From the IMG/VR virus record IMGVR_UViG_3300009788_000088: 64,000 bases of DNA; one strand, 5' to 3'. Shown here in pieces: positions 1 through 64,000 of this stretch (positions are counted from its first letter, which is position 1; each line of letters starts with the position of its first letter). The notes below the pieces were generated by a model that had not been told where the DNA came from, did no database searches, and saw only the letters and a program-made list of their open reading frames with translations. A program made the translations under genes and the position numbers. The DNA comes from a virus.

Positions 1-514
1 TCTGATTAACAAGATTGATTGTGGGCACTATGATAAGAGTTTGACGTTTCGTTATCTCCATGTAATTAGCCACAGCGTACATGACAGCCGATTTACCAGA
101 GGATGTGGGAAGGGATATCGCACGGCGCTTGTTCCGGAGCATCTGATAGATAGCCTCATACTGATAATGTCGAACATCAGCATCACCCGGAAGATGAATC
201 CCTAGACCATCCACATAGGCCAGAATGTCTCTCCGGTCTATGGGCATATGGTCCGCCGCTGGAAGCTCTATAGAGAACTTACCCAATCTGGCGAACTCTA
301 TCAGACGATCACGCTGACCAATAGGAAACAAACTTTGTTTAAAACTATACAAAGAAACGAAGCCATCCCAGATTTTGGCCTTGTACCGGGGCATATGCTT
401 GTAATCAGGCGGACGCCAACTCATCCACTCACGAAGTGATTCCCGGATACCACGCTCAGCGTTTACCCGATAATAGACTTCGTTGTATTTAATAACCTTT
501 ATATCAGGGGGCAA
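1..514 (-). CDS. uvsW: UvsW-type SF2 DNA helicase, 5' part (runs off the left edge; TTG start at 514)
   Basis: Not in ORF track. Manual translation gives MPPDIKVIKYNEVYYRVNAERGIRESLREWMSWRPPDYKHMPRYKAKIWDG...RRAISLPTSSGKSAVMY...TLIIVPTINLVNQ, matching the T4 UvsW N-terminus, helicase motif I (PTSSGKS) and motif Ia (IIVPT). Lies downstream of uvsY. Confidence 0.9.
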   Translation of the reverse strand, partial: MPPDIKVIKYNEVYYRVNAERGIRESLREWMSWRPPDYKHMPRYKAKIWDGFVSLYSFKQSLFPIGQRDRLIEFARLGKFSIELPAADHMPIDRRDILAYVDGLGIHLPGDADVRHYQYEAIYQMLRNKRRAISLPTSSGKSAVMYAVANYMEITKRQTLIIVPTINLVNQ

Positions 515-713
515 TTTCGTCTGGGAGATCAATCCCAACCTTGCGTAGAATGTCCCTTGCCTGTTGCCCACCATCTACCATCAATGGAGGCGTTTGATAG
601 ACTTGACCGGGAATGACTTTGGCCGGAGTGAAATGGGGTTGCCAGTTGTTCCGATCCCCATAAAATTTTAAAATTTCAACCAATAGATTTGTTGTCGCCG
701 TATCAATATCCAT
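504..713 (-). CDS. hypothetical protein
   Basis: 69-aa ORF with AGGAG RBS between uvsY and uvsW; stop overlaps the uvsW start. Confidence 0.65.
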   Translation of the reverse strand: MDIDTATTNLLVEILKFYGDRNNWQPHFTPAKVIPGQVYQTPPLMVDGGQQARDILRKVGIDLPDEIAP

Positions 714-724
714 AACAATCTCCT

Positions 725-1150
725 TTAAATAATTCCTCCGCCAGCTTCAAATTTCTTCACACCTATCTCTGCTTTAATAAACCATATCCATCCGTCTAAA
801 GTTTCAGTCTGGTTCTCTACGAATGTCATTTCTGTTTCTAAGAGATTGGTAGCATATTGTTGTTCTCTAACTGGTTCACTTCCTGCTACAAATAATTTAA
901 ACTCATCTTGTGCCCCAAGTCTAAGAGGAGAGTTGGTTTTAAAATGTTTATGTGTTTCCATCTTCATCCTATCCAACTGTTTCTTTGATTCGAAGAACTT
1001 TCCTTTCTTCAGAACGAATAGGGAAACTAGCTCATATCTTAACTTCAACAATCTTTCATATTCATCAATCAGGATTGTTCTATCAACATTAAGCTTATCT
1101 TTCAAATATGGTTGAAGTTCGTTCATGGTTGTTGGAATTGATATTTTCAT
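725..1150 (-). CDS. uvsY: recombination mediator UvsY
   Basis: 141-aa helical protein ending KKFEAGG (T4 UvsY ends RAFEAGK); size and adjacency to uvsW fit. Confidence 0.8.
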   Translation of the reverse strand: MKISIPTTMNELQPYLKDKLNVDRTILIDEYERLLKLRYELVSLFVLKKGKFFESKKQLDRMKMETHKHFKTNSPLRLGAQDEFKLFVAGSEPVREQQYATNLLETEMTFVENQTETLDGWIWFIKAEIGVKKFEAGGGII

Positions 1151-1263
1151 TTAACCTAATCCTTTTTTTTTTTCAAAAGTCCCGTACCAGAATATAAGTA
1201 GGACAATCTTTAATTCTAAACCTGTTATGGAGCATTATACACAAAACCCAAAAAAATGTTATC

Positions 1264-1305
1264 AAAAAAATGCCCCCAAGAATAGAAAGGTTCCGGGGGC
1301 ATTTT
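1264..1305 (-). terminator. intrinsic terminator
   Basis: Inverted repeat AAAATGCCCCC...GGGGGCATTTT with an A-run (U-tract on - strand) downstream of the 1330..1701 gene. Confidence 0.7.
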
Positions 1306-1329
1306 CTTATCAATTCGGGTGATATAGGA

Positions 1330-1701
1330 TTATTTTTCCTCTTCCTCTTCCTCTTCCTCTTCCTCATCCTCACCGTTTTTAGCATCTTTACCATTTTCCT
1401 TCTTCTTTTCCCCGATGTCCGGCTTGTCCTTGTCGGCATCTTCGCCGTCATCATCCTTCTCATCCTTTTCTTTCGCCTTGAATTGTTCGATGAGTCTGTT
1501 GATGTCGGAGATGTCTCGGCCTTCTTTAAGACCCAGCTTTGATTTGACAATTTTCGTGACGGTTCCATAGAACTTTTCGGATTCTTTGGATTCGTCATAC
1601 GTTTTAGCGGCGGCTGTCTTAGCCTGTTCGTAATATTGCTCCGCTTTCTCCAGTGGTACTCCCGCCTTCTTCGCTAGGGCGGCTAGGGCTGGTGCTGGCA
1701 T
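1330..1701 (-). CDS. hypothetical late protein with acidic C-terminal tail (possible head-associated protein)
   Basis: 123 aa, GGAGG RBS, co-transcribed with gp3 from the - strand late promoter; poly-Glu tail. Confidence 0.7.
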   Translation of the reverse strand: MPAPALAALAKKAGVPLEKAEQYYEQAKTAAAKTYDESKESEKFYGTVTKIVKSKLGLKEGRDISDINRLIEQFKAKEKDEKDDDGEDADKDKPDIGEKKKENGKDAKNGEDEEEEEEEEEEK

Positions 1702-1713
1702 GATTATACCTCC

Positions 1714-2190
1714 TTATAATGGTTCCTGTGCGATTTCGAAATAAGAATATGAGAACGTGACAGTTCCAACGAAGACCGCCGTGTCCCGGTTATCCAACTG
1801 AAGGTCTGATAGTTGGGTGGGGTGAAGGTCAAAGAATCTGATTATGGTTAGAATGTTATTTTTATTACTATTGATAAACAGGTTTGCTGTGGTAGTTTTC
1901 GTCAAATCTCCATCCAAGTCGGCTGGGTTAACTGTACCATGCATCCATTTAAAAATTTCCAGATATGTTCCAATTCCTTCATCTACATTATATTCCAAGG
2001 TTAGAGGACTGAAAGTCATTCTATCACCCGGAGCGGAGAACGTTCCCATTCTACCCGGCACCTTGACTTCAGGAAGGTCCACGCCGGGTAAGTTGACACT
2101 AACAATCCATATATTGAGCTTATCAAATTCGTTTGCTATGAATCGGTAATTTTGTCGGCTCTGACGGTCTAATTGATTTATTATGGACAA
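1714..2190 (-). CDS. gp3: tail tube terminator / tail completion protein (T4 gp3-like)
   Basis: SVNLPGVDL...PGDRMTFSPLTLEYNVDE...YLEIFKWM...F.DLHPTQLSDL...VTFSYSYF is the gp3/gp19-fold signature; adjacent to gp2. Confidence 0.85.
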   Translation of the reverse strand: MSIINQLDRQSRQNYRFIANEFDKLNIWIVSVNLPGVDLPEVKVPGRMGTFSAPGDRMTFSPLTLEYNVDEGIGTYLEIFKWMHGTVNPADLDGDLTKTTTANLFINSNKNNILTIIRFFDLHPTQLSDLQLDNRDTAVFVGTVTFSYSYFEIAQEPL

Positions 2191-2201
2191 GGTGATTCTC
2201 C

Positions 2202-2242
2202 TTTGAAGTATTTATAACATCAGAGAATATAAATACTTAAAA
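2202..2242. promoter_or_regulatory. back-to-back divergent T4-type late promoters (- strand TATAAATA at 2209-2216; + strand at 2228-2235)
   Basis: TATAAATACTTCAAA on - strand and TATAAATACTTAAAA on + strand, 11 bp apart, between gp3 and gp2. Confidence 0.85.
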
Positions 2243-2260
2243 CTGTTATGATAAGGAGGA

Positions 2261-2998
2261 TTGATGCCCCCAAGACCAACGCCGAAGCCCCGCAGGAAAT
2301 ATGAGGCCCGGTATGTACAAGACCTGTCCAAATTGGGCAAATTTTTGGATCAGTCTATTGAATTCGTCGATAAGGCAAATCAATGGTACACAAACATAGT
2401 TCTGGGCAATCGTAAACAGGTCAAGCCTTCACGGGTTACCCTGAGCAATATGTATTATTTTAAATACTTTGCAAAATATTATCATGACGTGCGGAATGCT
2501 GATGGCACCCCACGGCTTCCATATTACGATCAGAACCCGCTCAGCATTATTATTGACTTCGATCCGAAGCATCAATTGTTCCTTGGAATGAACGTTCATT
2601 ACATTGCTCCAAGGAGGCGGTATGATTTTATTTATGATGCACTCCGGGTGAACGGGGCCAATATTTACACTCAGAAGCCTATCAATATTCCATATGTGTG
2701 GGTCAAGCAGAGACATGCTGACCTTTTGGTAATGACTCATAAGTACATTCCCCAGAGGATGTCTCAGATAACCCGTATTCCACTTCTGGAATGGGAGAAC
2801 GCCATTTATCTGGATAGTCCGAAGTGGATTGGAGCCACACAGAGCGAAGTTCTTATGCAAGCAAGACGCCAGCGGGAGAAGGTTGGGGTCAGAAGAAAGA
2901 GGAAGTTGGAGAAGCCGCCGGGAAGACCAACAGAACCAAAACGCCGTCCGACCGGAGCCCGTGGTACGAAGCGCCGTACTGTTAAAGGTACACGTTAA
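2261..2998 (+). CDS. gp2: DNA end protector protein (T4 gp2-like) with basic C-terminal extension
   Basis: MYYFKYFAKY...LPYYDQNPL...FLGMNVHY...HKY...EWENAIYL matches the gp2 family pattern. Confidence 0.85.
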   Translation: MMPPRPTPKPRRKYEARYVQDLSKLGKFLDQSIEFVDKANQWYTNIVLGNRKQVKPSRVTLSNMYYFKYFAKYYHDVRNADGTPRLPYYDQNPLSIIIDFDPKHQLFLGMNVHYIAPRRRYDFIYDALRVNGANIYTQKPINIPYVWVKQRHADLLVMTHKYIPQRMSQITRIPLLEWENAIYLDSPKWIGATQSEVLMQARRQREKVGVRRKRKLEKPPGRPTEPKRRPTGARGTKRRTVKGTR

Positions 2999-3522
2999 TG
3001 AAATTAGATAATCCATATCCATTCGATAGAAGTAGTCAGGGTAACTCCAAGAATTGGGGGAGGCGTAGAGTCGCCGCCAAGTACAGTGGAGATATGACTT
3101 TTGAAATCTTCTTCAAGGCTGGTCCTATTGATTTGGTTGGTACGGTCGCTATGGAATTTCTGTTTGGACTCAAGCTAGGTCACATCTACTATCACGAAGT
3201 TGGTGTCCGTGGAAATGGAAGGTGGGATCGAACCAAGTATAATGGACAAGGAGTAGCCATCAGGGTTTATTCTACCATTATATCATTCATGAATTTTATA
3301 AGTGAAAAGGAAGAGGTTGACGCTTTCCATTTCACTGGCCGGGACGTGGCTCAACAAAACATCTTAGATAATATCGTGGCGGAAACTGAGGTTCACTGGC
3401 CGGGATTTGTGTTCGTGGATTCATTAATTATATCCAATGGAGATAAAGTTTACCTTATGTGTAAAGAATCAATCATGAAAAACCAACAATCGAATCTTCT
3501 GGAATACGTGGAGAACATGTAA
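2998..3522 (+). CDS. hypothetical protein
   Basis: 174-aa ORF translationally coupled (TAATG) to gp2 and to the next gene. Confidence 0.7.
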   Translation: MKLDNPYPFDRSSQGNSKNWGRRRVAAKYSGDMTFEIFFKAGPIDLVGTVAMEFLFGLKLGHIYYHEVGVRGNGRWDRTKYNGQGVAIRVYSTIISFMNFISEKEEVDAFHFTGRDVAQQNILDNIVAETEVHWPGFVFVDSLIISNGDKVYLMCKESIMKNQQSNLLEYVENM

Positions 3523-4013
3523 TGGGGTTGAAGAGGTTTAAACAATTCATTATTGAACAGGATGTTCAGAAGGTTGGAAAATTCCGTATTACATCTGACA
3601 TCAAACATCTAAGTCGGGGTGAATGGGATGTTATGCTCAAGGCCGCCCGGATTGTTGGCCAGAAGCTTAAAGGAAAGATCAAGGTTGTGGCCAGTGGGGA
3701 TATCATCATAGGATACCCCGAAGATTACATCCCGGAACAAAAGCAACATAAGACTGTCTATGGTGGTGTTTACGTGGTGAAGGATGATAAAATTGTTATC
3801 TTCCAACATTACCTCCGTGACGTGAATTCACTGGTAGAACTCCTTCTCCATGAGCTTGGTCATAGACATTGGCACAAGTTTCTTGGAGCTAAAAAACGGG
3901 CATACTGGCAAGAGGCACATGGCAGTGAACGTGCGGCCCGTGAAGAATATGCTAATCAATTTGCAGATAGTATGAGAGGTGGTTTTACATTTAGTGGGGT
4001 TGTGAAGTCATAA
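3522..4013 (+). CDS. putative HExxH zinc metallopeptidase-like protein with capsid-targeting-like N-terminus
   Basis: LLHELGHRHW with downstream REEYANQFA; N-terminus MGLKRFKQFIIE. Confidence 0.6.
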   Translation: MGLKRFKQFIIEQDVQKVGKFRITSDIKHLSRGEWDVMLKAARIVGQKLKGKIKVVASGDIIIGYPEDYIPEQKQHKTVYGGVYVVKDDKIVIFQHYLRDVNSLVELLLHELGHRHWHKFLGAKKRAYWQEAHGSERAAREEYANQFADSMRGGFTFSGVVKS

Positions 4014-4017
4014 CGTT

Positions 4018-4032
4018 TATAAATATTTAAAA
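4018..4032 (+). promoter_or_regulatory. late promoter (TATAAATATTTAAAA)
   Basis: Exact TATAAATA upstream of the portal gene. Confidence 0.8.
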
Positions 4033-4054
4033 GATCGACAATAAAGGGAAAATT

Positions 4055-5686
4055 ATGTCCGGATTACTCCGTAAGATGATGTTCAAATTTAAAGGTAGTA
4101 CCCGTGCTGATGTGGTCTCCCAGACTACAGAGGTGGGGTTTACTGAAGAAGAACTGAATCTATATGCTCCACCTGAGTGGCATACATTCCGCCAGACCAT
4201 GGGTGGAATGACCACAAAGACCAACAAAATCAATTACCCGAAACTCATCAAGACATGGCGGCAAATGTCAGAGATGGCAGAGGTTGAAGATGCTATTGAA
4301 GAGATTACTAATGAAGCTGTGGTGATGGATGATGAACGGGATATCATTGATATCACTTTCACCGAAGATGACAAAAACAAACTCTCCGAAGAAGATAAGA
4401 AAAAGATCGAATTGGAGTGGGGCCGTGTCAAGAAGCTTTTAAGTATTAACCGTAAGTTGGATGAACTCTTCCGACAGGCTTATATTGATGGTGCCTTATA
4501 TTTAGAGAATGTTTATTATTTGGATGATCTCAAGAAGGGTATTATCAAACTCAACCTTCTGGCTCCCCACCACATGGAAATTTTTTATGATCAGGATGGG
4601 AGACGGTATTTCAAGTATACACCAGTGGCGGACAACAAAGCCACGGCCGCTTACCGTCGGGAAGATTCCTACATTCTCGATGATAATTTAGTTACTTTCG
4701 TGTCCATGGGATATTGGAACATTGATAAAACTGTTCCTTTATCCTTCCTGAATAGGTCTGTTCGTGTTGCTAACCAGTTGAGGATGATGGAGGATGCTCT
4801 TGTCATTTACAGGATGGTTCGGGCACCTGAGCGGAGAGCTTTTTATATAGATGTTGGAAAGATGCCCAAAGCGAAAGCCGAACAACATATTCAGAATCTA
4901 GCAAACAAATATCGCAACACAAAAATTTACAACACGTCTACAGGGGAAATAGAGACGGCCAAGTTGACATTAGCCGCAGTTGAGGATTTCTGGCTTCCTC
5001 GACGTGAGGGTAAGGGAACTGAGATTGAAACTCTTCAGGGTGGACAAGCTCTTGGTGAGACGGATGATATTGTATACTTCCTTAAGAAGTTATACAAGAC
5101 TTTAAAGGTTCCTAGCGGCCGTCTGAGTGCAGAATCAATTTTTGTGGGTTCACGGACTACAGAAATTACCCGTGAGGAATTACGGTTCTATAAGTTCATA
5201 CAAAAACTTCGTCGTATGTTCAATATTGTATTCATAGACATCATCAAGAAGAACCTTATTATCACTGGGAAGATGTCACAACATGATTGGAATAAAGTAG
5301 AAGACTTTATTACATTTGACTGGGCATCTGACAACCGCTTCAGTGAGATGACAAAACTAGAGGTCATGACAGAACGGATGAATGTGGTCTCAAGTGCGGA
5401 TGGGTATTTAGGACGTTACTTCTCCAGACAGTATATTATGATGGAACTTTTAAATTTTACAGAAGAAGATATCAAAGAAATGGACGAGCAAATTGAACAG
5501 GAGATTAGCGATGGTTGGATTGAAGGAGCGAGTCCTGATGATGAAGATGGAGGAGGGTTTGATGAACCTGAATTCAAGTCCGATAAACCACCACCCGGTC
5601 AACAACCGCAAGAAATAGAACCCACACCAATAAGTCCCCCGCCGAAAGAACCCGAAAAAAAGGCGGGGGGTAACCAAGGAGGCTAG
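4055..5686 (+). CDS. gp20: portal protein (T4 gp20)
   Basis: NQLRMMEDALVIYRMVRAPERRAFYIDVGKMPKAKAEQ...EDFWLPRREGKGTEIETL...ITREELRFYKFI, the canonical gp20 motifs. Confidence 0.97.
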   Translation: MSGLLRKMMFKFKGSTRADVVSQTTEVGFTEEELNLYAPPEWHTFRQTMGGMTTKTNKINYPKLIKTWRQMSEMAEVEDAIEEITNEAVVMDDERDIIDITFTEDDKNKLSEEDKKKIELEWGRVKKLLSINRKLDELFRQAYIDGALYLENVYYLDDLKKGIIKLNLLAPHHMEIFYDQDGRRYFKYTPVADNKATAAYRREDSYILDDNLVTFVSMGYWNIDKTVPLSFLNRSVRVANQLRMMEDALVIYRMVRAPERRAFYIDVGKMPKAKAEQHIQNLANKYRNTKIYNTSTGEIETAKLTLAAVEDFWLPRREGKGTEIETLQGGQALGETDDIVYFLKKLYKTLKVPSGRLSAESIFVGSRTTEITREELRFYKFIQKLRRMFNIVFIDIIKKNLIITGKMSQHDWNKVEDFITFDWASDNRFSEMTKLEVMTERMNVVSSADGYLGRYFSRQYIMMELLNFTEEDIKEMDEQIEQEISDGWIEGASPDDEDGGGFDEPEFKSDKPPPGQQPQEIEPTPISPPPKEPEKKAGGNQGG

Positions 5687-5688
5687 TT

Positions 5689-5868
5689 ATGAAAAAAAGA
5701 GAAATGCTTAAACACGTCGTTAACGGAGAGATGTCCGATTTTAAGGATACCTTCAATCAGGAAGTTGATTCCAGAGTTGGGCAGGAATCTGCCATGATTC
5801 GGGATAATGTAAGAGCAGAGTTTGGTAACGCTCCGGCTGGCGATGGTGGCAACGGAGAAGATGAGTAA
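5689..5868 (+). CDS. gp67: small prohead core protein (gp67-like)
   Basis: Not in track (59 aa): MKKREMLKHVVNGEMSDFKDTFNQEVDSRVGQESAMIRDNVRAEFGNAPAGDGGNGEDE. Directly after the portal like T4 gene 67; helical with acidic tail. Confidence 0.55.
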   Translation: MKKREMLKHVVNGEMSDFKDTFNQEVDSRVGQESAMIRDNVRAEFGNAPAGDGGNGEDE

Positions 5869-5874
5869 AAGTAT

Positions 5875-5889
5875 TATAAATACTTAAAA
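5875..5889 (+). promoter_or_regulatory. late promoter (TATAAATACTTAAAA)
   Basis: Consensus upstream of the sheath gene. Confidence 0.85.
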
Positions 5890-5916
5890 ACCAGCCCAAG
5901 TTAAAGGAGAAGAGTA

Positions 5917-7779
5917 ATGCCCAACATTATTTCACCCGGAGTATATATTTCGGAAGAAGACCTGTCGGCCGTAACCCCGGCGGTTCCGGCTTCCGTAGGT
6001 GCGTTTGCGGGACTCTTCGCCAAGGGACCAGTGTTCACTCCAGTTCTAGTCACTAATGAACTGGAATTTGTTGATATTTTTGGAACTCCAAGCAATGCGA
6101 ATTATGATCATTTTTATACTGTTTGGAATTTTCTTCAGTATGCGGGAGCGATTTACGTGGTCAGGTGTGTTGACCCGGATACCGCTTTGAACGCTGGGAT
6201 GGCTGTCCAATCTGACAGTGTTTCTGTAGTCCTTTTGGTTGATGATGCTTCCGTTCATGATGTAGGGGATACCCTTACCGGAAGTGATTCAGGAGCCACA
6301 GGAACTATTGATGTGATTGACGGGAACTACATTGATGTAACCATCCTGACACTGGCATTTGAAGACGGCGAAACTGTTACGGATGATAATGGAGCGGATA
6401 CTTCTATTATCCAAACAATCCTTATGGCGAATACCCAGCATTCGGCGTATATCGAAGACCTTGATAGTTATGATGATGCTGAAGTGGTTGGTGATGTGCT
6501 TCATATCTATTCCAAATATCCCGGCATTGAAGGCAACGATTACAAAGTTGCCATCGCAGGGCCAACCAACCTGTCAGAAGCAATTGTTCTGGGTGGAACC
6601 CAGACATTTGCGGATGTTTTAGAAGAGATACCATCAGCGGCTAAAAACGAATACGCTGTACTCGTTTTAACATCAACTGATGACATTGTTGAAAAATTGG
6701 TTGTGTCGTTGACCCCACAGAATACCAATGACAGGGGAGATGTAAATTACATTGACGCCTATCTTCGCAATAATTCCAGATACCTCACCGGATACAAGAA
6801 TGCCAATGTCGATTTTGTAGAAGACGTGTTGGTACAATCTGTTGCAATGGCTGGCGGAGATGATGGGGTTGCTGGCATCGCTGATGGTGATTATATGAAG
6901 GGGTACGATTTATTTGCTAATACAGAGCAAATCGATGTAACCTTTACTATCGCCGGTCCCCATACATCAGATACGATGCATGATTACATCACTCAAAGTG
7001 TAGTTGAAATTGGTAAGTTGTCCGTAGCCTTCCTTGACTGTCCGAAATCGGATGTTGTTGGAACAGCGCTAATAGACAGCGCCAGACTCACTGCTCTGAA
7101 AACTACTTATGATGATCTTGACAGCAAGTATGCCTTCCCTCTGACCAACTGGAAGAATCAGTACGATAAGTGGAATCAGGAATATCGTTGGATTCCGTTG
7201 GGCGGGGACATTGCTGGCCTCTGGGCACAGAGTGCTGTTGAGAAAGAGCCGTGGTTCGCAGTTGGAGCCTTCGATGCTCAAATTAAAAACGTTAACAAAC
7301 TGGCATGGAATCCAGCACAAGCATACAGGGATCAACTGGCTGTTGCAAGGCTGAACGCCATCACAACATTTGCTGGACAAGGAACGGTTATCTTCAGTCA
7401 GAGAATCTTGACTGGTACAGCTTCAGCGCTGAACAGGATGAACGTGCGTATGCTTCTTATCTACATTGAGAAAGCCCTATCCAAATCACTTCCAGCGTTC
7501 TTGTTCAAACCGAATGATAGTTTCTTGAGAAGTCAGATTTCTGCTCTTGTTATCTCCTTTATGAACGATATTGAAGGTCGTAGAGGGGTCAATGACCCAG
7601 AGGGTGGAGAAGCTTTCCGTGTGGTATGTGATACCACAAACAACACTCAAGAAGTTATCGACAACCAGCAAGTTCGTGTAGACCTTCTTCTGAAGCCCAC
7701 ACAGGCGGCGGAATCAATTCTGCTTAACGTTGCGGTTACCAGAAGTGGTGCCAGCTTCGATGAAATTGTAGGCCGTTAA
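5917..7779 (+). CDS. gp18: tail sheath protein (gp18)
   Basis: ISPGVYISEEDLS...GAFAGLFAKGPV...NWKNQYDKWNQEYRWIPLGGDIAGL...NRMNVRMLLIYIEK...FRVVCDTTNNT. Confidence 0.97.
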   Translation: MPNIISPGVYISEEDLSAVTPAVPASVGAFAGLFAKGPVFTPVLVTNELEFVDIFGTPSNANYDHFYTVWNFLQYAGAIYVVRCVDPDTALNAGMAVQSDSVSVVLLVDDASVHDVGDTLTGSDSGATGTIDVIDGNYIDVTILTLAFEDGETVTDDNGADTSIIQTILMANTQHSAYIEDLDSYDDAEVVGDVLHIYSKYPGIEGNDYKVAIAGPTNLSEAIVLGGTQTFADVLEEIPSAAKNEYAVLVLTSTDDIVEKLVVSLTPQNTNDRGDVNYIDAYLRNNSRYLTGYKNANVDFVEDVLVQSVAMAGGDDGVAGIADGDYMKGYDLFANTEQIDVTFTIAGPHTSDTMHDYITQSVVEIGKLSVAFLDCPKSDVVGTALIDSARLTALKTTYDDLDSKYAFPLTNWKNQYDKWNQEYRWIPLGGDIAGLWAQSAVEKEPWFAVGAFDAQIKNVNKLAWNPAQAYRDQLAVARLNAITTFAGQGTVIFSQRILTGTASALNRMNVRMLLIYIEKALSKSLPAFLFKPNDSFLRSQISALVISFMNDIEGRRGVNDPEGGEAFRVVCDTTNNTQEVIDNQQVRVDLLLKPTQAAESILLNVAVTRSGASFDEIVGR

Positions 7780-7795
7780 TTAAAGGAGAAAGATA

Positions 7796-8332
7796 ATGGC
7801 AAGTAAAAACTCAATTGAAAGGTTCAAGGCCCAGTTTGGGCCGGGGGCACGTCAGAACCTCTTCGAAGTCATTTTCCAGCTTCCTCCGGGGCTATCAGTT
7901 CCGGGTGATGCGGCCACGGGTGAAACACTGAGCTTTATGGTGAAGTCTGCGTCTATCCCGAATATGAACATTGCTCCCATTGATGCGGTTTACCATAGGG
8001 GGATGAAAATTCGTCTATCCGGAGACCCCACTTTTGCGGAGTGGCCATGTGGGTTCTGGCTTGACAAGAAGTTCGGTGCATATAAGACGATGCTTTCATG
8101 GATGCACCTTGTTCGTGATCCCGTAACCAACGTTGCTTCAGAGCCACAGCTTTACAAAGGTGGAGCCGAAGTCCATCAACTGGATGAGGCTGGAGAAGTT
8201 CTTTATAGTGTTCAACTGAATGGCCTCTGGCCGACAGATATCAGCGAAGTCGCTTATGATACTTCAGCGGAAAGCACTATCGAAGAGTTCAACGTGACTT
8301 ACGCATATGATTACTTCTTCCCGCTAGACTAA
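7796..8332 (+). CDS. gp19: tail tube protein (gp19)
   Basis: GARQNLFEV...GDPTFAEW...V.QLD..G...GLWPTDISEVAYD...IEEFNVTYAYDY. Confidence 0.95.
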   Translation: MASKNSIERFKAQFGPGARQNLFEVIFQLPPGLSVPGDAATGETLSFMVKSASIPNMNIAPIDAVYHRGMKIRLSGDPTFAEWPCGFWLDKKFGAYKTMLSWMHLVRDPVTNVASEPQLYKGGAEVHQLDEAGEVLYSVQLNGLWPTDISEVAYDTSAESTIEEFNVTYAYDYFFPLD

Positions 8333-8345
8333 GAGGTGAGGCCAT

Positions 8346-9053
8346 ATGGCGTTTAATCTCTTAGAATTGGCCCGATTCTCAGTTCTTGTGCCCGTGGACC
8401 TAGCCCGATTTGGGCTGACACGGGCACATCATTTTTCATTTCATATTGACGTGTCCCCAAGCGTGTTAAAAATGGGGTCCACAAATTTCGAATATCTAAT
8501 GAAACGTCATATGGATGAACTGAGATGGAAGGCTTTACAGTCCTCTGCCATGCATTTGGTACAGGGGGTCTACTGTAAAGGTGTGTCTGTTCCATCCATT
8601 AATTTAGAGACAGAAAAGCAAAGGATTAATAGCCGTATCCGCACGGTTGCTATGATGAAGAGTTATGATACCCTGAATGTGGATTTCTTCCATGATAGGG
8701 ATGGGGCTCTCCGTCGTTTTATGTATTGGTGGATGTTCGCTATTGATCAGAATGATTCTAATCCTTACCGACTGTTCCCGAATGAATATAAATCTACAAT
8801 GCGGATTGTTATTTATAATGATTATCAACAACCAGCGGTAGAGATCATTTTTGAGGGATGCTTTCCTTCAGTTTTGGGTGATCTTCCATTGGCCCATGCT
8901 AGTGAGAATGAATTTGCGTCCTTCCAAACAACTTTCGATTATGACCGTTATGTCTATAAAGAGCACGGTATGGTAACACCCGGAGGATTATCAGCACTTC
9001 TCCGGACTGCCATTCCACCCCCCTCATCATTAACCGCTCTCCTTAAAAAGTAA
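8346..9053 (+). CDS. gp54: baseplate tail-tube initiator (gp54-like, tube fold)
   Basis: Tube-fold pattern GLTRAHHF...CKGVSVP...F..CFPSVLGDL.L...TTFDYDRY; follows gp19. Confidence 0.7.
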   Translation: MAFNLLELARFSVLVPVDLARFGLTRAHHFSFHIDVSPSVLKMGSTNFEYLMKRHMDELRWKALQSSAMHLVQGVYCKGVSVPSINLETEKQRINSRIRTVAMMKSYDTLNVDFFHDRDGALRRFMYWWMFAIDQNDSNPYRLFPNEYKSTMRIVIYNDYQQPAVEIIFEGCFPSVLGDLPLAHASENEFASFQTTFDYDRYVYKEHGMVTPGGLSALLRTAIPPPSSLTALLKK

Positions 9054-9058
9054 AACAT

Positions 9059-9081
9059 ACCTCCCGAAATTGGGGGGTTTT
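9059..9081 (+). terminator. intrinsic terminator
   Basis: ACCTCCC-GAAATT-GGGGGGT followed by T tract. Confidence 0.65.
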
Positions 9082-9084
9082 GTT

Positions 9085-9099
9085 TATAAATACTTAAAA
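9085..9099 (+). promoter_or_regulatory. late promoter
   Basis: TATAAATACTTAAAA. Confidence 0.85.
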
Positions 9100-9117
9100 A
9101 ACAAGGAGTAGTGAGTT

Positions 9118-9411
9118 ATGTTTTCTAAAATTGATTTAACCAAGATACCTAGAATATTAATCGCCAAGTATGTGGGTGCTACGCTTGCTCATGGATTTGG
9201 TATAGGTACGTTTTGCCTCTTTGGGTTTATGGGCTTCGGGAATATGTGGGGGTATCTTACTTCGGGAGAAAATTTTATTGAACTTAGTTTTAATGAAGCG
9301 ATTACTGCTTTAGTCGTTTTGGTCTGTTGTATGTTTATTATTGTTTGTACTGGGAGTATAGTGGATGATCTATGGGTTAAAATTGTTGAAGCGAATAAAA
9401 AGGAGGGTTAA
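9118..9411 (+). CDS. hypothetical membrane protein (2 predicted TM segments)
   Basis: Two hydrophobic stretches; AGGAG RBS; first gene after a late promoter. Confidence 0.65.
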   Translation: MFSKIDLTKIPRILIAKYVGATLAHGFGIGTFCLFGFMGFGNMWGYLTSGENFIELSFNEAITALVVLVCCMFIIVCTGSIVDDLWVKIVEANKKEG

Positions 9412-9413
9412 TC

Positions 9414-10115
9414 ATGTCTTTACCAAAACATGATGTGAATTTTTTTGAAGAGAGTTTATTATCAAATCCTGATAAAATTGTCAGGTATCGCCCGTATACT
9501 ACGAAGGAGGAAAAAGAATTCCTTCTAGCCGTGGAGACGGAAGAAGAAGATAAGATCATGAGTGCTGTAGAAAGTATTGTCCGTAATTGTGTTCAGGACG
9601 TGGATGTGGATAATGAGATGACTCCCGTGGATACGAACTATCTTCTTATTCGTATTCGTCAAAAAGGTAAAGGGGATATTATAGCTTTCGCATGGAAATG
9701 CGAAGAGTGTCAGGGGATCAATCGAGACACGCTGGACACGAACGAAGAATTGGAATTCAGGATAGCGGACCCTGACCCTATCCAATTGGATGATTGGACC
9801 GTTAATTTGAAATGGCCGACCAATGGTTTGGTCAGCAAACTCAAAGGGATTTCAGAGATAGAACGTAATTACAAAGTGCTTGCTTACTCCATCAAGAACA
9901 TCGTGGAGGGGGAAACTGTCAGTGATGAGTTTACCCCGGATGAAATTCAAGAGTGGGTAGAGAATCTTCCACCGAAGCTTTTTGAGAAGTATACTAAAGA
10001 GTATGGTCAGAAGTCTCCACGTATTATTGTAAATAAGATAGTGAAGTGTGGACACTGTGAAGCCAAGGAAAGAGACCTTGCGCTGGAGGAAGCGGCCGCT
10101 TTTTTTCTCTCCTAG
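9414..10115 (+). CDS. gp26: baseplate hub / tail assembly chaperone (gp26-like)
   Basis: MSLPK...YRPYTTKEEKEFLLA.E...D.NYLLIRIRQKGKG...CEEC...CGHC...AFF is the gp26 family pattern. Confidence 0.88.
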   Translation: MSLPKHDVNFFEESLLSNPDKIVRYRPYTTKEEKEFLLAVETEEEDKIMSAVESIVRNCVQDVDVDNEMTPVDTNYLLIRIRQKGKGDIIAFAWKCEECQGINRDTLDTNEELEFRIADPDPIQLDDWTVNLKWPTNGLVSKLKGISEIERNYKVLAYSIKNIVEGETVSDEFTPDEIQEWVENLPPKLFEKYTKEYGQKSPRIIVNKIVKCGHCEAKERDLALEEAAAFFLS

Positions 10116-10300
10116 CCTTTAGTGGTGATATTACATTAAAGGCGCTGTATGAAATCATACACACTCTCCAATTCTGGGCAGGACTTCAGCTTGGTGATAT
10201 CATGGAGATGTATCCATTTGAACGAGAGATTTATCTGAACCTCTATATTAAGTCTGAAAAGGAACGCCAGAAGGCATTAGAAGAAGGAGCTAAAAAATAA
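10100..10300 (+). CDS. gp51: gp51-like baseplate hub assembly domain in the -1 frame of gp26, probably expressed by frameshift
   Basis: Not in track. -1 frame reads FFSLLAFSGDITLKALYEIIHTLQFWAGLQLGDIMEMYPFEREIYLNLYIKSEKERQKALEEGAKK*; MxPxEREIY is the gp51 motif. No start codon before the internal Met at 10202. Confidence 0.75.
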   Translation, partial: FFSLLAFSGDITLKALYEIIHTLQFWAGLQLGDIMEMYPFEREIYLNLYIKSEKERQKALEEGAKK

Positions 10301-11874
10301 TGGCAAGAGCAGATGACACCGCCAGAGCGAATATGGCAAAAGAAGCCGTGGCCGCCTTTAAGCCTGTTGCTGAAGAGATGAGCAATGCTATCAAACAGTC
10401 TGTGGGTGATATGAGCAATGCTGTGAGAAATTCTTTTGGTGTTGTGGCGGAAACTTCTAAAGAAGAACTGGGTTTGGTCCATGATTTTGCGGCCGCTAAA
10501 ATTAAATCTCTTGCCAATTTGTTCACCGGGCCATTGGCAGAGTCCGTTAAAGCTGTGTTGGGTTTGGGTGCTGAGAAAGATGAGGGGAACGAGGCGGATC
10601 AACAGACAGCCATGGCTACCAAAGAAACGGTAGAAGAAGTCAAGAAGGCCCACGTTGAACGTAAGAAACAAACGCCTGTCTTTACCCGTATCTGGGAAGA
10701 AATGCGAATGATGCGTAGATTTTTCGTAGATGACTTTCAAGATACACAGGAAGCAATCAAGGAAGCTGTTCAGGCTTCTTCAGATTCCTTAGAAGCCGCT
10801 ATATCAGGTGCCGGGGGTGAAGAGCCGGGTAAGAAGAAAAATCCTCTCCTAGAAGCTCTGGGGGGTATATTGGGTGGAATGTTCGGTCCCATCACTATTC
10901 TTCTATTGGCGGCTGGAGCATTTGCGCTTGCTATGGCTTCAGAGTTTGTAATTGAGGTAAAGAAAAATCTAAAAATACTTTTTGGTTGGGTACTAAAACC
11001 CTTCGCTAAGATACTTGTCTTTATTAAGGAATCCAAATTTGGACAGATGATATTGAAAGTGTTCAAACCAGTTACCCGATACTTCGATGATATATGGAAA
11101 CTTCTATCAAGGGTTGGGGGTCTTATCGCCAAGAACCCGGTAGTTGCCCGGATGTTGAAATTGGGTGGCGGCCTTGGAAAATTCCTTGGAAAGATATTTT
11201 TACCTATTACTATTCTTATGACAGCATGGGACGCTATCTCAGGATTTATGGCGGCTGAGGGAATTTTTGGTGAAGGGGCTGGACTTATTCAGAAGATGGA
11301 AGCGGCTATTGGTGGTATTATTTCAGGACTCACTTTTGGTTTGTTGGATGGTGAAACTGTTGCCAAGCTTATTGAAAATACCAGACAAAAGTTTATAGCT
11401 GGGTGGAATAACGTTCTTGATACTATCAAAGAGTTTTGGTCATTCATTACAGACGGAGAACTCCTAAAGACCATGAAAGATTTCATGAAAACGGTGTGGC
11501 ACGATTACATCATGGAACCGGTTAAACAATTTTTCATCACCATCAAGGATGCTCTGGCCAGCGTACTGTTGTGGGTAGGGGAAAAACTGGATTTTGTTCC
11601 GGGTATTGGTGCGAGTATCAAAGATTTTGCTTCCGCTATGAAAGCTGATGTTACGGCGGCCCGTGGGGTTATGGCTGAAGAAGCTCAGGCTATAAAGATT
11701 GCACGGGGAGCCCAAGCAACCGGGGCACAGACAGAAATGCTGGCGGGGCCGGGACTTTTTGCTCCAGTGAGTACACCACCTATTAATGTGCTTCAACAAA
11801 ACGCATCTGCTCCCACATTCATGACGCAGGGATTTAATAGTCAAGACGAAATGTGGTCATCTCTTGGACCGTAA
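10300..11874 (+). CDS. tape measure protein (gp29-like)
   Basis: 524 aa, Ala/Gly-rich amphipathic helices with periodic Trp/Phe; sits between gp26/gp51 and gp48. Confidence 0.75.
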   Translation: MARADDTARANMAKEAVAAFKPVAEEMSNAIKQSVGDMSNAVRNSFGVVAETSKEELGLVHDFAAAKIKSLANLFTGPLAESVKAVLGLGAEKDEGNEADQQTAMATKETVEEVKKAHVERKKQTPVFTRIWEEMRMMRRFFVDDFQDTQEAIKEAVQASSDSLEAAISGAGGEEPGKKKNPLLEALGGILGGMFGPITILLLAAGAFALAMASEFVIEVKKNLKILFGWVLKPFAKILVFIKESKFGQMILKVFKPVTRYFDDIWKLLSRVGGLIAKNPVVARMLKLGGGLGKFLGKIFLPITILMTAWDAISGFMAAEGIFGEGAGLIQKMEAAIGGIISGLTFGLLDGETVAKLIENTRQKFIAGWNNVLDTIKEFWSFITDGELLKTMKDFMKTVWHDYIMEPVKQFFITIKDALASVLLWVGEKLDFVPGIGASIKDFASAMKADVTAARGVMAEEAQAIKIARGAQATGAQTEMLAGPGLFAPVSTPPINVLQQNASAPTFMTQGFNSQDEMWSSLGP

Positions 11875-11884
11875 GGAGTAACAA

Positions 11885-12802
11885 ATGCCACAGATAGATA
11901 AATCCCAATCAGCCCCAAAATCAGCTTCCCCGGATAATTTTGGTAGTCTGGAATACCCTAAAAATGTTTATGAACATGGGTCTACTCTTACATTAATCCC
12001 TACAGTTCGACACGTGGAATTTAACAAAGAAAAGTTGAATGATTCTAAAATACAAACCACGTCCAAAGGAGCTATACATTTACCAATTCCCCCGGCTCTC
12101 AGTGAAACCATTAACAACGAGTGGGAGTCAGCACTAAACACCAACAGTATAGCTGAATTGATTGTGGCTCAGGTTGGTGTAAAGTTATCAGACGCTCTGG
12201 GTATGTTTGGACGTAGGGCTCAAGTAAACTCCGGGATATCTAATGTCAACGCTGATATTGTTCAATTATATAAGGGATCACAACCCAGAGAATTTCAATT
12301 CCAATGGACTCTTTTACCAGAATCTCAAGAAGAAGCTCTTGAAATTCGGAAAATAATTAAGGCACTGAAATATTATTGTTCACCATCTTTAGCGGAAGGC
12401 ACCAAAATTGTTAAAACTATAGCGGCGTTAGCGGATTCTGTTACTCATCTTAAAAGAGTGGTTAAAGATGGTGTTCAGAGATTTCCCGGTCCCGGTGGAG
12501 AGGAAGTAGAGGGAGGGAAAGAACCTACTCCAATAATTCGTAACGAAAATATTAATCTATCCTTTTTATCATATCCCGCAACTTGGGATATCCAAATTGA
12601 ATATCAATCTCCATCTGGGGGCAAGGTTAAAATTTTTGAAATTCTGCAATGTGTTAACACTGCCTTGACTATCACTTACAATGAGGGAGATTCTTTTAAT
12701 TTCTATCGGGATGGAACTCCTATAAAAATTAGTATTGATTCAACTTGGAGAGAGACTCGAATTTTTACCACGGATAAGCTGGAAAGTTCAGCCCTGTATT
12801 AA
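11885..12802 (+). CDS. gp48: baseplate tail tube cap (gp48-like)
   Basis: LEYP...IHLPIP...QLYKGSQPREFQFQWTLLPESQEEA..I..II...YPA...DGTPI...WRE. Confidence 0.85.
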   Translation: MPQIDKSQSAPKSASPDNFGSLEYPKNVYEHGSTLTLIPTVRHVEFNKEKLNDSKIQTTSKGAIHLPIPPALSETINNEWESALNTNSIAELIVAQVGVKLSDALGMFGRRAQVNSGISNVNADIVQLYKGSQPREFQFQWTLLPESQEEALEIRKIIKALKYYCSPSLAEGTKIVKTIAALADSVTHLKRVVKDGVQRFPGPGGEEVEGGKEPTPIIRNENINLSFLSYPATWDIQIEYQSPSGGKVKIFEILQCVNTALTITYNEGDSFNFYRDGTPIKISIDSTWRETRIFTTDKLESSALY

Positions 12803-12811
12803 GGAGAAATT

Positions 12812-13243
12812 ATGGCTATTGATTATTTTCAGCTATTCCCAGATATAGAAATTGATGGGGTTACTTACAAAAATCTCTTTAATAAATATCAAGTGAACAG
12901 GCGTTACGTTCAAGACGTGACATTTTATTATGAGTACACGGTACAGGATGGAGATAGGTCCGACATCCTTGCATATCAGTTTTTCGGAAATGCTAAGTGG
13001 TGGTGGTTGATTCTTTTGTTTAATGATATTAATGATCCGTTTTTTGGTTTTCCTATGACAGAGGAAGAGCTTAAAGATACCCTTACCCTTGTAATAGCAG
13101 AAAATCCCACTGCTGACCCAGTAGAAGTTGAAGCGGCTATAAGGGAAGAGAATGAATTAAAGAGGACTATTAAAGTTCCCCGTGCTGAGTTTGTGTATGA
13201 GATTATTGCATCTATTAAGAAAGACTTAGGTATCACTATATAA
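12812..13243 (+). CDS. gp53: baseplate wedge subunit with LysM-like domain (gp53)
   Basis: YFQLFPDI...YTVQDGDRSDILAYQFFGNAKWWWLILLFNDINDP...ENELKRTIK. Confidence 0.9.
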   Translation: MAIDYFQLFPDIEIDGVTYKNLFNKYQVNRRYVQDVTFYYEYTVQDGDRSDILAYQFFGNAKWWWLILLFNDINDPFFGFPMTEEELKDTLTLVIAENPTADPVEVEAAIREENELKRTIKVPRAEFVYEIIASIKKDLGITI

Positions 13244-14466
13244 TGTCATTCGAATCAACTAATATAATCATCGAAGAGTTCAAGATTCTCAAGGACGATA
13301 AGGAAATTTTCTTGACTCCAGAAGAAGTTCTTGCTTTCGAAATATTTGAATCTATTACAGCCCCGTTTATTACTGGTCGGATAATCATCACCCACCGTAA
13401 GGGTATTGAGGAATTGCTTCCTATTACCGGGGATGAGATTATTATTTTAAGGTTCCAGAGCCGGGGAAGAGAAGATAATCCAGACCCGATTAATGATTTA
13501 CGTCTCCGGGTATTTGCTGGGAGAGAAGAGACCATAGGGTCTGATAGACAGAATTACCAGAGAACGTTTAAGCTGTTTGTGGCTGATGAGCAATTTGTTA
13601 ACTCAATTAACAAAGAGTACAGCCGAAGTTTCAAAGAACAATCTGTATCAAAAATAGTACAACATATTGCTGAGAAGATGATAGGTGTAACTATGTCTCA
13701 TGTAGAAGAGACAAAGTATGACACCAATTACATCATGTCATACGTGACCCCTCATCAGGCTATCATGGATTTATCATTCTCAGCATCTTCAATCAGTCAT
13801 GATGATGGAGGGTATGTATTTTTCCAGAATACAGAAGAAGGGTATAAATTTCAATCCCTATCATCATTATTTCAACAGAAACCAACTATGCGATTGGTTC
13901 CCAATGCTCAAAACCCCCTATACGAAGGGAACGTTCAGCGTTGGGAACGTCTTATAGATTTTGACATACTGAGAGCTATTAGAGAACGAACCATTGGGTT
14001 TACTATGGTGGGCTGGAACAAGTTTACTAAAGCGATTGTCACGGAGAAAATATCATTTGATGAGTTCTTCGAACGAACGGTGACACTGGGAGCGGTGGCC
14101 CCGCTCTCCCCGGAGAGGATAAATACTCAAGCGGTTATGCTCAGGCAAGGCGGGGATGATAAATGGTTCCACGTTGCTGGCCGGGACCGGATGAAGAAGA
14201 GCATGATTAAACAGAGTCGTTTGAAAATTAGTATGCAAGGTACGTCGAAATTATCAGCCGGACAGGTGGTTGATTTTTATATAGATTCTCAAGATAGTTC
14301 AGAAATGGAAAACCAGAAACTTACTGGGAAATATTTGATCGAGTCTATAAACCACATCTGGAGTGATATTCAATATCTACAGGTGATGACCATTATTAGA
14401 GACTCTTATTTTACTTTATCGAAAGGTAATTTAATACGTACTTCTAAAAATGTGGGCGTGGGATAA
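13243..14466 (+). CDS. gp27: baseplate hub protein (gp27-like)
   Basis: IFESITAPFITG.I.I...LPITGDE...YVFFQN..GYKFQSL..L...G...LSAGQVV...TGKYLIESINH. Confidence 0.8.
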   Translation: MSFESTNIIIEEFKILKDDKEIFLTPEEVLAFEIFESITAPFITGRIIITHRKGIEELLPITGDEIIILRFQSRGREDNPDPINDLRLRVFAGREETIGSDRQNYQRTFKLFVADEQFVNSINKEYSRSFKEQSVSKIVQHIAEKMIGVTMSHVEETKYDTNYIMSYVTPHQAIMDLSFSASSISHDDGGYVFFQNTEEGYKFQSLSSLFQQKPTMRLVPNAQNPLYEGNVQRWERLIDFDILRAIRERTIGFTMVGWNKFTKAIVTEKISFDEFFERTVTLGAVAPLSPERINTQAVMLRQGGDDKWFHVAGRDRMKKSMIKQSRLKISMQGTSKLSAGQVVDFYIDSQDSSEMENQKLTGKYLIESINHIWSDIQYLQVMTIIRDSYFTLSKGNLIRTSKNVGVG

Positions 14467-14479
14467 TAAATACTTAAAA
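14465..14479 (+). promoter_or_regulatory. late promoter variant (AATAAATACTTAAAA)
   Basis: One mismatch to consensus, upstream of gp8. Confidence 0.7.
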
Positions 14480-14504
14480 CCAAAGACTTAATAAGGAGAT
14501 TAAC

Positions 14505-15616
14505 ATGTCTGCTATCATTGAAAACACCGCAAGGGTGGAAAAGGCGGAAGTTTTTGTAGAAGATACCATCAAAGATGTCGCCAACCACAGTGTCTATATG
14601 GCCTTGTCCCGTGTGCTTGCATGGGGTGGAGAGCCAACCCCCGATGTTCCGGATGGTGGTCGGGATGAAGAGTGGGGATTCTTCATCAGACATTTGCTAT
14701 GAAAAAAATTGTTGCGGCAAATGTCAAATATTTGGTCGATGATCCGACAGCATATGACACTGGGGAAGTGGATTCGTATGTGTGGTTGACTGTTCCTGAT
14801 GCATCCGCATACGATGATGCTGAAACGGTCACCGGAACGGGAGGAGCGTCCGGGACTGTCAAATGGAGACTTTCTGGTGGGTCTATGATTGGAAAGACCA
14901 ATGAATTGGTTGTACTACCGATCTCTGGAACGTTCCTTCTTGGGGATACCATCACGGGTGGCACATCTCTGGAGGCTCAGCCTTTGGTTCTGGACCCAGT
15001 GACACGGACATTATTCCGGACAACGTATTGGAAGGATATTAATTATAATCATCTGCACCTTGTGTTTGGTCCATCAAACCCAGCCTTGACCAACGACTTG
15101 ACGGAAATAGCAATAGGTGATACAATTGAAGATTCTGTTGATTCCGGCATTACTGGGCGGGTTATTTGGAAAGAGCAATATGAAATCGTCGGGGCGGATG
15201 ATACCACCCGGTATTTCTTCCTAACGGTAGTCCCCCTGACAGGTGACTGGACTACAGCCGCCAGTGTCATTGAATCTTCAGTGGGGGTTACACCATACCC
15301 CATTAAGTATCAGCGGTCAAGAATATACGCTGATGAGGCCAATTTCGTTTACATGACTGCCACGTTCGGCATTACCTTTCCAATAGGATTGAGCTTCCGC
15401 CAAGTAGGGATTCTACAAGACCCGACTGAATCTGGAGGTGGTCTTGCAACAGATTCTGAATACTCAGACCCCGGACCAACCAGCCATGGTCAGAACAACT
15501 GGTATCTGGAAACGGGGTTTGATGAATCCGGAAAGTTGGTGTATTTGGACAACAGAACTCCGGTCACACGGGTGGCTGACCAGAGCGAAATCATTTCCGC
15601 AATCATCGAATTCTAG
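14505..15616 (+). CDS. gp8: baseplate wedge protein gp8-like, split by a -1 frameshift near 14675 (ORFs 14505..14702 and 14672..15616)
   Basis: First ORF gives the gp8 N-terminus (MSAII...R.EKA..F...VYMALSR..AW...P.P); second gives KKI and the gp8 C-terminus (FRQVGILQDP...SGKLVYLDNRTPVTR..DQSE). One extra G in TGGGG would fuse them into about 370 aa. Confidence 0.8.
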
Positions 15617-15625
15617 GAGTAAGAA

Positions 15626-18600
15626 ATGTCTGATTCTATTCTTGTTCAATATTTTGACGATGCAGAAACCCAATTATCCAAGGGTTATATTAGGGTTCTG
15701 TTCAAGCCGGGAGTTCCGGTCCAGACACGAGAGTTGAATAACATCATTTCTTATGTACAGGATCAAGTGGCTAAAGGCTTCAGCGCCATCTGGAAACGGA
15801 ACGCTGTTATTAAAGGTTGTGACTGGTACATCGCCCAAGATGATAAATTCTACATCAATGATGGGTTTATCTTCTGGAATAATTATCTTCTTCAAATATC
15901 CAACCTGTTACCGGTCACAGTGGACCCAACAGATACAGAGGTCGGATTTTATATCAAGATGTACAGTATTGGTGTGGAAGGTTCGTCTGCTGACAACCCA
16001 GCGGAGTATGGTCCGGATAATGATCTTGGTGACAATGCTTCCGGGTTTACGAACGTTGGAGCCGAAGGCGCTGATAGACTTTTGGCTGTTGTTCAAATGG
16101 CAAGGAGAGCTTCCAGCGATAACCTATACGATTCTGATGATACTCTGATTAAAGCCTTCGTTGATCTTGATGATACTGAAGGGTACATCACATTCAAAAA
16201 GGTGAACAATATTGAGGTAACAGAGCCGGAAACATCGTCTTATTCTGACATTGGACGGGATATGGCTCAAAGGACTTTTGATGAATCCGGGAACTATGTT
16301 GTGGATGGTATGGAGGTATATATTGATGAAAACGATCCCGAATCAGATGGAATTATCAACGATATTACCATCGGACTTCGTGCTGGAGTTGCTTATGTCA
16401 ACGGTTACAGAATTGATGCCGCAACTGACGTTGCTATCGAACGTGTTACTGTATCCACCGAAACTTCACTTTGGAACATCCCTCTTATCATTACCCCCTA
16501 TACCATAACAGGCGATTTTGCTCACATGGTACAGGTGGAGGATGATTTTATTTATCAGGGGGCTACCCCGGCGGATATCGCAGTATTCCAACCTCAATTA
16601 ATCCACTTTCTTCATGAGACCACTTCAAATGTTTCTGGTATCATTGATATGGATTTTGGGGCCGATAGAGAAGTGGTAGACATCCTCGGAATTTATGATA
16701 ACACCGGGGCGTGGGTATCATCCTATACATGGGATTCTGGCGGTGACCAAATCACCGGACTTGCGGCGTCTCAGACATTCTATATCATGTATTACTTTGA
16801 GCGGGTGGATGGTATCGAACGCACGGTTTATGACTTTGCTCAGGATGTAAACTTTCCTGATAGGTATCATTATGATTTTGATATCGCTGACCCAGTTGAC
16901 AAACCGTATTACAAAACTAGATTAGTGGTCATCAAAACTCCAACAGATGTATTAGTTGAAGATACGGTGTATAATGACGGAACCTATGACTTTTATGTCA
17001 TCAAGGTTGGGGCGCTGGGACAGGCTGGTTGGTATCTGGTTAATGTACACTCTGATGGAGACTTAACACCCGGAGCCGCTGGAACCGCAGACTTGACAGG
17101 CGCTACGTTTATGTGGCTGGGAAGTAATACGGCCACAACATACACGGACGTTGACGGGATTTACTGGGGAGCTATTTCAATCGACAGGATTGATTATTCA
17201 GACTTTATCTCTTCGGTTAATCGTGGGTTCCTTGTTGATGGGAATATTCGTCTTTCCTATAATTACGTTCTTGGAAGAACTGATGGAATTTACCTTAACT
17301 CAGATGGAATTCTGGCTGTGATTCAGGGCATTCCTATCAAAGCTTCTGTTACGAACTTCCCGAATATTAATGATACGACTATGCAACTTATGGGGTTGGT
17401 AAAACAATGGCCCAATATTGAGGTAGCGGGGGTCCGGGAGGTTTTAACTGACACTGAACAAATTGCAACCAAGCGCCTGACTATGCAAGAAATAAATGTT
17501 ATAAAAGGTCGGGTAGATGACCTTGAAGAAGATATTGCCACTCTTGCGCTGGAGACTCAGACTAAAGATGAAAATTTCTCATCAGCGCTCCGAGGAATTC
17601 TGGTTGATAACTTTGACAACTTTGACCGGGTTAATTTAGGGAGGTCTGATACTCACTTCGCTCTGGACCTTGATGAGAATACGGCCAGTCTTCCTATCAA
17701 CAGGGGAATCTCGGTTGATGATGATGACATCTTCGAATCCAATCCAACCCTGACAGGTGTAGTCACTGAAACAGAATCAGAATTCTGGTATCTGGACAGG
17801 CTTCCGGTTAATGATGTTACTCGTGTTGAAGTAACCAACATTACTGGGCTTCAACTTTTGAACGGTTATGTTCAGTATAAAAAATCAGCCGGACGTGTTT
17901 GGACAAGACCAAACAAAGATCATTGGATATCCAATATTGTGCGGTGGAGGTCTACTATCACACGTGAAACTACGGTATGGGTCCAGAACAGTAACTTTTC
18001 GTGGACGTGGCGTAATGGCCAAGGCTGGATACAACAAAGAAACGCACAGCGATCACCCATTGAACGAATCCGTATTCTGAAAAGATGGGAACGGGTTCTT
18101 CCTTTCTGTCGTCCACTCCGTCTCCAGATGAATATTTTGAACTGGATATACATGCCTGATCTTGTAACCCAGACACAATTCTTTGTTCGGGCATACATTG
18201 ATGATAAACCAATGGAAATGATCTCCCGTAGTTCGGGGGTTTACCATCAAACAGTTCCGGCTAATGGAACTTTACAAGAATATATATTTATTCCAACTGG
18301 GGTGAATCAAGGACGTAAAAAGATTGTTTTCCGGGCATACGCTGATTCAGGTGATGCGGCCGCCGGGAACGCTAATTTCTTCGCTGAGAGAAATCAATCA
18401 TACGATTCTCGTGGCAAGGAACGTATCACTATTGCCAGACGTATGCGCACGGTTTTTGTTAATCGGGTACGATCTGACAGGGACGGTGGAGATGACCCAC
18501 TGGCACAAGGTTTTATCTTTGATGAGCCTGTCACACTGACTAAGGCCACGGTTTACCTGTTCAATACAGGGAACTTAAATTTGGATAGCGCAGTTACCTC

Positions 18601-19732
18601 AGCCTTCCCGGTCCATGTATCCATTGGGAACATGATTGCTGGATTGCCCGGAGATGAAATCTGGGCAGAGAAGACTTTGCCTCACACTCTAATCGATTGG
18701 AGTTATTATGACCAAGGGTCAAATCAGTATATTCTAAATCCTGTTGAGATTGAGTTTCCGGAACCCGTTTATATTCCAGCCAAGACCCCGTTCTGTATTA
18801 CTCTCCTGAGTGACAGCACGGACTATACAGCCGCTATTGCTGAGCTTGGGTCACTGGACCTCAACACCCAGAAGACTGTGGAGCTTAACCCGTATCTGGC
18901 CGGAACACTGTTCGCTTCTTCGAACAACGTTACATGGACAGCTTTCCAAGATCGTGATATTACCATGAAGATTTACGTGGCAGATGAATTTGTGGGCTCC
19001 GGGGCAAACACGGGAACGTTGGAATTCGCTCGTATTGATACATGCTCACGCTTCCTATTCGCTTCAGAAATCTTTGTGCCGGACGGGACTGATCTTCAGT
19101 TTCAATTCAAATATCATCGGGACTCTGATGGAGTCTGGACAGAGTGGGAGAATTTTGAGCCGAATCAAGAACTTGATTTGAATGAAATGGCACGTGAGGT
19201 CCGGGTGCTGGTTACAATGATTTCTCTGGACGGAAGCCATACGCCACTCATGTCCAAAAACCATAGCTTTATCACATCCAAGTACATCGCCCAGACCGCC
19301 GCCGCCGCTCCGTTGACATTACCCACGGATGCTGGAACCGCTGAGACATCCCTTGGATTGGTTACCCGACTCACGGAAAATATTGGAGCCGCTGGAGCCG
19401 ACAACTATTTGAGCGTGAAATGTATTGTGGATGTGTATCTTCCGAATCCAACAAATGATGATGTCCGGCCATGTTTCGCTTATGTTGATCCTACTACGGA
19501 AATTGAAGCGTGGGTTGGAAATGATTTCTCAGGCGGAGCCAGTGGGGATGTGACTATGGAAGATATCTTGGAGGGGTGGAAACGATATACCTTCCAGTTC
19601 AATACCACCGGACTGGCCGGAAAGAACGCTACCACTTTTAGAGGAAAGATAGCTTTCCTTGCGGATATCAACGGACAAAGTTCCCCGAAACTTCAAAACC
19701 TCCGGTGGATTCTACAAGCCGCCCAACCGTAA
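15626..19732 (+). CDS. large virion structural protein, VrlC/DUF4815-like baseplate component
   Basis: YFDD...YIRVLFKPGVPVQTRELN...GADRL...AQRTFDESGNYVV...AGVAYVNGY...DPLAQGF...GTLFASSN..TWTAFQDRD. Confidence 0.85.
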   Translation: MSDSILVQYFDDAETQLSKGYIRVLFKPGVPVQTRELNNIISYVQDQVAKGFSAIWKRNAVIKGCDWYIAQDDKFYINDGFIFWNNYLLQISNLLPVTVDPTDTEVGFYIKMYSIGVEGSSADNPAEYGPDNDLGDNASGFTNVGAEGADRLLAVVQMARRASSDNLYDSDDTLIKAFVDLDDTEGYITFKKVNNIEVTEPETSSYSDIGRDMAQRTFDESGNYVVDGMEVYIDENDPESDGIINDITIGLRAGVAYVNGYRIDAATDVAIERVTVSTETSLWNIPLIITPYTITGDFAHMVQVEDDFIYQGATPADIAVFQPQLIHFLHETTSNVSGIIDMDFGADREVVDILGIYDNTGAWVSSYTWDSGGDQITGLAASQTFYIMYYFERVDGIERTVYDFAQDVNFPDRYHYDFDIADPVDKPYYKTRLVVIKTPTDVLVEDTVYNDGTYDFYVIKVGALGQAGWYLVNVHSDGDLTPGAAGTADLTGATFMWLGSNTATTYTDVDGIYWGAISIDRIDYSDFISSVNRGFLVDGNIRLSYNYVLGRTDGIYLNSDGILAVIQGIPIKASVTNFPNINDTTMQLMGLVKQWPNIEVAGVREVLTDTEQIATKRLTMQEINVIKGRVDDLEEDIATLALETQTKDENFSSALRGILVDNFDNFDRVNLGRSDTHFALDLDENTASLPINRGISVDDDDIFESNPTLTGVVTETESEFWYLDRLPVNDVTRVEVTNITGLQLLNGYVQYKKSAGRVWTRPNKDHWISNIVRWRSTITRETTVWVQNSNFSWTWRNGQGWIQQRNAQRSPIERIRILKRWERVLPFCRPLRLQMNILNWIYMPDLVTQTQFFVRAYIDDKPMEMISRSSGVYHQTVPANGTLQEYIFIPTGVNQGRKKIVFRAYADSGDAAAGNANFFAERNQSYDSRGKERITIARRMRTVFVNRVRSDRDGGDDPLAQGFIFDEPVTLTKATVYLFNTGNLNLDSAVTSAFPVHVSIGNMIAGLPGDEIWAEKTLPHTLIDWSYYDQGSNQYILNPVEIEFPEPVYIPAKTPFCITLLSDSTDYTAAIAELGSLDLNTQKTVELNPYLAGTLFASSNNVTWTAFQDRDITMKIYVADEFVGSGANTGTLEFARIDTCSRFLFASEIFVPDGTDLQFQFKYHRDSDGVWTEWENFEPNQELDLNEMAREVRVLVTMISLDGSHTPLMSKNHSFITSKYIAQTAAAAPLTLPTDAGTAETSLGLVTRLTENIGAAGADNYLSVKCIVDVYLPNPTNDDVRPCFAYVDPTTEIEAWVGNDFSGGASGDVTMEDILEGWKRYTFQFNTTGLAGKNATTFRGKIAFLADINGQSSPKLQNLRWILQAAQP

Positions 19733-19917
19733 TGAAGGAACGAAGAGATAGTAATAGCAGTATGATTATCTTCACTCCCGGACCACGGGAGTTGGAAGAG
19801 AAACGTATCGCTGATAGAGTAGACCGCATGGAGAAGATTCTGGAGCTTATTATGAACGATATGGGTCTCTCAGAGGAACACAAACAGAAATTGAGGGGTC
19901 AGACCACCAATGGCTGA
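19732..19917 (+). CDS. small hypothetical virion-module protein
   Basis: Probable ATG at 19732 (TAATG coupling to the VrlC-like gene); short coiled-coil. Confidence 0.6.
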   Translation: MKERRDSNSSMIIFTPGPRELEEKRIADRVDRMEKILELIMNDMGLSEEHKQKLRGQTTNG

Positions 19918-21232
19918 TAAAATCACCGCACGGGCCACATTTCGGGCTCAGAGGAACCTTATTAATGAGATGGTTGATTATAAAGCCGATCTTGATGATA
20001 CCATCGCTAACGGTGGCCGTCTGATTATCGCTCAGGCTCCTGATAATCCACCCCTGACCAGAGCGCTTCAACCCCAGAAAGGAACGGGGACGGATACAGG
20101 AACGTATTTGATTGTCAAGGTTTATATTGGAGACCTTGGGGATCAAATAGTCAAAGTACCAGCCGCAGATTGGATTTCAACTACACGGATTAATGAAATT
20201 GAAGTATATAATGACGCCGACCAAATAATAGTTCCCGAAACGGGTCAGATTCTTTATCTCCAACTTGATAATGATCCAGAAGCTAAAGTACCCGGAGTCA
20301 AATATATTACCCCTGAAGGTCCATCCGCAAATATTTTAACTCTATCAGGATATCCAGAGTTGATTCGTTCTACTGCTGATGGTCTTTACCATGTTTATAA
20401 GTTTGTGTGGAATTCTACCAAGTGGGTGCTTCAACCAATTGGTGGTATGGCCGCACCTAACAATTACATACACCGAGTCAAAAGTTTTGAATTTGTGTTA
20501 TCGGCTGGGGGTGGAGTCAGGACTATTAGTTGGATTGATACTGGATATGATAAAACATATGTAACAGTATCAACCACAGATGGAATGGCATATACTATTT
20601 TAGATATAACAGGCACAACAACTGATGGTCAACGAATAGCTCTCCATATACAATCACCGAATATTACTTTACAACATACCTCCGATGGATTTTGGCAATC
20701 TGGAGGGGCTGACATATTAACCAAAACCGGAGATGTGTTAGAATATATTTTTGATGATTCTGTCAGTATATGGAAATGTATCGGGATGTCACGGTCTGTT
20801 TCCGGTGGTAACCCCAAAGCATTGTATACTGGTTTTGCCGGACCAATTTCCATGTCTTCTAATAATGCGTGGGTATATCCGGATTCGGTTGGTGGGTCGG
20901 TCGTGTATATAGACCCTCCCATAATCAAAGCGTCTACATTTGGATTCATTCTTCCTGTGGGATACTATGCCAAGATGTGGATTAACGGAACAATTTCGAT
21001 GGTACAAGCCGACCATGTAATTCGTTTAAGTAATAATGGTGGTTCACCATTCTTTGAAGCAAACGTGTCTCAAAGTAAATATGTATACTCTTCGGCTCCT
21101 TTTAGTATTGAATCCCCCCCTTTCTTAGTGACATCGGATAATGAAATCAGGTGGGGATTTAAAGAATTTGATGAAACAGGAAATGTTTTTGTTACTCATC
21201 TTGCTTGTGAGGTTTTAGGTTATGACGGATAA
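19910..21232 (+). CDS. baseplate-attached fibre/receptor-binding-like protein, paralog 1
   Basis: N-terminal ATFRAQRNLINEMVDYKADLD anchor shared with the next two genes; beta-rich body. Confidence 0.65.
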   Translation: MADKITARATFRAQRNLINEMVDYKADLDDTIANGGRLIIAQAPDNPPLTRALQPQKGTGTDTGTYLIVKVYIGDLGDQIVKVPAADWISTTRINEIEVYNDADQIIVPETGQILYLQLDNDPEAKVPGVKYITPEGPSANILTLSGYPELIRSTADGLYHVYKFVWNSTKWVLQPIGGMAAPNNYIHRVKSFEFVLSAGGGVRTISWIDTGYDKTYVTVSTTDGMAYTILDITGTTTDGQRIALHIQSPNITLQHTSDGFWQSGGADILTKTGDVLEYIFDDSVSIWKCIGMSRSVSGGNPKALYTGFAGPISMSSNNAWVYPDSVGGSVVYIDPPIIKASTFGFILPVGYYAKMWINGTISMVQADHVIRLSNNGGSPFFEANVSQSKYVYSSAPFSIESPPFLVTSDNEIRWGFKEFDETGNVFVTHLACEVLGYDG

Positions 21233-23105
21233 AATATTAGACGGCGACAATTTTGAAATTCAACGTACTAAAATCAATCAACAGGTTGATGAGAAGGGAC
21301 AACTCACTGCTATAGGTGGAAGACTGAAAGTTGCTCAAGGTTGGAGTCAGCAACGTCTGGTAGAAGCTACTGGCGTAGCTATGAATGGTACTACATTAGA
21401 ATATAATGATGACGGTAACCTCCTTATCGTTACAGCTATTGCAGGAAATTTTATTTATGATATTGAACAAAAGTCTACTGGAGAAACAGATGCACGGTTA
21501 ATTGTTGTCCGATTTGAGACAACTGGATTTATTACCCCTAGATTCGGCAACCTTGTCATGCCAGCAAATTACGGATCAGAAGGAAGTGGGGCCGCTATAA
21601 TAAATATCGTTCCCGGTCTTGAGTTAGTCTTTGTGGAAATTTATATAAGCCCCGGAGTATCCCAGTTCCATTTTATAGGAACGAACATTCCAGAGAAATT
21701 CGCACAGGGGTCTAGTACATATTCCGTTGGTGATGCCGGATCACCGTGGAACATCATCATATCATATGATTATAATATCCATCATGTAACCATTACAGCG
21801 GATGATAAAACGTTTACTGGGTTTGGTAACCCAACAACTGGCGGGGAAGCATACACCAACCGTGGAACTGTTCACTTTATTGTGTTGGATGAGGCGTCTA
21901 AATCATTAACAGTTATAAACTCATCAACTTTACAACTTCCAGAAGGTCGGGATTTTATTCTTCAGCCGGGTGATGTTGCTTCATTCCTTCAGATTAATGA
22001 ATCAACCGATACTTTTGTTTTGTTGGGAAAATCATCAACACAACTCCCACCAACAAAATCTGTTGTAATACAAGATGGTGATTTGCGAACCGTATCTGAT
22101 GCTACTTATGAACCTTTCTTTGCTGGAAATGCAACTATAAAATATAATTACGAATCATCATATATTGCAGGACCAACACAAATAAAAATCCCTGACGGGG
22201 TGACTAAAGCTAGATTTGGGGTATTGGTTTATGCTCCCAGTACAACACAACTTGAGCCACACGTTTATGGATTCAGGTTGCTTAAAAATTATGCCAAATT
22301 TACACCAGAAAATGTTGGGACTTTAGGAGAAACAGTAATTGTTGGGAATCCGTCTGGGAATTACTTGTCTCGTGCTGTGACATGGCTTAATCAAACTATT
22401 TTTTCTGTAGGCCCAGTAACATATCTTCATTTCAAAATTGATTCCGTGGTGGGTAATTTGGCGGCGGCTGGTGATTTGAAAATTTATGGATATGATGAAA
22501 CCAAATTAGGATCATATTATAATCCAATCGTTACAGCTAATGATACTATAACGATTGCAAACGCCGATATTGTTCCGGGAATTTTTAGTTTTAATGCGCC
22601 GATTGTTGGAGCTATAGATGAAGGGGAATATGCAAGTTACTTGTTTGATTTTGAAAATGATCCGGGTGTTGGGAATTATGTAAGATTAGTAGCGGCAAAT
22701 GCCGAAGAACTTGGCGCAATATTTCCAACTGAGAGTGGAACCGCAAATGGATTTTTTCTGGGTAATCAACACCCAAATATTTCAACATTACGATCTATCA
22801 GAGACAATATTAATGGACCCGTTTCAGTAGATAATGACTGGAACCAAACACTTGATGGAGAAGATTCTGATTACCCAATATGGATAGCAATACAAGAGTT
22901 TAATTCTACTCAAAACGTGATTTTGTCAGAAGCGACTTTTGGTGATGGACAGGTGGACCCTGATCACAATCTTTTAATGACAACACCAACAATTCCGGTA
23001 TCAGAGGGTGATACGTATTCTTTAGATTCTTATTTTGGTGGAGAACCAGACGGAGACCCGCCCAAAAATCAAATTAAAGAATTCTGGATGGAGATTATAG
23101 AGTAA
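21222..23105 (+). CDS. baseplate-attached fibre/receptor-binding-like protein, paralog 2
   Basis: N-terminal DNFEIQRTKINQQVDEK; internal LPEGRDFILQPGD module. Confidence 0.65.
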   Translation: MTDKILDGDNFEIQRTKINQQVDEKGQLTAIGGRLKVAQGWSQQRLVEATGVAMNGTTLEYNDDGNLLIVTAIAGNFIYDIEQKSTGETDARLIVVRFETTGFITPRFGNLVMPANYGSEGSGAAIINIVPGLELVFVEIYISPGVSQFHFIGTNIPEKFAQGSSTYSVGDAGSPWNIIISYDYNIHHVTITADDKTFTGFGNPTTGGEAYTNRGTVHFIVLDEASKSLTVINSSTLQLPEGRDFILQPGDVASFLQINESTDTFVLLGKSSTQLPPTKSVVIQDGDLRTVSDATYEPFFAGNATIKYNYESSYIAGPTQIKIPDGVTKARFGVLVYAPSTTQLEPHVYGFRLLKNYAKFTPENVGTLGETVIVGNPSGNYLSRAVTWLNQTIFSVGPVTYLHFKIDSVVGNLAAAGDLKIYGYDETKLGSYYNPIVTANDTITIANADIVPGIFSFNAPIVGAIDEGEYASYLFDFENDPGVGNYVRLVAANAEELGAIFPTESGTANGFFLGNQHPNISTLRSIRDNINGPVSVDNDWNQTLDGEDSDYPIWIAIQEFNSTQNVILSEATFGDGQVDPDHNLLMTTPTIPVSEGDTYSLDSYFGGEPDGDPPKNQIKEFWMEIIE

Positions 23106-24388
23106 TGCCAGAACCTATTTACGTACAGGCAACAGATACAATAGAAATCCAACGAACAAAAATCAATGACCTTGTGGATTGGAAGGCGGACCTTGATCCG
23201 GCCACAAGTAAGCTCGTTCCAGCCCAATTTCCAAAAATGATTGTGTCCGGGGTGGTTACTGTCGGGGTAGATGATTTATCAGTTAACATGGACATTAGTT
23301 CTATCAGTGATGGAACAGCAAGTTTTCTTCGGGTCCAACAGACAAGTGGATTTAATCAGTTTCTTGTAAAAACTACTTTTATTAATGATACAGCGCCGAT
23401 AGGAACACAATTTGATATGATGTTTATATCCAGTGGTAGGATCAGATTTAATTTTGCGACTGGGAACATTTATCGACCAGCATCACCAAACACCAGTATA
23501 TCAGCGGCCTCTGGACAAATATTAACTTTCAGAAAGACAGCCGCAGATTATTGGGAGCTTATTAGCAATTCAGAACCTACTAATATGCCAATGGCTATCG
23601 GTGGTCCGGGAAGTCTGGGAGGAACCCCGGCAAATTACATGGACTTGACACCCGGACAAAAATATTACAAATACGGAACTTTCACAACTCTTGCGGGATT
23701 TTATCAAAGTCCTCATTTCTTCTTTCAGAAGGGCATGACTGTTATCTTGGAAATTATTGGAGCCGGGGGAGATGTAATTACTCATAATAGTTCTAGCCTT
23801 ATTCTTCCATATGGAAATGATATTACCGTGGCAACTGGAGATATTTTTGAGTTTATGTTTGTGGACTCATCAAGCAATGTATGGCAATTGGTAGGGAGTA
23901 ATAAGAAATTCGTTGCGCCTTTATCAATTGGAGCCGGGGGAGATAACAGCGCCCTATCGGTAGCAAATGACACAGAAATTGAAATTCCTACGGGTGGTGG
24001 TGGCGGCGGGTCTGTTTTCTTTCAAGAAGGAATCGTAGTATTTAATTCTCCATCGGATAATTACATTTATGTTCCGAATGTTAAAAAATTCCGGGCTTAT
24101 GCTGGGGTGTTGTGGAATATCCCGGCTACTACCAATCCATCAACATGGAGATGGCTCCATCTTGATTATTATGACGGAACTCCTAGCCTTGAAAAACGAT
24201 TCTCCGTGGCTCAGAGAAGTGGGGATAATGATAGTGGCCAACAAGAGTGTGGACAACACATTGTAACCCCACCTTTAGACGGGACCATTAATGGAGGCGC
24301 TTACATCAAGGGCGTTATGAAACAGAATTCTGGGGTTGCTTTAAACTCCTTATCTTGTTTCCTTGCTATTGAAGTCATTGAATTCTAA
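23105..24388 (+). CDS. baseplate-attached fibre/receptor-binding-like protein, paralog 3
   Basis: N-terminal DTIEIQRTKINDLVDWKADLD; internal LPYGNDITVATGDIFEF module. Confidence 0.65.
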   Translation: MPEPIYVQATDTIEIQRTKINDLVDWKADLDPATSKLVPAQFPKMIVSGVVTVGVDDLSVNMDISSISDGTASFLRVQQTSGFNQFLVKTTFINDTAPIGTQFDMMFISSGRIRFNFATGNIYRPASPNTSISAASGQILTFRKTAADYWELISNSEPTNMPMAIGGPGSLGGTPANYMDLTPGQKYYKYGTFTTLAGFYQSPHFFFQKGMTVILEIIGAGGDVITHNSSSLILPYGNDITVATGDIFEFMFVDSSSNVWQLVGSNKKFVAPLSIGAGGDNSALSVANDTEIEIPTGGGGGGSVFFQEGIVVFNSPSDNYIYVPNVKKFRAYAGVLWNIPATTNPSTWRWLHLDYYDGTPSLEKRFSVAQRSGDNDSGQQECGQHIVTPPLDGTINGGAYIKGVMKQNSGVALNSLSCFLAIEVIEF

Positions 24389-24429
24389 CGTCTCCCGTTA
24401 TGAGATAAAGACACGTGGAGTGAAACGAT

Positions 24430-24444
24430 TATAAATACTTAAAA
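24430..24444 (+). promoter_or_regulatory. late promoter
   Basis: TATAAATACTTAAAA. Confidence 0.85.
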
Positions 24445-24477
24445 GTTTACATTTCACATTCAATACAAGGAGAGAAG

Positions 24478-25017
24478 ATGCCCCCAGAACAGGATGTCTT
24501 AATAGCTATACAAACGGAACTTTCGGGTGTTAACGCAACAGTGGGAGCATATGGTGAGCGTCTAGGAAAAATAGAGGACGCAATTATTACGTTGGCCGCA
24601 ACACAGGAGCGTGTTAATAATATTGCTGATGATTTGAAGTCCCGTGAATTGGCATTGCAAAATTTTCAGAACGCTATCTGGGAAGAGATACGTAGATTAA
24701 ACAAATACAATTCTGAGATGTTGGAAAAGGTTACGATCTTATCAGTTAGATCAGAAGACAATGCCAAGAAAGTAGATACGCTTGAAAAATTTAAAAATGA
24801 TGTCAATCCCCAGATAAAGGAGAATACTCGTTTTCGGGGATGGGGCGAGAAATTGGTGTTTATTGTAGTAACGGCCATCGTTGTGGGTGTCGTTGGAACT
24901 GTTATATCATTTAATAATTCGCAGACTTTAAGTCATAGGGACATTGCTAAATTGTTGGATGGTAGAACCCCAGTAGTGGAATTAGAACAAAACAACGTAG
25001 AAAAGGATACGAAATGA
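24478..25017 (+). CDS. coiled-coil protein with one TM helix near the C-terminus (holin-like or XhlA-like architecture)
   Basis: Heptad-rich N-terminal 120 aa, then WGEKLVFIVVTAIVVGVVGTVISF. Confidence 0.55.
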   Translation: MPPEQDVLIAIQTELSGVNATVGAYGERLGKIEDAIITLAATQERVNNIADDLKSRELALQNFQNAIWEEIRRLNKYNSEMLEKVTILSVRSEDNAKKVDTLEKFKNDVNPQIKENTRFRGWGEKLVFIVVTAIVVGVVGTVISFNNSQTLSHRDIAKLLDGRTPVVELEQNNVEKDTK

Positions 25018-25346
25018 AAGGATTCAGGGAATATGTAAAAGAGTCTACGTTGTCCGCTGATGTGCCACAAGCCGTAGGCCAGATTACCCCATCAAATAAG
25101 AAGACGGAGAAGAACACTACGGAGATGATTAAACGTGTTCCAGCTTTGCCGGGTGGTACTTTTGCCGGTGGACCTTACTTTGAAGTGGACCTTGATACCT
25201 TTACCAAATGTCAAAACGGTAAACCCCCACGGAAGTGGTGGGACACATCAACAAAGACCACGGGGATGAAACAGTTTGTTGAATCGAATCCGAAGCAATC
25301 CCCTGTCTGGATAAAATGGAAAAACTATTACCATAAGTTGAGGTAA
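25014..25346 (+). CDS. hypothetical protein with capsid-targeting-like N-terminus
   Basis: Starts MKGFREYVKES; late operon. Confidence 0.6.
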   Translation: MKGFREYVKESTLSADVPQAVGQITPSNKKTEKNTTEMIKRVPALPGGTFAGGPYFEVDLDTFTKCQNGKPPRKWWDTSTKTTGMKQFVESNPKQSPVWIKWKNYYHKLR

Positions 25347-25348
25347 TT

Positions 25349-25585
25349 ATGAAATTTAAAAATGTTAACGAAGCTCAGATGAATATCAAGAGCGAATTAG
25401 AGAATTTTATTCGTGATCACCTTTCCGGGACCAATAGGTCTGTCAAGGGTAATATGCTATGGCAGACAGTATCCCAGACTATCAAAGGCGCTACTAAAAA
25501 TCTTTTTGACCAAGCATGGCAAGGTCTTATTGATGATGGCCTTCTTGTCCCAGCCGGGGGTAATACTTACAGGTGGGAGAGGTAA
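25349..25585 (+). CDS. small winged-helix-like hypothetical protein
   Basis: 78 aa; FDQAWQGLIDDGLLVPAGGNTY resembles a wHTH helix plus wing. Confidence 0.5.
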   Translation: MKFKNVNEAQMNIKSELENFIRDHLSGTNRSVKGNMLWQTVSQTIKGATKNLFDQAWQGLIDDGLLVPAGGNTYRWER

Positions 25586-25591
25586 ATAAAT

Positions 25592-25615
25592 AGGGGCTCC
25601 AGAATTAGAGCCCCT
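25592..25615. terminator. hairpin between convergent late (+) and early (-) transcription units
   Basis: AGGGGCTC-CAGAATTA-GAGCCCCT. Confidence 0.6.
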
Positions 25616-25651
25616 TCCTAATAGCGGATCATTCAGACCCGTTGCCAGTAA

Positions 25652-25945
25652 TCATACTCCCCGATTAAGTTCCGCCACTGCCGCTTTAACCAGATGTTTT
25701 TCTGTGGGGCCATACTCTTTATAGAGGTTTATCACCACCGTATTCCCGGCGATGTAAGCCGCTTCTCTGGCCTTTTCGGAGTGAAGAGCTTCTATTGCCT
25801 CGTCACATGCCTCAACTGTATCCATTTCATCCAGAGATAATTTCATCGAATCTCTGAAAGACTTTGTAACAGCATCCTGAATACGGTCCTTGATGCTCTC
25901 CACCTCCATCTTCCGCCGCAATTTTCGTTGGGCTCTTTTGCTCAT
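25652..25945 (-). CDS. early hypothetical protein
   Basis: GGAGG RBS; ATGA overlap with the upstream gene. Confidence 0.7.
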   Translation of the reverse strand: MSKRAQRKLRRKMEVESIKDRIQDAVTKSFRDSMKLSLDEMDTVEACDEAIEALHSEKAREAAYIAGNTVVINLYKEYGPTEKHLVKAAVAELNRGV

Positions 25946-26184
25946 ACCGGAACCTCCTTTGCGAGATTACAAAGTGCGATGGTGAGTTCTTTCCGACACT
26001 CCACAACAATCTCCAGAATATCAGTACACAGACGGACGGGAGCTATAGGGACATCATCATTAATCTCCAGAATATCAGCCTCTACTCCCGAAGCACTGAG
26101 AATAGAACCCATAATGTTAAGAGCCCACATTCCAGTTTTAACTACATCAGCAACAACTTCTTTGCTATCACCTGTTATAGCCAT
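25942..26184 (-). CDS. early hypothetical protein
   Basis: AAGGAGG RBS, tightly packed operon. Confidence 0.7.
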   Translation of the reverse strand: MAITGDSKEVVADVVKTGMWALNIMGSILSASGVEADILEINDDVPIAPVRLCTDILEIVVECRKELTIALCNLAKEVPV

Positions 26185-26199
26185 AAGATTTGCCTCCTT

Positions 26200-26598
26200 T
26201 TATTCAATTACGAAATAGGGTACTGACCCCGGAAAGACAGACCACGTTGATCTCGGCAAACAGTAACTTACCTTATCGATGGCCATGCCCAACATCATTA
26301 AGTCCTCAGCGTTGGTCTGCTGTCCCCAAAGCTTCCCTTCTTTATCAAAGGGGGCGTTGAGGAAGGTATACCCACCCCCACTCTCCTTATGGAACTCAAT
26401 GGGAAGTTGGTTAAGGAGATCAATAATATTCTCCCTCTGCTCATCAACTTTCTCTGGACTAAACCCCGCAGTCTTGACGATTCCTTCAATGACGGTAGAG
26501 CGTTTCCATAACTCATCACGGGAAAATTCCTTTATTTCCTCATCAATCCACAAACACTTCTTAAATACTTCTGTTACATTCTCTGTGGTCAATTTCAT
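26200..26598 (-). CDS. conserved-looking phage hypothetical protein (real start at 26598, MKLTTENVTEVFKKCL)
   Basis: AGGGGG RBS before 26598; the longer track ORF overlaps the upstream gene; motif LPIEFHKESGGGYTFLNA...WG. Confidence 0.75.
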   Translation of the reverse strand: MKLTTENVTEVFKKCLWIDEEIKEFSRDELWKRSTVIEGIVKTAGFSPEKVDEQRENIIDLLNQLPIEFHKESGGGYTFLNAPFDKEGKLWGQQTNAEDLMMLGMAIDKVSYCLPRSTWSVFPGSVPYFVIE

Positions 26599-26608
26599 GA
26601 TTGCCCCC

Positions 26609-26899
26609 TTAGATTTCGTAAACAACCACGTAGGCCGGGTTTGCCCACTCAACATAAAAACCCCGCTTCTCCAGATAGGCAGAAAGCGCTGGGTGGACGC
26701 CGAAATCCCAGTCACGGGGTGCCTCGTAATAATCAACCACCGACATCGGACCTTCGCCTTTGTAAGAACACCAACTCTCCCCGGTGATCCTGACTTCATC
26801 ATCAACATCAAAGGCTATCGGATACCCTTTATCATGCTCAGGAAACATCTTGTTAACAGCCTTGACTAGACTGTCTCTGGTTTTCGTGGGAAGGCTCAT
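26609..26899 (-). CDS. early hypothetical protein
   Basis: AAGGAG RBS; FGVHPALSAYLEKRGFYVEW.NP motif. Confidence 0.7.
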   Translation of the reverse strand: MSLPTKTRDSLVKAVNKMFPEHDKGYPIAFDVDDEVRITGESWCSYKGEGPMSVVDYYEAPRDWDFGVHPALSAYLEKRGFYVEWANPAYVVVYEI

Positions 26900-27228
26900 A
26901 GTGGGTCTCCTTTCAACCTCTTGGGGAAATTGGGACCAACTGTCACAATGTACTCTGACCAGAATTTGGAGCCGCCCCAGCCAACATGTCTCCCGAATTT
27001 GTAAACCGGGAGGCCCGTTAAACTTCGTGACTTCTTTTCCACCTTTACCCAGCCTATTCTCTCCAAGAACTTCAAAGACTTCAGGCCACGTTTGCCAATA
27101 TCATAATCTGCCCAGACGTACCGTCCACCGCAGTGAGCTATCATCAGGGGGATATGGACTTCCCACTCCAACACAGTTTTCTTTCTCAGCCGGGGAGGTG
27201 ATCCGATTGTTCTCTTCCATTCTTTCAT
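26896..27228 (-). CDS. early hypothetical protein
   Basis: Operon packing, ATGA overlap. Confidence 0.6.
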   Translation of the reverse strand: MKEWKRTIGSPPRLRKKTVLEWEVHIPLMIAHCGGRYVWADYDIGKRGLKSLKFLERIGWVKVEKKSRSLTGLPVYKFGRHVGWGGSKFWSEYIVTVGPNFPKRLKGDPL

Positions 27229-27239
27229 AATGTCTCCGT

Positions 27240-27470
27240 TCAGTAACCTTCTATGTTAGCGGTCTTTAACAGAATCTCAACAGCTATTCGTTCCAGTGGG
27301 TTCAGCTTCTCACCCAGTGCGGCCGCTGTAATTTTCGTTTCAAGACAATCAATGGCTTCGGTGATTTCGTCCAACGGGTAGTACCCCATATCTCCACCAA
27401 CCTCCAGCTTGACAAGTGGGGCCGTTCCTCTTGGCACCAAGCTTTCTTTCAGGGCTTTTATCACGTCCAT
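27240..27470 (-). CDS. early hypothetical protein
   Basis: AGGAGG RBS. Confidence 0.7.
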   Translation of the reverse strand: MDVIKALKESLVPRGTAPLVKLEVGGDMGYYPLDEITEAIDCLETKITAAALGEKLNPLERIAVEILLKTANIEGY

Positions 27471-27483
27471 TAGATTTACCTCC

Positions 27484-27798
27484 TTACCAACTTACGTGAA
27501 TGATGTAGGTGCCGTTTTCGATGATACCCTCATCCCGAAGGAAGAGCATAATTTTTGACAGGTTGTAATTGCCTTTGAATCTTCCGGCCATCATTGCCTC
27601 AGCTATCCTGTCCGAATCCCACGGCTCCATGAGCTTCCAGTCTTCTCGGATGTGGTAGACAACGTGCATATCGTTCCGAAGCTCTTCATCCGCAACCATC
27701 TCATACGTGATGCCCAGAGCCTTCTTAATGAGTTTATCCAATTCGTAATAATCAACCCTGAATACTGGGGCTGTTAGGGGTTTGAATATTTTATCCAC
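27484..27798 (-). CDS. early hypothetical protein
   Basis: GGAGG RBS, GTG start. Confidence 0.7.
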   Translation of the reverse strand: MDKIFKPLTAPVFRVDYYELDKLIKKALGITYEMVADEELRNDMHVVYHIREDWKLMEPWDSDRIAEAMMAGRFKGNYNLSKIMLFLRDEGIIENGTYIIHVSW

Positions 27799-27806
27799 GA
27801 CGCCTC

Positions 27807-28124
27807 CTAGAAATCCTCTATCAACTTGCAGGACACGTAAAGCTCTTTCTTGGTTGCATACTTGGGCTTTACGAAATCATATGCGGCTCTGGCCATCCAT
27901 GGCTTACCGGAAACCACAACCGTTCCGGTTTCAGCATCGTGGAGTTCCCAGCTTTTAATCCAGCCATGGGAATACTCACCACGCTTGACATAGAAGTCAG
28001 AGCGGACAGCCTTGCACTCCCTACCTTCGTAGGTGATTGTCTTCAACTTCATGACAGCCTTGCCAGCCTCTTCTATTTTTTTCAGCTTTCTTGCCGCCAC
28101 AACAAAAGGATTCTCTGTCATCAC
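27807..28124 (-). CDS. early hypothetical protein
   Basis: Overlaps the stop of the HD gene; GGAGG RBS. Confidence 0.65.
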   Translation of the reverse strand: MMTENPFVVAARKLKKIEEAGKAVMKLKTITYEGRECKAVRSDFYVKRGEYSHGWIKSWELHDAETGTVVVSGKPWMARAAYDFVKPKYATKKELYVSCKLIEDF

Positions 28125-28672
28125 ACTTCCTCCAGCTTCATCAGTTTTTTCAGAGTCCGTGCATAACGCTCAGTCCTTCTAACATCCTCAACCGTTATCG
28201 TCTTCATCCGAGTCAGGTCCATGTTGTGAATAAGATCATATTTCTTAACCACCTTTGCGATGGGCTCTACTGAGAACCGTTTGAAGTAATCGTTCCAACT
28301 TTCACCGGGCCTTCGTGTCACACCGTCCACTCCATCAACCACATCCGCCGAGAAAATTTTCGCTAAATCCTCCAAAGTGGTCTCCGTATCCTCAACAACA
28401 TCATGAAGAAGAGCAACCGCAAGCATCTCATCTGACACAAAATTTGTCTCATATTCCAACATCAAGTTGGCCACTGCGGTGGGGTGTTTCCAGTATGGAA
28501 CGTCAGATTTGTCAAGCACCCCAGCGTGAGCTATCATCATCAGCCTCTCCGCCTTTAGGACAACCTCTCCGGCCTTGTGGCCACCACCCATGGCGACCAG
28601 CCGCTTGGCCTCTGAGAAGGAAACTACCGCTCCCGTCTCAAATAGTGTTTTTATTAGAATATCATTTCTCAT
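28121..28672 (-). CDS. RelA/SpoT-type HD-domain (p)ppGpp hydrolase-like protein (small alarmone hydrolase / Mesh1-like) with N-terminal S4-like motif
   Basis: AHAG..DKS..PYWKHP..VA...AVALLHDVVEDT...LEDL...F...V...V..VT...A..VK..D..HNM; ATG at 28672 after GGAGG and an early promoter. Confidence 0.85.
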   Translation of the reverse strand: MRNDILIKTLFETGAVVSFSEAKRLVAMGGGHKAGEVVLKAERLMMIAHAGVLDKSDVPYWKHPTAVANLMLEYETNFVSDEMLAVALLHDVVEDTETTLEDLAKIFSADVVDGVDGVTRRPGESWNDYFKRFSVEPIAKVVKKYDLIHNMDLTRMKTITVEDVRRTERYARTLKKLMKLEEV

Positions 28673-28688
28673 TACTACCTCCACCTAT

Positions 28689-28717
28689 AATATAACCTTT
28701 TTAATGGAGTGTGTCAA
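28689..28717 (-). promoter_or_regulatory. early sigma70-type promoter
   Basis: TTGACA-N17-TATATT-ATAGGTGGAGG on - strand. Confidence 0.85.
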
Positions 28718-28725
28718 GAAAATAC

Positions 28726-29112
28726 TTACAGTTCTATGAAGCCAAGAATATCTACGATGTGAGCTACACCATCTACAACAATTACATCACCAACACTCAT
28801 GGATGTGTGACTAGTACCAGCACTCCTGATGATGTATCTGGCTTCACCCCATGGGCTCCAAATATGGCCCTGCATGTTCATAAAGACGTTCTCCAAAGTC
28901 AGATCAACCTCACCCAGCTTGGCGTGTGTTTCTTCCAGTGTTTCAAGAGTGGGAAGTAGACCCCGCCTTTTTAAACCAGACAGATCACGGAGAGCCTTAA
29001 AAAAGAACTCAGTTTTAGCGAACCATATCTCGGTGGTCCCCGGCTCCAAGTTAGGAGCATCTGTAAGTTCCTTGTATGCTTTTACGCCTTTTGGTAAGGG
29101 TGCCAGTGCCAT
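28726..29112 (-). CDS. YodL-like domain protein
   Basis: C-terminal LENVFMNMQ...HTSMSVGDVIVVDGVAHIVDILGFIEL matches the YodL family pattern (HSLSVSDVV...YVD..GF). Confidence 0.65.
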   Translation of the reverse strand: MALAPLPKGVKAYKELTDAPNLEPGTTEIWFAKTEFFFKALRDLSGLKRRGLLPTLETLEETHAKLGEVDLTLENVFMNMQGHIWSPWGEARYIIRSAGTSHTSMSVGDVIVVDGVAHIVDILGFIEL

Positions 29113-29123
29113 GACTATCTCCT

Positions 29124-29366
29124 TTATAGTTTATCGATTGCTTTGGCGGCGGCCTCTGCGGAACCAAAGGTTCTAATCTTTCCGGTCTCATTCCGAAGAA
29201 CCTTATTGGACAGAAAGACTGCCCAAGGTCGTGTGGTGTTAGGATTGTAGTTTATTCCCCAACCACCTTTTGACCGCATAATTTTAGCGGAACCGTAAGA
29301 GTAACTTCTTACCCAACGACGATTCCTCATTCCGGCCAAGTCCAAAACTTCTAGGGTCTTTTTCAT
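29124..29366 (-). CDS. early hypothetical basic protein
   Basis: GAGG RBS, ATGA overlap; C-terminal RTFGSAEAA motif. Confidence 0.65.
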   Translation of the reverse strand: MKKTLEVLDLAGMRNRRWVRSYSYGSAKIMRSKGGWGINYNPNTTRPWAVFLSNKVLRNETGKIRTFGSAEAAAKAIDKL

Positions 29367-29659
29367 ATCAGATCACCTCTTTCATCTATCACACCATCCA
29401 CAACCAGTTTATCGAAAGCTTTGTCACAGGCTCTACACTCACCACTGTATCCACCACCAATACGATAATCAAGAAGTTCTGTGTCTGGGTTTGGAACCCG
29501 CTTGCCACACAGGGTCTTTTTTGGAGTTTTTGACCAGTCTCCCCACGTTTCCCCCGTGGCGTCAAAAGCGTGTCCTATTGTCCAACGGCCATGAACCGTC
29601 TTCCTACGTTTCCGGTAGGGAGCCGATATCCAAGAAACACCTTTAATCAGAGTCTTCAT
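29363..29659 (-). CDS. early hypothetical protein, putative Zn-binding (H...TLCGK...CRAC)
   Basis: His/Cys pattern; operon packing. Confidence 0.65.
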   Translation of the reverse strand: MKTLIKGVSWISAPYRKRRKTVHGRWTIGHAFDATGETWGDWSKTPKKTLCGKRVPNPDTELLDYRIGGGYSGECRACDKAFDKLVVDGVIDERGDLI

Positions 29660-29874
29660 CCGTGATACCTCTTTGAGTACGTTGTAACCTCAACAAAAAC
29701 TATTCTACCCAAGTTATCCCGAAGGATGGCCATATTCTCTCTTAACCACTTATCCAGTTCACAATCCCACCTCTTACAGAAGTTGGTGATGGTTCGTTTG
29801 ACACCGCCCGGAGAGACTATTTTTCTTTCCAGAACATTATCGTTACCATCTATGAACAAGATCAGCTTCATCAC
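29656..29874 (-). CDS. early hypothetical protein
   Basis: Operon packing. Confidence 0.6.
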   Translation of the reverse strand: MMKLILFIDGNDNVLERKIVSPGGVKRTITNFCKRWDCELDKWLRENMAILRDNLGRIVFVEVTTYSKRYHG

Positions 29875-29989
29875 AACCTCACCAACACTATGAGCGATAC
29901 AGGTTCCGTGGAAAACAGTAACCTCAGAGCAGTCCGAGGACCAAACGTTCTGAGAACCAAAATCACGTGTCGTCTTGTTATCACGCCTA

Positions 29990-30220
29990 TCATGTCAGTT
30001 CCTCTATTGTTACGTCTGTCAACCAAGTAACAAAGCTGATGACAATTTTGCCTTTATTGAAAGACCCCAAGTTATCTTCGCTCAAGGTGTACCATCGAAC
30101 AGTGCCAGTGCCGGGGTGTTTGTAAAGATACCATTTTCGGCGGCCCCTGACTGTTTCGGTCATTACATACTCACGGGGCTCTCCGAAGGGGTGGTAGTTA
30201 CCTTTTACCAAGACTTTCAT
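29990..30220 (-). CDS. early hypothetical protein
   Basis: ATGA overlap with the upstream small ORF. Confidence 0.6.
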   Translation of the reverse strand: MKVLVKGNYHPFGEPREYVMTETVRGRRKWYLYKHPGTGTVRWYTLSEDNLGSFNKGKIVISFVTWLTDVTIEELT

Positions 30221-30372
30221 TTCTCAAGTTCCTTCAAGCATTTGAAGCATACATCGTACTCACTGTAGACGGCCAACTTCCTGTCTTCCCATTTGTAAGC
30301 TCTTTTGAATTTCTTTCTTCCACAGAGAGCCGCTGTTTTGTCTTTCTTAACTATGTGAAGAACAGTTCCCAT
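30217..30372 (-). CDS. small early Zn-binding protein (H...LCG...CFKC)
   Basis: Not in track (51 aa): MGTVLHIVKKDKTAALCGRKKFKRAYKWEDRKLAVYSEYDVCFKCLKELEK; follows an early promoter and GGAGG. Confidence 0.7.
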   Translation of the reverse strand: MGTVLHIVKKDKTAALCGRKKFKRAYKWEDRKLAVYSEYDVCFKCLKELEK

Positions 30373-30391
30373 GAATACTACCTCCACCTAT

Positions 30392-30420
30392 AATATAACC
30401 TTTTTAGATGAAGATGTCAA
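30392..30420 (-). promoter_or_regulatory. early sigma70-type promoter
   Basis: TTGACA-N17-TATATT-ATAGGTGGAGG. Confidence 0.85.
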
Positions 30421-30425
30421 CTATA

Positions 30426-30563
30426 TTAGTTAGATTTTTCGGGTGGCGGTACAGGCGGCAACGGGGGTGGTGCATAGACCGGAATCCGTGTGGATTCGTA
30501 GGCGGCTTCTTCTCTTTTGCGCTTTTCTTCTAATGCTATCAATAGTGCGATATTCAATTTCAT
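30426..30563 (-). CDS. small early Pro-rich protein
   Basis: Not in track (45 aa): MKLNIALLIALEEKRKREEAAYESTRIPVYAPPPLPPVPPPEKSN; own promoter and GGAGG RBS. Confidence 0.65.
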   Translation of the reverse strand: MKLNIALLIALEEKRKREEAAYESTRIPVYAPPPLPPVPPPEKSN

Positions 30564-30579
30564 GACTACCTCCATCTAT

Positions 30580-30608
30580 AATATAACTATTATTCGCAAC
30601 AATGTCAA
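30580..30608 (-). promoter_or_regulatory. early sigma70-type promoter
   Basis: TTGACA-N17-TATATT-ATAGATGGAGG. Confidence 0.85.
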
Positions 30609-30651
30609 GGAAAAACAACATAAAATTTTCTGACATTTTTGAATAGAAGGG

Positions 30652-30674
30652 AGCCGGAGATTTTGTCTCCGGCT
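30652..30674 (-). terminator. GC-rich hairpin, probable terminator for the - strand micro-ORF transcript
   Basis: AGCCGGAGA-TTTTG-TCTCCGGCT, perfect 9-bp stem; weak U-tract. Confidence 0.55.
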
Positions 30675-30675
30675 A

Positions 30676-30725
30676 GGGGGTGGGAAAGGGGAACTTGTGT
30701 GGGTGGGTCGGGTCGGGACTGGGGG
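30676..30725 (+). other. G-rich non-coding tract with eight G3+ runs (G-quadruplex potential)
   Basis: GGGGGTGGGAAAGGGGAACTTGTGTGGGTGGGTCGGGTCGGGACTGGGGG. Confidence 0.6.
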
Positions 30726-30736
30726 CAGAGGAAAGA

Positions 30737-30820
30737 TTACGCCACAGACGCTAGAAGTGCCGCCTTCACTTCAGCCCGTTTCGTGGCAAAGGAAAGGAAT
30801 GTTAAAACCAGTTTCAGCAT
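30737..30820 (-). CDS. 27-aa early micro-protein
   Basis: MLKLVLTFLSFATKRAEVKAALLASVA; AAGGAGATAGTC leader identical to that of the 29112 gene. Confidence 0.5.
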   Translation of the reverse strand: MLKLVLTFLSFATKRAEVKAALLASVA

Positions 30821-30831
30821 GACTATCTCCT

Positions 30832-30951
30832 TTAGACAGCCCAGCCTTTGGCCGGGGCAGGGGTAAAAAGTTTTTCGAAAGCGGTAAAAATAAATCCTGC
30901 TGGCTTCCAAAAGAAGAACTCTCCGAAACGGTCAACCCAACAATCTTTCAT
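30832..30951 (-). CDS. 39-aa early micro-protein
   Basis: MKDCWVDRFGEFFFWKPAGFIFTAFEKLFTPAPAKGWAV; AAGGAG RBS just after an early promoter. Confidence 0.5.
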   Translation of the reverse strand: MKDCWVDRFGEFFFWKPAGFIFTAFEKLFTPAPAKGWAV

Positions 30952-30985
30952 CTTTGTTTTTCTCCTTTCATCTCTCTTCATCTAT

Positions 30986-31014
30986 AATATAACCATTTTT
31001 GCCTTCTGTGTCAA
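30986..31014 (-). promoter_or_regulatory. early sigma70-type promoter
   Basis: TTGACA-N17-TATATT-ATAGATG. Confidence 0.85.
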
Positions 31015-31089
31015 GTAAAATACATATAAAACTTTCTTATAACAAAATTTAGTTCTTATGGTAATATGACTAAACATTGGAGGATTGGT

Positions 31090-31308
31090 ATGAGATGTTT
31101 AGAAAGAGTTAAAGAAGTGAAAAAATATCTACAAGGTCGTGAGATGAATACGCACGATTTAACCCTGTATTGGGGGCTCATGGCGGAGATTGAACATATG
31201 GCTGAACATATTCAGTTATTAAAGGAAATAGCTGAAGAGGGGGTAATGTTAGATTCAAACAAAGTAAACGACACTTATGCCCATATATTGGAAGGAGCAC
31301 ACTCATGA
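31090..31308 (+). CDS. hypothetical protein
   Basis: GGAGG RBS before ATG 31090; overlaps the rnh start. Confidence 0.6.
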   Translation: MRCLERVKEVKKYLQGREMNTHDLTLYWGLMAEIEHMAEHIQLLKEIAEEGVMLDSNKVNDTYAHILEGAHS

Positions 31309-32216
31309 TGAAAGCACCGCCGCCCAAAACGTTTGACATTGGGGTGTGGGATTTATCTCATTTGTTCCATCGTATTGTTCACGAGAACGTGCCAGACCTT
31401 GAGGATAATGGGTACACGAACTTCGCCCTGCTCCGACATCAGATGTTGATGAGCATTATAGCTGGCCGAAAAAATCACGGCGTGAAAAAGATAGTTCTTG
31501 CCTGTGACTCTATGTCCGGTTACTGGAGAGCAAAGGAATACCCGCATTACAAGGGGTATCGTGCTATCAAGAGGAAAGAGAGTCCTATCCCGTGGAAATT
31601 AGTCAATAACTTCTTCAAGGAGTTCAAGCAGGAGATTCGAAAAAACTTCCCGTGGAGGATAATTGAAATTCCACAAGCTGAGGCGGATGATGTTATCGCT
31701 ACTATCTGTATCCGCTGGGGTATTGAAAAGAATATCCTTATCGTGGGGTCTGATAAAGATTTCATTCAGCTTCATCGTTACGCCGGGGTGTACCAGTATG
31801 ATCCCATCAAACGGGAGTATCTATTGGACAACGATCCGGAAGTTGAGCTTCAGAAGAAGATTCTCCAAGGGGAATCCAAGGATGGGGATGGTATCGGGAA
31901 TGTGTTGATGTCTATGGATGATTGCCATAATTGGCTTTTTAAAGAAGTCCGCAAAAAGCCGTTCGGAGACAAGGCGTCTGACAAGGTGTTGGTTCAAGGC
32001 GTCCCGGAGTGGTTGAAGGAACAGGGAGAGGAAGTTCAGGAGAACTATGAGCGGAACAAAAAGCTGGTAGACCTCCGTTATGTTCCGGAAGAATTGATGA
32101 GAGAAGTTTTATTATCTTTCCGCACAGAAGTTGGTAACAAAGATAGTATGGCTCTGTTAGAATACTTGGGTAGGTCCAAACTTCGTGTGGTTGCTGAGAA
32201 CATAGCGTTCATTTAA
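31305..32216 (+). CDS. rnh: T4-type RNase H (5'-3' exonuclease, FEN family)
   Basis: IVLACDS..YWR...YP.YKG.R...AEADDVIA...ILIVGSDKDFIQL...G...DGI.N...NYERNKKLVDL. Confidence 0.93.
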   Translation: MMKAPPPKTFDIGVWDLSHLFHRIVHENVPDLEDNGYTNFALLRHQMLMSIIAGRKNHGVKKIVLACDSMSGYWRAKEYPHYKGYRAIKRKESPIPWKLVNNFFKEFKQEIRKNFPWRIIEIPQAEADDVIATICIRWGIEKNILIVGSDKDFIQLHRYAGVYQYDPIKREYLLDNDPEVELQKKILQGESKDGDGIGNVLMSMDDCHNWLFKEVRKKPFGDKASDKVLVQGVPEWLKEQGEEVQENYERNKKLVDLRYVPEELMREVLLSFRTEVGNKDSMALLEYLGRSKLRVVAENIAFI

Positions 32217-32231
32217 ACAATTAGGAGTGGG

Positions 32232-33650
32232 ATGGAAAATTTAATCGTTCATGCGGTGGTCGCTGATCCAGCGTTCGCTAGAAGGGTATTGCCTCACCTA
32301 CCGCATACAGCATTTGACAAAATTGAGAATCAGGAACTGTATCTCATCATCAAGGATTATTATATTCAGTATGAGAAACTTCCTACGTGGGAAGTCCTGA
32401 AACTTGAGGTAGAACAAAAATGGAAAGGTGACGATACCAAGAAGAATTTGTCCATTGCCGTGCTGGAACATATTCAAGATATTCATACCCAGACAATCCC
32501 TGATTACGATTTAGAATGGCTCGTTGACAAGACAGAGGCTTGGGCCAAAAATCAAATCCTATTCAATTCCATGATTCAAAGTGTTCGTATTATCAAAGGT
32601 GAAGAGAAAGGTGACCGTTCCGGTATTCCTTCTATAATTCAAAAGTCCTTGGGTTTTGAGTTCGATACAAGTATTGGGCATAACTATTTAGAGGACTGTG
32701 GGGAACGGTTTTATGATTACCAAAACAAAGAAGATCGTCTCCCATTCGGGATGAAGTATTTCGATCTTACTACTAACGGTGGTATCCCCTTAAAAACTAT
32801 GTGGCTCTGGGTAGCTGATACGGGTGTGGGCAAAACTCTTACAATGTGTCACTTTGCGGCTCATTGGTTTAACGCTGGATACAATGTTCTGTATGTGACA
32901 GCGGAAATGCCAGAGAGGTGGATTGCTCGGAGGATGGACGCTAACCTCATGCGGATGAATATTAACCATTTGGAAGGTGTTGAGAAAAGTAAATACTTTG
33001 GTAACATGAAAGCTTTGTACGAAGATGTTCATCAAAGGTACGGCAATTACATGTACATCAAGGAGTATCCAACATCCAGTGCTAGTGCTGGGGATGTTAG
33101 AATTTTGCTTTCTGAATTGGAGATGAAGAAAGGATTTAAGCCGGATGTGGTGATGGCTGATTATCTTGGCAACTTTAACCCTGATCGGACCTACTTACAA
33201 GGTGAGGGTGGATATAGCCGGGGCAAAGCTGTAGCGGAAGAATTCCGGGGATTGGGTGGAGAGTTCAATACCCGTATCATGACAGCCCATCAGCTTAATC
33301 GGGAAGGTGGCCGGATATCTGATCCCGGTAAGGAACACCTTGCGGATTCATATGCTATCGTTCAGACAGCGGATGCCGCTTGTTTCCTTATTTACCCCAA
33401 GAAAAATCCAGTGGAGAAGATGAACAGATATTACGTCAAGATGGAGAAGAATAGGTTCAACAGTAGATCAGAATACCCTGAATTCAAGATAGGCGTGGAC
33501 TATCCAGAGATGAGGTTGTATGATGTTGACGATGCCACCTCTGAGGATACTAACGCTATGAGGTTTAATAAAGCCCCAGATTTTGAGGGTCATGTGGACG
33601 GTGACCCCCTCAAAACTCTTTTCACTAATACCCCCGCCGACAAAAGTTAA
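32232..33650 (+). CDS. gp41: replicative DnaB-like helicase (T4 gp41)
   Basis: FDTSIGHNY...TNGG...ADTGVGKT (Walker A)...NVLYVTAEM...IKEYPT...DYL...AEEFRGL...QLNREG...KNRF. Confidence 0.95.
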   Translation: MENLIVHAVVADPAFARRVLPHLPHTAFDKIENQELYLIIKDYYIQYEKLPTWEVLKLEVEQKWKGDDTKKNLSIAVLEHIQDIHTQTIPDYDLEWLVDKTEAWAKNQILFNSMIQSVRIIKGEEKGDRSGIPSIIQKSLGFEFDTSIGHNYLEDCGERFYDYQNKEDRLPFGMKYFDLTTNGGIPLKTMWLWVADTGVGKTLTMCHFAAHWFNAGYNVLYVTAEMPERWIARRMDANLMRMNINHLEGVEKSKYFGNMKALYEDVHQRYGNYMYIKEYPTSSASAGDVRILLSELEMKKGFKPDVVMADYLGNFNPDRTYLQGEGGYSRGKAVAEEFRGLGGEFNTRIMTAHQLNREGGRISDPGKEHLADSYAIVQTADAACFLIYPKKNPVEKMNRYYVKMEKNRFNSRSEYPEFKIGVDYPEMRLYDVDDATSEDTNAMRFNKAPDFEGHVDGDPLKTLFTNTPADKS

Positions 33651-33694
33651 CATGTATTAATTACTCCACTCCGATTGATACATGTTAATTTCAT

Positions 33695-33723
33695 AAGGCC
33701 CCCAATTCGGGGGCCTTTTCTTT
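33695..33723 (+). terminator. intrinsic terminator after gp41
   Basis: AAGGCCCCC-AATTC-GGGGGCCTT-TTCTTT. Confidence 0.85.
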
Positions 33724-33737
33724 ATAAATACTTAAAA
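33723..33737 (+). promoter_or_regulatory. late promoter
   Basis: TATAAATACTTAAAA. Confidence 0.85.
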
Positions 33738-33752
33738 TCAAGGAGGAAATGA

Positions 33753-34769
33753 ATGAGCGAAATCTTAAAGGATTTCAACGGATTCTTCTCCGGTGTTGTT
33801 GAGGATAATAATGATCCCCTCAAAATGGGCCGTTGTCGTATTCGTGTGTTGGGAATCCATACCTCATTAAAACAACATGGAGATACAGAAGGTATACCAA
33901 CAAATCATCTCCCGTGGGCTGAGCAAGCTTCTCCAATTCCTCTAAATTCTGGTTGGGGACTTTCATCAATCCCCGAACAAGGAACGTGGGTATGGGTCTT
34001 TTTTGATGGAGCAGACCCGTGGAAGCCCGTGTATTTCGCTGGACGGCCGGGTATTAATAATGCCCCAATCAACACGGCTGAAGGCTTTACAGACCCAGAC
34101 GGCGAATTTCCAACACCGGAGTACAATGGGGAAAGTGATGTCAACAAGTTAGCCCGTGGTGAAGTAGTTGGCCGAATGGTGGTTCATACCGAACCTGAGA
34201 CTGAGGCCGCCCCAGAATATCCGAACAATCATGTTTTACAAATTGGCAATCACATTGTAGAGATTGATAACACCAATGGCAAGGAACGGATTCGTATTAA
34301 ACATATGTCGGGGACGGAGACAGAGATATTCCCAGATGGTCGTAAAGTAGACCTTATTATTGGAAATAACTATCGTATCGTGAAAGATGGAGAAATCGTT
34401 TACGTTCAAGCTGACAAGGACGTTACAATTCAAGGGAGTCACAAAGAGGACATTGCTGGGGATGAAACAAGAAGCATCCAAGGGAATCGCAAGGAGAACA
34501 TTGGGGGCACTCTTGTAATTGAGGTGTCTGGCAACGCTACCATTAAAGCTCCTACGGTGACGTTAGATGGAGATGCTGTTGTGACTGGCAAGTTGGATGT
34601 AGCTAAGAACGCTACCGTTGGTGGCACTATGGCAATAACCAAATCTATGACAGCGGATGGTGGGAAAACGAAAGCAAGTGGTGGTAATCTGGAAGTCTCT
34701 GGCACGTTGAAAGCCGCACGTGGGGATCATGGACACCCACATAGTGATATCGACGGCCATTCGCACTAA
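33753..34769 (+). CDS. gp5: baseplate central spike (gp5-like), no lysozyme domain, His-rich tip
   Basis: OB-fold GVVEDNNDPLKMGRCRIRVLG...LPWA...PEQGTWVWVFF; PEYPNNHV...EIDNTNGKERI..KH.SGT; VxG beta-helix repeats; ends HGHPHSDIDGHSH. Confidence 0.92.
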   Translation: MSEILKDFNGFFSGVVEDNNDPLKMGRCRIRVLGIHTSLKQHGDTEGIPTNHLPWAEQASPIPLNSGWGLSSIPEQGTWVWVFFDGADPWKPVYFAGRPGINNAPINTAEGFTDPDGEFPTPEYNGESDVNKLARGEVVGRMVVHTEPETEAAPEYPNNHVLQIGNHIVEIDNTNGKERIRIKHMSGTETEIFPDGRKVDLIIGNNYRIVKDGEIVYVQADKDVTIQGSHKEDIAGDETRSIQGNRKENIGGTLVIEVSGNATIKAPTVTLDGDAVVTGKLDVAKNATVGGTMAITKSMTADGGKTKASGGNLEVSGTLKAARGDHGHPHSDIDGHSH

Positions 34770-34777
34770 ATACTTAT
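34765..34777 (+). promoter_or_regulatory. late promoter variant (ACTAAATACTTA)
   Basis: Degenerate late motif overlapping the gp5 stop, upstream of gp25. Confidence 0.5.
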
Positions 34778-34788
34778 AGGTAATAAAT

Positions 34789-35181
34789 ATGGCCGAAATA
34801 CGAACTTATCATTTTTCAGATATCAGCAAGCGATTCACTCCAAACGCTTATCGAGACATCTCTATTAAAAAAGATGAAGATGCCGTTAAAGAATCTGTGC
34901 TGAATATCTTACTCACAAACAAATTCGAACGTCCAGACCGACCCGAATTTGGTTGTGGGATTCGTGGTCTTCTATTCAAAGAACTTTCCCGGAAGACAGT
35001 GTTTGCGTTGGATAGAATTATTCATGAACAGTTGACAAGATGGGAGCCCCGGATTGATATCCGATTTCTGAGCATTGATCCGGATTACACGAACCAAGGA
35101 TATAGAGTTCGATTAGTAGTTAATATCATCGGAACTACCCGGACAGTTGAACTAAACTTTTTCCTTGAAAAGATACGATAA
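34789..35181 (+). CDS. gp25: baseplate wedge subunit gp25
   Basis: FSDI...D.DAVKESVLNILLTNKFERPDRPEFGCGIRGLLF...WEPRI. Confidence 0.93.
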   Translation: MAEIRTYHFSDISKRFTPNAYRDISIKKDEDAVKESVLNILLTNKFERPDRPEFGCGIRGLLFKELSRKTVFALDRIIHEQLTRWEPRIDIRFLSIDPDYTNQGYRVRLVVNIIGTTRTVELNFFLEKIR

Positions 35182-35192
35182 GAGGGACACAT

Positions 35193-36923
35193 ATGAACAT
35201 CCAACCCCAAACCATCGATTTTGAAGAAATTCGACAAGAGATAATCTCTTATCTTATTACGAAAGAGGGTTTCACAGATATCGATTTTGAGGGGAGTAAT
35301 ATCAGCATTCTTGTTGATATCCTTGCTTCGGTGACTGCCAAGCTTCATTATAATTTAAACATGTCTGTGAATGAGCTTTTCTTGGATTCGTCCCAAATAC
35401 GTAAGAACGTTGTGGCTATTGCAAAGTCTTTATCCTACTACCCGAAGCGTCCAGTATCTTCCAAAGCTACTATAGAATTGGAACTTAAAGCGGAAGAAAT
35501 TCCAGAGGGTGTTGGAGAAGGATATGAGGTGACACTACCAAAGGACACCATTTTCAGAGCGGGTGGGTACGAATTTAGAACTATAACAGAGGTGAAACTG
35601 CTATGGACTGGCGGTTTAGTGAAAAGACAGATACCTTTGTATCAACTCCGAAAAGACACTACTTTAGAGATTCATACACTGTTTGACCAGACCCAGCATT
35701 TGGATATTAAGATTTATAGTCTTGATATTGAAAATGATCTTGGTTTAATTGTTGCTATTGATGGAACAGTGTGGACCCCAGATATCGATGAGAATATTAC
35801 AGAGATTCAGGGTGACGATGAAATCTATTTCATCAATGAATTTGAAAGGGGATTGCAAATCAGGTTTGGGGACAGCATTCTTGGTCTTCGACCAGATGAC
35901 GGACAAACGTTGGACATCGATTTGTACCTGACGGATGGGGCCGTGGCTAACAACCTGTCAGACTTCGTGATGGAAGGTCCGGAGGTGGGGGATATTATTG
36001 ACAACGATCTTCCTCAGAATACCTTTACATCATCTCAATTCGCCGTGACGTTGGTAGATAAATCACAAGGTGGAGCGAACATTGAGTCTATTGATTCGAT
36101 TAAAGTTAACGCTCCACGTTTTTATGTGTCCCAGAATCGGGCCGTGACCTTGTACGATTATCTTGTATTACTGGAGCGTGGAAGCTTTCAATTTTCCCCA
36201 AATAGTATCACGGTCTGGGGTGGTGACCAGAACTTCCCCCGTAACTTGGGAAAGGTTTATATGTCTTTCACTAAACAGTCCGGAATTGAACAGCTTCTAA
36301 GTGATGATGAAAAACAAGAGATTATTACTTACATTAAACAGTTCTCTATTGTCACCCTTCAACATGAAGTGGTTGATCCAGAGTTCATCTATATCACCGT
36401 AACCAGTGTGGTCAAGGCGTATAATGACGCCAACACTCAACAAGTGAAGTCAGATGCTACGGTTGCTGTGGTGGATTATTTGAAGAGCGTTTCCAGTTTT
36501 AATAGTTCCTTTAAACAATCTGCTATCACAACTGACATTGATCAGATTAATGGCGTGTCTTCGAATTCATATGAATACAATATGTATTTCAGGCTCAGGG
36601 GTGAGGGAAGCCGTCTATACCAGAAACGTTTGGTTAAGAACGTTCTTCCAGAGAGCATGTCGGGTAGTTTTGTAATAGGTCCACAAAACTATTTACTTGA
36701 AGATGATGGCAACGGGAAAATGCTCCTGAACGATGATGTTATTGGAACCATTAATTATGTTGAAGGTTTCATGACCATCGAACTTCCAATAGCATTGGAT
36801 ACTGACAATAATATTGATATTTATTTTGAGGTCAGCACTGTTGACTTTGATATTGAACGAAACCTTGTATTGGTTGGATTAACCCCATCCGTCAACGTTA
36901 TCAAACTTGAAGTGACTGAATAA
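35193..36923 (+). CDS. gp6: baseplate wedge subunit gp6
   Basis: IDFEEIR...FTDIDFEGSNISILVDILA...NELFLDSS..R..V..IAK.L.Y.P...FGD..LG.RP...GGANIESIDSIK.NAP..Y.SQNRAVT..DY. Confidence 0.95.
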   Translation: MNIQPQTIDFEEIRQEIISYLITKEGFTDIDFEGSNISILVDILASVTAKLHYNLNMSVNELFLDSSQIRKNVVAIAKSLSYYPKRPVSSKATIELELKAEEIPEGVGEGYEVTLPKDTIFRAGGYEFRTITEVKLLWTGGLVKRQIPLYQLRKDTTLEIHTLFDQTQHLDIKIYSLDIENDLGLIVAIDGTVWTPDIDENITEIQGDDEIYFINEFERGLQIRFGDSILGLRPDDGQTLDIDLYLTDGAVANNLSDFVMEGPEVGDIIDNDLPQNTFTSSQFAVTLVDKSQGGANIESIDSIKVNAPRFYVSQNRAVTLYDYLVLLERGSFQFSPNSITVWGGDQNFPRNLGKVYMSFTKQSGIEQLLSDDEKQEIITYIKQFSIVTLQHEVVDPEFIYITVTSVVKAYNDANTQQVKSDATVAVVDYLKSVSSFNSSFKQSAITTDIDQINGVSSNSYEYNMYFRLRGEGSRLYQKRLVKNVLPESMSGSFVIGPQNYLLEDDGNGKMLLNDDVIGTINYVEGFMTIELPIALDTDNNIDIYFEVSTVDFDIERNLVLVGLTPSVNVIKLEVTE

Positions 36924-37879
36924 TGAGCCTCTATCCAGAAGAGTTCGGCAAGAAGTTTATACAGGTCTATAAGGATAGACTGATACCGGATTTCATTCGT
37001 CAATATTATCCAGAGTTCTCTAATGTGGTGGAAGCGTGGTTGGAGAGTTATGATAAAAGTGAACAAGCTGAAGAAGATATTCAGGATAGGTACGGGGCAT
37101 ATAGCCTTCTAATCCGCATTCACGAACTCATTGATATTGACAAGACGGATGAAGAGTTTCTTACCTTGTTTATCACCCAATATTTATTTTCCACTCAACC
37201 CGTTATTTTGGAGCTTATGGATGTTCGGATGCTTATCCGAAACTCCAAACGCTTGTGGGCTGAGAAAGGAAAGCTGAGCGCATTCCGGTTCCTTTTTTAT
37301 CTTGTGGATTCATCTATTGTTATAACAGAACCTCAACCACTCATTTGGAAAGCCTCTGAAAAAGGTCACCTCTTATCAGGAGCGGCTATAGGAGACGATC
37401 CGGATTATGAATCAAAGCGGTTACACGATAACATATTTTATACTCATTATGTTTATGGGGTGAATACATCCGTTTCCCCAGACACTACAAGAGAACTTCT
37501 TTACAAGTATCTTCACCCGGTAGGGTTTAGCCTGTATCTGGATTATTATGATTTTGCCAATGATGGGTTTCCGTTAGAGTGGACATGGACAGCGTATGAT
37601 TCAGAATTGGGTATTCCGATTGATCTTGCACTTCTTTTAAATCCATCTACTGTGCTTTCACAATTAGTATCAGAAACTGTATTTCATATTGTATACACCC
37701 TTGGAACCAGCTTTTTATCTTATGATCCAACCTATGATGAAATATGGGATAAGACAGTGGATACAGAATTTTATGCTATTGAGGACTTCGGTCACGTTCC
37801 AATTCAGGATTTCGCTGATAAGGCCGATGAATTGTTTAGATGGAAACCGAAAGCTGAAGTGGTTATTGTTCCTCCCTAA
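36923..37879 (+). CDS. gp7: baseplate wedge subunit, gp7-like
   Basis: IPDFIRQYYPEF...DID...LIRNSKRLWAEKG...AFRFLF...LHD...Y.Y...LHPVGF; follows gp6. Confidence 0.75.
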   Translation: MSLYPEEFGKKFIQVYKDRLIPDFIRQYYPEFSNVVEAWLESYDKSEQAEEDIQDRYGAYSLLIRIHELIDIDKTDEEFLTLFITQYLFSTQPVILELMDVRMLIRNSKRLWAEKGKLSAFRFLFYLVDSSIVITEPQPLIWKASEKGHLLSGAAIGDDPDYESKRLHDNIFYTHYVYGVNTSVSPDTTRELLYKYLHPVGFSLYLDYYDFANDGFPLEWTWTAYDSELGIPIDLALLLNPSTVLSQLVSETVFHIVYTLGTSFLSYDPTYDEIWDKTVDTEFYAIEDFGHVPIQDFADKADELFRWKPKAEVVIVPP

Positions 37880-37882
37880 TAA

Positions 37883-37897
37883 TATAAATACTTAAAA
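37883..37897 (+). promoter_or_regulatory. late promoter
   Basis: TATAAATACTTAAAA. Confidence 0.85.
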
Positions 37898-37914
37898 ATA
37901 CATAGGAGTATAAT

Positions 37915-38547
37915 ATGCGTCCGTTAAAACTTATCACAGAATCAATCCCATATGACATGATTGAGCGGGAATACATTGAAGAATCGGATCAGATGTTCTT
38001 CAGTGGACCTTTTGTGGATTTTGCCAAGAATCGTAATGGCCGAAGGTACGTCAGAGATGACATGCTGAAAGAGGCTGAACGGTATACCAAGGAAGCCATC
38101 GATACCAAAATGGCGTGGGGAGAGTTGGACCATCCTCAGTCAACCACAATTAATGCTTCCAATGTTTCTCACATCATCACTCAGCTTATCCCAGAAGAAA
38201 ATTACATTACCGGGAAGGCCAAGATAGTTAATACAGAGAAAGGCAAAATTGCCAAGATTCTTATGAAAGAAGGGAACGTGGGTATTTCTACCCGTGGTGT
38301 GGGAGAGGTTTTAAAAGATGGTGTGGTTGCTAATTACAGGTGGATCGCCTCTGATTTGGTGTTGAATCCATCTGGCTTGAACTGTTACGTGGAAATCGTT
38401 CATGAGAATATTGATTATATGATTGAGAATGGAATGATTATCGAAGCAAGCAAACTTCATGCCAAACAGAAATCTGCTCAACAATACCGGGAAGAACTTC
38501 TGGAACAGATGGCAAAATTCTTCAAGAGTTTGAAGGTTGAGGTTTAA
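37915..38547 (+). CDS. gp21: prohead protease (gp21)
   Basis: KNRNGRRY...GELDHP...VSH.I...GISTRGVG...DLVLNPS. Confidence 0.95.
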   Translation: MRPLKLITESIPYDMIEREYIEESDQMFFSGPFVDFAKNRNGRRYVRDDMLKEAERYTKEAIDTKMAWGELDHPQSTTINASNVSHIITQLIPEENYITGKAKIVNTEKGKIAKILMKEGNVGISTRGVGEVLKDGVVANYRWIASDLVLNPSGLNCYVEIVHENIDYMIENGMIIEASKLHAKQKSAQQYREELLEQMAKFFKSLKVEV

Positions 38548-38548
38548 G

Positions 38549-38824
38549 ATGAGAACCTTTAATGACCTTCATGAACTCATTACAGAAGCTGTTGCCATGA
38601 CGTTGGACCCGGAAGACATGAAGTTAGTAGATCAACAAAAAGAATCTTTAAAACATATTCATGCCGCCATGGAATCATTGAAAGGTAATATTTCCAAGAT
38701 GAGTGGGGTGGATGTTAGAGATGTAATAAAAAGTTTGAAAGCGGCTAAGAATCGTATCGAAAAGAACTTGTCATTTATTGACAGGGTGTTTGGAAAAAGT
38801 GGCCGAAACATTAGAGCGGCTTAA
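38549..38824 (+). CDS. hypothetical head-associated protein with capsid-targeting-like N-terminus
   Basis: Probable start MRTFNDLHELITEA; between gp21 and gp22. Confidence 0.6.
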   Translation: MRTFNDLHELITEAVAMTLDPEDMKLVDQQKESLKHIHAAMESLKGNISKMSGVDVRDVIKSLKAAKNRIEKNLSFIDRVFGKSGRNIRAA

Positions 38825-38838
38825 ACACCGGGAACTGT

Positions 38839-38853
38839 TATAAATACTTAAAA
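38839..38853 (+). promoter_or_regulatory. late promoter
   Basis: TATAAATACTTAAAA. Confidence 0.85.
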
Positions 38854-38892
38854 CGTAACTTACATTATTATCACCCCTAAAAGGAGATTACC

Positions 38893-39648
38893 ATGTTTGA
38901 CGAACTTCTAAAAAAATTGCGGGAAATGGATAAAGATGGGGAGGTTGTCAATGAGGAATTCGTTGCCAGTCTGAAAACCATCTTTGAAGCCGCTGTTACG
39001 GAAGCTACAGACAAGGCGCTGGAAGAAAAGAAAGTTGAACTTGAAGAAGCACAGGAAAAAGCTATCGAAGAGTTCAGGGTTGACACTCTCCAGCAACTGG
39101 ATGAATACCTTAACTACGTTGTGACCGAGTACATGGATGATAACCGTGTATCCATCGAAGAAGGTCTCCGTGGTCAACTGGCTCTTGAGACGGTTGAGAA
39201 GGTAACTTCTGTACTGACCGAAGCGGGTATTAAAGTGGACGATGAATCCAAAGACGCATTGACTGCGGCGGAGGAAAAAATCAAGGAACTCAAAGAATCA
39301 ACAGATAAAATGTTCGAACAGAAATTAGAGGCTGATCAAGCTCTGGTTTCTGAACGTGCCCTCCGTGTTTTTAATGAGGAAACACAGGAACTGACGGATG
39401 AGCAAGTTATTAAAACCGTTAAGCTCTGTGAGGATTTTGATGTTGATGACGCCGAAGAGTTCCGTTCAAAGGTGAAGGTTATCGTGGAAACGGTTGCCAA
39501 TGCCAAACCGGAGGAAAAACCGGAAGACATAGTGGAAGAAGGCTTGAAAGACCCGAAGCCAGAACCCCACGAGGATGATGAAGTACCTCCGGGAGACAAG
39601 CGGGTTAACGCCGCAAAAGACAAACTATCCGAATTGCATTTCGGTTAG
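38893..39648 (+). CDS. gp22: prohead core scaffold (gp22)
   Basis: EEF...TIFEAAV...LDEYLNYVV.EYM.DN..SIE.G...; Glu-rich coiled coil before the capsid gene. Confidence 0.92.
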   Translation: MFDELLKKLREMDKDGEVVNEEFVASLKTIFEAAVTEATDKALEEKKVELEEAQEKAIEEFRVDTLQQLDEYLNYVVTEYMDDNRVSIEEGLRGQLALETVEKVTSVLTEAGIKVDDESKDALTAAEEKIKELKESTDKMFEQKLEADQALVSERALRVFNEETQELTDEQVIKTVKLCEDFDVDDAEEFRSKVKVIVETVANAKPEEKPEDIVEEGLKDPKPEPHEDDEVPPGDKRVNAAKDKLSELHFG

Positions 39649-39672
39649 AGACGGTAACCCAAGAGAAAGTAT

Positions 39673-39687
39673 TATAAATACTTTAAA
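39673..39687 (+). promoter_or_regulatory. late promoter for the major capsid gene
   Basis: TATAAATACTTTAAA. Confidence 0.85.
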
Positions 39688-39720
39688 ACAACACCTTCAC
39701 TATTAAAAGGAGATAAATAG

Positions 39721-41139
39721 ATGGATGCCAAAGACCTTAAGCTCCTGATGGAAAAATGGGATGACGTGATTAATCACGAAGCTGTCCCGGAAATCAAGGG
39801 GTATCATAAACGTCAAGTTACGGCTATCCTGATGGAGAATCAAGAGAAGTTCCTTGCGGAATCTTCTTTGAGCGGCGACATCGCCAGATTCGAACCCGTT
39901 CTGATTCCTATCATCCGCCGTGTATTCCCCAACCTTATTGCCCATGAGATGGTGGCCGTTCAGCCGATGAACATGCCATCCGGTCTGGCCTTCGCCATGC
40001 GGTATCGCTACGTAGGCGATGATGAGCCAACCACCGGAGTGCCTTCAGCCCCGGCCGACCCATCAAGTGGTACACGTGGTGAGCCCACGGATAATCCGGT
40101 TATCCTGACGTTGGCCGATGCAACACTTTTTGTGTACGGAACACCGGTTTCAACTACGGGTGATGCGGCCACAGGTGTTGTGGCCTACAAGGAAGGTAAC
40201 AACGTTCTTATCACGACAGTGACGGGTGTTTTCGCCGCTGGTGATGATATTGATGATGCCCTTACCTTCGGGGCCGCCGCAACAACTGTTTCAGCGGTTT
40301 ACACCAACGAAGCCGGGTTCAACTTCATTCTGGAGGGCTATTCCGGTTCGTATACCACAGCAGAAGCTGAAAAGCTCCGTAAGGATATGCGTGAGCTTGG
40401 TCTGAGTGTTGAGTCCACACCAATTACCGCCAAGTCACGGGCGCTCAAAGCGCAGTACAGCGTTGAGTCGGCACAAGACCTGAAAGCGGTTCATGGTCTG
40501 GACATCGAAAGTGAACTGGCAACCGTGCTGGCCTACGAAATCCAGCAAGAGATTGACAGGGAGCTTATCGAGGTCATTGATGCTCAGGCGGAATTGAACT
40601 ATCCAGTTTCTTACGACATCAGTTGGGATTACACAACTGCTGATGGTCGGTGGGAGCAAGAAAAATTCCGTGGTCTGTATACTCGTTGTGTAGCGGCCGC
40701 TAACCAGATTGCCACAGCCACAAGGCGTGGTGCTGGTAACTTCCTCATCGTATCCAGTGATACGGCGACTATTCTGGAAAGTCTGAACAACTTTACTGCT
40801 TCGCCTGTACAGGAAGACGTGAACGCCATCTCAATCGGCGTGGCTGTCATCGGTACAATAGGTGGACGCTTTAAAGTTATCAAGGACACATTCCGGACAG
40901 ACCCGAACATCCTTGTCGGATATCGTGGTGGAGCGGTCAGCGACGTGGGCGTAGTTTACAGCCCGTATGTACCACTTCAGATGATGCAAGCTGTTGAGCC
41001 TGACGGCTTCCAGCCCCGTATCGGCTTCAAAACCCGTTACGCCATCACCACTGACTTCGGTACTGAAGATTCACGTGATTACTACCGTAAGGTAGAGGTT
41101 GCAGGAATCGACTGGAGCGCAATGATAGCATCAACATAA
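39721..41139 (+). CDS. gp23: major capsid protein (gp23)
   Basis: LMEKW...TAILMENQ...PVLIPIIRRVFPNLIA...VQPM..PSGLAFAMR...AKSRALKAQYSVESAQDLKAVHGLD...TRRGAGNF...FQPRIGFKTRY. Confidence 0.98.
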   Translation: MDAKDLKLLMEKWDDVINHEAVPEIKGYHKRQVTAILMENQEKFLAESSLSGDIARFEPVLIPIIRRVFPNLIAHEMVAVQPMNMPSGLAFAMRYRYVGDDEPTTGVPSAPADPSSGTRGEPTDNPVILTLADATLFVYGTPVSTTGDAATGVVAYKEGNNVLITTVTGVFAAGDDIDDALTFGAAATTVSAVYTNEAGFNFILEGYSGSYTTAEAEKLRKDMRELGLSVESTPITAKSRALKAQYSVESAQDLKAVHGLDIESELATVLAYEIQQEIDRELIEVIDAQAELNYPVSYDISWDYTTADGRWEQEKFRGLYTRCVAAANQIATATRRGAGNFLIVSSDTATILESLNNFTASPVQEDVNAISIGVAVIGTIGGRFKVIKDTFRTDPNILVGYRGGAVSDVGVVYSPYVPLQMMQAVEPDGFQPRIGFKTRYAITTDFGTEDSRDYYRKVEVAGIDWSAMIAST

Positions 41140-41165
41140 ACCACCCCAGCGCCATAAAGTCAGCC

Positions 41166-41195
41166 AAAGGCCCCCCAATTTGGGGGGCCTTTTTT
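41166..41195 (+). terminator. intrinsic terminator after gp23
   Basis: AAAGGCCCCCC-AATTT-GGGGGGCCTTT-TTT. Confidence 0.9.
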
Positions 41196-41229
41196 ATTGT
41201 AACAAAACTGTTTGGATGTGTTAAAGTAT

Positions 41230-41244
41230 TATAAATACTTAAAA
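41230..41244 (+). promoter_or_regulatory. late promoter
   Basis: TATAAATACTTAAAA. Confidence 0.85.
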
Positions 41245-41343
41245 GTTGCATTAATATGGTTAGTTGCACCCGTGTGCAACTTGTCTAATTAATACAACTT
41301 GACTAGATGAGCCAAGTCCTTAATTTAAACAAGGAGAATTATT

Positions 41344-41970
41344 ATGACAGGCAATTTTAGATTTATTGGTGATCGCCCCATGAACCTACGGGGTCGTGAT
41401 GGTCTGGTGTACTCTTTCAAACCCGGTGATATTACGGATGAACTTGCATCAGTAGTTGTCAAGTTCCCCCGGCTCTTCTCAGCAATTGAAGAAATCGTGG
41501 AGACTCCAGCACAGGCGGAAGCTTTGGCCGAAGTCACACCATCAATTCCTGTAGTAGAAGCTGATGGTGCAGGAGAAGAGGGAGCGCCAGAGGTGTTGAC
41601 GGATACCGACCCGGACGTGCCTACTGCGGAATCTAACCTTCCCACAGGTGCGAAAGCTGATGGTGCAGGAGAAGAGGGAGCGCCAGAGGTGTTGACGGAT
41701 ACCGACCCGGACAAATCTACTGTGGAATCAGAATTTCCCACAGGTGATGAGAATCCGAAACCGGAAAAGGAAGCTACCGTTGTTCCAGAAATTTTAACTG
41801 AAGTAACCGATCCTTCGTCTGGAAAGGGTATTATAGACGGGTTACACACGGGTATACCTATGAATATTCTCCGTGAGCTTGGTAAAGAACTGGGCGTAAA
41901 AACGGGCCATGTTTCCAAGGAAACTCTCATCACCTCTATCAGAGAGGCAAAGAAAAATGAGAACCCTTAA
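41344..41970 (+). CDS. acidic low-complexity protein with C-terminal Rho-N/HeH-like motif
   Basis: C-terminal LRELGKELGVKTGHVSKETLITSI; internal 32-aa tandem duplication. Confidence 0.65.
   Translation: MTGNFRFIGDRPMNLRGRDGLVYSFKPGDITDELASVVVKFPRLFSAIEEIVETPAQAEALAEVTPSIPVVEADGAGEEGAPEVLTDTDPDVPTAESNLPTGAKADGAGEEGAPEVLTDTDPDKSTVESEFPTGDENPKPEKEATVVPEILTEVTDPSSGKGIIDGLHTGIPMNILRELGKELGVKTGHVSKETLITSIREAKKNENP
41558..41746 (+). repeat. 96-bp-period tandem duplication, first 59 bp identical
   Basis: AAGCTGATGGTGCAGGAGAAGAGGGAGCGCCAGAGGTGTTGACGGATACCGACCCGGAC at 41558 and 41654. Confidence 0.9.
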
Positions 41971-42679
41971 AGACATCAACAAACTCATTCAGGAAGCGGA
42001 AAAGAAGGAAAAGGAAGATAAAAATCCTAAAGACCCTTCTGATGTTGTCACACAAGATGACGCTGACAAAACCTTAGAAGAGCCTGAGCTTGAAACTGAC
42101 CGGAAGACGGAGAAGGAAAAGAAGACCGCCGGGAAAGTTGCTGACAAGCAGGATGAGCTTGATAAGATAAAGACCAAGGATGATTCTGCCAAAACGAAGG
42201 GTAATAAACCCTTTATCAAGGTGAAAGAATCTGATGAGTCTCTTGATGAAGAGGATATCTCCGATGAAGAGGTGGAAAGTATCCTTGACCAGATTGAAAA
42301 GGGTGAGCTTCCTGATGATATTGATGATGAGGAAGATGAGGAAGAGGATGAGGATTCAGATTGGGCGGAGTATATCGAACTCAGCGAAGATCAGGATTAT
42401 GAAGACATCATGGAATCATTGGAAGAACTGGATGAGGCCATTATCCGTAAGCGGGTATTCCGCCGGACAAAGACTGGCGCTATCAGGAAAGTTTTGAAGC
42501 TGGTTTCATCCAATCCCCGGTCCAAGGTTGTAGGGGGAAAAGAAAGACCCATGTCAGCCACGGAAAGGCGTAAGAGGGCAATGGGTGCTAAACGCCGTGG
42601 CCGGAAAAAAGGTCTTATGAGGAAAGCGGCACGTAGAGCCAAAATGACCAGAAAGTCCAGATTACGTATGAAGGGGTAA
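41957..42679 (+). CDS. gp68: prohead core protein, gp68-like
   Basis: Probable start MRTLKDINKLIQEAE; acidic middle; Arg/Lys-rich C-terminus MSATERRKRAMGAKR...AARRAKMTRKSR like T4 gp68. Confidence 0.65.
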   Translation: MRTLKDINKLIQEAEKKEKEDKNPKDPSDVVTQDDADKTLEEPELETDRKTEKEKKTAGKVADKQDELDKIKTKDDSAKTKGNKPFIKVKESDESLDEEDISDEEVESILDQIEKGELPDDIDDEEDEEEDEDSDWAEYIELSEDQDYEDIMESLEELDEAIIRKRVFRRTKTGAIRKVLKLVSSNPRSKVVGGKERPMSATERRKRAMGAKRRGRKKGLMRKAARRAKMTRKSRLRMKG

Positions 42680-42712
42680 CCCCCACAAGAATTAATTTTA
42701 AGCACTTTTCCC

Positions 42713-42750
42713 AACCCCCCGCCATCTTCATTGATGCCGGGGGGTTTTTT
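42713..42750 (+). terminator. intrinsic terminator
   Basis: AACCCCCCG...CGGGGGGTT followed by T tract. Confidence 0.75.
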
Positions 42751-42752
42751 CA

Positions 42753-42767
42753 TATAAATACTTAAAA
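42753..42767 (+). promoter_or_regulatory. late promoter
   Basis: TATAAATACTTAAAA. Confidence 0.85.
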
Positions 42768-42782
42768 CTAAGGAGGAACATT

Positions 42783-43088
42783 GTGACCAGAAAATTTAAA
42801 GACCTTCGAAACATTCTTGAAAAGGTTGGCGTTGATGAAGAAACTATTGATGAAGCCGCCGCCGTCGCCGCATTGTTTGATCAAGATAATGTTGCCAAAA
42901 AGATGCATGATATTATGTCGGACACGAAAGAGGCTTTACGCCGAGTTGATGATATCAAAAAGTTGATCATTAAGATGGGCGGTGGAAATGTTGGTGGAGA
43001 TACGATGGTAGGAAGGGCTATATCTTCTCTGGAAAAAACCATGAAAACCATCCAGAAAGACACAAAACCTTTTGCCAGATATTATTAA
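42783..43088 (+). CDS. hypothetical protein (possible internal head protein)
   Basis: AGGAGG RBS, GTG start; MTRKFKDLRNILE. Confidence 0.65.
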   Translation: MTRKFKDLRNILEKVGVDEETIDEAAAVAALFDQDNVAKKMHDIMSDTKEALRRVDDIKKLIIKMGGGNVGGDTMVGRAISSLEKTMKTIQKDTKPFARYY

Positions 43089-43099
43089 AGAGGTGAACT

Positions 43100-43837
43100 A
43101 TGCAACGTGTCAATACTGTCCAAGAACTGGAGCAGTACGTCCTACGAAAATTGGGTTCTCCACTTATCAACGTTGAAATTTCTGAAGACCAACTTAGAGA
43201 TGCCGTGGATGATGCTCTCCAATATTTCATGGAAGAGTCTTATGAGGGGTCTGTAGAGAAAGTCTATCTTTTAGATACTTCCGTCAAGGCCACTGAGTAT
43301 GACATGCCGTCCAATATATTGGCGGTTACTCATATGGTGAGGTGGGGTGATGAGAGTACCAGTCTAGGAGATTCAGAAAACCTCTGGAGCGTATCTAACA
43401 TCCTCCTTGTAGACGGTCTGTTGGACCCGTCTTTGGTTGCAGGGTCTTTGGGATATATGCAGACAGTCAATGAGTATCTGGCCAACCTGAAATACATGTT
43501 TACGTCGAACAGACAAATATTTGATTTTAGTCCAGCATCAGGAAAAGTTTACTTCACAGAAAAACCTCCAGAGAACGTTACTGTTCTTCGGGTGATCGAA
43601 ACCATTGATGGAACGGATGCTCCCAACTTGTACAACCACAGATGGATTAAAGCTTACTCCATTGCTCTGGCCAAGATTCAATGGGGCGGTCATCTTTCCA
43701 AGTTCACCGTAACAATGCCCGGTGGTACAACTGTTAATGCTGAGGCAATCAAACAAGATGGTGAAGAGAAAAAGAAGGAGTTGGAGGATGAACTGTATGA
43801 CAAATACAGTGCCCCGGCCGACTTCATCATGATGTAA
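43100..43837 (+). CDS. gp13: neck protein gp13
   Basis: ELEQYVLRKLGSPLINVEISEDQL.DAVDDALQYF...YNHRWIKAY..AL.KIQWG..L.KF...PGG. Confidence 0.95.
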   Translation: MQRVNTVQELEQYVLRKLGSPLINVEISEDQLRDAVDDALQYFMEESYEGSVEKVYLLDTSVKATEYDMPSNILAVTHMVRWGDESTSLGDSENLWSVSNILLVDGLLDPSLVAGSLGYMQTVNEYLANLKYMFTSNRQIFDFSPASGKVYFTEKPPENVTVLRVIETIDGTDAPNLYNHRWIKAYSIALAKIQWGGHLSKFTVTMPGGTTVNAEAIKQDGEEKKKELEDELYDKYSAPADFIMM

Positions 43838-43853
43838 ATAAAAGGAGCAGTAA

Positions 43854-44381
43854 ATGAAAACAAAATTTGCGGATATTAATGATGCAATGTCTCATGTTCA
43901 GGGTGCAAAGGTCTTAATGGAGTGTTTGGAATGTCGCAAGAGCTTTAACAAAGCCAACCCAAATGATCATACCAAATGCCCCAAATGCGGAGACAATAAT
44001 GTCAAGGTTATGGAAGAAGTGGTTCCTAAAACGCCTGTAGAAGAGGCTTTTGATTTCAAACTCAAGGACATGGTGTTTACCGCATGGGAACAAGCCAAGA
44101 AGGTTGGAGAAAAGAAAGCGCAACAGGTTCTTGGCAAACTTTTGAAAAATGCTGGATACGGTGACCTACTGGAAGGTGAAGAGTCGGAAGAGGTCATTGA
44201 AGAGGCCAAGATAGAGGGGAGTTTAATCAGGGGAGGCAAAAAGGATAATATGAGAATTAACAAAGTGACCGTAAAAAAGAATGGCCTCTTTTTTGATATT
44301 TCTCATCTCATCGGAACTTCCATCGAAGATTCTTTTGAGGCTGACGTAAGTCTCAAGCAGATGGCCAAGTACGTAAAGTAG
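43854..44381 (+). CDS. hypothetical protein with zinc ribbon (CLEC...CPKC)
   Basis: Two CxxC pairs; AAGGAG RBS. Confidence 0.65.
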   Translation: MKTKFADINDAMSHVQGAKVLMECLECRKSFNKANPNDHTKCPKCGDNNVKVMEEVVPKTPVEEAFDFKLKDMVFTAWEQAKKVGEKKAQQVLGKLLKNAGYGDLLEGEESEEVIEEAKIEGSLIRGGKKDNMRINKVTVKKNGLFFDISHLIGTSIEDSFEADVSLKQMAKYVK

Positions 44382-44404
44382 TTGAAAGTTAATTAGGAGC
44401 CCAA

Positions 44405-45043
44405 ATGCCCCTGAAGTGGCCATACCGAAAACCTGATACCTTCGATTTTTACAGGGACCGGGTACAGAACGAAGCCGATCTCTTAGAATCTTTGATGAAT
44501 GAGGTGGTGGAGAAGTATGGCATTCCAGCCAAATATCTCCCGGCCACCCGAAGAAACGTAGATCAACTTCTGGGTGATAACCTTGACACCATCTTTGACA
44601 CAGCGGTTGACGTAGTTCTTTTAACACCAGAGGTTAACGGGTACGTGTCAACGGAATTCATGTTTAATAAGTTTGGTTTGACTGATCGGGACGAGATCAC
44701 TTTCACAGTTGTCCAAACCCAATTCGATGAAATAGTTGGACAAGTACCAGAGGTTGGAGACCTTATTTATCCATCACCCATCGGCCGTATTTATGAAGTA
44801 AAATTCGTAGAGGATGAGGGTGATACTTTCTTAACTCTTGGAAGATTTTTAACCTATCAGTTCCTATGTCGTGTCTGGATTTATAGCCACGAAGACTTGC
44901 AGACAGGGGTGCCAGAGGTTGACCAACATGATGGCCAACTTGATAATCTCCGGCCGGGTGTTCCAAAAGATGATGATATTGCCAACGAGAAAATTCCTGT
45001 GGTTGATTACAGTGAAGATGATCCGTTTGGGGAGTTGGGGTAA
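44405..45043 (+). CDS. gp14: neck protein gp14
   Basis: NEADLLESL..E....YG....YLP...D.LLGD...KFGL...P.VGDLIY...YEVKFVEDE...LG...YSHE...TG..EVD...DPFG. Confidence 0.93.
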   Translation: MPLKWPYRKPDTFDFYRDRVQNEADLLESLMNEVVEKYGIPAKYLPATRRNVDQLLGDNLDTIFDTAVDVVLLTPEVNGYVSTEFMFNKFGLTDRDEITFTVVQTQFDEIVGQVPEVGDLIYPSPIGRIYEVKFVEDEGDTFLTLGRFLTYQFLCRVWIYSHEDLQTGVPEVDQHDGQLDNLRPGVPKDDDIANEKIPVVDYSEDDPFGELG

Positions 45044-45249
45044 TGTCAGCGCAAGCTATAATTATAGAAGGAGATTGTCCAACTTGTAAAGGGTCTGGTA
45101 AGTTTTTTATGGGTATTTGTTCGTTTTGTAAAGGAACAAAAAGATATCAATATCGTATAATGGGACAATTTCTTCCTTATTTATTAACCGCAGTCCCGTG
45201 CGACTGCAACGAAAAGGACTGCTTACACCGTCCACAAACAGGAGGCTAA
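45043..45249 (+). CDS. small DnaJ-type zinc-finger protein (CxxCxGxG twice)
   Basis: CPTCKGSG...CSFCKGT; TAATG coupling. Confidence 0.6.
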   Translation: MSAQAIIIEGDCPTCKGSGKFFMGICSFCKGTKRYQYRIMGQFLPYLLTAVPCDCNEKDCLHRPQTGG

Positions 45250-45250
45250 A

Positions 45251-45646
45251 ATGGAATACAAAGGATTTCCAGATTGGAATTTTTCAACATCCCCGTTCCC
45301 ACCTAAAGGGTGGAGGGCCAGATTAAAGTATTGGCTCAAAGGCGGAGATGCCCACCTTGCCATGTATCATGCGGGTTTTAATAGTCGGAAAGAGTGGTTC
45401 GCTGATCAGAAGGAGCTTGAGGAAGAGCGCCAACTAGATAGTGGTGGAGATGTTTCTGCTTCTGGCGGTAGTGATGTTGGCGGAGATGCTGGTGGCGATG
45501 CTGGTGGCGATGCTGGTGGCGATGCTGGTGGAAACGCTGGCGGTGGTAAAGGCGGCGGACGTGGTGGTGGAGTTGGCGGCGGCCGTGGAAGTGGTAAAGG
45601 CGGCGGAGTTGGTGGAGGTCGTGGAGGCGGAAAAGGTCATAAATAA
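45251..45646 (+). CDS. protein with Gly-rich low-complexity tail (GGDA repeats, then GGRG/GGKG)
   Basis: GGAGG RBS; 12-bp GGCGATGCTGGT repeats at about 45481-45540; TAATG coupling to gp15. Confidence 0.65.
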   Translation: MEYKGFPDWNFSTSPFPPKGWRARLKYWLKGGDAHLAMYHAGFNSRKEWFADQKELEEERQLDSGGDVSASGGSDVGGDAGGDAGGDAGGDAGGNAGGGKGGGRGGGVGGGRGSGKGGGVGGGRGGGKGHK

Positions 45647-46350
45647 TGGCATTTTTTTATCACAGTATCATACGTAAAAACTTTGTAGCATTTATGTCGA
45701 TGTTCGATAATATTCATATTAATCGATTCGACAATCTTGGTGCTGTGACCAAAGACATCAAGGTGCCTATCAGCTTTGATATGAAACATAAGATGGTTAT
45801 ATGGGTCACCCAGATAGTGACGGAGAGCATAGGGAACGTGCTTCCCCGGCTCTCCGTCCAATTTAACTCCATCCAACATGATCCGGATAGACGGCTTAAT
45901 CCATTTAACAAAATTATAGAAGACCCCGTAGCTGGGTTTAGAGATTTTACATTCCAACCAGCGCCTTACAATATTGGAATAACGCTCTCGCTCTGGACTA
46001 TTAAAATGACGGATGCTCTTCAAATCATTGAACAGATTGCTCAAGGGTTCAATCCCAAGAGGAATGTCACTGTAAACGAATTTCCGTTATTGGGAGTAGC
46101 CCATGACGTGGAGGTCATCATGGAAAGTATCTCTCCAGAAATGACCTTTCGTGATCTAACAGAAACAGATGAACGGGTGTTAGAGTTTTCGTTTGATTTC
46201 ATTATGAAAACTCATCTATATCCAGAACTTGGGAATGAAGGGCTTATCACAGAAATTGAACTTATGATTTCTCAGGGAATATCTCCAACCAAGGAAATTG
46301 AACTTGTAACTATAACAGAGTTTGAAACAACGATAACTGACCCACCATGA
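45646..46350 (+). CDS. gp15: tail sheath stabilizer / completion protein gp15
   Basis: FYHSIIRK..VAF..MFDNI...IKVPISF..K.K...LPRLS.....IQHDP.R.LN...PAPYNI...L.......DALQIIEQI. Confidence 0.93.
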   Translation: MAFFYHSIIRKNFVAFMSMFDNIHINRFDNLGAVTKDIKVPISFDMKHKMVIWVTQIVTESIGNVLPRLSVQFNSIQHDPDRRLNPFNKIIEDPVAGFRDFTFQPAPYNIGITLSLWTIKMTDALQIIEQIAQGFNPKRNVTVNEFPLLGVAHDVEVIMESISPEMTFRDLTETDERVLEFSFDFIMKTHLYPELGNEGLITEIELMISQGISPTKEIELVTITEFETTITDPP

Positions 46351-47108
46351 TAAGATTTAAGGAGTCATTAGACGTGATTATAGAAGCCGCTATTCAGTCT
46401 GACACTGGGTGGGTGAAATCACGTCTGGTCAAACTGGAGAAACAGTTTAAGGCTATTGTAAAAGGTATGGGAATACCATCGGCTAAGGGGATCACGGCTG
46501 GGAATAAAAAGTTAGCTGATTTGTTGCTGAAGGCGTTTATTAATGATGGTGTTTTTATCGGGTATAATCACAACGGAATGTCCTCAAACGAAGATGAGAA
46601 TGAGGTAGGGTTGAATGGCGGATTCACGGCTGTGGGGGAGAAAACTCCCATCATGGTTGTCTATGTAAATAAGAATTTATGGCAAGCCGCTCTGACACCA
46701 AATAACTGGCGTTATTTTGTTGAGAGGTTCGCTAACATTGTAGGACACGAACAGGTACACCGGACTCAACATGCACGGGCCAAGTCCGCCGGGAAACATA
46801 TGGAATTGGTTCGACAGTTTAATCTACCGACACCCGGTAAGACAGAACAGGAAAAACTTGAAGCGTACCTGTCCAATAAATATGAACTTTCAGCGTGGGC
46901 AACCACAGCTTTTAATGAACTGGTAGGAAGAGGATATACCAACGAAGAAATATTACGTATTATTCAGAAACCTTTCCAGAATCTTAGAGGGTTAGAATCC
47001 TCTAATGCTCTAATGACTTATCTGGATTATTTCGATTTAAAGAATCCAGTCATGAAGAGATTTATGAAGGTAATGTTCCAACTGGCCAAGGGAGAAGGAC
47101 GGCTATGA
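46347..47108 (+). CDS. putative HExxH metallopeptidase-like internal protein, paralog A
   Basis: MIRFKESLDVIIEA start; VGHEQVHRTQ...YLSNKYELSAWA. Confidence 0.6.
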   Translation: MIRFKESLDVIIEAAIQSDTGWVKSRLVKLEKQFKAIVKGMGIPSAKGITAGNKKLADLLLKAFINDGVFIGYNHNGMSSNEDENEVGLNGGFTAVGEKTPIMVVYVNKNLWQAALTPNNWRYFVERFANIVGHEQVHRTQHARAKSAGKHMELVRQFNLPTPGKTEQEKLEAYLSNKYELSAWATTAFNELVGRGYTNEEILRIIQKPFQNLRGLESSNALMTYLDYFDLKNPVMKRFMKVMFQLAKGEGRL

Positions 47109-47911
47109 AAAGTTTCATAGAATACATTGAAGAAGCCGTTATCGTGCCGAAAGACTCTAAATCAGTCAAGGGAATTATTACCAAAGGTTTCCGGGAGTGG
47201 TATCAAGATTTTCTTAACCGAAGAGAGTTTAATTGGACGGTGAAGATAGATTATACAGAAGAGTTTTACAACCTGACCAAGCGTTGGTTGGATGGTGGAC
47301 TCAAGTCCAAAGCCATCTGGGTTCTTCCGGCTGGAACAAGCAAGGAGGCTATGAAGCTTACTCCGATATCTATTAAGAACGGGATTATCGGGGCTATGTA
47401 CCACCCATACTTTAATAACATTAAAATTTACGTGAATGATAAGCTCATGATGAAATGGTTATTAGGCGATGACAAGGATATTACCAAAAGGTGGGTAAGC
47501 ACCCTGAAGGTACTCATGAAGGCCATAGATCATGAATTGGTTCATAAGGAGCAGTGGAACAGGGTTCCTGATAATGTACGGGGAGCGGCATTAGCTAATA
47601 TAGCATTTAACAAGGCTAAGTGGTCTGAACAGTTTGGAGAAGATTATTTTACTCAACCCAATGAGATGATGGCTTATGCACAGGATGCCGCCAAGGAAAT
47701 AATTTCCTACGCACAGAGACATAAATTGGACCCGTTTGAAGTCCAGAAGAAAATACAGGTTTTCATCAAGAAGCACGGTAATCTGTTCGACAGTAAGGAA
47801 TTTTCGACATATGCCATTTATCTGATTTATGGTATTGGAGCCCGTGGAAAGAAGATGTTAAACAAATTTCACAAGATGGTTTTTCAGTATTTGGAACAAT
47901 TAACAGGATGA
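47105..47911 (+). CDS. putative HExxH metallopeptidase-like internal protein, paralog B
   Basis: MKSFIEYIEEA start; IDHELVHKEQW...YFTQPNEMMAYA. Confidence 0.6.
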   Translation: MKSFIEYIEEAVIVPKDSKSVKGIITKGFREWYQDFLNRREFNWTVKIDYTEEFYNLTKRWLDGGLKSKAIWVLPAGTSKEAMKLTPISIKNGIIGAMYHPYFNNIKIYVNDKLMMKWLLGDDKDITKRWVSTLKVLMKAIDHELVHKEQWNRVPDNVRGAALANIAFNKAKWSEQFGEDYFTQPNEMMAYAQDAAKEIISYAQRHKLDPFEVQKKIQVFIKKHGNLFDSKEFSTYAIYLIYGIGARGKKMLNKFHKMVFQYLEQLTG

Positions 47912-48327
47912 AACGATTTCTTCAATACATAGCAGAAGAGTGGTTCGATACCCGGCGTTCAGGACTCAATAGAGATATTGTGTATGAGATTTTTAAGAAT
48001 CCAACCGCTAGAGAAACACAGGATTTAGACCCCAAAAAAGAAGGAGTCAGAGGAATTATTAAAGGCGCTGATATTTTGCTCTGGCCTGTATACGCTGACC
48101 TTCATGCCAAAATAAAGACGGTTTATAAATGGACCATGGCCGAATCAATTTTAATTTTTAGAATGGGCGGTGAAAAGTGGGTTACCCTATCAACTGATTA
48201 TGATCGGGGATACCCCTATAAGGAATTGGTAGTTGTAAAAAAGAATCTTGAAAGCCACAAGAATCTTAGAAAGGCTATGGGGGGAGATTTCACAGTCTAT
48301 AAAAGCGGAAAGGTTCCTATCAAATGA
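47908..48327 (+). CDS. hypothetical protein with capsid-targeting-like N-terminus
   Basis: MKRFLQYIAEE. Confidence 0.65.
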   Translation: MKRFLQYIAEEWFDTRRSGLNRDIVYEIFKNPTARETQDLDPKKEGVRGIIKGADILLWPVYADLHAKIKTVYKWTMAESILIFRMGGEKWVTLSTDYDRGYPYKELVVVKKNLESHKNLRKAMGGDFTVYKSGKVPIK

Positions 48328-48548
48328 AGAGATTCGGTGAATTCATAGTTGAGAATGACGAACTCCAGCAAGATGTTGAGAAAATTATTAAACATCTGAT
48401 GCTGGCGTCAAAAGGGAGCCGTGTTAAGTTGGTTGCTTTGGTAGAGGTTGGAGCCGTGCCCGTCCTTGAAAATTATGAACGTGGGTCTAAAGAATACAAG
48501 CTAATTATGGAGCGGGTCTACCGCAGATTGGAGACGATGTTGCGATGA
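48324..48548 (+). CDS. hypothetical protein with capsid-targeting-like N-terminus
   Basis: MKRFGEFIVEN. Confidence 0.65.
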   Translation: MKRFGEFIVENDELQQDVEKIIKHLMLASKGSRVKLVALVEVGAVPVLENYERGSKEYKLIMERVYRRLETMLR

Positions 48549-49027
48549 ATGGTGACGAAAGAAAAATCGAAGAAATGGTTCCGGGTGATGGGAAAGATAA
48601 CGTAGAACAGTTTCCCGGTATACCAGATAATCTGGATGAATTAAAGCCGGACCTTGGCGAAGTGGGCAAGATTGACTTTGTTGATACGAAAGAGGTTGAA
48701 TTAACCCATAATGAGGATGAAGCCAAAAACTATGATGTGGATCGGAAGTACGTCCGGACCAAAATGTATCGTCTTATCGAGGCCGGAGATGCCGCTATTG
48801 CGAACGCTTTGTTGATGATGAAAGAAACAATGGGGGTTCGTGAACTTGAGGCCGCTTCAAGCCTTATCAGAAATACTGTAGATGCTTTAGCCAAACTCCA
48901 AGATTCCAGTTCAACTGCTATGAAGGATGCCGTGAAGATGAGGGGCCGGAGTTTCAACCCGGAAGAGGATACTGACAAGTCTGGGAGGAAACAAGGCAAC
49001 CTTAGTGATATTGCGGCCGATGATTAA
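48545..49027 (+). CDS. gp16: terminase small subunit (gp16)
   Basis: D.KYVR..MY.LIEAG..AI...L......R..E....LI......L..LQ; upstream of gp17. Confidence 0.8.
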   Translation: MNGDERKIEEMVPGDGKDNVEQFPGIPDNLDELKPDLGEVGKIDFVDTKEVELTHNEDEAKNYDVDRKYVRTKMYRLIEAGDAAIANALLMMKETMGVRELEAASSLIRNTVDALAKLQDSSSTAMKDAVKMRGRSFNPEEDTDKSGRKQGNLSDIAADD

Positions 49028-49500
49028 TGGCGGCTCCCAAATACAAACAAGGGCGCTTTAGTCCTATCTTCCCCAAAAAATATCGGGGGAATCTGTCCAA
49101 CATTATTTTCCGTTCCGGTTGGGAATTGAGGGTGATGAAGCATCTTGATGAGAGTGACAAGATACTTGCTTGGAACTCTGAAGAGGTGATGATTCCTTAT
49201 CGTGATCCGTGGACTGACAGACCCCGGCGTTACTTTCTTGATTTTTGGTTCGCTATGAAAAACGGTGATGGTGAGATTAAAGAATATCTGGTTGAAGTTA
49301 AACCGTACAAACAGACAATTCCTCCCCAACCCCCAAAGATAAATAATTATAAGGCCCTGAAGCGGTATAACAGGGAGAAGAACCAATATATCCGCAACCA
49401 AGCGAAGTGGAAGGCGGCTACAAGGGTCTGTGAGGCCCGTGGCTTGTCTTTTATCATTATGACCGAGAGAGAGTTAGGATTAGAGAGAAGAAGGCGTTAG
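49027..49500 (+). CDS. gp4: head completion nuclease (gp4)
   Basis: QGRF.P..PKKYRG....I.FRS.WE...W.SEE..IPY...RYF.DF...LVEVKP..QT.PP...NQAKW.AA...F.I.TE. Confidence 0.93.
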   Translation: MAAPKYKQGRFSPIFPKKYRGNLSNIIFRSGWELRVMKHLDESDKILAWNSEEVMIPYRDPWTDRPRRYFLDFWFAMKNGDGEIKEYLVEVKPYKQTIPPQPPKINNYKALKRYNREKNQYIRNQAKWKAATRVCEARGLSFIIMTERELGLERRRR

Positions 49501-51174
49501 ATGGAAACTCTGGGCTTAAACACACCCACTCCTGAAATAATCCCGGCGTTCATTTATGATCGTATGACGGATTATGCCCCGGAGCTTCCCCCAGTCATTA
49601 AGGATGTTAAGGGGAAGAAGATAAAGTACCGTGGCCGGACCCAGATACGTCCGGAAAATTGTACCATCTCCTACACCGATGCCATGATAGAAGAGGTAAA
49701 AAGGTGTAAGCGAGATATTGAATATTTTGCTGAGAATTATTTCTACATCATCTCCAAGGATGAAGGCAAGAAGCTCATTGAATTGTATCCGAAGCAGTAT
49801 GAGATGCTTCGCCACATGCATGAGAATCGCTTCACGGCCACCCTTGCTTCACGTCAGATTGGCAAGACTACTCTGGTTAGTATCATCTTACTTCATCAAG
49901 CAATGTTCAATGATGACTTCACCATTGGTGTTCTGTCAAACAAAGAGAAGGGTGCCAAGGATGTTATCAGAAGAATTAAAGTAGCTTATAAGGAACTGCC
50001 TCATTGGTTAAAACAGGGTGTTACTGAATGGAACACTCTGAGTATCGTTTTTGAGAATGGCTCACGCATCGAAGCTGAGGCCACATCCGAAGATTCATTC
50101 ACCGGGCGTTCGCTAAACATCCTCTTTGTGGATGAGGTTGCTAAGATTGCCAAGAACCTTTGGGATGAATTCTGGAATTCAGCCTACCCGACAATTTCAT
50201 CTGGTACTACCACAAAGGTTTTAATGGTTTCTACCCCGAAAGGTCTGAATCATTGGTATAAGATTTGTCATGACTCCTTGAAAGAACTGTCACCATTTAA
50301 GTTCTTCCGTTATGATTGGTGGGAAGTTCCCGGCCGTGACTTGAAATGGAAACAGGATCAAATTGCAACCATATATGAACGTGGGTTTGCTCAGGAATAT
50401 GGATGTGAGTTCCTTGGCTCTGGTAATACTTTACTTTCCGGAGACGCTCTTAAAAGTCTTGTATGGCATACGCCTATCAGTGTGAAGGATGATTACCATT
50501 TCAAGGTATATGAGAATCCCAGCCCTAACCGGGTTTACGTTATCGGAGTGGATACTGGAAAAGGGGTAGAACTTTGTTACAGTGTGGCACAGGTGTTGGA
50601 TATCACAGAATTTCCTATCAGACAAGTAGCTGTATTCCGGGCGGCTGATATTTTGTATTCAGATTTCCCCGGATACATTATGCATATTGCTGATGAATAC
50701 TTCAACCCCATTATTATGGTAGAGAATAACGACCTTGGACAATCCGTGGCTGATGCCCTGTTCTTCGATTATGAGTATGACAACCTGTATAGTGAGTTTA
50801 AGAAACCAAACATGGGGCTTAGGACTACCACAAAGACAAAACGAATCATGCTCCACTTCATGAGGGACTTAATCGAGACCCAAAAGATGATTGTTAACGA
50901 TTATGACACTATTGCAGAATTTGGTACTTTTATTAAAAAAGCCAATTCTTATGTACCAGAAGAGGGGTCCACGGCTGATGCAATTATGGCCTTAGCTGTA
51001 GGCGCTTATGTTTTAAAAACGGATTGGGTTGATGTTGATAGATTAACTCAAAAAATAGCTCGTGTTGTTTACGTTAATCCTGAGATGGAAGAAACACCAT
51101 TCCCCATTTTACCATCCGGGTCATATGAAGATACAGAGACAGATGATGATTTTAAAAGATGGCTCATCAGTTAA
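49501..51174 (+). CDS. gp17: terminase large subunit (gp17)
   Basis: SRQIGKTT (Walker A), LFVDE (Walker B), YPTISSG.TTKV..VSTPKGLNHWY, nuclease GVDTGKG...VENN. Confidence 0.97.
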   Translation: METLGLNTPTPEIIPAFIYDRMTDYAPELPPVIKDVKGKKIKYRGRTQIRPENCTISYTDAMIEEVKRCKRDIEYFAENYFYIISKDEGKKLIELYPKQYEMLRHMHENRFTATLASRQIGKTTLVSIILLHQAMFNDDFTIGVLSNKEKGAKDVIRRIKVAYKELPHWLKQGVTEWNTLSIVFENGSRIEAEATSEDSFTGRSLNILFVDEVAKIAKNLWDEFWNSAYPTISSGTTTKVLMVSTPKGLNHWYKICHDSLKELSPFKFFRYDWWEVPGRDLKWKQDQIATIYERGFAQEYGCEFLGSGNTLLSGDALKSLVWHTPISVKDDYHFKVYENPSPNRVYVIGVDTGKGVELCYSVAQVLDITEFPIRQVAVFRAADILYSDFPGYIMHIADEYFNPIIMVENNDLGQSVADALFFDYEYDNLYSEFKKPNMGLRTTTKTKRIMLHFMRDLIETQKMIVNDYDTIAEFGTFIKKANSYVPEEGSTADAIMALAVGAYVLKTDWVDVDRLTQKIARVVYVNPEMEETPFPILPSGSYEDTETDDDFKRWLIS

Positions 51175-51186
51175 AGCGTTATCTCT

Positions 51187-51201
51187 TATAAATACTTGAA
51201 A
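51187..51201 (+). promoter_or_regulatory. late promoter for the lysis/secreted-fibre operon
   Basis: TATAAATACTTGAAA. Confidence 0.85.
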
Positions 51202-51232
51202 GACTTACCATTAACCCACAAGGAGGATTGTT

Positions 51233-51745
51233 ATGAAAAAGTTGAGTATCGTACTAATGGTATTCGCAATGCTGGCACTGTTCGTGGTTCCGGCTATGGC
51301 GGGTGCCGCACTGGTTGAGGATTTGACCGGAGTGTTCAATGAAGCCGTCTTCGGAGTTATCAAACTTCTATCCATGGCCGTACTGGGACTGGTTACTCTG
51401 GGTGTCCAGAAACTACTGAAGAAGTGGAAGCTGGAAGAGTACGAAGTTGCTGTTGTTGGTGCCGCTGAAGATGCAATTTTCTACGCCGAAGAATGGGCAC
51501 GAAAGAAAGCGTCTGAAAGAGGTTACGCTGTTGCTGGAGCCGAAAAGTTTGATAAGGCTTACATGAAAATGGCCGGAAAACTTCCGTTCCTTGATAGTGA
51601 AGGCGTAAAGACTGCTCTTGTGGTCAATCTGGCCAGAGCAAGAGATTACGGCTTAGAGAAGGGCCGGGAATCACTACAAAAGAAACTGGATGAACTTCAG
51701 ACTGGTAACGGCGGCGGGGATGATAACCCGAAGTCTGCTGAGTAA
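51233..51745 (+). CDS. holin-like membrane protein (LL-H-family-like) with extra N-terminal signal-peptide-like segment
   Basis: MKKLSIVLMVFAMLALFVVPAMA, then a TM helix, then AAEDAIFYAEEW...GAEKFDKA; first gene before the spanins. Confidence 0.6.
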   Translation: MKKLSIVLMVFAMLALFVVPAMAGAALVEDLTGVFNEAVFGVIKLLSMAVLGLVTLGVQKLLKKWKLEEYEVAVVGAAEDAIFYAEEWARKKASERGYAVAGAEKFDKAYMKMAGKLPFLDSEGVKTALVVNLARARDYGLEKGRESLQKKLDELQTGNGGGDDNPKSAE

Positions 51746-51750
51746 TTCAG

Positions 51751-51999
51751 ATGTTTGAATTACTCGGAACATTGTTGGGCATTGTGGGTCTTCTCCTGAA
51801 AGCTTTCCTTGGAAAGAAGAAGAGGGATAGGGAAGACCCCAGTGTCCAACATGAGAAAAAAGCATTGGAGGCCATCAATGAAAAGAAAAAATTCGAAAAA
51901 GCGGTGGCCCGTGGCGATGTGGAATACATCAATTCAGTCATTAAAAGGAATCGTGTTACTGTCCCTCCTTCTGAGCATTCTGGTAGTAACAGGGTGTAG
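51751..51999 (+). CDS. inner-membrane spanin (Rz-like)
   Basis: N-terminal TM helix then charged helical periplasmic segment; overlapped by a lipoprotein gene in another frame. Confidence 0.6.
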   Translation: MFELLGTLLGIVGLLLKAFLGKKKRDREDPSVQHEKKALEAINEKKKFEKAVARGDVEYINSVIKRNRVTVPPSEHSGSNRV

Positions 52000-52219
52000 T
52001 TTTCTTCAGAAGGATGTCATTCTCCTTAATACCGGGGATGAACAGATAGTAGGTCAAGTAGGCGATTTCTCTGAAAAAGAACTGAAGGTGATGTCGAAAT
52101 TCTACATCGTATCACCCCCTTATATCTTCAACCATGAAGAGACGGTGAAGTATTGGCGGGTGAAGGCCGAAAATCTTCAGATTAAAAACGAAGAACTCAT
52201 AAAACAACTTAAACATTAA
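51917..52219 (+). CDS. outer-membrane lipoprotein spanin (Rz1-like)
   Basis: Lipoprotein signal KGIVLLSLLLSILVVTG-C; overlaps the i-spanin 3' end; start uncertain (51917 or further upstream). Confidence 0.65.
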   Translation: MWNTSIQSLKGIVLLSLLLSILVVTGCSFLQKDVILLNTGDEQIVGQVGDFSEKELKVMSKFYIVSPPYIFNHEETVKYWRVKAENLQIKNEELIKQLKH

Positions 52220-52228
52220 GAGGGTATC

Positions 52229-55200
52229 ATGCTAAAGAAAATAGCTGGTATAATTCTAGCTACAACATTCGTGTTCGTGGGAACGGTGGTTTCTGAGCCG
52301 TTCCCTACATGGCAAGAATATCCCGATAACTGGATTGCCCCCCTTCAATATCCTACCAAGAAAATAGCTATTGGTGGGTATGATGAAACATCCCCAATAC
52401 GTTTTTATCCAAACGGGTCTGCTTATTTTAACACAATTTGGGCAACAGATTACCACGGAACCGATGTGTGGATTAATTACCTTTACTCTAAAAATACAGC
52501 GTCCATTTTCGCAACCGGTGGACAATTTGGATACGCCGATTCAGGAGATGCTTGGATCGCCTTCGGCTCGATTGATACTAACACTACTTATTCAGCGTCA
52601 AATGGTATTGCACTCATTGATACTAATTTCACGTTTGATGGATTATTGAATGAGATAGGTAATCCTGATAATGATACAACTTTTGTAATGGGGAACAATA
52701 CACTCACATTTACCTTCAGTGGACCTGTTGGTGCAGATGGTGCATTTGAAATTGATGCTAGTGGTGGGTTCTCAGGCGATCTTGTACACATACATCAACA
52801 TACTGGTAATCCTTCTTCAGTTGATCTTCTTCATTTAGAAGCTGATGATGCTGATGTAATACCACTTAAAATTATAAGCGAAGGTACTCAACCTGCGATA
52901 ATTACCTTTGGTGGTGTTTATATAAGTAACGGAATTACTAATGGAGCTTATATTCAATTTGATCCTTCTTCCTTAGCATCTCTATATGATGAAGGTAAAC
53001 TCTTCTATGATAGTACGAGTGGGGCATTGGCATTTTATAATGATGAAGCGGATATAACCCTACAGATTGGGCAGGAAGTATATTACAAAGCCCGTAACGC
53101 TTCTGGAGCGACAATAGATGACGGTATGATCGTCTATATAGATGGGGCTACTGGTGAAGTACCTAATATTAGATTAGCAGAAGCGGATGATGTTGCGACT
53201 ACTTATGTATTAGGAATGACTACTCATCAAATTGAAGATGGTACTGATGGATATGTGACAACGATAGGCGTTGTTCATGATATAGATACCTCTTTGTATG
53301 CGGCGGGTGATCGACTATATTTAGATGACGTCACCGCTGGTAATTTTACTGACGTGAGACCGTCGATAGGAAGTAGAGTAATTGAAGTAGGTTACGTAGT
53401 TGCTGTTGGGACTACAAACGGTTCTATTGTCCTTCATAGTTCAAATGAAGATTATGTAATTAATGATACATATGGAGCAACTTGGGATGGGGTTACCGGC
53501 CAGTCAAGTTCCGCTAATGCTGTTCATGATATTCTTTCTCAATATGACTCTGATTATGACGGGGTAGTTGATTCTGTACTTAACAGTGCTGTGAGTCATA
53601 CAGGGATTTCAGGAGTGAGTAGCACACAACACCATGTACCCGTCACAGCTTTAGACTTTACAGCTATAACCGGGTCTGCGACTGACTCACAGATACCGGA
53701 TGATATTACAGTAACAGCGGCAACTATCTCAGGTACGATAACCTCCCTTCAAATAGCGGATGATATGGCGAGAGACTCAGAGCTTCACGCTAAAACTACC
53801 TCACTTCCCTTTACTTCAATTACTGGGACTCTTGAAGGTCTTTCAATTGGAGCTAATGGGGTAACTATTAATTGGGTGTTGGCGGCCGATGGCGCAAATG
53901 GGACTGCATGGAAGGAAGATGCGACCGGTGGAGGTGGAGGTGTATATTACGCAGGAATAGCTATGGACCTTGCTACTTCAACTTTCAACTGGGTAGCCGA
54001 TACAACCATCTCTATGGGCAGTAGTGAAGCTTTTATTTTAAGTTGGGCAAATAAATCTATAACATTCGATAGTAACGGAATGGCTGTTAGTGGGACGGGT
54101 GAATCCTCAGCATACGCCATGACCATCACTGATACTTTAAAAATCCATGGTGCTGTTACAATGTCGGATATCTGTTCAACTAATAACAATTTGCTCACTT
54201 GGGGCACTGACGGGGTTCTTGAGTGTGTTACTGCATCAGGTGGTGGTGACATGTTCAAGTCAGTTTATGATGCTGATAACAGTTCGGCTATAGACTATAC
54301 GGCTGGTGGGGTGCCTATTAATTGTGTTGATGGTGAGGCCATCCAGAACAGCGGAGGGTCTTCGTGGATATGTACAGTTATCGCCGCTGGCAGTGGCACA
54401 GGAGGAATGTGGACTGATATAAACTCTGCGCTTCAACCACTTGATGCAGGATATGGAATAGGGTCAGCCGTTACACCCATTGGACCATCTTTCTTTGATA
54501 CTCTTACTGTAGTAAATGGGCTTACTGTTGATAATGTTATTTCAACCGCAGATACTAAGTATATTCAAGCTGATAATTCGTCGGCTCCGACAACTACATT
54601 CCTTGGGGTTGGATATATATGGACACTCAACGGCGAACCTTATGTTGCCGTAGATGGGACTATAAAAAATGCTATAGCCTACTCAGGAATGCCCTCTGTT
54701 ACATTTAGTGATACAACTATGACAGGTGCAGTCGTGATGCCAGCGATTTGTAGTACAAACTCATGGGCTGTCGTACAGGGTGCCAGTGGTTTAGGTTGCG
54801 TGGAACTTACTGGTGGTGCTGAAGTTAACAACCTTGAAGCTGTCATTACTGGTATTGAGTTAGGTGAGATATTCTACGGGACAGGTACTAACGCAGGGGC
54901 TTATACAGCCCACAATTTCAGTAAGATCGCTGATAGTATTATTGATGCTCAAGTGCCTGACGATATCACTATTCTTTCTTCGGCTATTTCGGGCAACATA
55001 ACCTCCGCTCAAATAGCCGCTGATATGGCGAGAGACAGTGAGTTATTTGGTGGCGACTTTACAGACCTTTCTGGAACAGCTACCGATGGCCAAGTTCCTA
55101 ACCTTGAAGCACTTAGTAACGGTGCGGGAGCGGGTTCCTCTGCGTGGGTACTTGCGACTGATGGAGTGGGAAATAGTTACTGGAAACTTGATGCTACCGG

Positions 55201-58200
55201 AGGTGGTGGAGCTAACTCGTTTGAGACGTGGGATGTAGAGAATGGTACTGACCCTGTTGCTTCATCTGCCACTGATACGATACGACTACTTGATGGAACC
55301 GGAATTACGATTACAGGTAATGCTACGGCTGATAGCATTACAATTGCTTTTACGGGTAACTTTGCGGATATAGCTGACTCGGTGCAAGATGCTCAAATAG
55401 TTGATTCCATTGCGAGGGATATTGAGCTACATACACAGGGAACCGATACTGCTCTTGGAGCGATGGTTGAAGATATTGACATGAATACCTTGTATCAACT
55501 TATCGCTTTGGCCGCTCCTGTTGGCGCTGGTGAGGCTGTTAGAACAACTACCAACATCACAGAAGTTAACTTGATTGAGCTTACTGATGCCAGCGAGACG
55601 ACTTTACATAGCCATGCTGGGGGTGGCACGACTTACAACGCAGGAATAGCAATGGCTCTCGTAGGAACTACTTTCAATTGGGTGGCTGATACAACTATTT
55701 CTATGGGTAGTAGTGAAGCATTCGTTTTAAGTTGGTCTAATAAGTCGATCACATTTGATAGCAATGGGTTTGCGGTGAGTGGAACGGGCGAAAGCTCTGC
55801 TTACGCTATGACTATTACTGACACCTTAAAAGTCCACGGTGAAGTAACTATGTCGGCTATCTGCTCAACGGATGATAATCTTGTGAGATGGAATACTGGT
55901 GGTGATCTTGACTGTATCGCCGCTGGCAGTGGGGCGGGTGGATTGTGGACTGACATTAACTCTGCACTTCAGCCTCTTGATTCTGGGTATGGAGTTGGGT
56001 CAGCCACTACGCCTATTGGGTCTTCTTTCTTTGATACTCTTACTGTTATTAATAACTTAAGCGTTGGGACAATAACTTCTACAGCTTCAACTAAGTATAT
56101 TCAAGTTGATAATGCCACGGCTCCCACAGGCACATTCCTTGGAATAGGATACATTATTACAATAGCGGGTGAGCCGAAGGTAGCTGTTGATGGTACTAAT
56201 TTAAGTGCGTTTTATCACTCTACTAATCTATTATTTGGGAGTGGTTTAAGTAAGTCTGGTAATACTCTTACCGCTTCGGGTGGTTCAGGACTTTGGACCG
56301 ATAACACCACTTACATCATGCCCAACGATAATACTGACGATCTTGGCGCTACTGCTGAACGTATCCCTAATATTTACGCTGATACTTTAGATGCTCCAAC
56401 GATAATTACAGACTATCTCTACTCCAAATCAACCGCTTCAATCTTCGCTACAGGTGGACAATTCGGTTATACAGATTCAGGCGATGCTTGGGTATCCTTT
56501 GACTCTCTTGTTGGCGGAGGTGGATTTAGTATTGCTGGCACCAACTTAACAAGTTCGGGAGCTACGGTAAGCGTTATAAGCAATCCTAGATTTACGAGTA
56601 TTTCGAATCCAGTAGACATACATGATTCCCTTTCTTGGAGTGGTACGGATACTTTTATAATTTATGAAGAAGACGATGTTTTGACTCAAAGATGGCAAGA
56701 ACTACAACTGACTAGTGACGGTGTAAACTCGAAAATACGTTTATATTCACAAGATGGTTACGCCGGAGAGAGCGCAACGATGGAGATAGACGGAACCGAC
56801 GGTATTATACTTCTCAACCCATCGGTTGCTGTTCAGTCTAATGCCGATATTGATTTAACTAACTCATCTCAAGTAGTCAATCTTCAAGCTCCCGCCGCAC
56901 TCGGTGAGGCTATTCGACAGACCGCTAACGTGACGGAAACGAATCTGAATACTCTCACTGGAGGTGGAGATACTACGCTACATGATCATGATGGTATCTT
57001 GGAGAATATTACTCATAGAGGAAGTGATGGCACAGACCATTCCTATATTGATCAGGATGTTACGACTTCTGGCACACCCGCATTTTTATCAATATCGGCT
57101 AATTCTGTAGCTATTACAACTGCAACTATTGATAGTCTTAATCTTGGTTCTGTGTGTTCTACTGACCAATACCATCTTGTTTGGAATACTGATAATTCAG
57201 TAAGTTGTGTGTCGGCGGCTGGTGGTGGAGACATGAATACTGCTACCTATGACGTGGGAGCTAATGGGTTTATAGACCAAGCCGCTGGCGGAACTGAGTT
57301 GGATACTTCGGGGGTCACGAACGGTCAGATGCTTATTGGTAATACTACGAGTAATGTGTGGAATTTGGGCACCATTTCAGGGACAGCGAATGAGATAGGT
57401 ATCGCTGTAGGTGGTGGATCGTTACAGGTAAGTATTGTTGCGAGTCCTATATTAGATGCTACGAATATAACGGGTGGGGATATTCATACTCAAGGAACTG
57501 ATACAGCCCTTGGTGCAATGGCTGAAGATATCGATATGAACACCCTGTATCAACTTATTTCCCTTGCGGCACCTGTTGGAGTAGGCGAGGCTGTAAGAAC
57601 GACTACGAATATTACAGAGGTTAACTTGATTGAGCTTACTAATGCCAGTGAGACAACTTTACATAGCCATGCTGGTGGAGGAAGTTTATGGACCGATCAA
57701 ACGGGTTATATTCTGGTTGTGGATGATGATAATATTGGAGCAAGCGGTGATAAAGTCGCTGATATTTTCGCCACCAACATTACATCAGGTGCGTTCTTAA
57801 CGGATGCCGCTGATGGCGATAGATTTATCGATTGCACGAATACTAATAATGTTTTTACCACCACAGGTTATCTTTGTTTTGATATCACCGATGATGAACT
57901 TCAATATTATGATAGTGATAGTATGGAGAGTGTACCAAAGACTTCTGATCTTCATACCCAAGGTACTGATACTACTTTAGGTACAATGACCGCTGATATC
58001 GATATGAACAATTTATTCCAAATAGTTAATCTACAGACGCCAGCGGCATTAGGGGAGGCCCTTCGACAGACCGCCAATGTTACCGAAACGAATCTCAACA
58101 CCTTAACCGGTGGCGGTGATACGACCCTGCATGACCATGATGGGGTTAGTGAAAACACGACACACAGAGGTAGTGATGGGAGCGACCATTCACTTAGTCA

Positions 58201-58672
58201 TGCTCAATCTCACGATAATACTGACCACTCAACTAATTACGCAGTCCAAGGTGGAGCGGAACACGATAACTTCTCTGACTTTGTGGGAGCAGAACATCTT
58301 ACTCCGGGTGATGGGCTTGTTCAGAACGGGACTGTTGTTGATGTTGTTAAGCAGACATTCTCCAGAGGAATTATAGATTCAGTAACTACAGCGGATGTTC
58401 AAATTCCTATGGGATGGGCAAATGGCTCTTGCACTATTGATAAAATTGTTTGTCGTGGAACTACATATTCATCTACAATTACAGTCTATAATGATACTGC
58501 GGCTATTTACACAGGACTTGTTTGTGCTGTGAATACCCCCGGTAGTGAGACATCACAGACATCAGGATTAGCAAATACATCTATTGCAGATGGAGCGGAG
58601 CTTAACTTTACTGTGACTGCAACTGGTGGATCAGACCCAACACTACTAATTGTTCAAGCGGAGTGTAACTAA
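52229..58672 (+). CDS. giant (2147 aa) repetitive fibre/adhesin-like protein with N-terminal Sec signal peptide
   Basis: MLKKIAGIILATTFVFVGTVVS-EP; Gly/Thr/Asp-rich; long internal duplications; Cys pairs; fibre-like motifs (WVLATDG.G...W, GGGDM...YD, HTH-type His motifs). Confidence 0.8.
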   Translation: MLKKIAGIILATTFVFVGTVVSEPFPTWQEYPDNWIAPLQYPTKKIAIGGYDETSPIRFYPNGSAYFNTIWATDYHGTDVWINYLYSKNTASIFATGGQFGYADSGDAWIAFGSIDTNTTYSASNGIALIDTNFTFDGLLNEIGNPDNDTTFVMGNNTLTFTFSGPVGADGAFEIDASGGFSGDLVHIHQHTGNPSSVDLLHLEADDADVIPLKIISEGTQPAIITFGGVYISNGITNGAYIQFDPSSLASLYDEGKLFYDSTSGALAFYNDEADITLQIGQEVYYKARNASGATIDDGMIVYIDGATGEVPNIRLAEADDVATTYVLGMTTHQIEDGTDGYVTTIGVVHDIDTSLYAAGDRLYLDDVTAGNFTDVRPSIGSRVIEVGYVVAVGTTNGSIVLHSSNEDYVINDTYGATWDGVTGQSSSANAVHDILSQYDSDYDGVVDSVLNSAVSHTGISGVSSTQHHVPVTALDFTAITGSATDSQIPDDITVTAATISGTITSLQIADDMARDSELHAKTTSLPFTSITGTLEGLSIGANGVTINWVLAADGANGTAWKEDATGGGGGVYYAGIAMDLATSTFNWVADTTISMGSSEAFILSWANKSITFDSNGMAVSGTGESSAYAMTITDTLKIHGAVTMSDICSTNNNLLTWGTDGVLECVTASGGGDMFKSVYDADNSSAIDYTAGGVPINCVDGEAIQNSGGSSWICTVIAAGSGTGGMWTDINSALQPLDAGYGIGSAVTPIGPSFFDTLTVVNGLTVDNVISTADTKYIQADNSSAPTTTFLGVGYIWTLNGEPYVAVDGTIKNAIAYSGMPSVTFSDTTMTGAVVMPAICSTNSWAVVQGASGLGCVELTGGAEVNNLEAVITGIELGEIFYGTGTNAGAYTAHNFSKIADSIIDAQVPDDITILSSAISGNITSAQIAADMARDSELFGGDFTDLSGTATDGQVPNLEALSNGAGAGSSAWVLATDGVGNSYWKLDATGGGGANSFETWDVENGTDPVASSATDTIRLLDGTGITITGNATADSITIAFTGNFADIADSVQDAQIVDSIARDIELHTQGTDTALGAMVEDIDMNTLYQLIALAAPVGAGEAVRTTTNITEVNLIELTDASETTLHSHAGGGTTYNAGIAMALVGTTFNWVADTTISMGSSEAFVLSWSNKSITFDSNGFAVSGTGESSAYAMTITDTLKVHGEVTMSAICSTDDNLVRWNTGGDLDCIAAGSGAGGLWTDINSALQPLDSGYGVGSATTPIGSSFFDTLTVINNLSVGTITSTASTKYIQVDNATAPTGTFLGIGYIITIAGEPKVAVDGTNLSAFYHSTNLLFGSGLSKSGNTLTASGGSGLWTDNTTYIMPNDNTDDLGATAERIPNIYADTLDAPTIITDYLYSKSTASIFATGGQFGYTDSGDAWVSFDSLVGGGGFSIAGTNLTSSGATVSVISNPRFTSISNPVDIHDSLSWSGTDTFIIYEEDDVLTQRWQELQLTSDGVNSKIRLYSQDGYAGESATMEIDGTDGIILLNPSVAVQSNADIDLTNSSQVVNLQAPAALGEAIRQTANVTETNLNTLTGGGDTTLHDHDGILENITHRGSDGTDHSYIDQDVTTSGTPAFLSISANSVAITTATIDSLNLGSVCSTDQYHLVWNTDNSVSCVSAAGGGDMNTATYDVGANGFIDQAAGGTELDTSGVTNGQMLIGNTTSNVWNLGTISGTANEIGIAVGGGSLQVSIVASPILDATNITGGDIHTQGTDTALGAMAEDIDMNTLYQLISLAAPVGVGEAVRTTTNITEVNLIELTNASETTLHSHAGGGSLWTDQTGYILVVDDDNIGASGDKVADIFATNITSGAFLTDAADGDRFIDCTNTNNVFTTTGYLCFDITDDELQYYDSDSMESVPKTSDLHTQGTDTTLGTMTADIDMNNLFQIVNLQTPAALGEALRQTANVTETNLNTLTGGGDTTLHDHDGVSENTTHRGSDGSDHSLSHAQSHDNTDHSTNYAVQGGAEHDNFSDFVGAEHLTPGDGLVQNGTVVDVVKQTFSRGIIDSVTTADVQIPMGWANGSCTIDKIVCRGTTYSSTITVYNDTAAIYTGLVCAVNTPGSETSQTSGLANTSIADGAELNFTVTATGGSDPTLLIVQAECN

Positions 58673-59250
58673 TGAAAGTAATTATCGGGACAGTCATAGC
58701 TGGTCTCCTCTTCTTCGGGTGGTTTAATATTGTATTCGCCGTTGAATTTGAAACTATTCGACCGTCAGGCACATACGACACGAACGCAAAGTGGGCTAAT
58801 AACTCAAATGCTTGGGATAACAGTTTAACTACAGCGGCGGACCTTACCGGTGGGCCGCCTAATCAAAGCGATAGCTGGTTATATGTTGGAGCCGTTACAA
58901 GTGTTGCGACTGATGCTTGGGATGCTCCTTCACAGTCATGGGATTCGGGGACTCTCTACTGTACCTATTCTTCTGACGGATGGGATGGCAACGATCTCTT
59001 CTCGGTTGAGATAAGAAATGGGGCCGATTCGATATTAGCAACATTAGAATCTCCAACGGCATCAGCGGTAACAAAAACTACTAAGAATTATGTTCTATCT
59101 GGTGGAGAGTTAAGTAATCAAACAGATTTGAGGTGTGTAGGAATTTATAATCGTGCTGGTGGTCAGGATACTGGCGCTTCCTATATTTATGAAGTGTGGC
59201 AAGACGGTACGTTTACTATAGTCGATGGTGTGCGCAGGAGGTTAATATAA
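58672..59250 (+). CDS. signal-peptide-bearing beta-sandwich-like protein
   Basis: MKVIIGTVIAGLLFFGWFNIVFA-VE; TAATG coupling; 2 Cys. Confidence 0.7.
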   Translation: MKVIIGTVIAGLLFFGWFNIVFAVEFETIRPSGTYDTNAKWANNSNAWDNSLTTAADLTGGPPNQSDSWLYVGAVTSVATDAWDAPSQSWDSGTLYCTYSSDGWDGNDLFSVEIRNGADSILATLESPTASAVTKTTKNYVLSGGELSNQTDLRCVGIYNRAGGQDTGASYIYEVWQDGTFTIVDGVRRRLI

Positions 59251-59840
59251 TGAAAAAGTTAATATTCATTCTACTTTTAATTCCTTCTATCATATGGGGA
59301 GCTTCGTTTAATGGGTCAGCTAATTTTGCTACTGGCAGGGTTGAAGTCTTTTTATGTACGACTCTTGCTGACTCGGAAACAGCTACGGGGAATGGAGCTA
59401 AGGAAGGATTTAAGTTTGGGACTCAGGATTGGTGGGGAAGTCCATTCACAGCTACATCAAATTATACCCTTTGTTCAGTTGAAGTGGATATGGCAAGAAC
59501 AGCCACACCAGCTTCCTATAACATGACCGCTCACATCTTCCTAGACGATGGTGGAGATGATATCACGGGCTCCTCATTAGGTAATTCTGATTCAATTCCT
59601 GCTTCTGCCACATCAACAACGTGGGGGTTTATCACCTTTCCGAACATGAGTGTATCTATAACCTCCGGGACTCGATACTGGATTATGATTACATCTGACG
59701 GGGTTGATGGTACAAACACAGTTAGCATTAGAACCACTGACTTAGGGGTAGCTGGAAGAATCCATTATGATGACAATGGAGTGCCCCCAACAACTGTTTC
59801 TGACGCTACTAAAGGGACAAGGTATAAAACTTATGAATAA
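59250..59840 (+). CDS. signal-peptide-bearing beta-sandwich-like protein (start 59250)
   Basis: AGGAGG RBS, TAATG coupling; MKKLIFILLLIPSIIWG-AS; FTATSNYTLCSV...ITSGTRYWI pattern. Confidence 0.7.
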   Translation: MKKLIFILLLIPSIIWGASFNGSANFATGRVEVFLCTTLADSETATGNGAKEGFKFGTQDWWGSPFTATSNYTLCSVEVDMARTATPASYNMTAHIFLDDGGDDITGSSLGNSDSIPASATSTTWGFITFPNMSVSITSGTRYWIMITSDGVDGTNTVSIRTTDLGVAGRIHYDDNGVPPTTVSDATKGTRYKTYE

Positions 59841-61161
59841 GTTAATTACTATAATGTTATTTTTGTTTATACCTTCTCTTGCTCTGGCAACAGAGTATAC
59901 GGCGGATTCGTGCTCTTACGCAGATGTACAAAGTAAGTATGCCAACTCTACTGCCCACGGTGACACACTCAACATCCCAGCCGGTACGTGTGGTTGGGGA
60001 AGTATGTTAACAGTTACTAAAGGTGTTCATTTTGCGGGGGCGGGAACTACTTCGACTATAATCACGAGGAATGGAACCGCCATAAAAGCTGATGTTGATT
60101 CGCCTAATAACTTTAGCGTGAGCGGAATTAGATTCGTGGGGAATGGGAATAAGTTATGCATAACAGGTAGTCAGACAGAGTTTTTAGTTGATAATAATGC
60201 CTTCCATGATGATGGAGATGTAGGGCTTCAGATTATTGTAGGATCAAACACATGTGCGAATAATTGTGGTCAACAAACGCTGGGAGTTATTTCAGCAAAC
60301 AGCTTCTTATCCACTGTCGGTGGTACTAGTGGAGACGATAAGAGTTTTATTTATATCACCTCAGATGGAACGGCCAATGGTTATTCTCGATCATCAGGTA
60401 TTGGTGGAGCCGATAACATGGTCTTTGTGGAAGATAATACCTTCTATGCTTGGGCTGATTGGGGCAAAGATCACGCTGTCTGGACACAGTGTGGTGGGTC
60501 TTATGTGTTTCGATATAATACGGTTGATAACACAAACGTAGATATGCACGGAAACTGTTCATGGTGGGGTGGGAGAGAGTTTGAGATTTATAATAATGAT
60601 TTCGATTGTAGCCAAGCTCAAAATGAAGCTGGTTCAGATGGGACCGATAATGCGATAAACGTTCGTGGTGGAACAGGTGTGATATGGGGAAACACTTGGG
60701 TATCTACGGGTGGGGCTACTTGTCAGATGAGATTTACGATCTATGACATGAGACTTACGGCCGGGTGTAATGCCACTCTGTATCCGGGCAACCAGTGTAC
60801 AACTGCGGACATAAACAGCGACGATAATTACCCTTGGGAGTATGGCCTTGGTAGAGGAGAGGATAACGGTCTTGATCCTATTTATAGTTGGGGAAATAGT
60901 TGGATGAGTAATTCACTTACCTATGCTAACCTTGATTGGGTTGATGGTTCACAGTGTGATTCAATACTTGATCCAGACATGACTTTAATTGGGACAGGGG
61001 CAAGAACATTAGTAGAAGAGGATAGAGATTGGTACTTTCAAACTGCAAGACCAACGTACACACCTTATACATACCCTCATCCATTACGAGGGGAACAAGA
61101 ACCCGAAGGTGTAACTAACGTTCTTCGTGGTGGCTCACTGAGAGGCGGAAGTATTCGGTAG
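59833..61161 (+). CDS. signal-peptide-bearing right-handed beta-helix (pectate-lyase-like) protein
   Basis: MNKLITIMLFLFIPSLALA-TE; GDTLNIPAGT...GAG...TII, VDNNAF, FVEDNTF, VFRYNT, EIYNNDF, RGGTGVIWGNT, YTPYTYPHPL. Confidence 0.75.
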   Translation: MNKLITIMLFLFIPSLALATEYTADSCSYADVQSKYANSTAHGDTLNIPAGTCGWGSMLTVTKGVHFAGAGTTSTIITRNGTAIKADVDSPNNFSVSGIRFVGNGNKLCITGSQTEFLVDNNAFHDDGDVGLQIIVGSNTCANNCGQQTLGVISANSFLSTVGGTSGDDKSFIYITSDGTANGYSRSSGIGGADNMVFVEDNTFYAWADWGKDHAVWTQCGGSYVFRYNTVDNTNVDMHGNCSWWGGREFEIYNNDFDCSQAQNEAGSDGTDNAINVRGGTGVIWGNTWVSTGGATCQMRFTIYDMRLTAGCNATLYPGNQCTTADINSDDNYPWEYGLGRGEDNGLDPIYSWGNSWMSNSLTYANLDWVDGSQCDSILDPDMTLIGTGARTLVEEDRDWYFQTARPTYTPYTYPHPLRGEQEPEGVTNVLRGGSLRGGSIR

Positions 61162-61171
61162 AAAGAACAAA

Positions 61172-61186
61172 TATAAATACTTAAAA
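61172..61186 (+). promoter_or_regulatory. late promoter
   Basis: TATAAATACTTAAAA. Confidence 0.85.
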
Positions 61187-61270
61187 CGTAGCTTTGTCGG
61201 AGTTTAAGAATTATACACCACACAGGATGATAATTATCTCTGTGTGGTGTAATCCTACTTAGGGGATACA

Positions 61271-62191
61271 ATGCGTATAGTATCATTTCCTTCAGCGGCC
61301 GGATTCACTGTTGAGATTGCGTTCGTGAGAGATTCCAATCCATTAGAAATGTGGGATGGGGTTTCTGCGTGGACATTGGTTTCAACATATCATGCAATGA
61401 GCTTTGGAACAATTGATAACAACTATTACATTACGGATTCTGACATAGTTCCCCCAGATGAAAGATGTTGGACCATTGCCCGTGGACAAATAGGTGCTGG
61501 TCCGTTTACTAACATAGATTCTAGGTTGTTCGATCCATATACCGCTGATGCTCCTATGAGTATTGATGCTCTGTACAACTTACTTATCGCCGGGGCGTTG
61601 AACCCGGTAACTTTCCACGTAACTGATGACCAAGGAGTTCCACAAGTTGTTCCGGGCCTGACCCTTGAGATTTGGGATTTGGGTGGGGTGCTTCGATACA
61701 AGAAGGGTATTACGGATTCAAACGGGGACTGGGTAACTGGAGGACTTCCGGAAGGCGATTATACCATTCGTGGATTCTCCCCAACACATAGCTTTACAGA
61801 ACAGCCTATTACCATTCCAGTTGGGGGAGGCACAATACCTTTATCGGCTGTGAGGACTGTTTTTGCTCCGGGGTCATCTCCGGGTCTTACCACTCTCTGG
61901 GGATATACGGCTGATATTCTGGGGGTAGCAATTGAGAACACTCTTATAGAGATTCTAACTTATGCACCCGTGGCAGTCTTCTCAGGGGGATCGGCCATTG
62001 ATGGGGATAAACATCTCATCTATACGGACGCTTCAGGATACTTCTCTGTAGGCGTGGTACAAGAGATTCCCATTCGTATTAAATGTCAAGCTGTAAAATA
62101 TAACAGGTCTATCACATTCGCTGATACTGTGGCGGATATGGATTGGCAGGACATTCCTATTAATAACGACACTCACGCCAGCTACAATTAG
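61271..62191 (+). CDS. virion-type protein with carboxypeptidase-regulatory-like (transthyretin/Ig-like) domains
   Basis: V.D..G...PG....GITDSNG.W....LPEGDYTI and TDASGYFSV repeats. Confidence 0.65.
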   Translation: MRIVSFPSAAGFTVEIAFVRDSNPLEMWDGVSAWTLVSTYHAMSFGTIDNNYYITDSDIVPPDERCWTIARGQIGAGPFTNIDSRLFDPYTADAPMSIDALYNLLIAGALNPVTFHVTDDQGVPQVVPGLTLEIWDLGGVLRYKKGITDSNGDWVTGGLPEGDYTIRGFSPTHSFTEQPITIPVGGGTIPLSAVRTVFAPGSSPGLTTLWGYTADILGVAIENTLIEILTYAPVAVFSGGSAIDGDKHLIYTDASGYFSVGVVQEIPIRIKCQAVKYNRSITFADTVADMDWQDIPINNDTHASYN

Positions 62192-62200
62192 GAGTAAGAG

Positions 62201-62560
62201 ATGAAAGGGTTTATACAACATTCAATTGAAGAATCTATGAAGAGAATGATGTTATACGGGGCTATGGTCTCTATGGAATATGATAAGAGTTACAAGAAGA
62301 ATGAATCCTCTATTCTCCGTGACCTCAAGATTCTTCAACGGGCCAACAAGGTCTATTCAGGAGATGAACCGCTTAAACTCCAGTACATCGAATTCCAGAT
62401 TCTGGGAACGAATGGTGTTATTAAGCCCAAACCTGATTGGGAGAAGTTGGTCGTGGTCAAGGATCAGATTAGTATCTACGAAATCCTCCGGGGTAACAAC
62501 CAATACACGAAGGCCGCTCTTCGGCCAGTCAAGGCAATCGTGTTTGCTGTAAAGGAGTAG
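62201..62560 (+). CDS. hypothetical protein with capsid-targeting-like N-terminus
   Basis: MKGFIQHSIEES. Confidence 0.6.
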   Translation: MKGFIQHSIEESMKRMMLYGAMVSMEYDKSYKKNESSILRDLKILQRANKVYSGDEPLKLQYIEFQILGTNGVIKPKPDWEKLVVVKDQISIYEILRGNNQYTKAALRPVKAIVFAVKE

Positions 62561-62562
62561 TC

Positions 62563-62799
62563 ATGCAATTTAAGGATATGATCACGGAAAAAAAGGGTAA
62601 CAACCCACGAGAAGAATTTAAAAAATATGTTAGTACAACCCAGACGTTGATGGGTGATTTGGGAAAACTTGAAAAAGCTTTTTCTGATACTATGCAAGAT
62701 GAACTATTGATAAAATATCGGAAAGAGTTTGAAACATTGTTAACGGCGATGAATAATTTTAATATAAACACCCAGAAACTTTTAAAAGCTATTAAGTAG
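62563..62799 (+). CDS. hypothetical protein with capsid-targeting-like N-terminus
   Basis: MQFKDMITEK; AAGGAG RBS. Confidence 0.6.
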   Translation: MQFKDMITEKKGNNPREEFKKYVSTTQTLMGDLGKLEKAFSDTMQDELLIKYRKEFETLLTAMNNFNINTQKLLKAIK

Positions 62800-62807
62800 G
62801 AGTAGTC

Positions 62808-63359
62808 ATGCACATTTATCTATCTGAAGGACATGATGCTAAACGCCGTGGCGCTGTGAACGCCAAGTACGGTCTTTCCGAATATGACTTAGCCGTCCCT
62901 ATCGCCGCTATGGTGTTTTCAGAACTGGCCCATCTCCCGGCCGTCACGCTCATGGAGCAGGACACACTGGGTAATGTTATCCGTTCTATGAAGGCAAAAG
63001 ATGTGGACAAGACAATCAGCATCGAATTCCACTTTAATAGCAACGTAGGAACCCCGTGGAGAGGCTGTGAGACACTTTATCTCCATAACCTAGCACTTCC
63101 CCTTGCAGAGAGCGTACAGAGCGCTACGCAGGGTTATATGGACAATCGGGACCGTGGGGTGAAGCGTCGGGATAACCTTGGATTCCTGAAGACGGGTTCC
63201 GTGTCTCTCATCCTTGAACCATTCTTCATAAACAACGATGACGAACTAGAGAAGTTCGTCATTAAAGAAGATAAATCTGGAGTGGATAACTGGAAGCTGA
63301 AGGCGCTGGCCAAAGCTATGGCTTTTGGGATTGCCGCTGGGTATCACAGGATAACATAA
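62808..63359 (+). CDS. N-acetylmuramoyl-L-alanine amidase (Amidase_3) endolysin
   Basis: IYLSEGH...GAV...E...ISIEFHFNS...GCETLY...DRGVK..DNLGFL...LILEPFFINN..E. Confidence 0.88.
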   Translation: MHIYLSEGHDAKRRGAVNAKYGLSEYDLAVPIAAMVFSELAHLPAVTLMEQDTLGNVIRSMKAKDVDKTISIEFHFNSNVGTPWRGCETLYLHNLALPLAESVQSATQGYMDNRDRGVKRRDNLGFLKTGSVSLILEPFFINNDDELEKFVIKEDKSGVDNWKLKALAKAMAFGIAAGYHRIT

Positions 63360-63468
63360 AACACAATAATAGCAATTATCCAAATAATCACCAAACCAAT
63401 AATACAAGGAAGATGTTTTCTCTCTTCCTGTCTGGCCCGAAGAATACCTTTATGTAATTCCAACATAT

Positions 63469-63678
63469 TCATAATGCATTCTCGTCCCAGTTCTTAAGCA
63501 TATCCTCCATCTGTTTACTTATACGATCCATCCTTTTAACATTACATTCAAAACACCAATACGGGGACCATGCTGTTCCTGCTAGATTTTTACACTCGGA
63601 TTCAATACCAATACATGGTAATCCCGATTTGTGTCTTGGGTGATTACCTTCGTGTTTGGGGTCTTGATAAGGAAACAT
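63469..63678 (-). CDS. hypothetical Cys-rich protein (likely start MFPYQDP)
   Basis: GGAGG upstream; C...C...WCFEC motif. Confidence 0.55.
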   Translation of the reverse strand: MFPYQDPKHEGNHPRHKSGLPCIGIESECKNLAGTAWSPYWCFECNVKRMDRISKQMEDMLKNWDENAL

Positions 63679-63823
63679 AATCAGGAGTCCTCCACTATTA
63701 TCCCAGCGATAAGAATGCAATTAACACAATCATTTCTATCATGACCATGAACACAAATTATGCCTAATTTGGGAGGGGCATCATCATTAGTAGCCCAAAA
63801 AAGTAAATCGCTAAGACTCATTA

Positions 63824-64000
63824 TTAAAAGTCCTCCATACAATTCTTACACAAGTCCACGGTGGCAACTCCATCATCCATATCAGATTGTGTAATAACCT
63901 TACTACATTGACAACACATAAGTCCGGCCTTGATGGATTCATCCCGCTCTTTGGCAATAGCCTCCTTCGCCTTGTCAACAAGATACTCCAGTTTCCGCTG
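63824..64000 (-). CDS. 3' end of a zinc-finger protein (CQC...LCKNC), truncated by the window edge
   Basis: Open frame QRKLEYLVDKAKEAIAKERDESIKAGLMCCQCSKVITQSDMDDGVATVDLCKNCMEDF*. Confidence 0.5.
   Translation of the reverse strand, partial: QRKLEYLVDKAKEAIAKERDESIKAGLMCCQCSKVITQSDMDDGVATVDLCKNCMEDF

Follow-up and report, generated by a model that had tools for sequence, protein, structure and literature searches.

Tailed-phage assembly is, in the textbook account, wholly cytoplasmic, and the long tail fibres of T4 (gp34-gp37, with the chaperones gp38 and gp57A) lack signal peptides and acquire their fold in the cytoplasm. Why, then, do a 2147-aa fibre-like protein of a distant T4-like phage and three proteins encoded directly downstream of it all begin with apparent secretion signals, and where would such proteins act? 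We addressed this question for a late operon within the window, i.e., the whole stretch of 64,000 nt of viral DNA that was analysed. Its features are listed in Table 1.

Table 1. Features of the operon and of related loci in the window (a slash marks the predicted cut)
Feature	Position	Strand	Characteristics
Three signal-less paralogues, 440, 627 and 427 aa	19910..24388	+	directly after baseplate genes
Late promoter, T4-type, TATAAATA	51187..51194	+	before the operon, in the 58-nt gap following the terminase gene
170-aa envelope protein, holin candidate (topology only)	51233..51745	+	AMA/G; ribosome-binding site AAGGAGG
82-aa protein, i-spanin candidate	51751..51999	+	N-terminal transmembrane helix, charged helical tail
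113-aa lipoprotein, o-spanin candidate	51878..52219	+	lipobox VTG/C, Ser at +2
2147-aa mosaic fibre	52229..58672	+	signal peptide of 22 aa, VVS/E; homology, HxH modules
Fibre residues 253-409	52985..53455	+	domain common to annotated tail fibres of cultured phages
Fibre residues 1040-1250	55346..55978	+	one HxH module and Cys hairpin; predicted intertwined homotrimer
C-terminal beta-sandwich tip domain, ~100 aa	58361..58669	+	common to L006 and L017 fibres
192-aa exported (predicted) beta-strand protein	58672..59250	+	VFA/V; conserved fibre companion; C-terminal RRRxI-type tail
196-aa exported (predicted) beta-sandwich protein	59250..59840	+	IWG/A; Atlas model pTM 0.72
442-aa exported (predicted) right-handed beta-helix enzyme candidate	59833..61161	+	ALA/T; 12 Cys; fold, homologues
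Next late promoter, TATAAATA	61172..61179	+	operon end
306-aa signal-less protein, CarboxypepD_reg-like domain	61271..62191	+	conserved; borders the variable cassette on the right
Endolysin (Amidase_3)	62808..63359	+	outside the operon; domain

Layout of the late operon and its export signals

Seven closely packed genes lie between the two late promoters and form a single late transcription unit, read from the promoter at 51187. The promoter sequence TATAAATA occurs 17 times in the window against 3.5 copies expected; 13 of the 17 are on the + strand, mostly a short way upstream of structural genes. Terminator-like elements between 50900 and 63600 were found at chance level and none was convincing, which agrees with the original observation of one late promoter followed by neither a terminator nor a further late promoter within the operon. 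The tight coupling noted for the last four genes was also found, with TAATG at both the 2147-aa/192-aa and the 192-aa/196-aa junctions and an 8-nt overlap between the 196-aa and 442-aa genes.

The three genes upstream of the fibre had been labelled holin, i-spanin and o-spanin. Topology and gene overlap speak for these labels, while family matches and the position of the endolysin do not. The 170-aa protein has a signal-like N-terminus and one additional transmembrane helix, and its C-terminal half (~100 aa) is charged; it has no match in Pfam, PHROG or phage sequences, and its signal recurs on an unrelated 138-aa protein in the relative L017 (52% identity over 27 aa). The lipoprotein gene overlaps the 82-aa gene in a different frame, with GGAGG 7 nt upstream of its ATG, and the spanin-type overlapped architecture is thus present; however, the i-spanin candidate is short, neither protein has a Pfam or PHROG family match, and the lipoprotein has no phage match by tblastn. 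Its mature part contains just 2 Pro, unlike typical o-spanins. The endolysin lies 10.6 kb downstream of the holin candidate and has a separate promoter. Overall, the three small membrane/lipoprotein genes probably encode lysis proteins, namely a holin and a spanin pair.

Export signals were called by sequence rules (n-h-c layout and -3/-1 residues) together with conservation in relatives. Six of the seven operon proteins start with a Sec or lipoprotein signal, composed of a basic n-region and a hydrophobic core of 14-21 residues, and the seventh (82 aa) starts with a plain transmembrane helix. By rule, five proteins qualify for Sec/SPase I (basic n-region, core of 7-20 residues, small residues at -3/-1), including the four for which such signals had been noted, and the lipoprotein has an SPase II lipobox (pattern [LVI][ASTVI][GAS]C) at the end of its core. 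When 89 non-overlapping ORFs in the window were scanned for hydrophobicity, only the operon cluster and one probably spurious minus-strand ORF stood out; about 75 other ORFs lack comparable N-termini.

The signals are also conserved in relatives while the mature parts drop to about 30% identity or are swapped entirely. They are present on P0002, a homologue of the giant protein, on four downstream proteins in L006 and on three partner proteins in L017, and other phage types (L009 and L010) encode signal-bearing fibres with partners. Among the beta-helix homologues of the 442-aa protein, 84 of 119 carry a signal, and the conserved mature N-terminus starts exactly at the predicted cut. Judged by these patterns, the export signals look genuine, and we infer that the operon products are exported.

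It is very unlikely that these N-termini instead belong to ordinary cytoplasmic virion parts, as helices that serve assembly or oligomerisation or as wrongly called starts. Such a reading would fit the hydrophobic core of the fibre, which is the weakest of the operon set (mean hydropathy 2.4), and a 1-nt difference in L007 and L008 that alters residues 1-16 of the 192-aa protein; however, the VFA cut site is retained in that variant, as is a hydrophobic core of 14 residues. Further evidence against it comes from the ribosome-binding sites, which agree with the called gene starts, from the six proteins that follow the n-h-c layout and -3/-1 rule with none elsewhere in the window, from the lipobox protein in the same operon, and from the beta-helix family, which is secreted in bacteria with the same mature N-terminus. 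Because the fibre and its three partners all start with secretion signals, the fibre, the two small beta-sandwich proteins and the polysaccharide enzyme candidate probably fold and act outside the cytoplasm.

The giant fibre, its companions and their cysteines

Searches with the 2147-aa protein returned four matches at E <= 0.001, the query itself included, and P0002 is the only one of the three others that aligns along much of the fibre length. P0002 retains the mature N-terminus EPFPTWQ in addition to the signal. In six related signal-bearing fibres the mature start reads W-A-P, if the cut falls before W, and the -3/-1 rule holds in 6/6. Other fibre modules, including the HxH modules, are common to the signal-less fibre-like proteins P0003 and P0004. 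The fibre contains four HxH modules and large internal duplications, and its residues 253-409 match gp61 of Roseobacter phage CRP-6, a protein without a signal, at 44% identity (E 1e-23); beyond this one shared domain, no cultured-phage homologues of the fibre were found.

A three-copy model of residues 1040-1250 gave an ipSAE of 0.79, compared with 0.00 for the best control, at a pLDDT of about 70 and with at least 85% contact agreement between runs. Among proteins solved as pairs, 21 of 30 reached the ipSAE mark, compared with 0 of 23 solved as single chains. The trimer model favours self-binding of the fibre rather than showing it. Together with the tail-fibre domain and the HxH modules, this prediction sustains the original description of the giant protein as fibre-like, and it is probably trimeric. 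The T4 long-fibre genes said to be unrecognisable in the window did not emerge either: the operon proteins have no Pfam or PHROG match to gp34, gp35, gp36 or gp37, and the subset of window ORFs scanned yielded no match. The tip domain was modelled at pLDDT 55-82, with weak fold matches (TM 0.3-0.4) to the lambda gpJ receptor-binding domain and to lectin/CBM folds.

The 192-aa protein has a 187-aa homologue in L017 (30% identity, E 3e-14), and a 253-aa protein in L006 has the C-terminal tail alone in common with it, with no BLAST match; all three proteins carry signals. For the 196-aa protein, the closest clusters by features are viral, and its structure neighbours are secreted bacterial surface-protein domains (autotransporter, PEP-CTERM, T9SS).

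The fibre contains 16 Cys, arranged as six pairs with a spacing of 14-17 residues (649/666, 699/715, 841/857, 1212/1229, 1643/1660 and 1869/1883) and four within the final 80 residues. The 192-aa and 196-aa partners have 2 Cys each and the 442-aa protein 12, all in the mature parts. Few Cys occur in other structural proteins (1 in the major capsid protein, 3 in the sheath and 0 in the portal). The pairs counted originally are real, but the case built on them is weakened: their enrichment in signal-bearing relatives is modest (14/36 vs 19/116), they occur in signal-less fibres too, and the four tip-domain cysteines are not conserved in related tips.

The beta-helix enzyme candidate and the exchange of the cassette

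The Atlas model of the 442-aa protein (pTM 0.79) resembles NosD, Beta_helix and chondroitinase-B clusters at TM 0.57-0.76. With 392 homologues, the protein is a full-length member of a secreted, Cys-rich bacterial beta-helix family, in which the mature N-terminus and 17 invariant residues, acid and His residues among them, are kept. Some of the homologues were assigned to PF13229, PF12708 or PF22842 and most have no Pfam assignment; the 442-aa protein itself has no Pfam family at E<0.01. All three chromosomal homologues examined sit in Wzx/Wzy polysaccharide loci, and one family member lies in a different phage contig, two genes from an Amidase_2. The phage protein is not fused to a tailspike anchor. 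Because it adds no docking domain to the bacterial family core, it looks more like a free exported enzyme than a fibre tip, which weakens the original assignment to a set of tip/adhesin proteins. The uncharacterised bacterial family of the Wzx/Wzy loci, too, is likely to process polysaccharide.

The gene cluster is absent beside the terminase in other T4-like phages (40-42% identity). In L017 a different cassette occupies the same place, exchanged between flanks that stay 84% identical, the 306-aa flank protein included. In the L007 contig, which is 99.9% identical, the fibre gene is frameshifted by a 56-nt deletion, although an assembly error is possible there. The three paralogues beside the baseplate genes have a 45-aa N-terminus in common and differ in their bodies, and they are likely the virion's own receptor-binding proteins. 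Based on the absence from T4-like phages, the swap in L017, the baseplate-side paralogues and the frameshifted fibre of L007, the gene block appears to be a hypervariable, lineage-specific accessory cassette of a distant T4-like myovirus.

Possible roles of the cassette and comparison with known systems

The explanation that we prefer, and to which we give about an even chance, is that the operon encodes an exported, fast-changing accessory cassette that targets host surface polysaccharide and is routed by Sec to the envelope late in infection, distinct from the primary fibres. The 2147-aa protein would be exported unfolded via the host Sec system, cleaved after VVS and folded once in the periplasm, giving a long homotrimeric fibre stabilised by its HxH modules and Cys hairpins, with the 192-aa companion as its partner or chaperone. 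The 442-aa beta-helix would be a captured bacterial periplasmic polysaccharide-processing enzyme, acting free on host O-antigen, capsule or exopolysaccharide, and the 196-aa beta-sandwich a helper that binds sugar. With an exported enzyme, a sugar-binding helper, a fibre and lysis genes in these proposed roles, the cassette would therefore act on surface polysaccharide from outside the cytoplasm. The three small upstream proteins would rupture the envelope, freeing or exposing the exported set, which could strip or mask receptors on the dying cell and debris and loosen the matrix. The primary fibre set would be separate and assembled in the cytoplasm, and the exported fibre would reach particles, if at all, only once holin action merges the compartments. 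Two points count against this explanation: a free 2147-aa fibre that bound the receptor used by the phage itself would be a competitor of the virions, and the operon encodes no route across the outer membrane.

The modules common to virion fibres, and the swapping of the cassette between flanks that is typical of receptor-binding proteins, fit a role on the virion equally well. It is possible, though we regard it as doubtful, that the cassette supplies accessory or long fibres which are exported, folded oxidatively and docked on cytoplasm-built particles in the brief period between opening of the inner membrane by the holin and rupture of the outer membrane by the spanins, or just after. The domain in common with annotated tail fibres and the HxH modules of signal-less P0003 and P0004 suggest such kinship, host-range genes usually show just such a hypervariable cassette with conserved flanks, and the mature N-termini conserved at the cut in P0002 and in the six W-A-P fibres would suit a docking end. 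The cassette shares its transcript with the candidate lysis genes, the signal-bearing fibre of L009 lies within a structural module and adjoins the capsid gene, and the long fibres of T4 are added to the baseplate last and independently. A virion role is harder to reconcile with the 442-aa protein, which has no docking domain beyond the bacterial core, with the signal-less receptor-binding candidates already present at the baseplate, and with related T4-like phages, in which the cluster is dispensable; post-lysis assembly would also face dilution, and no precedent was found in the literature searched. Tentatively, a virion fibre of this kind, stabilised by disulfides and metal sites, would mean that Caudoviricetes virions have a second assembly line outside the cytoplasm, in which part of the host-recognition gear is built in the periplasm.

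Display on the infected cell appears improbable. Surface or envelope-tethered proteins would mask receptors against superinfection, trap rival phages or stick to neighbouring hosts, a role compatible with an accessory and variable cassette and with the surface-protein domains that neighbour the 196-aa structure. Bdellovibrio bacteriovorus MAT (mosaic adhesive trimer) fibres, which are encoded by bacterial genes and displayed on the cell surface, combine a signal peptide and conserved N-domain with a trimeric, phage-like mosaic shaft and a variable tip (PMC10769870, Caulton et al. 2024). The phage-encoded PblA and PblB of Streptococcus mitis phage SM1 are likewise cell-surface adhesins, but they reach the wall via permeabilisation by holin and lysin, not Sec (PMC2920869). 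In addition, 13 of 21 MAT fibres end in an S74 chaperone-protease (PMC10769870), whereas the Peptidase_S74 domain is absent from the phage fibre. Expression from a late promoter, shortly before lysis, would leave little time for exclusion, and no route, signal or machinery for crossing the outer membrane was seen encoded.

In the literature searched, we found no published description of a signal-bearing tail-fibre block. Here, a fibre with clear kinship to virion fibres appears to be routed through secretion, along with a companion, a lectin-like protein and a host-type polysaccharide enzyme candidate. This would point either to an unrecognised extracytoplasmic step of virion maturation or to a class of phage 'envelope tools', made late in infection, which would bind host surface sugars and cut them from the periplasmic side. 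If either is true, the annotation of fibre-like genes in metagenomic phages, and the prediction of host range from such genes, would change.

Individual elements of the cassette resemble known systems. Like enzymes of the AlgG/PL6/chondroitinase-B type, of which AlgG is a periplasmic beta-helix enzyme of a polysaccharide pathway, the 442-aa family combines a right-handed beta-helix with a signal peptide and a place in polysaccharide biosynthesis loci; unlike them, it is uncharacterised, and the phage copy stands alone without a tailspike anchor. Lambda Lom and Bor, T5 Llp, T4 RI and the SAR endolysins are Sec-routed phage envelope proteins with receptor or lysis-timing roles, and the genes of some lie within late or tail operons; however, they are small single proteins, none of them a fibre of >2000 aa with homology to virion fibres and none a member of a four-gene exported block. 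PblA and PblB, which we take to be tail-fibre-like, are phage-encoded as is the present fibre, yet they use no signal-peptide route and belong to a Gram-positive host. With the T4 long fibres the phage fibre shares a long modular homotrimeric design (predicted here), a small partner gene directly downstream and HxH motifs, which in the gp37 type bind iron on the three-fold axis; it differs in its signal, in the lack of gp34-37 homology and in its post-terminase position, which is not the T4 fibre locus. In layout it compares with the MAT fibres, with a signal, a conserved N-terminal region, a predicted trimeric mosaic shaft, a C-terminal beta-sandwich tip and probable extracytoplasmic folding. 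Unlike the MAT fibres, it has no S74 domain and is encoded in the late operon of a lytic phage, together with an enzyme candidate and candidate lysis genes.

Late operon of signal-bearing proteins

The window derives from a 156,812-bp contig of a distant T4-like myovirus. Among its products are the portal, the sheath and tape measure proteins, baseplate hub and wedge components, the major capsid protein and a head-tail adaptor, as well as a large terminase whose best matches among deposited phages were cyanophages and Sinorhizobium phage phiN3 (37–39% identity). The window contains 17 copies of the sequence TATAAATA versus 3.5 expected, and the 13 on the + strand lie mostly in short gaps ahead of structural genes. 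Between the copy at 51187 and the one that follows it on the + strand, seven genes are joined by gaps of 5–9 nt, overlaps or TAATG junctions, and the number of terminator-like sites across this interval equals that expected by chance.

Positions in the window of the operon and of related features (a slash marks the cut site)
Feature	Coordinates	Remarks
Paralogues of 440, 627 and 427 aa	19910-24388	Signal-less, adjoining baseplate genes
Late promoter	24430	Precedes 179-aa gene
179-aa coiled-coil protein	24478-25017	Single C-terminal transmembrane helix
Large terminase	49501-51174	T4-type
Late promoter	51187	Precedes operon
170-aa protein		Signal-like N-terminus AMA/G, second transmembrane helix
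82-aa protein		Single N-terminal transmembrane helix
113-aa protein		Lipobox VTG/C; gene overlaps 82-aa gene in another frame
2147-aa protein (fibre)	52229-58672	Signal, VVS/E
192-aa protein		Signal, VFA/V
196-aa protein		Signal, IWG/A
442-aa protein		Signal, ALA/T
Late promoter	61172	Next + strand copy
8-bp hairpin	61219-61249	Leader of 306-aa gene
306-aa protein	61271-62191	Right flank
Endolysin	62808-63359	Amidase_3

When 89 non-overlapping ORFs were scanned for hydropathy, only the operon cluster stood out, together with one probably spurious antisense ORF. The Cys counts of the original prediction were exact, and other virion proteins are Cys-poor. Promoters, gene packing, hydropathy and Cys counts together confirmed the predicted late operon of signal-bearing proteins, far from chance. 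Judged by sequence rules and conservation, export of the whole set is very probable. None of the operon proteins was assigned to a family by Pfam or PHROG scans, and tblastn against deposited phages gave nothing for the 170-, 113-, 196- and 442-aa proteins. Topology and gene overlap make the earlier holin and spanin labels plausible, although homology support was absent from the Pfam, PHROG and phage tblastn searches.

The signal peptides encoded at 51233-51301 and at 3132-3210 of L017, a contig from a closer phage, share 52% identity over 27 aa while the mature proteins are unrelated, as if the signals had been swapped as modules. The leader between the 61172 promoter and the 306-aa gene contains the perfect hairpin CCACACAG/CTGTGTGG, which is not a terminator since it has no T-run.

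The giant fibre and its cysteines

Residues 253-409 of the 2147-aa protein match annotated tail fibres of cultured phages, e.g., gp61 of Roseobacter phage CRP-6 (E 1e-23), and these cultured-phage proteins have no signal. The module of residues 130-240 is present in 307 proteins; signal-like N-termini were found in 36 of 152 proteins analysed, comprising 149 of the listed module matches and the related proteins P0002-P0004. Internal duplications give the fibre a mosaic structure (residues 568-820 versus 1131-1331, 70–88% identity), and it contains four HxH modules of ~75 aa each. Three copies of residues 1040-1250 were predicted to form an intertwined trimer with a score of 0.79, versus 0.00 for the best control; contacts agreed by at least 85% between runs at a pLDDT of ~70. 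Among 30 proteins solved as pairs, 21 attained the mark set for this score, against none among 23 solved as single chains. The model supports, short of proof, a trimeric segment and, with the tail-fibre domain match, bears out the description of the giant protein as fibre-like.

The last ~100 residues were modelled as a beta-sandwich whose fold matches to receptor-binding and lectin-type domains were weak, and the tip-domain fold search returned only weak jelly-roll matches. PDB sequence searches with the fibre N- and C-termini gave no match, and an IMG/VR scan with the fibre recovered the shared domain only. The single-sequence fold of the 192-aa companion (pLDDT 47) was too poor for a structure search.

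The fibre had also been proposed to depend on disulfides formed in the periplasm. Close Cys pairs are enriched with signals (14 of 36 signal-bearing relatives versus 19 of 116 others), but they also occur in signal-less relatives, and the tip cysteines are not conserved; disulfide dependence of the set, as read from these sequences, is thus less well supported than export. A Cys hairpin of 14–18 residues (C..G......G..xC) recurs in many fibre-like proteins with and without signals, including P0045, P0093, P0100, P0107, P0114, P0118, P0122 and the window fibre (residues 649-1883); it appears to be a building block in wide use among fibres.

Conserved flanks around a hypervariable cassette

P0002, encoded in the related contig L006, is the sole relative that aligns along much of the fibre (36% identity). 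It keeps the signal and the mature start EPFPTWQ. Four further proteins with signals come after it, and one of them is beta-helix-like by eye only, a BLAST match to the 442-aa protein being absent. In L017 the flank proteins are conserved, with the 306-aa protein 84% identical, and upstream of its gene lie a different fibre with the same tip-domain type and then three signal-bearing partners, including a homologue of the 192-aa protein; the beta-helix gene is absent. The conserved flanks and differing content of L017 indicate that the block is a hypervariable cassette. Signals were retained in P0002, in the partners of both contigs and in 84 of the 119 listed among 392 homologues of the 442-aa protein. 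Phages of unrelated types likewise carry signal-bearing fibres accompanied by partners that have signals; one example is a contig whose capsid gene is of the SU10 type.

Signal-bearing fibre relatives (P0002, P0006-P0009 and P0024, from L006, L009 and L010) share W-A-P where the signal ends, and a Pro/Gly-rich linker often comes next; six relatives have the motif behind the hydrophobic core. It may represent a mature N-terminus under conservation, or else a special motif for sorting or cleavage. The reading of Pro at +1 as a block to cleavage, leaving an uncleaved anchor, was rejected because a cut before W fits the -3/-1 rule in all six. A suspected link between the 306-aa protein and the proteins encoded after the signal-bearing fibres of L009 and L010 was dropped, as BLAST gave no support.

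L007 and L008 both lack one A at window position 58698, and their version of the 192-aa protein begins 22 nt farther upstream; its first 16 residues differ, but a hydrophobic core of 14 residues and the cut site VFA are kept.

Accessory set or virion fibre

The 442-aa protein, previously taken for a fibre tip or adhesin, fits that role poorly: it has no virion-docking addition, and its chromosomal homologues lie inside Wzx/Wzy-type polysaccharide loci in 3 of 3 cases examined. A fourth homologue is phage-borne, and its contig encodes an Amidase_2 two genes away. In the Atlas model the 442-aa protein forms a right-handed beta-helix near the NosD, Beta_helix and chondroitinase-B clusters. The family keeps a mature N-terminal motif and 17 invariant residues, including Glu, His, Arg and Asn and a C-terminal YTYPHP motif, and the two cysteines of the first pair occur in 21 and 17 of 25 sequences. 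A PDB sequence search gave no match, and an IMG/VR scan did not find a close relative. The protein looks like a captured periplasmic enzyme, a candidate for polysaccharide processing.

The bacterial members (L018, 8001-9365; L019, 8001-9368; the contig with P0160) are secreted, Cys-rich beta-helix proteins of ~420 aa with N-terminal SCSxxDVQ and C-terminal PGYTPYTYPHPL motifs, encoded inside polysaccharide clusters, and likely constitute a new family of polysaccharide-processing enzymes.

The original prediction held that the exported fibre folds in the periplasm and either joins particles at or after lysis or is displayed on the infected cell. Three points speak for the virion-fibre proposal: kinship to true virion fibres, variability of the cassette kind, and the absence of an obvious use for a free giant fibre. 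Against it, the three signal-less paralogues beside the baseplate genes share a conserved N-terminus of ~45 aa while their bodies diverge completely, the pattern expected where alternative receptor-binding proteins use a single docking site on the baseplate; they gave no Pfam, PHROG, PDB or phage match. In addition, the cluster is lineage-specific: in T4-like phages with a terminase 40–42% identical, the portal directly follows the terminase and the block is absent. Finally, the 99.9%-identical L007 (JGI 3300028610) carries a frameshifting 56-nt deletion in the fibre gene. Based on these three points, the exported set is read as accessory rather than as the primary fibres. Incorporation of the exported fibre into particles is unlikely. 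The underlying observation is real and conserved; its interpretation is partly supported.

The L007 deletion (window 53635-53690; L007 885-891) divides the gene in two, leaving a signal-bearing part of 472 aa and a signal-less one of 1635 aa. It reflects either a knockout that arose naturally or misassembly of this repetitive gene. Directly 3' of the paralogues, the 179-aa coiled-coil protein could have a role in lysis or membrane-associated assembly.

A full-text literature search did not find a report of Sec-exported tailed-phage fibres, and virion attachment, if shown, would constitute a new assembly route. The closest described systems are the Bdellovibrio MAT fibres (PMC10769870) and the SM1 surface proteins PblA and PblB (PMC2920869). 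The cassette combines two known kinds of elements, a phage fibre cassette and signal-bearing phage envelope genes.
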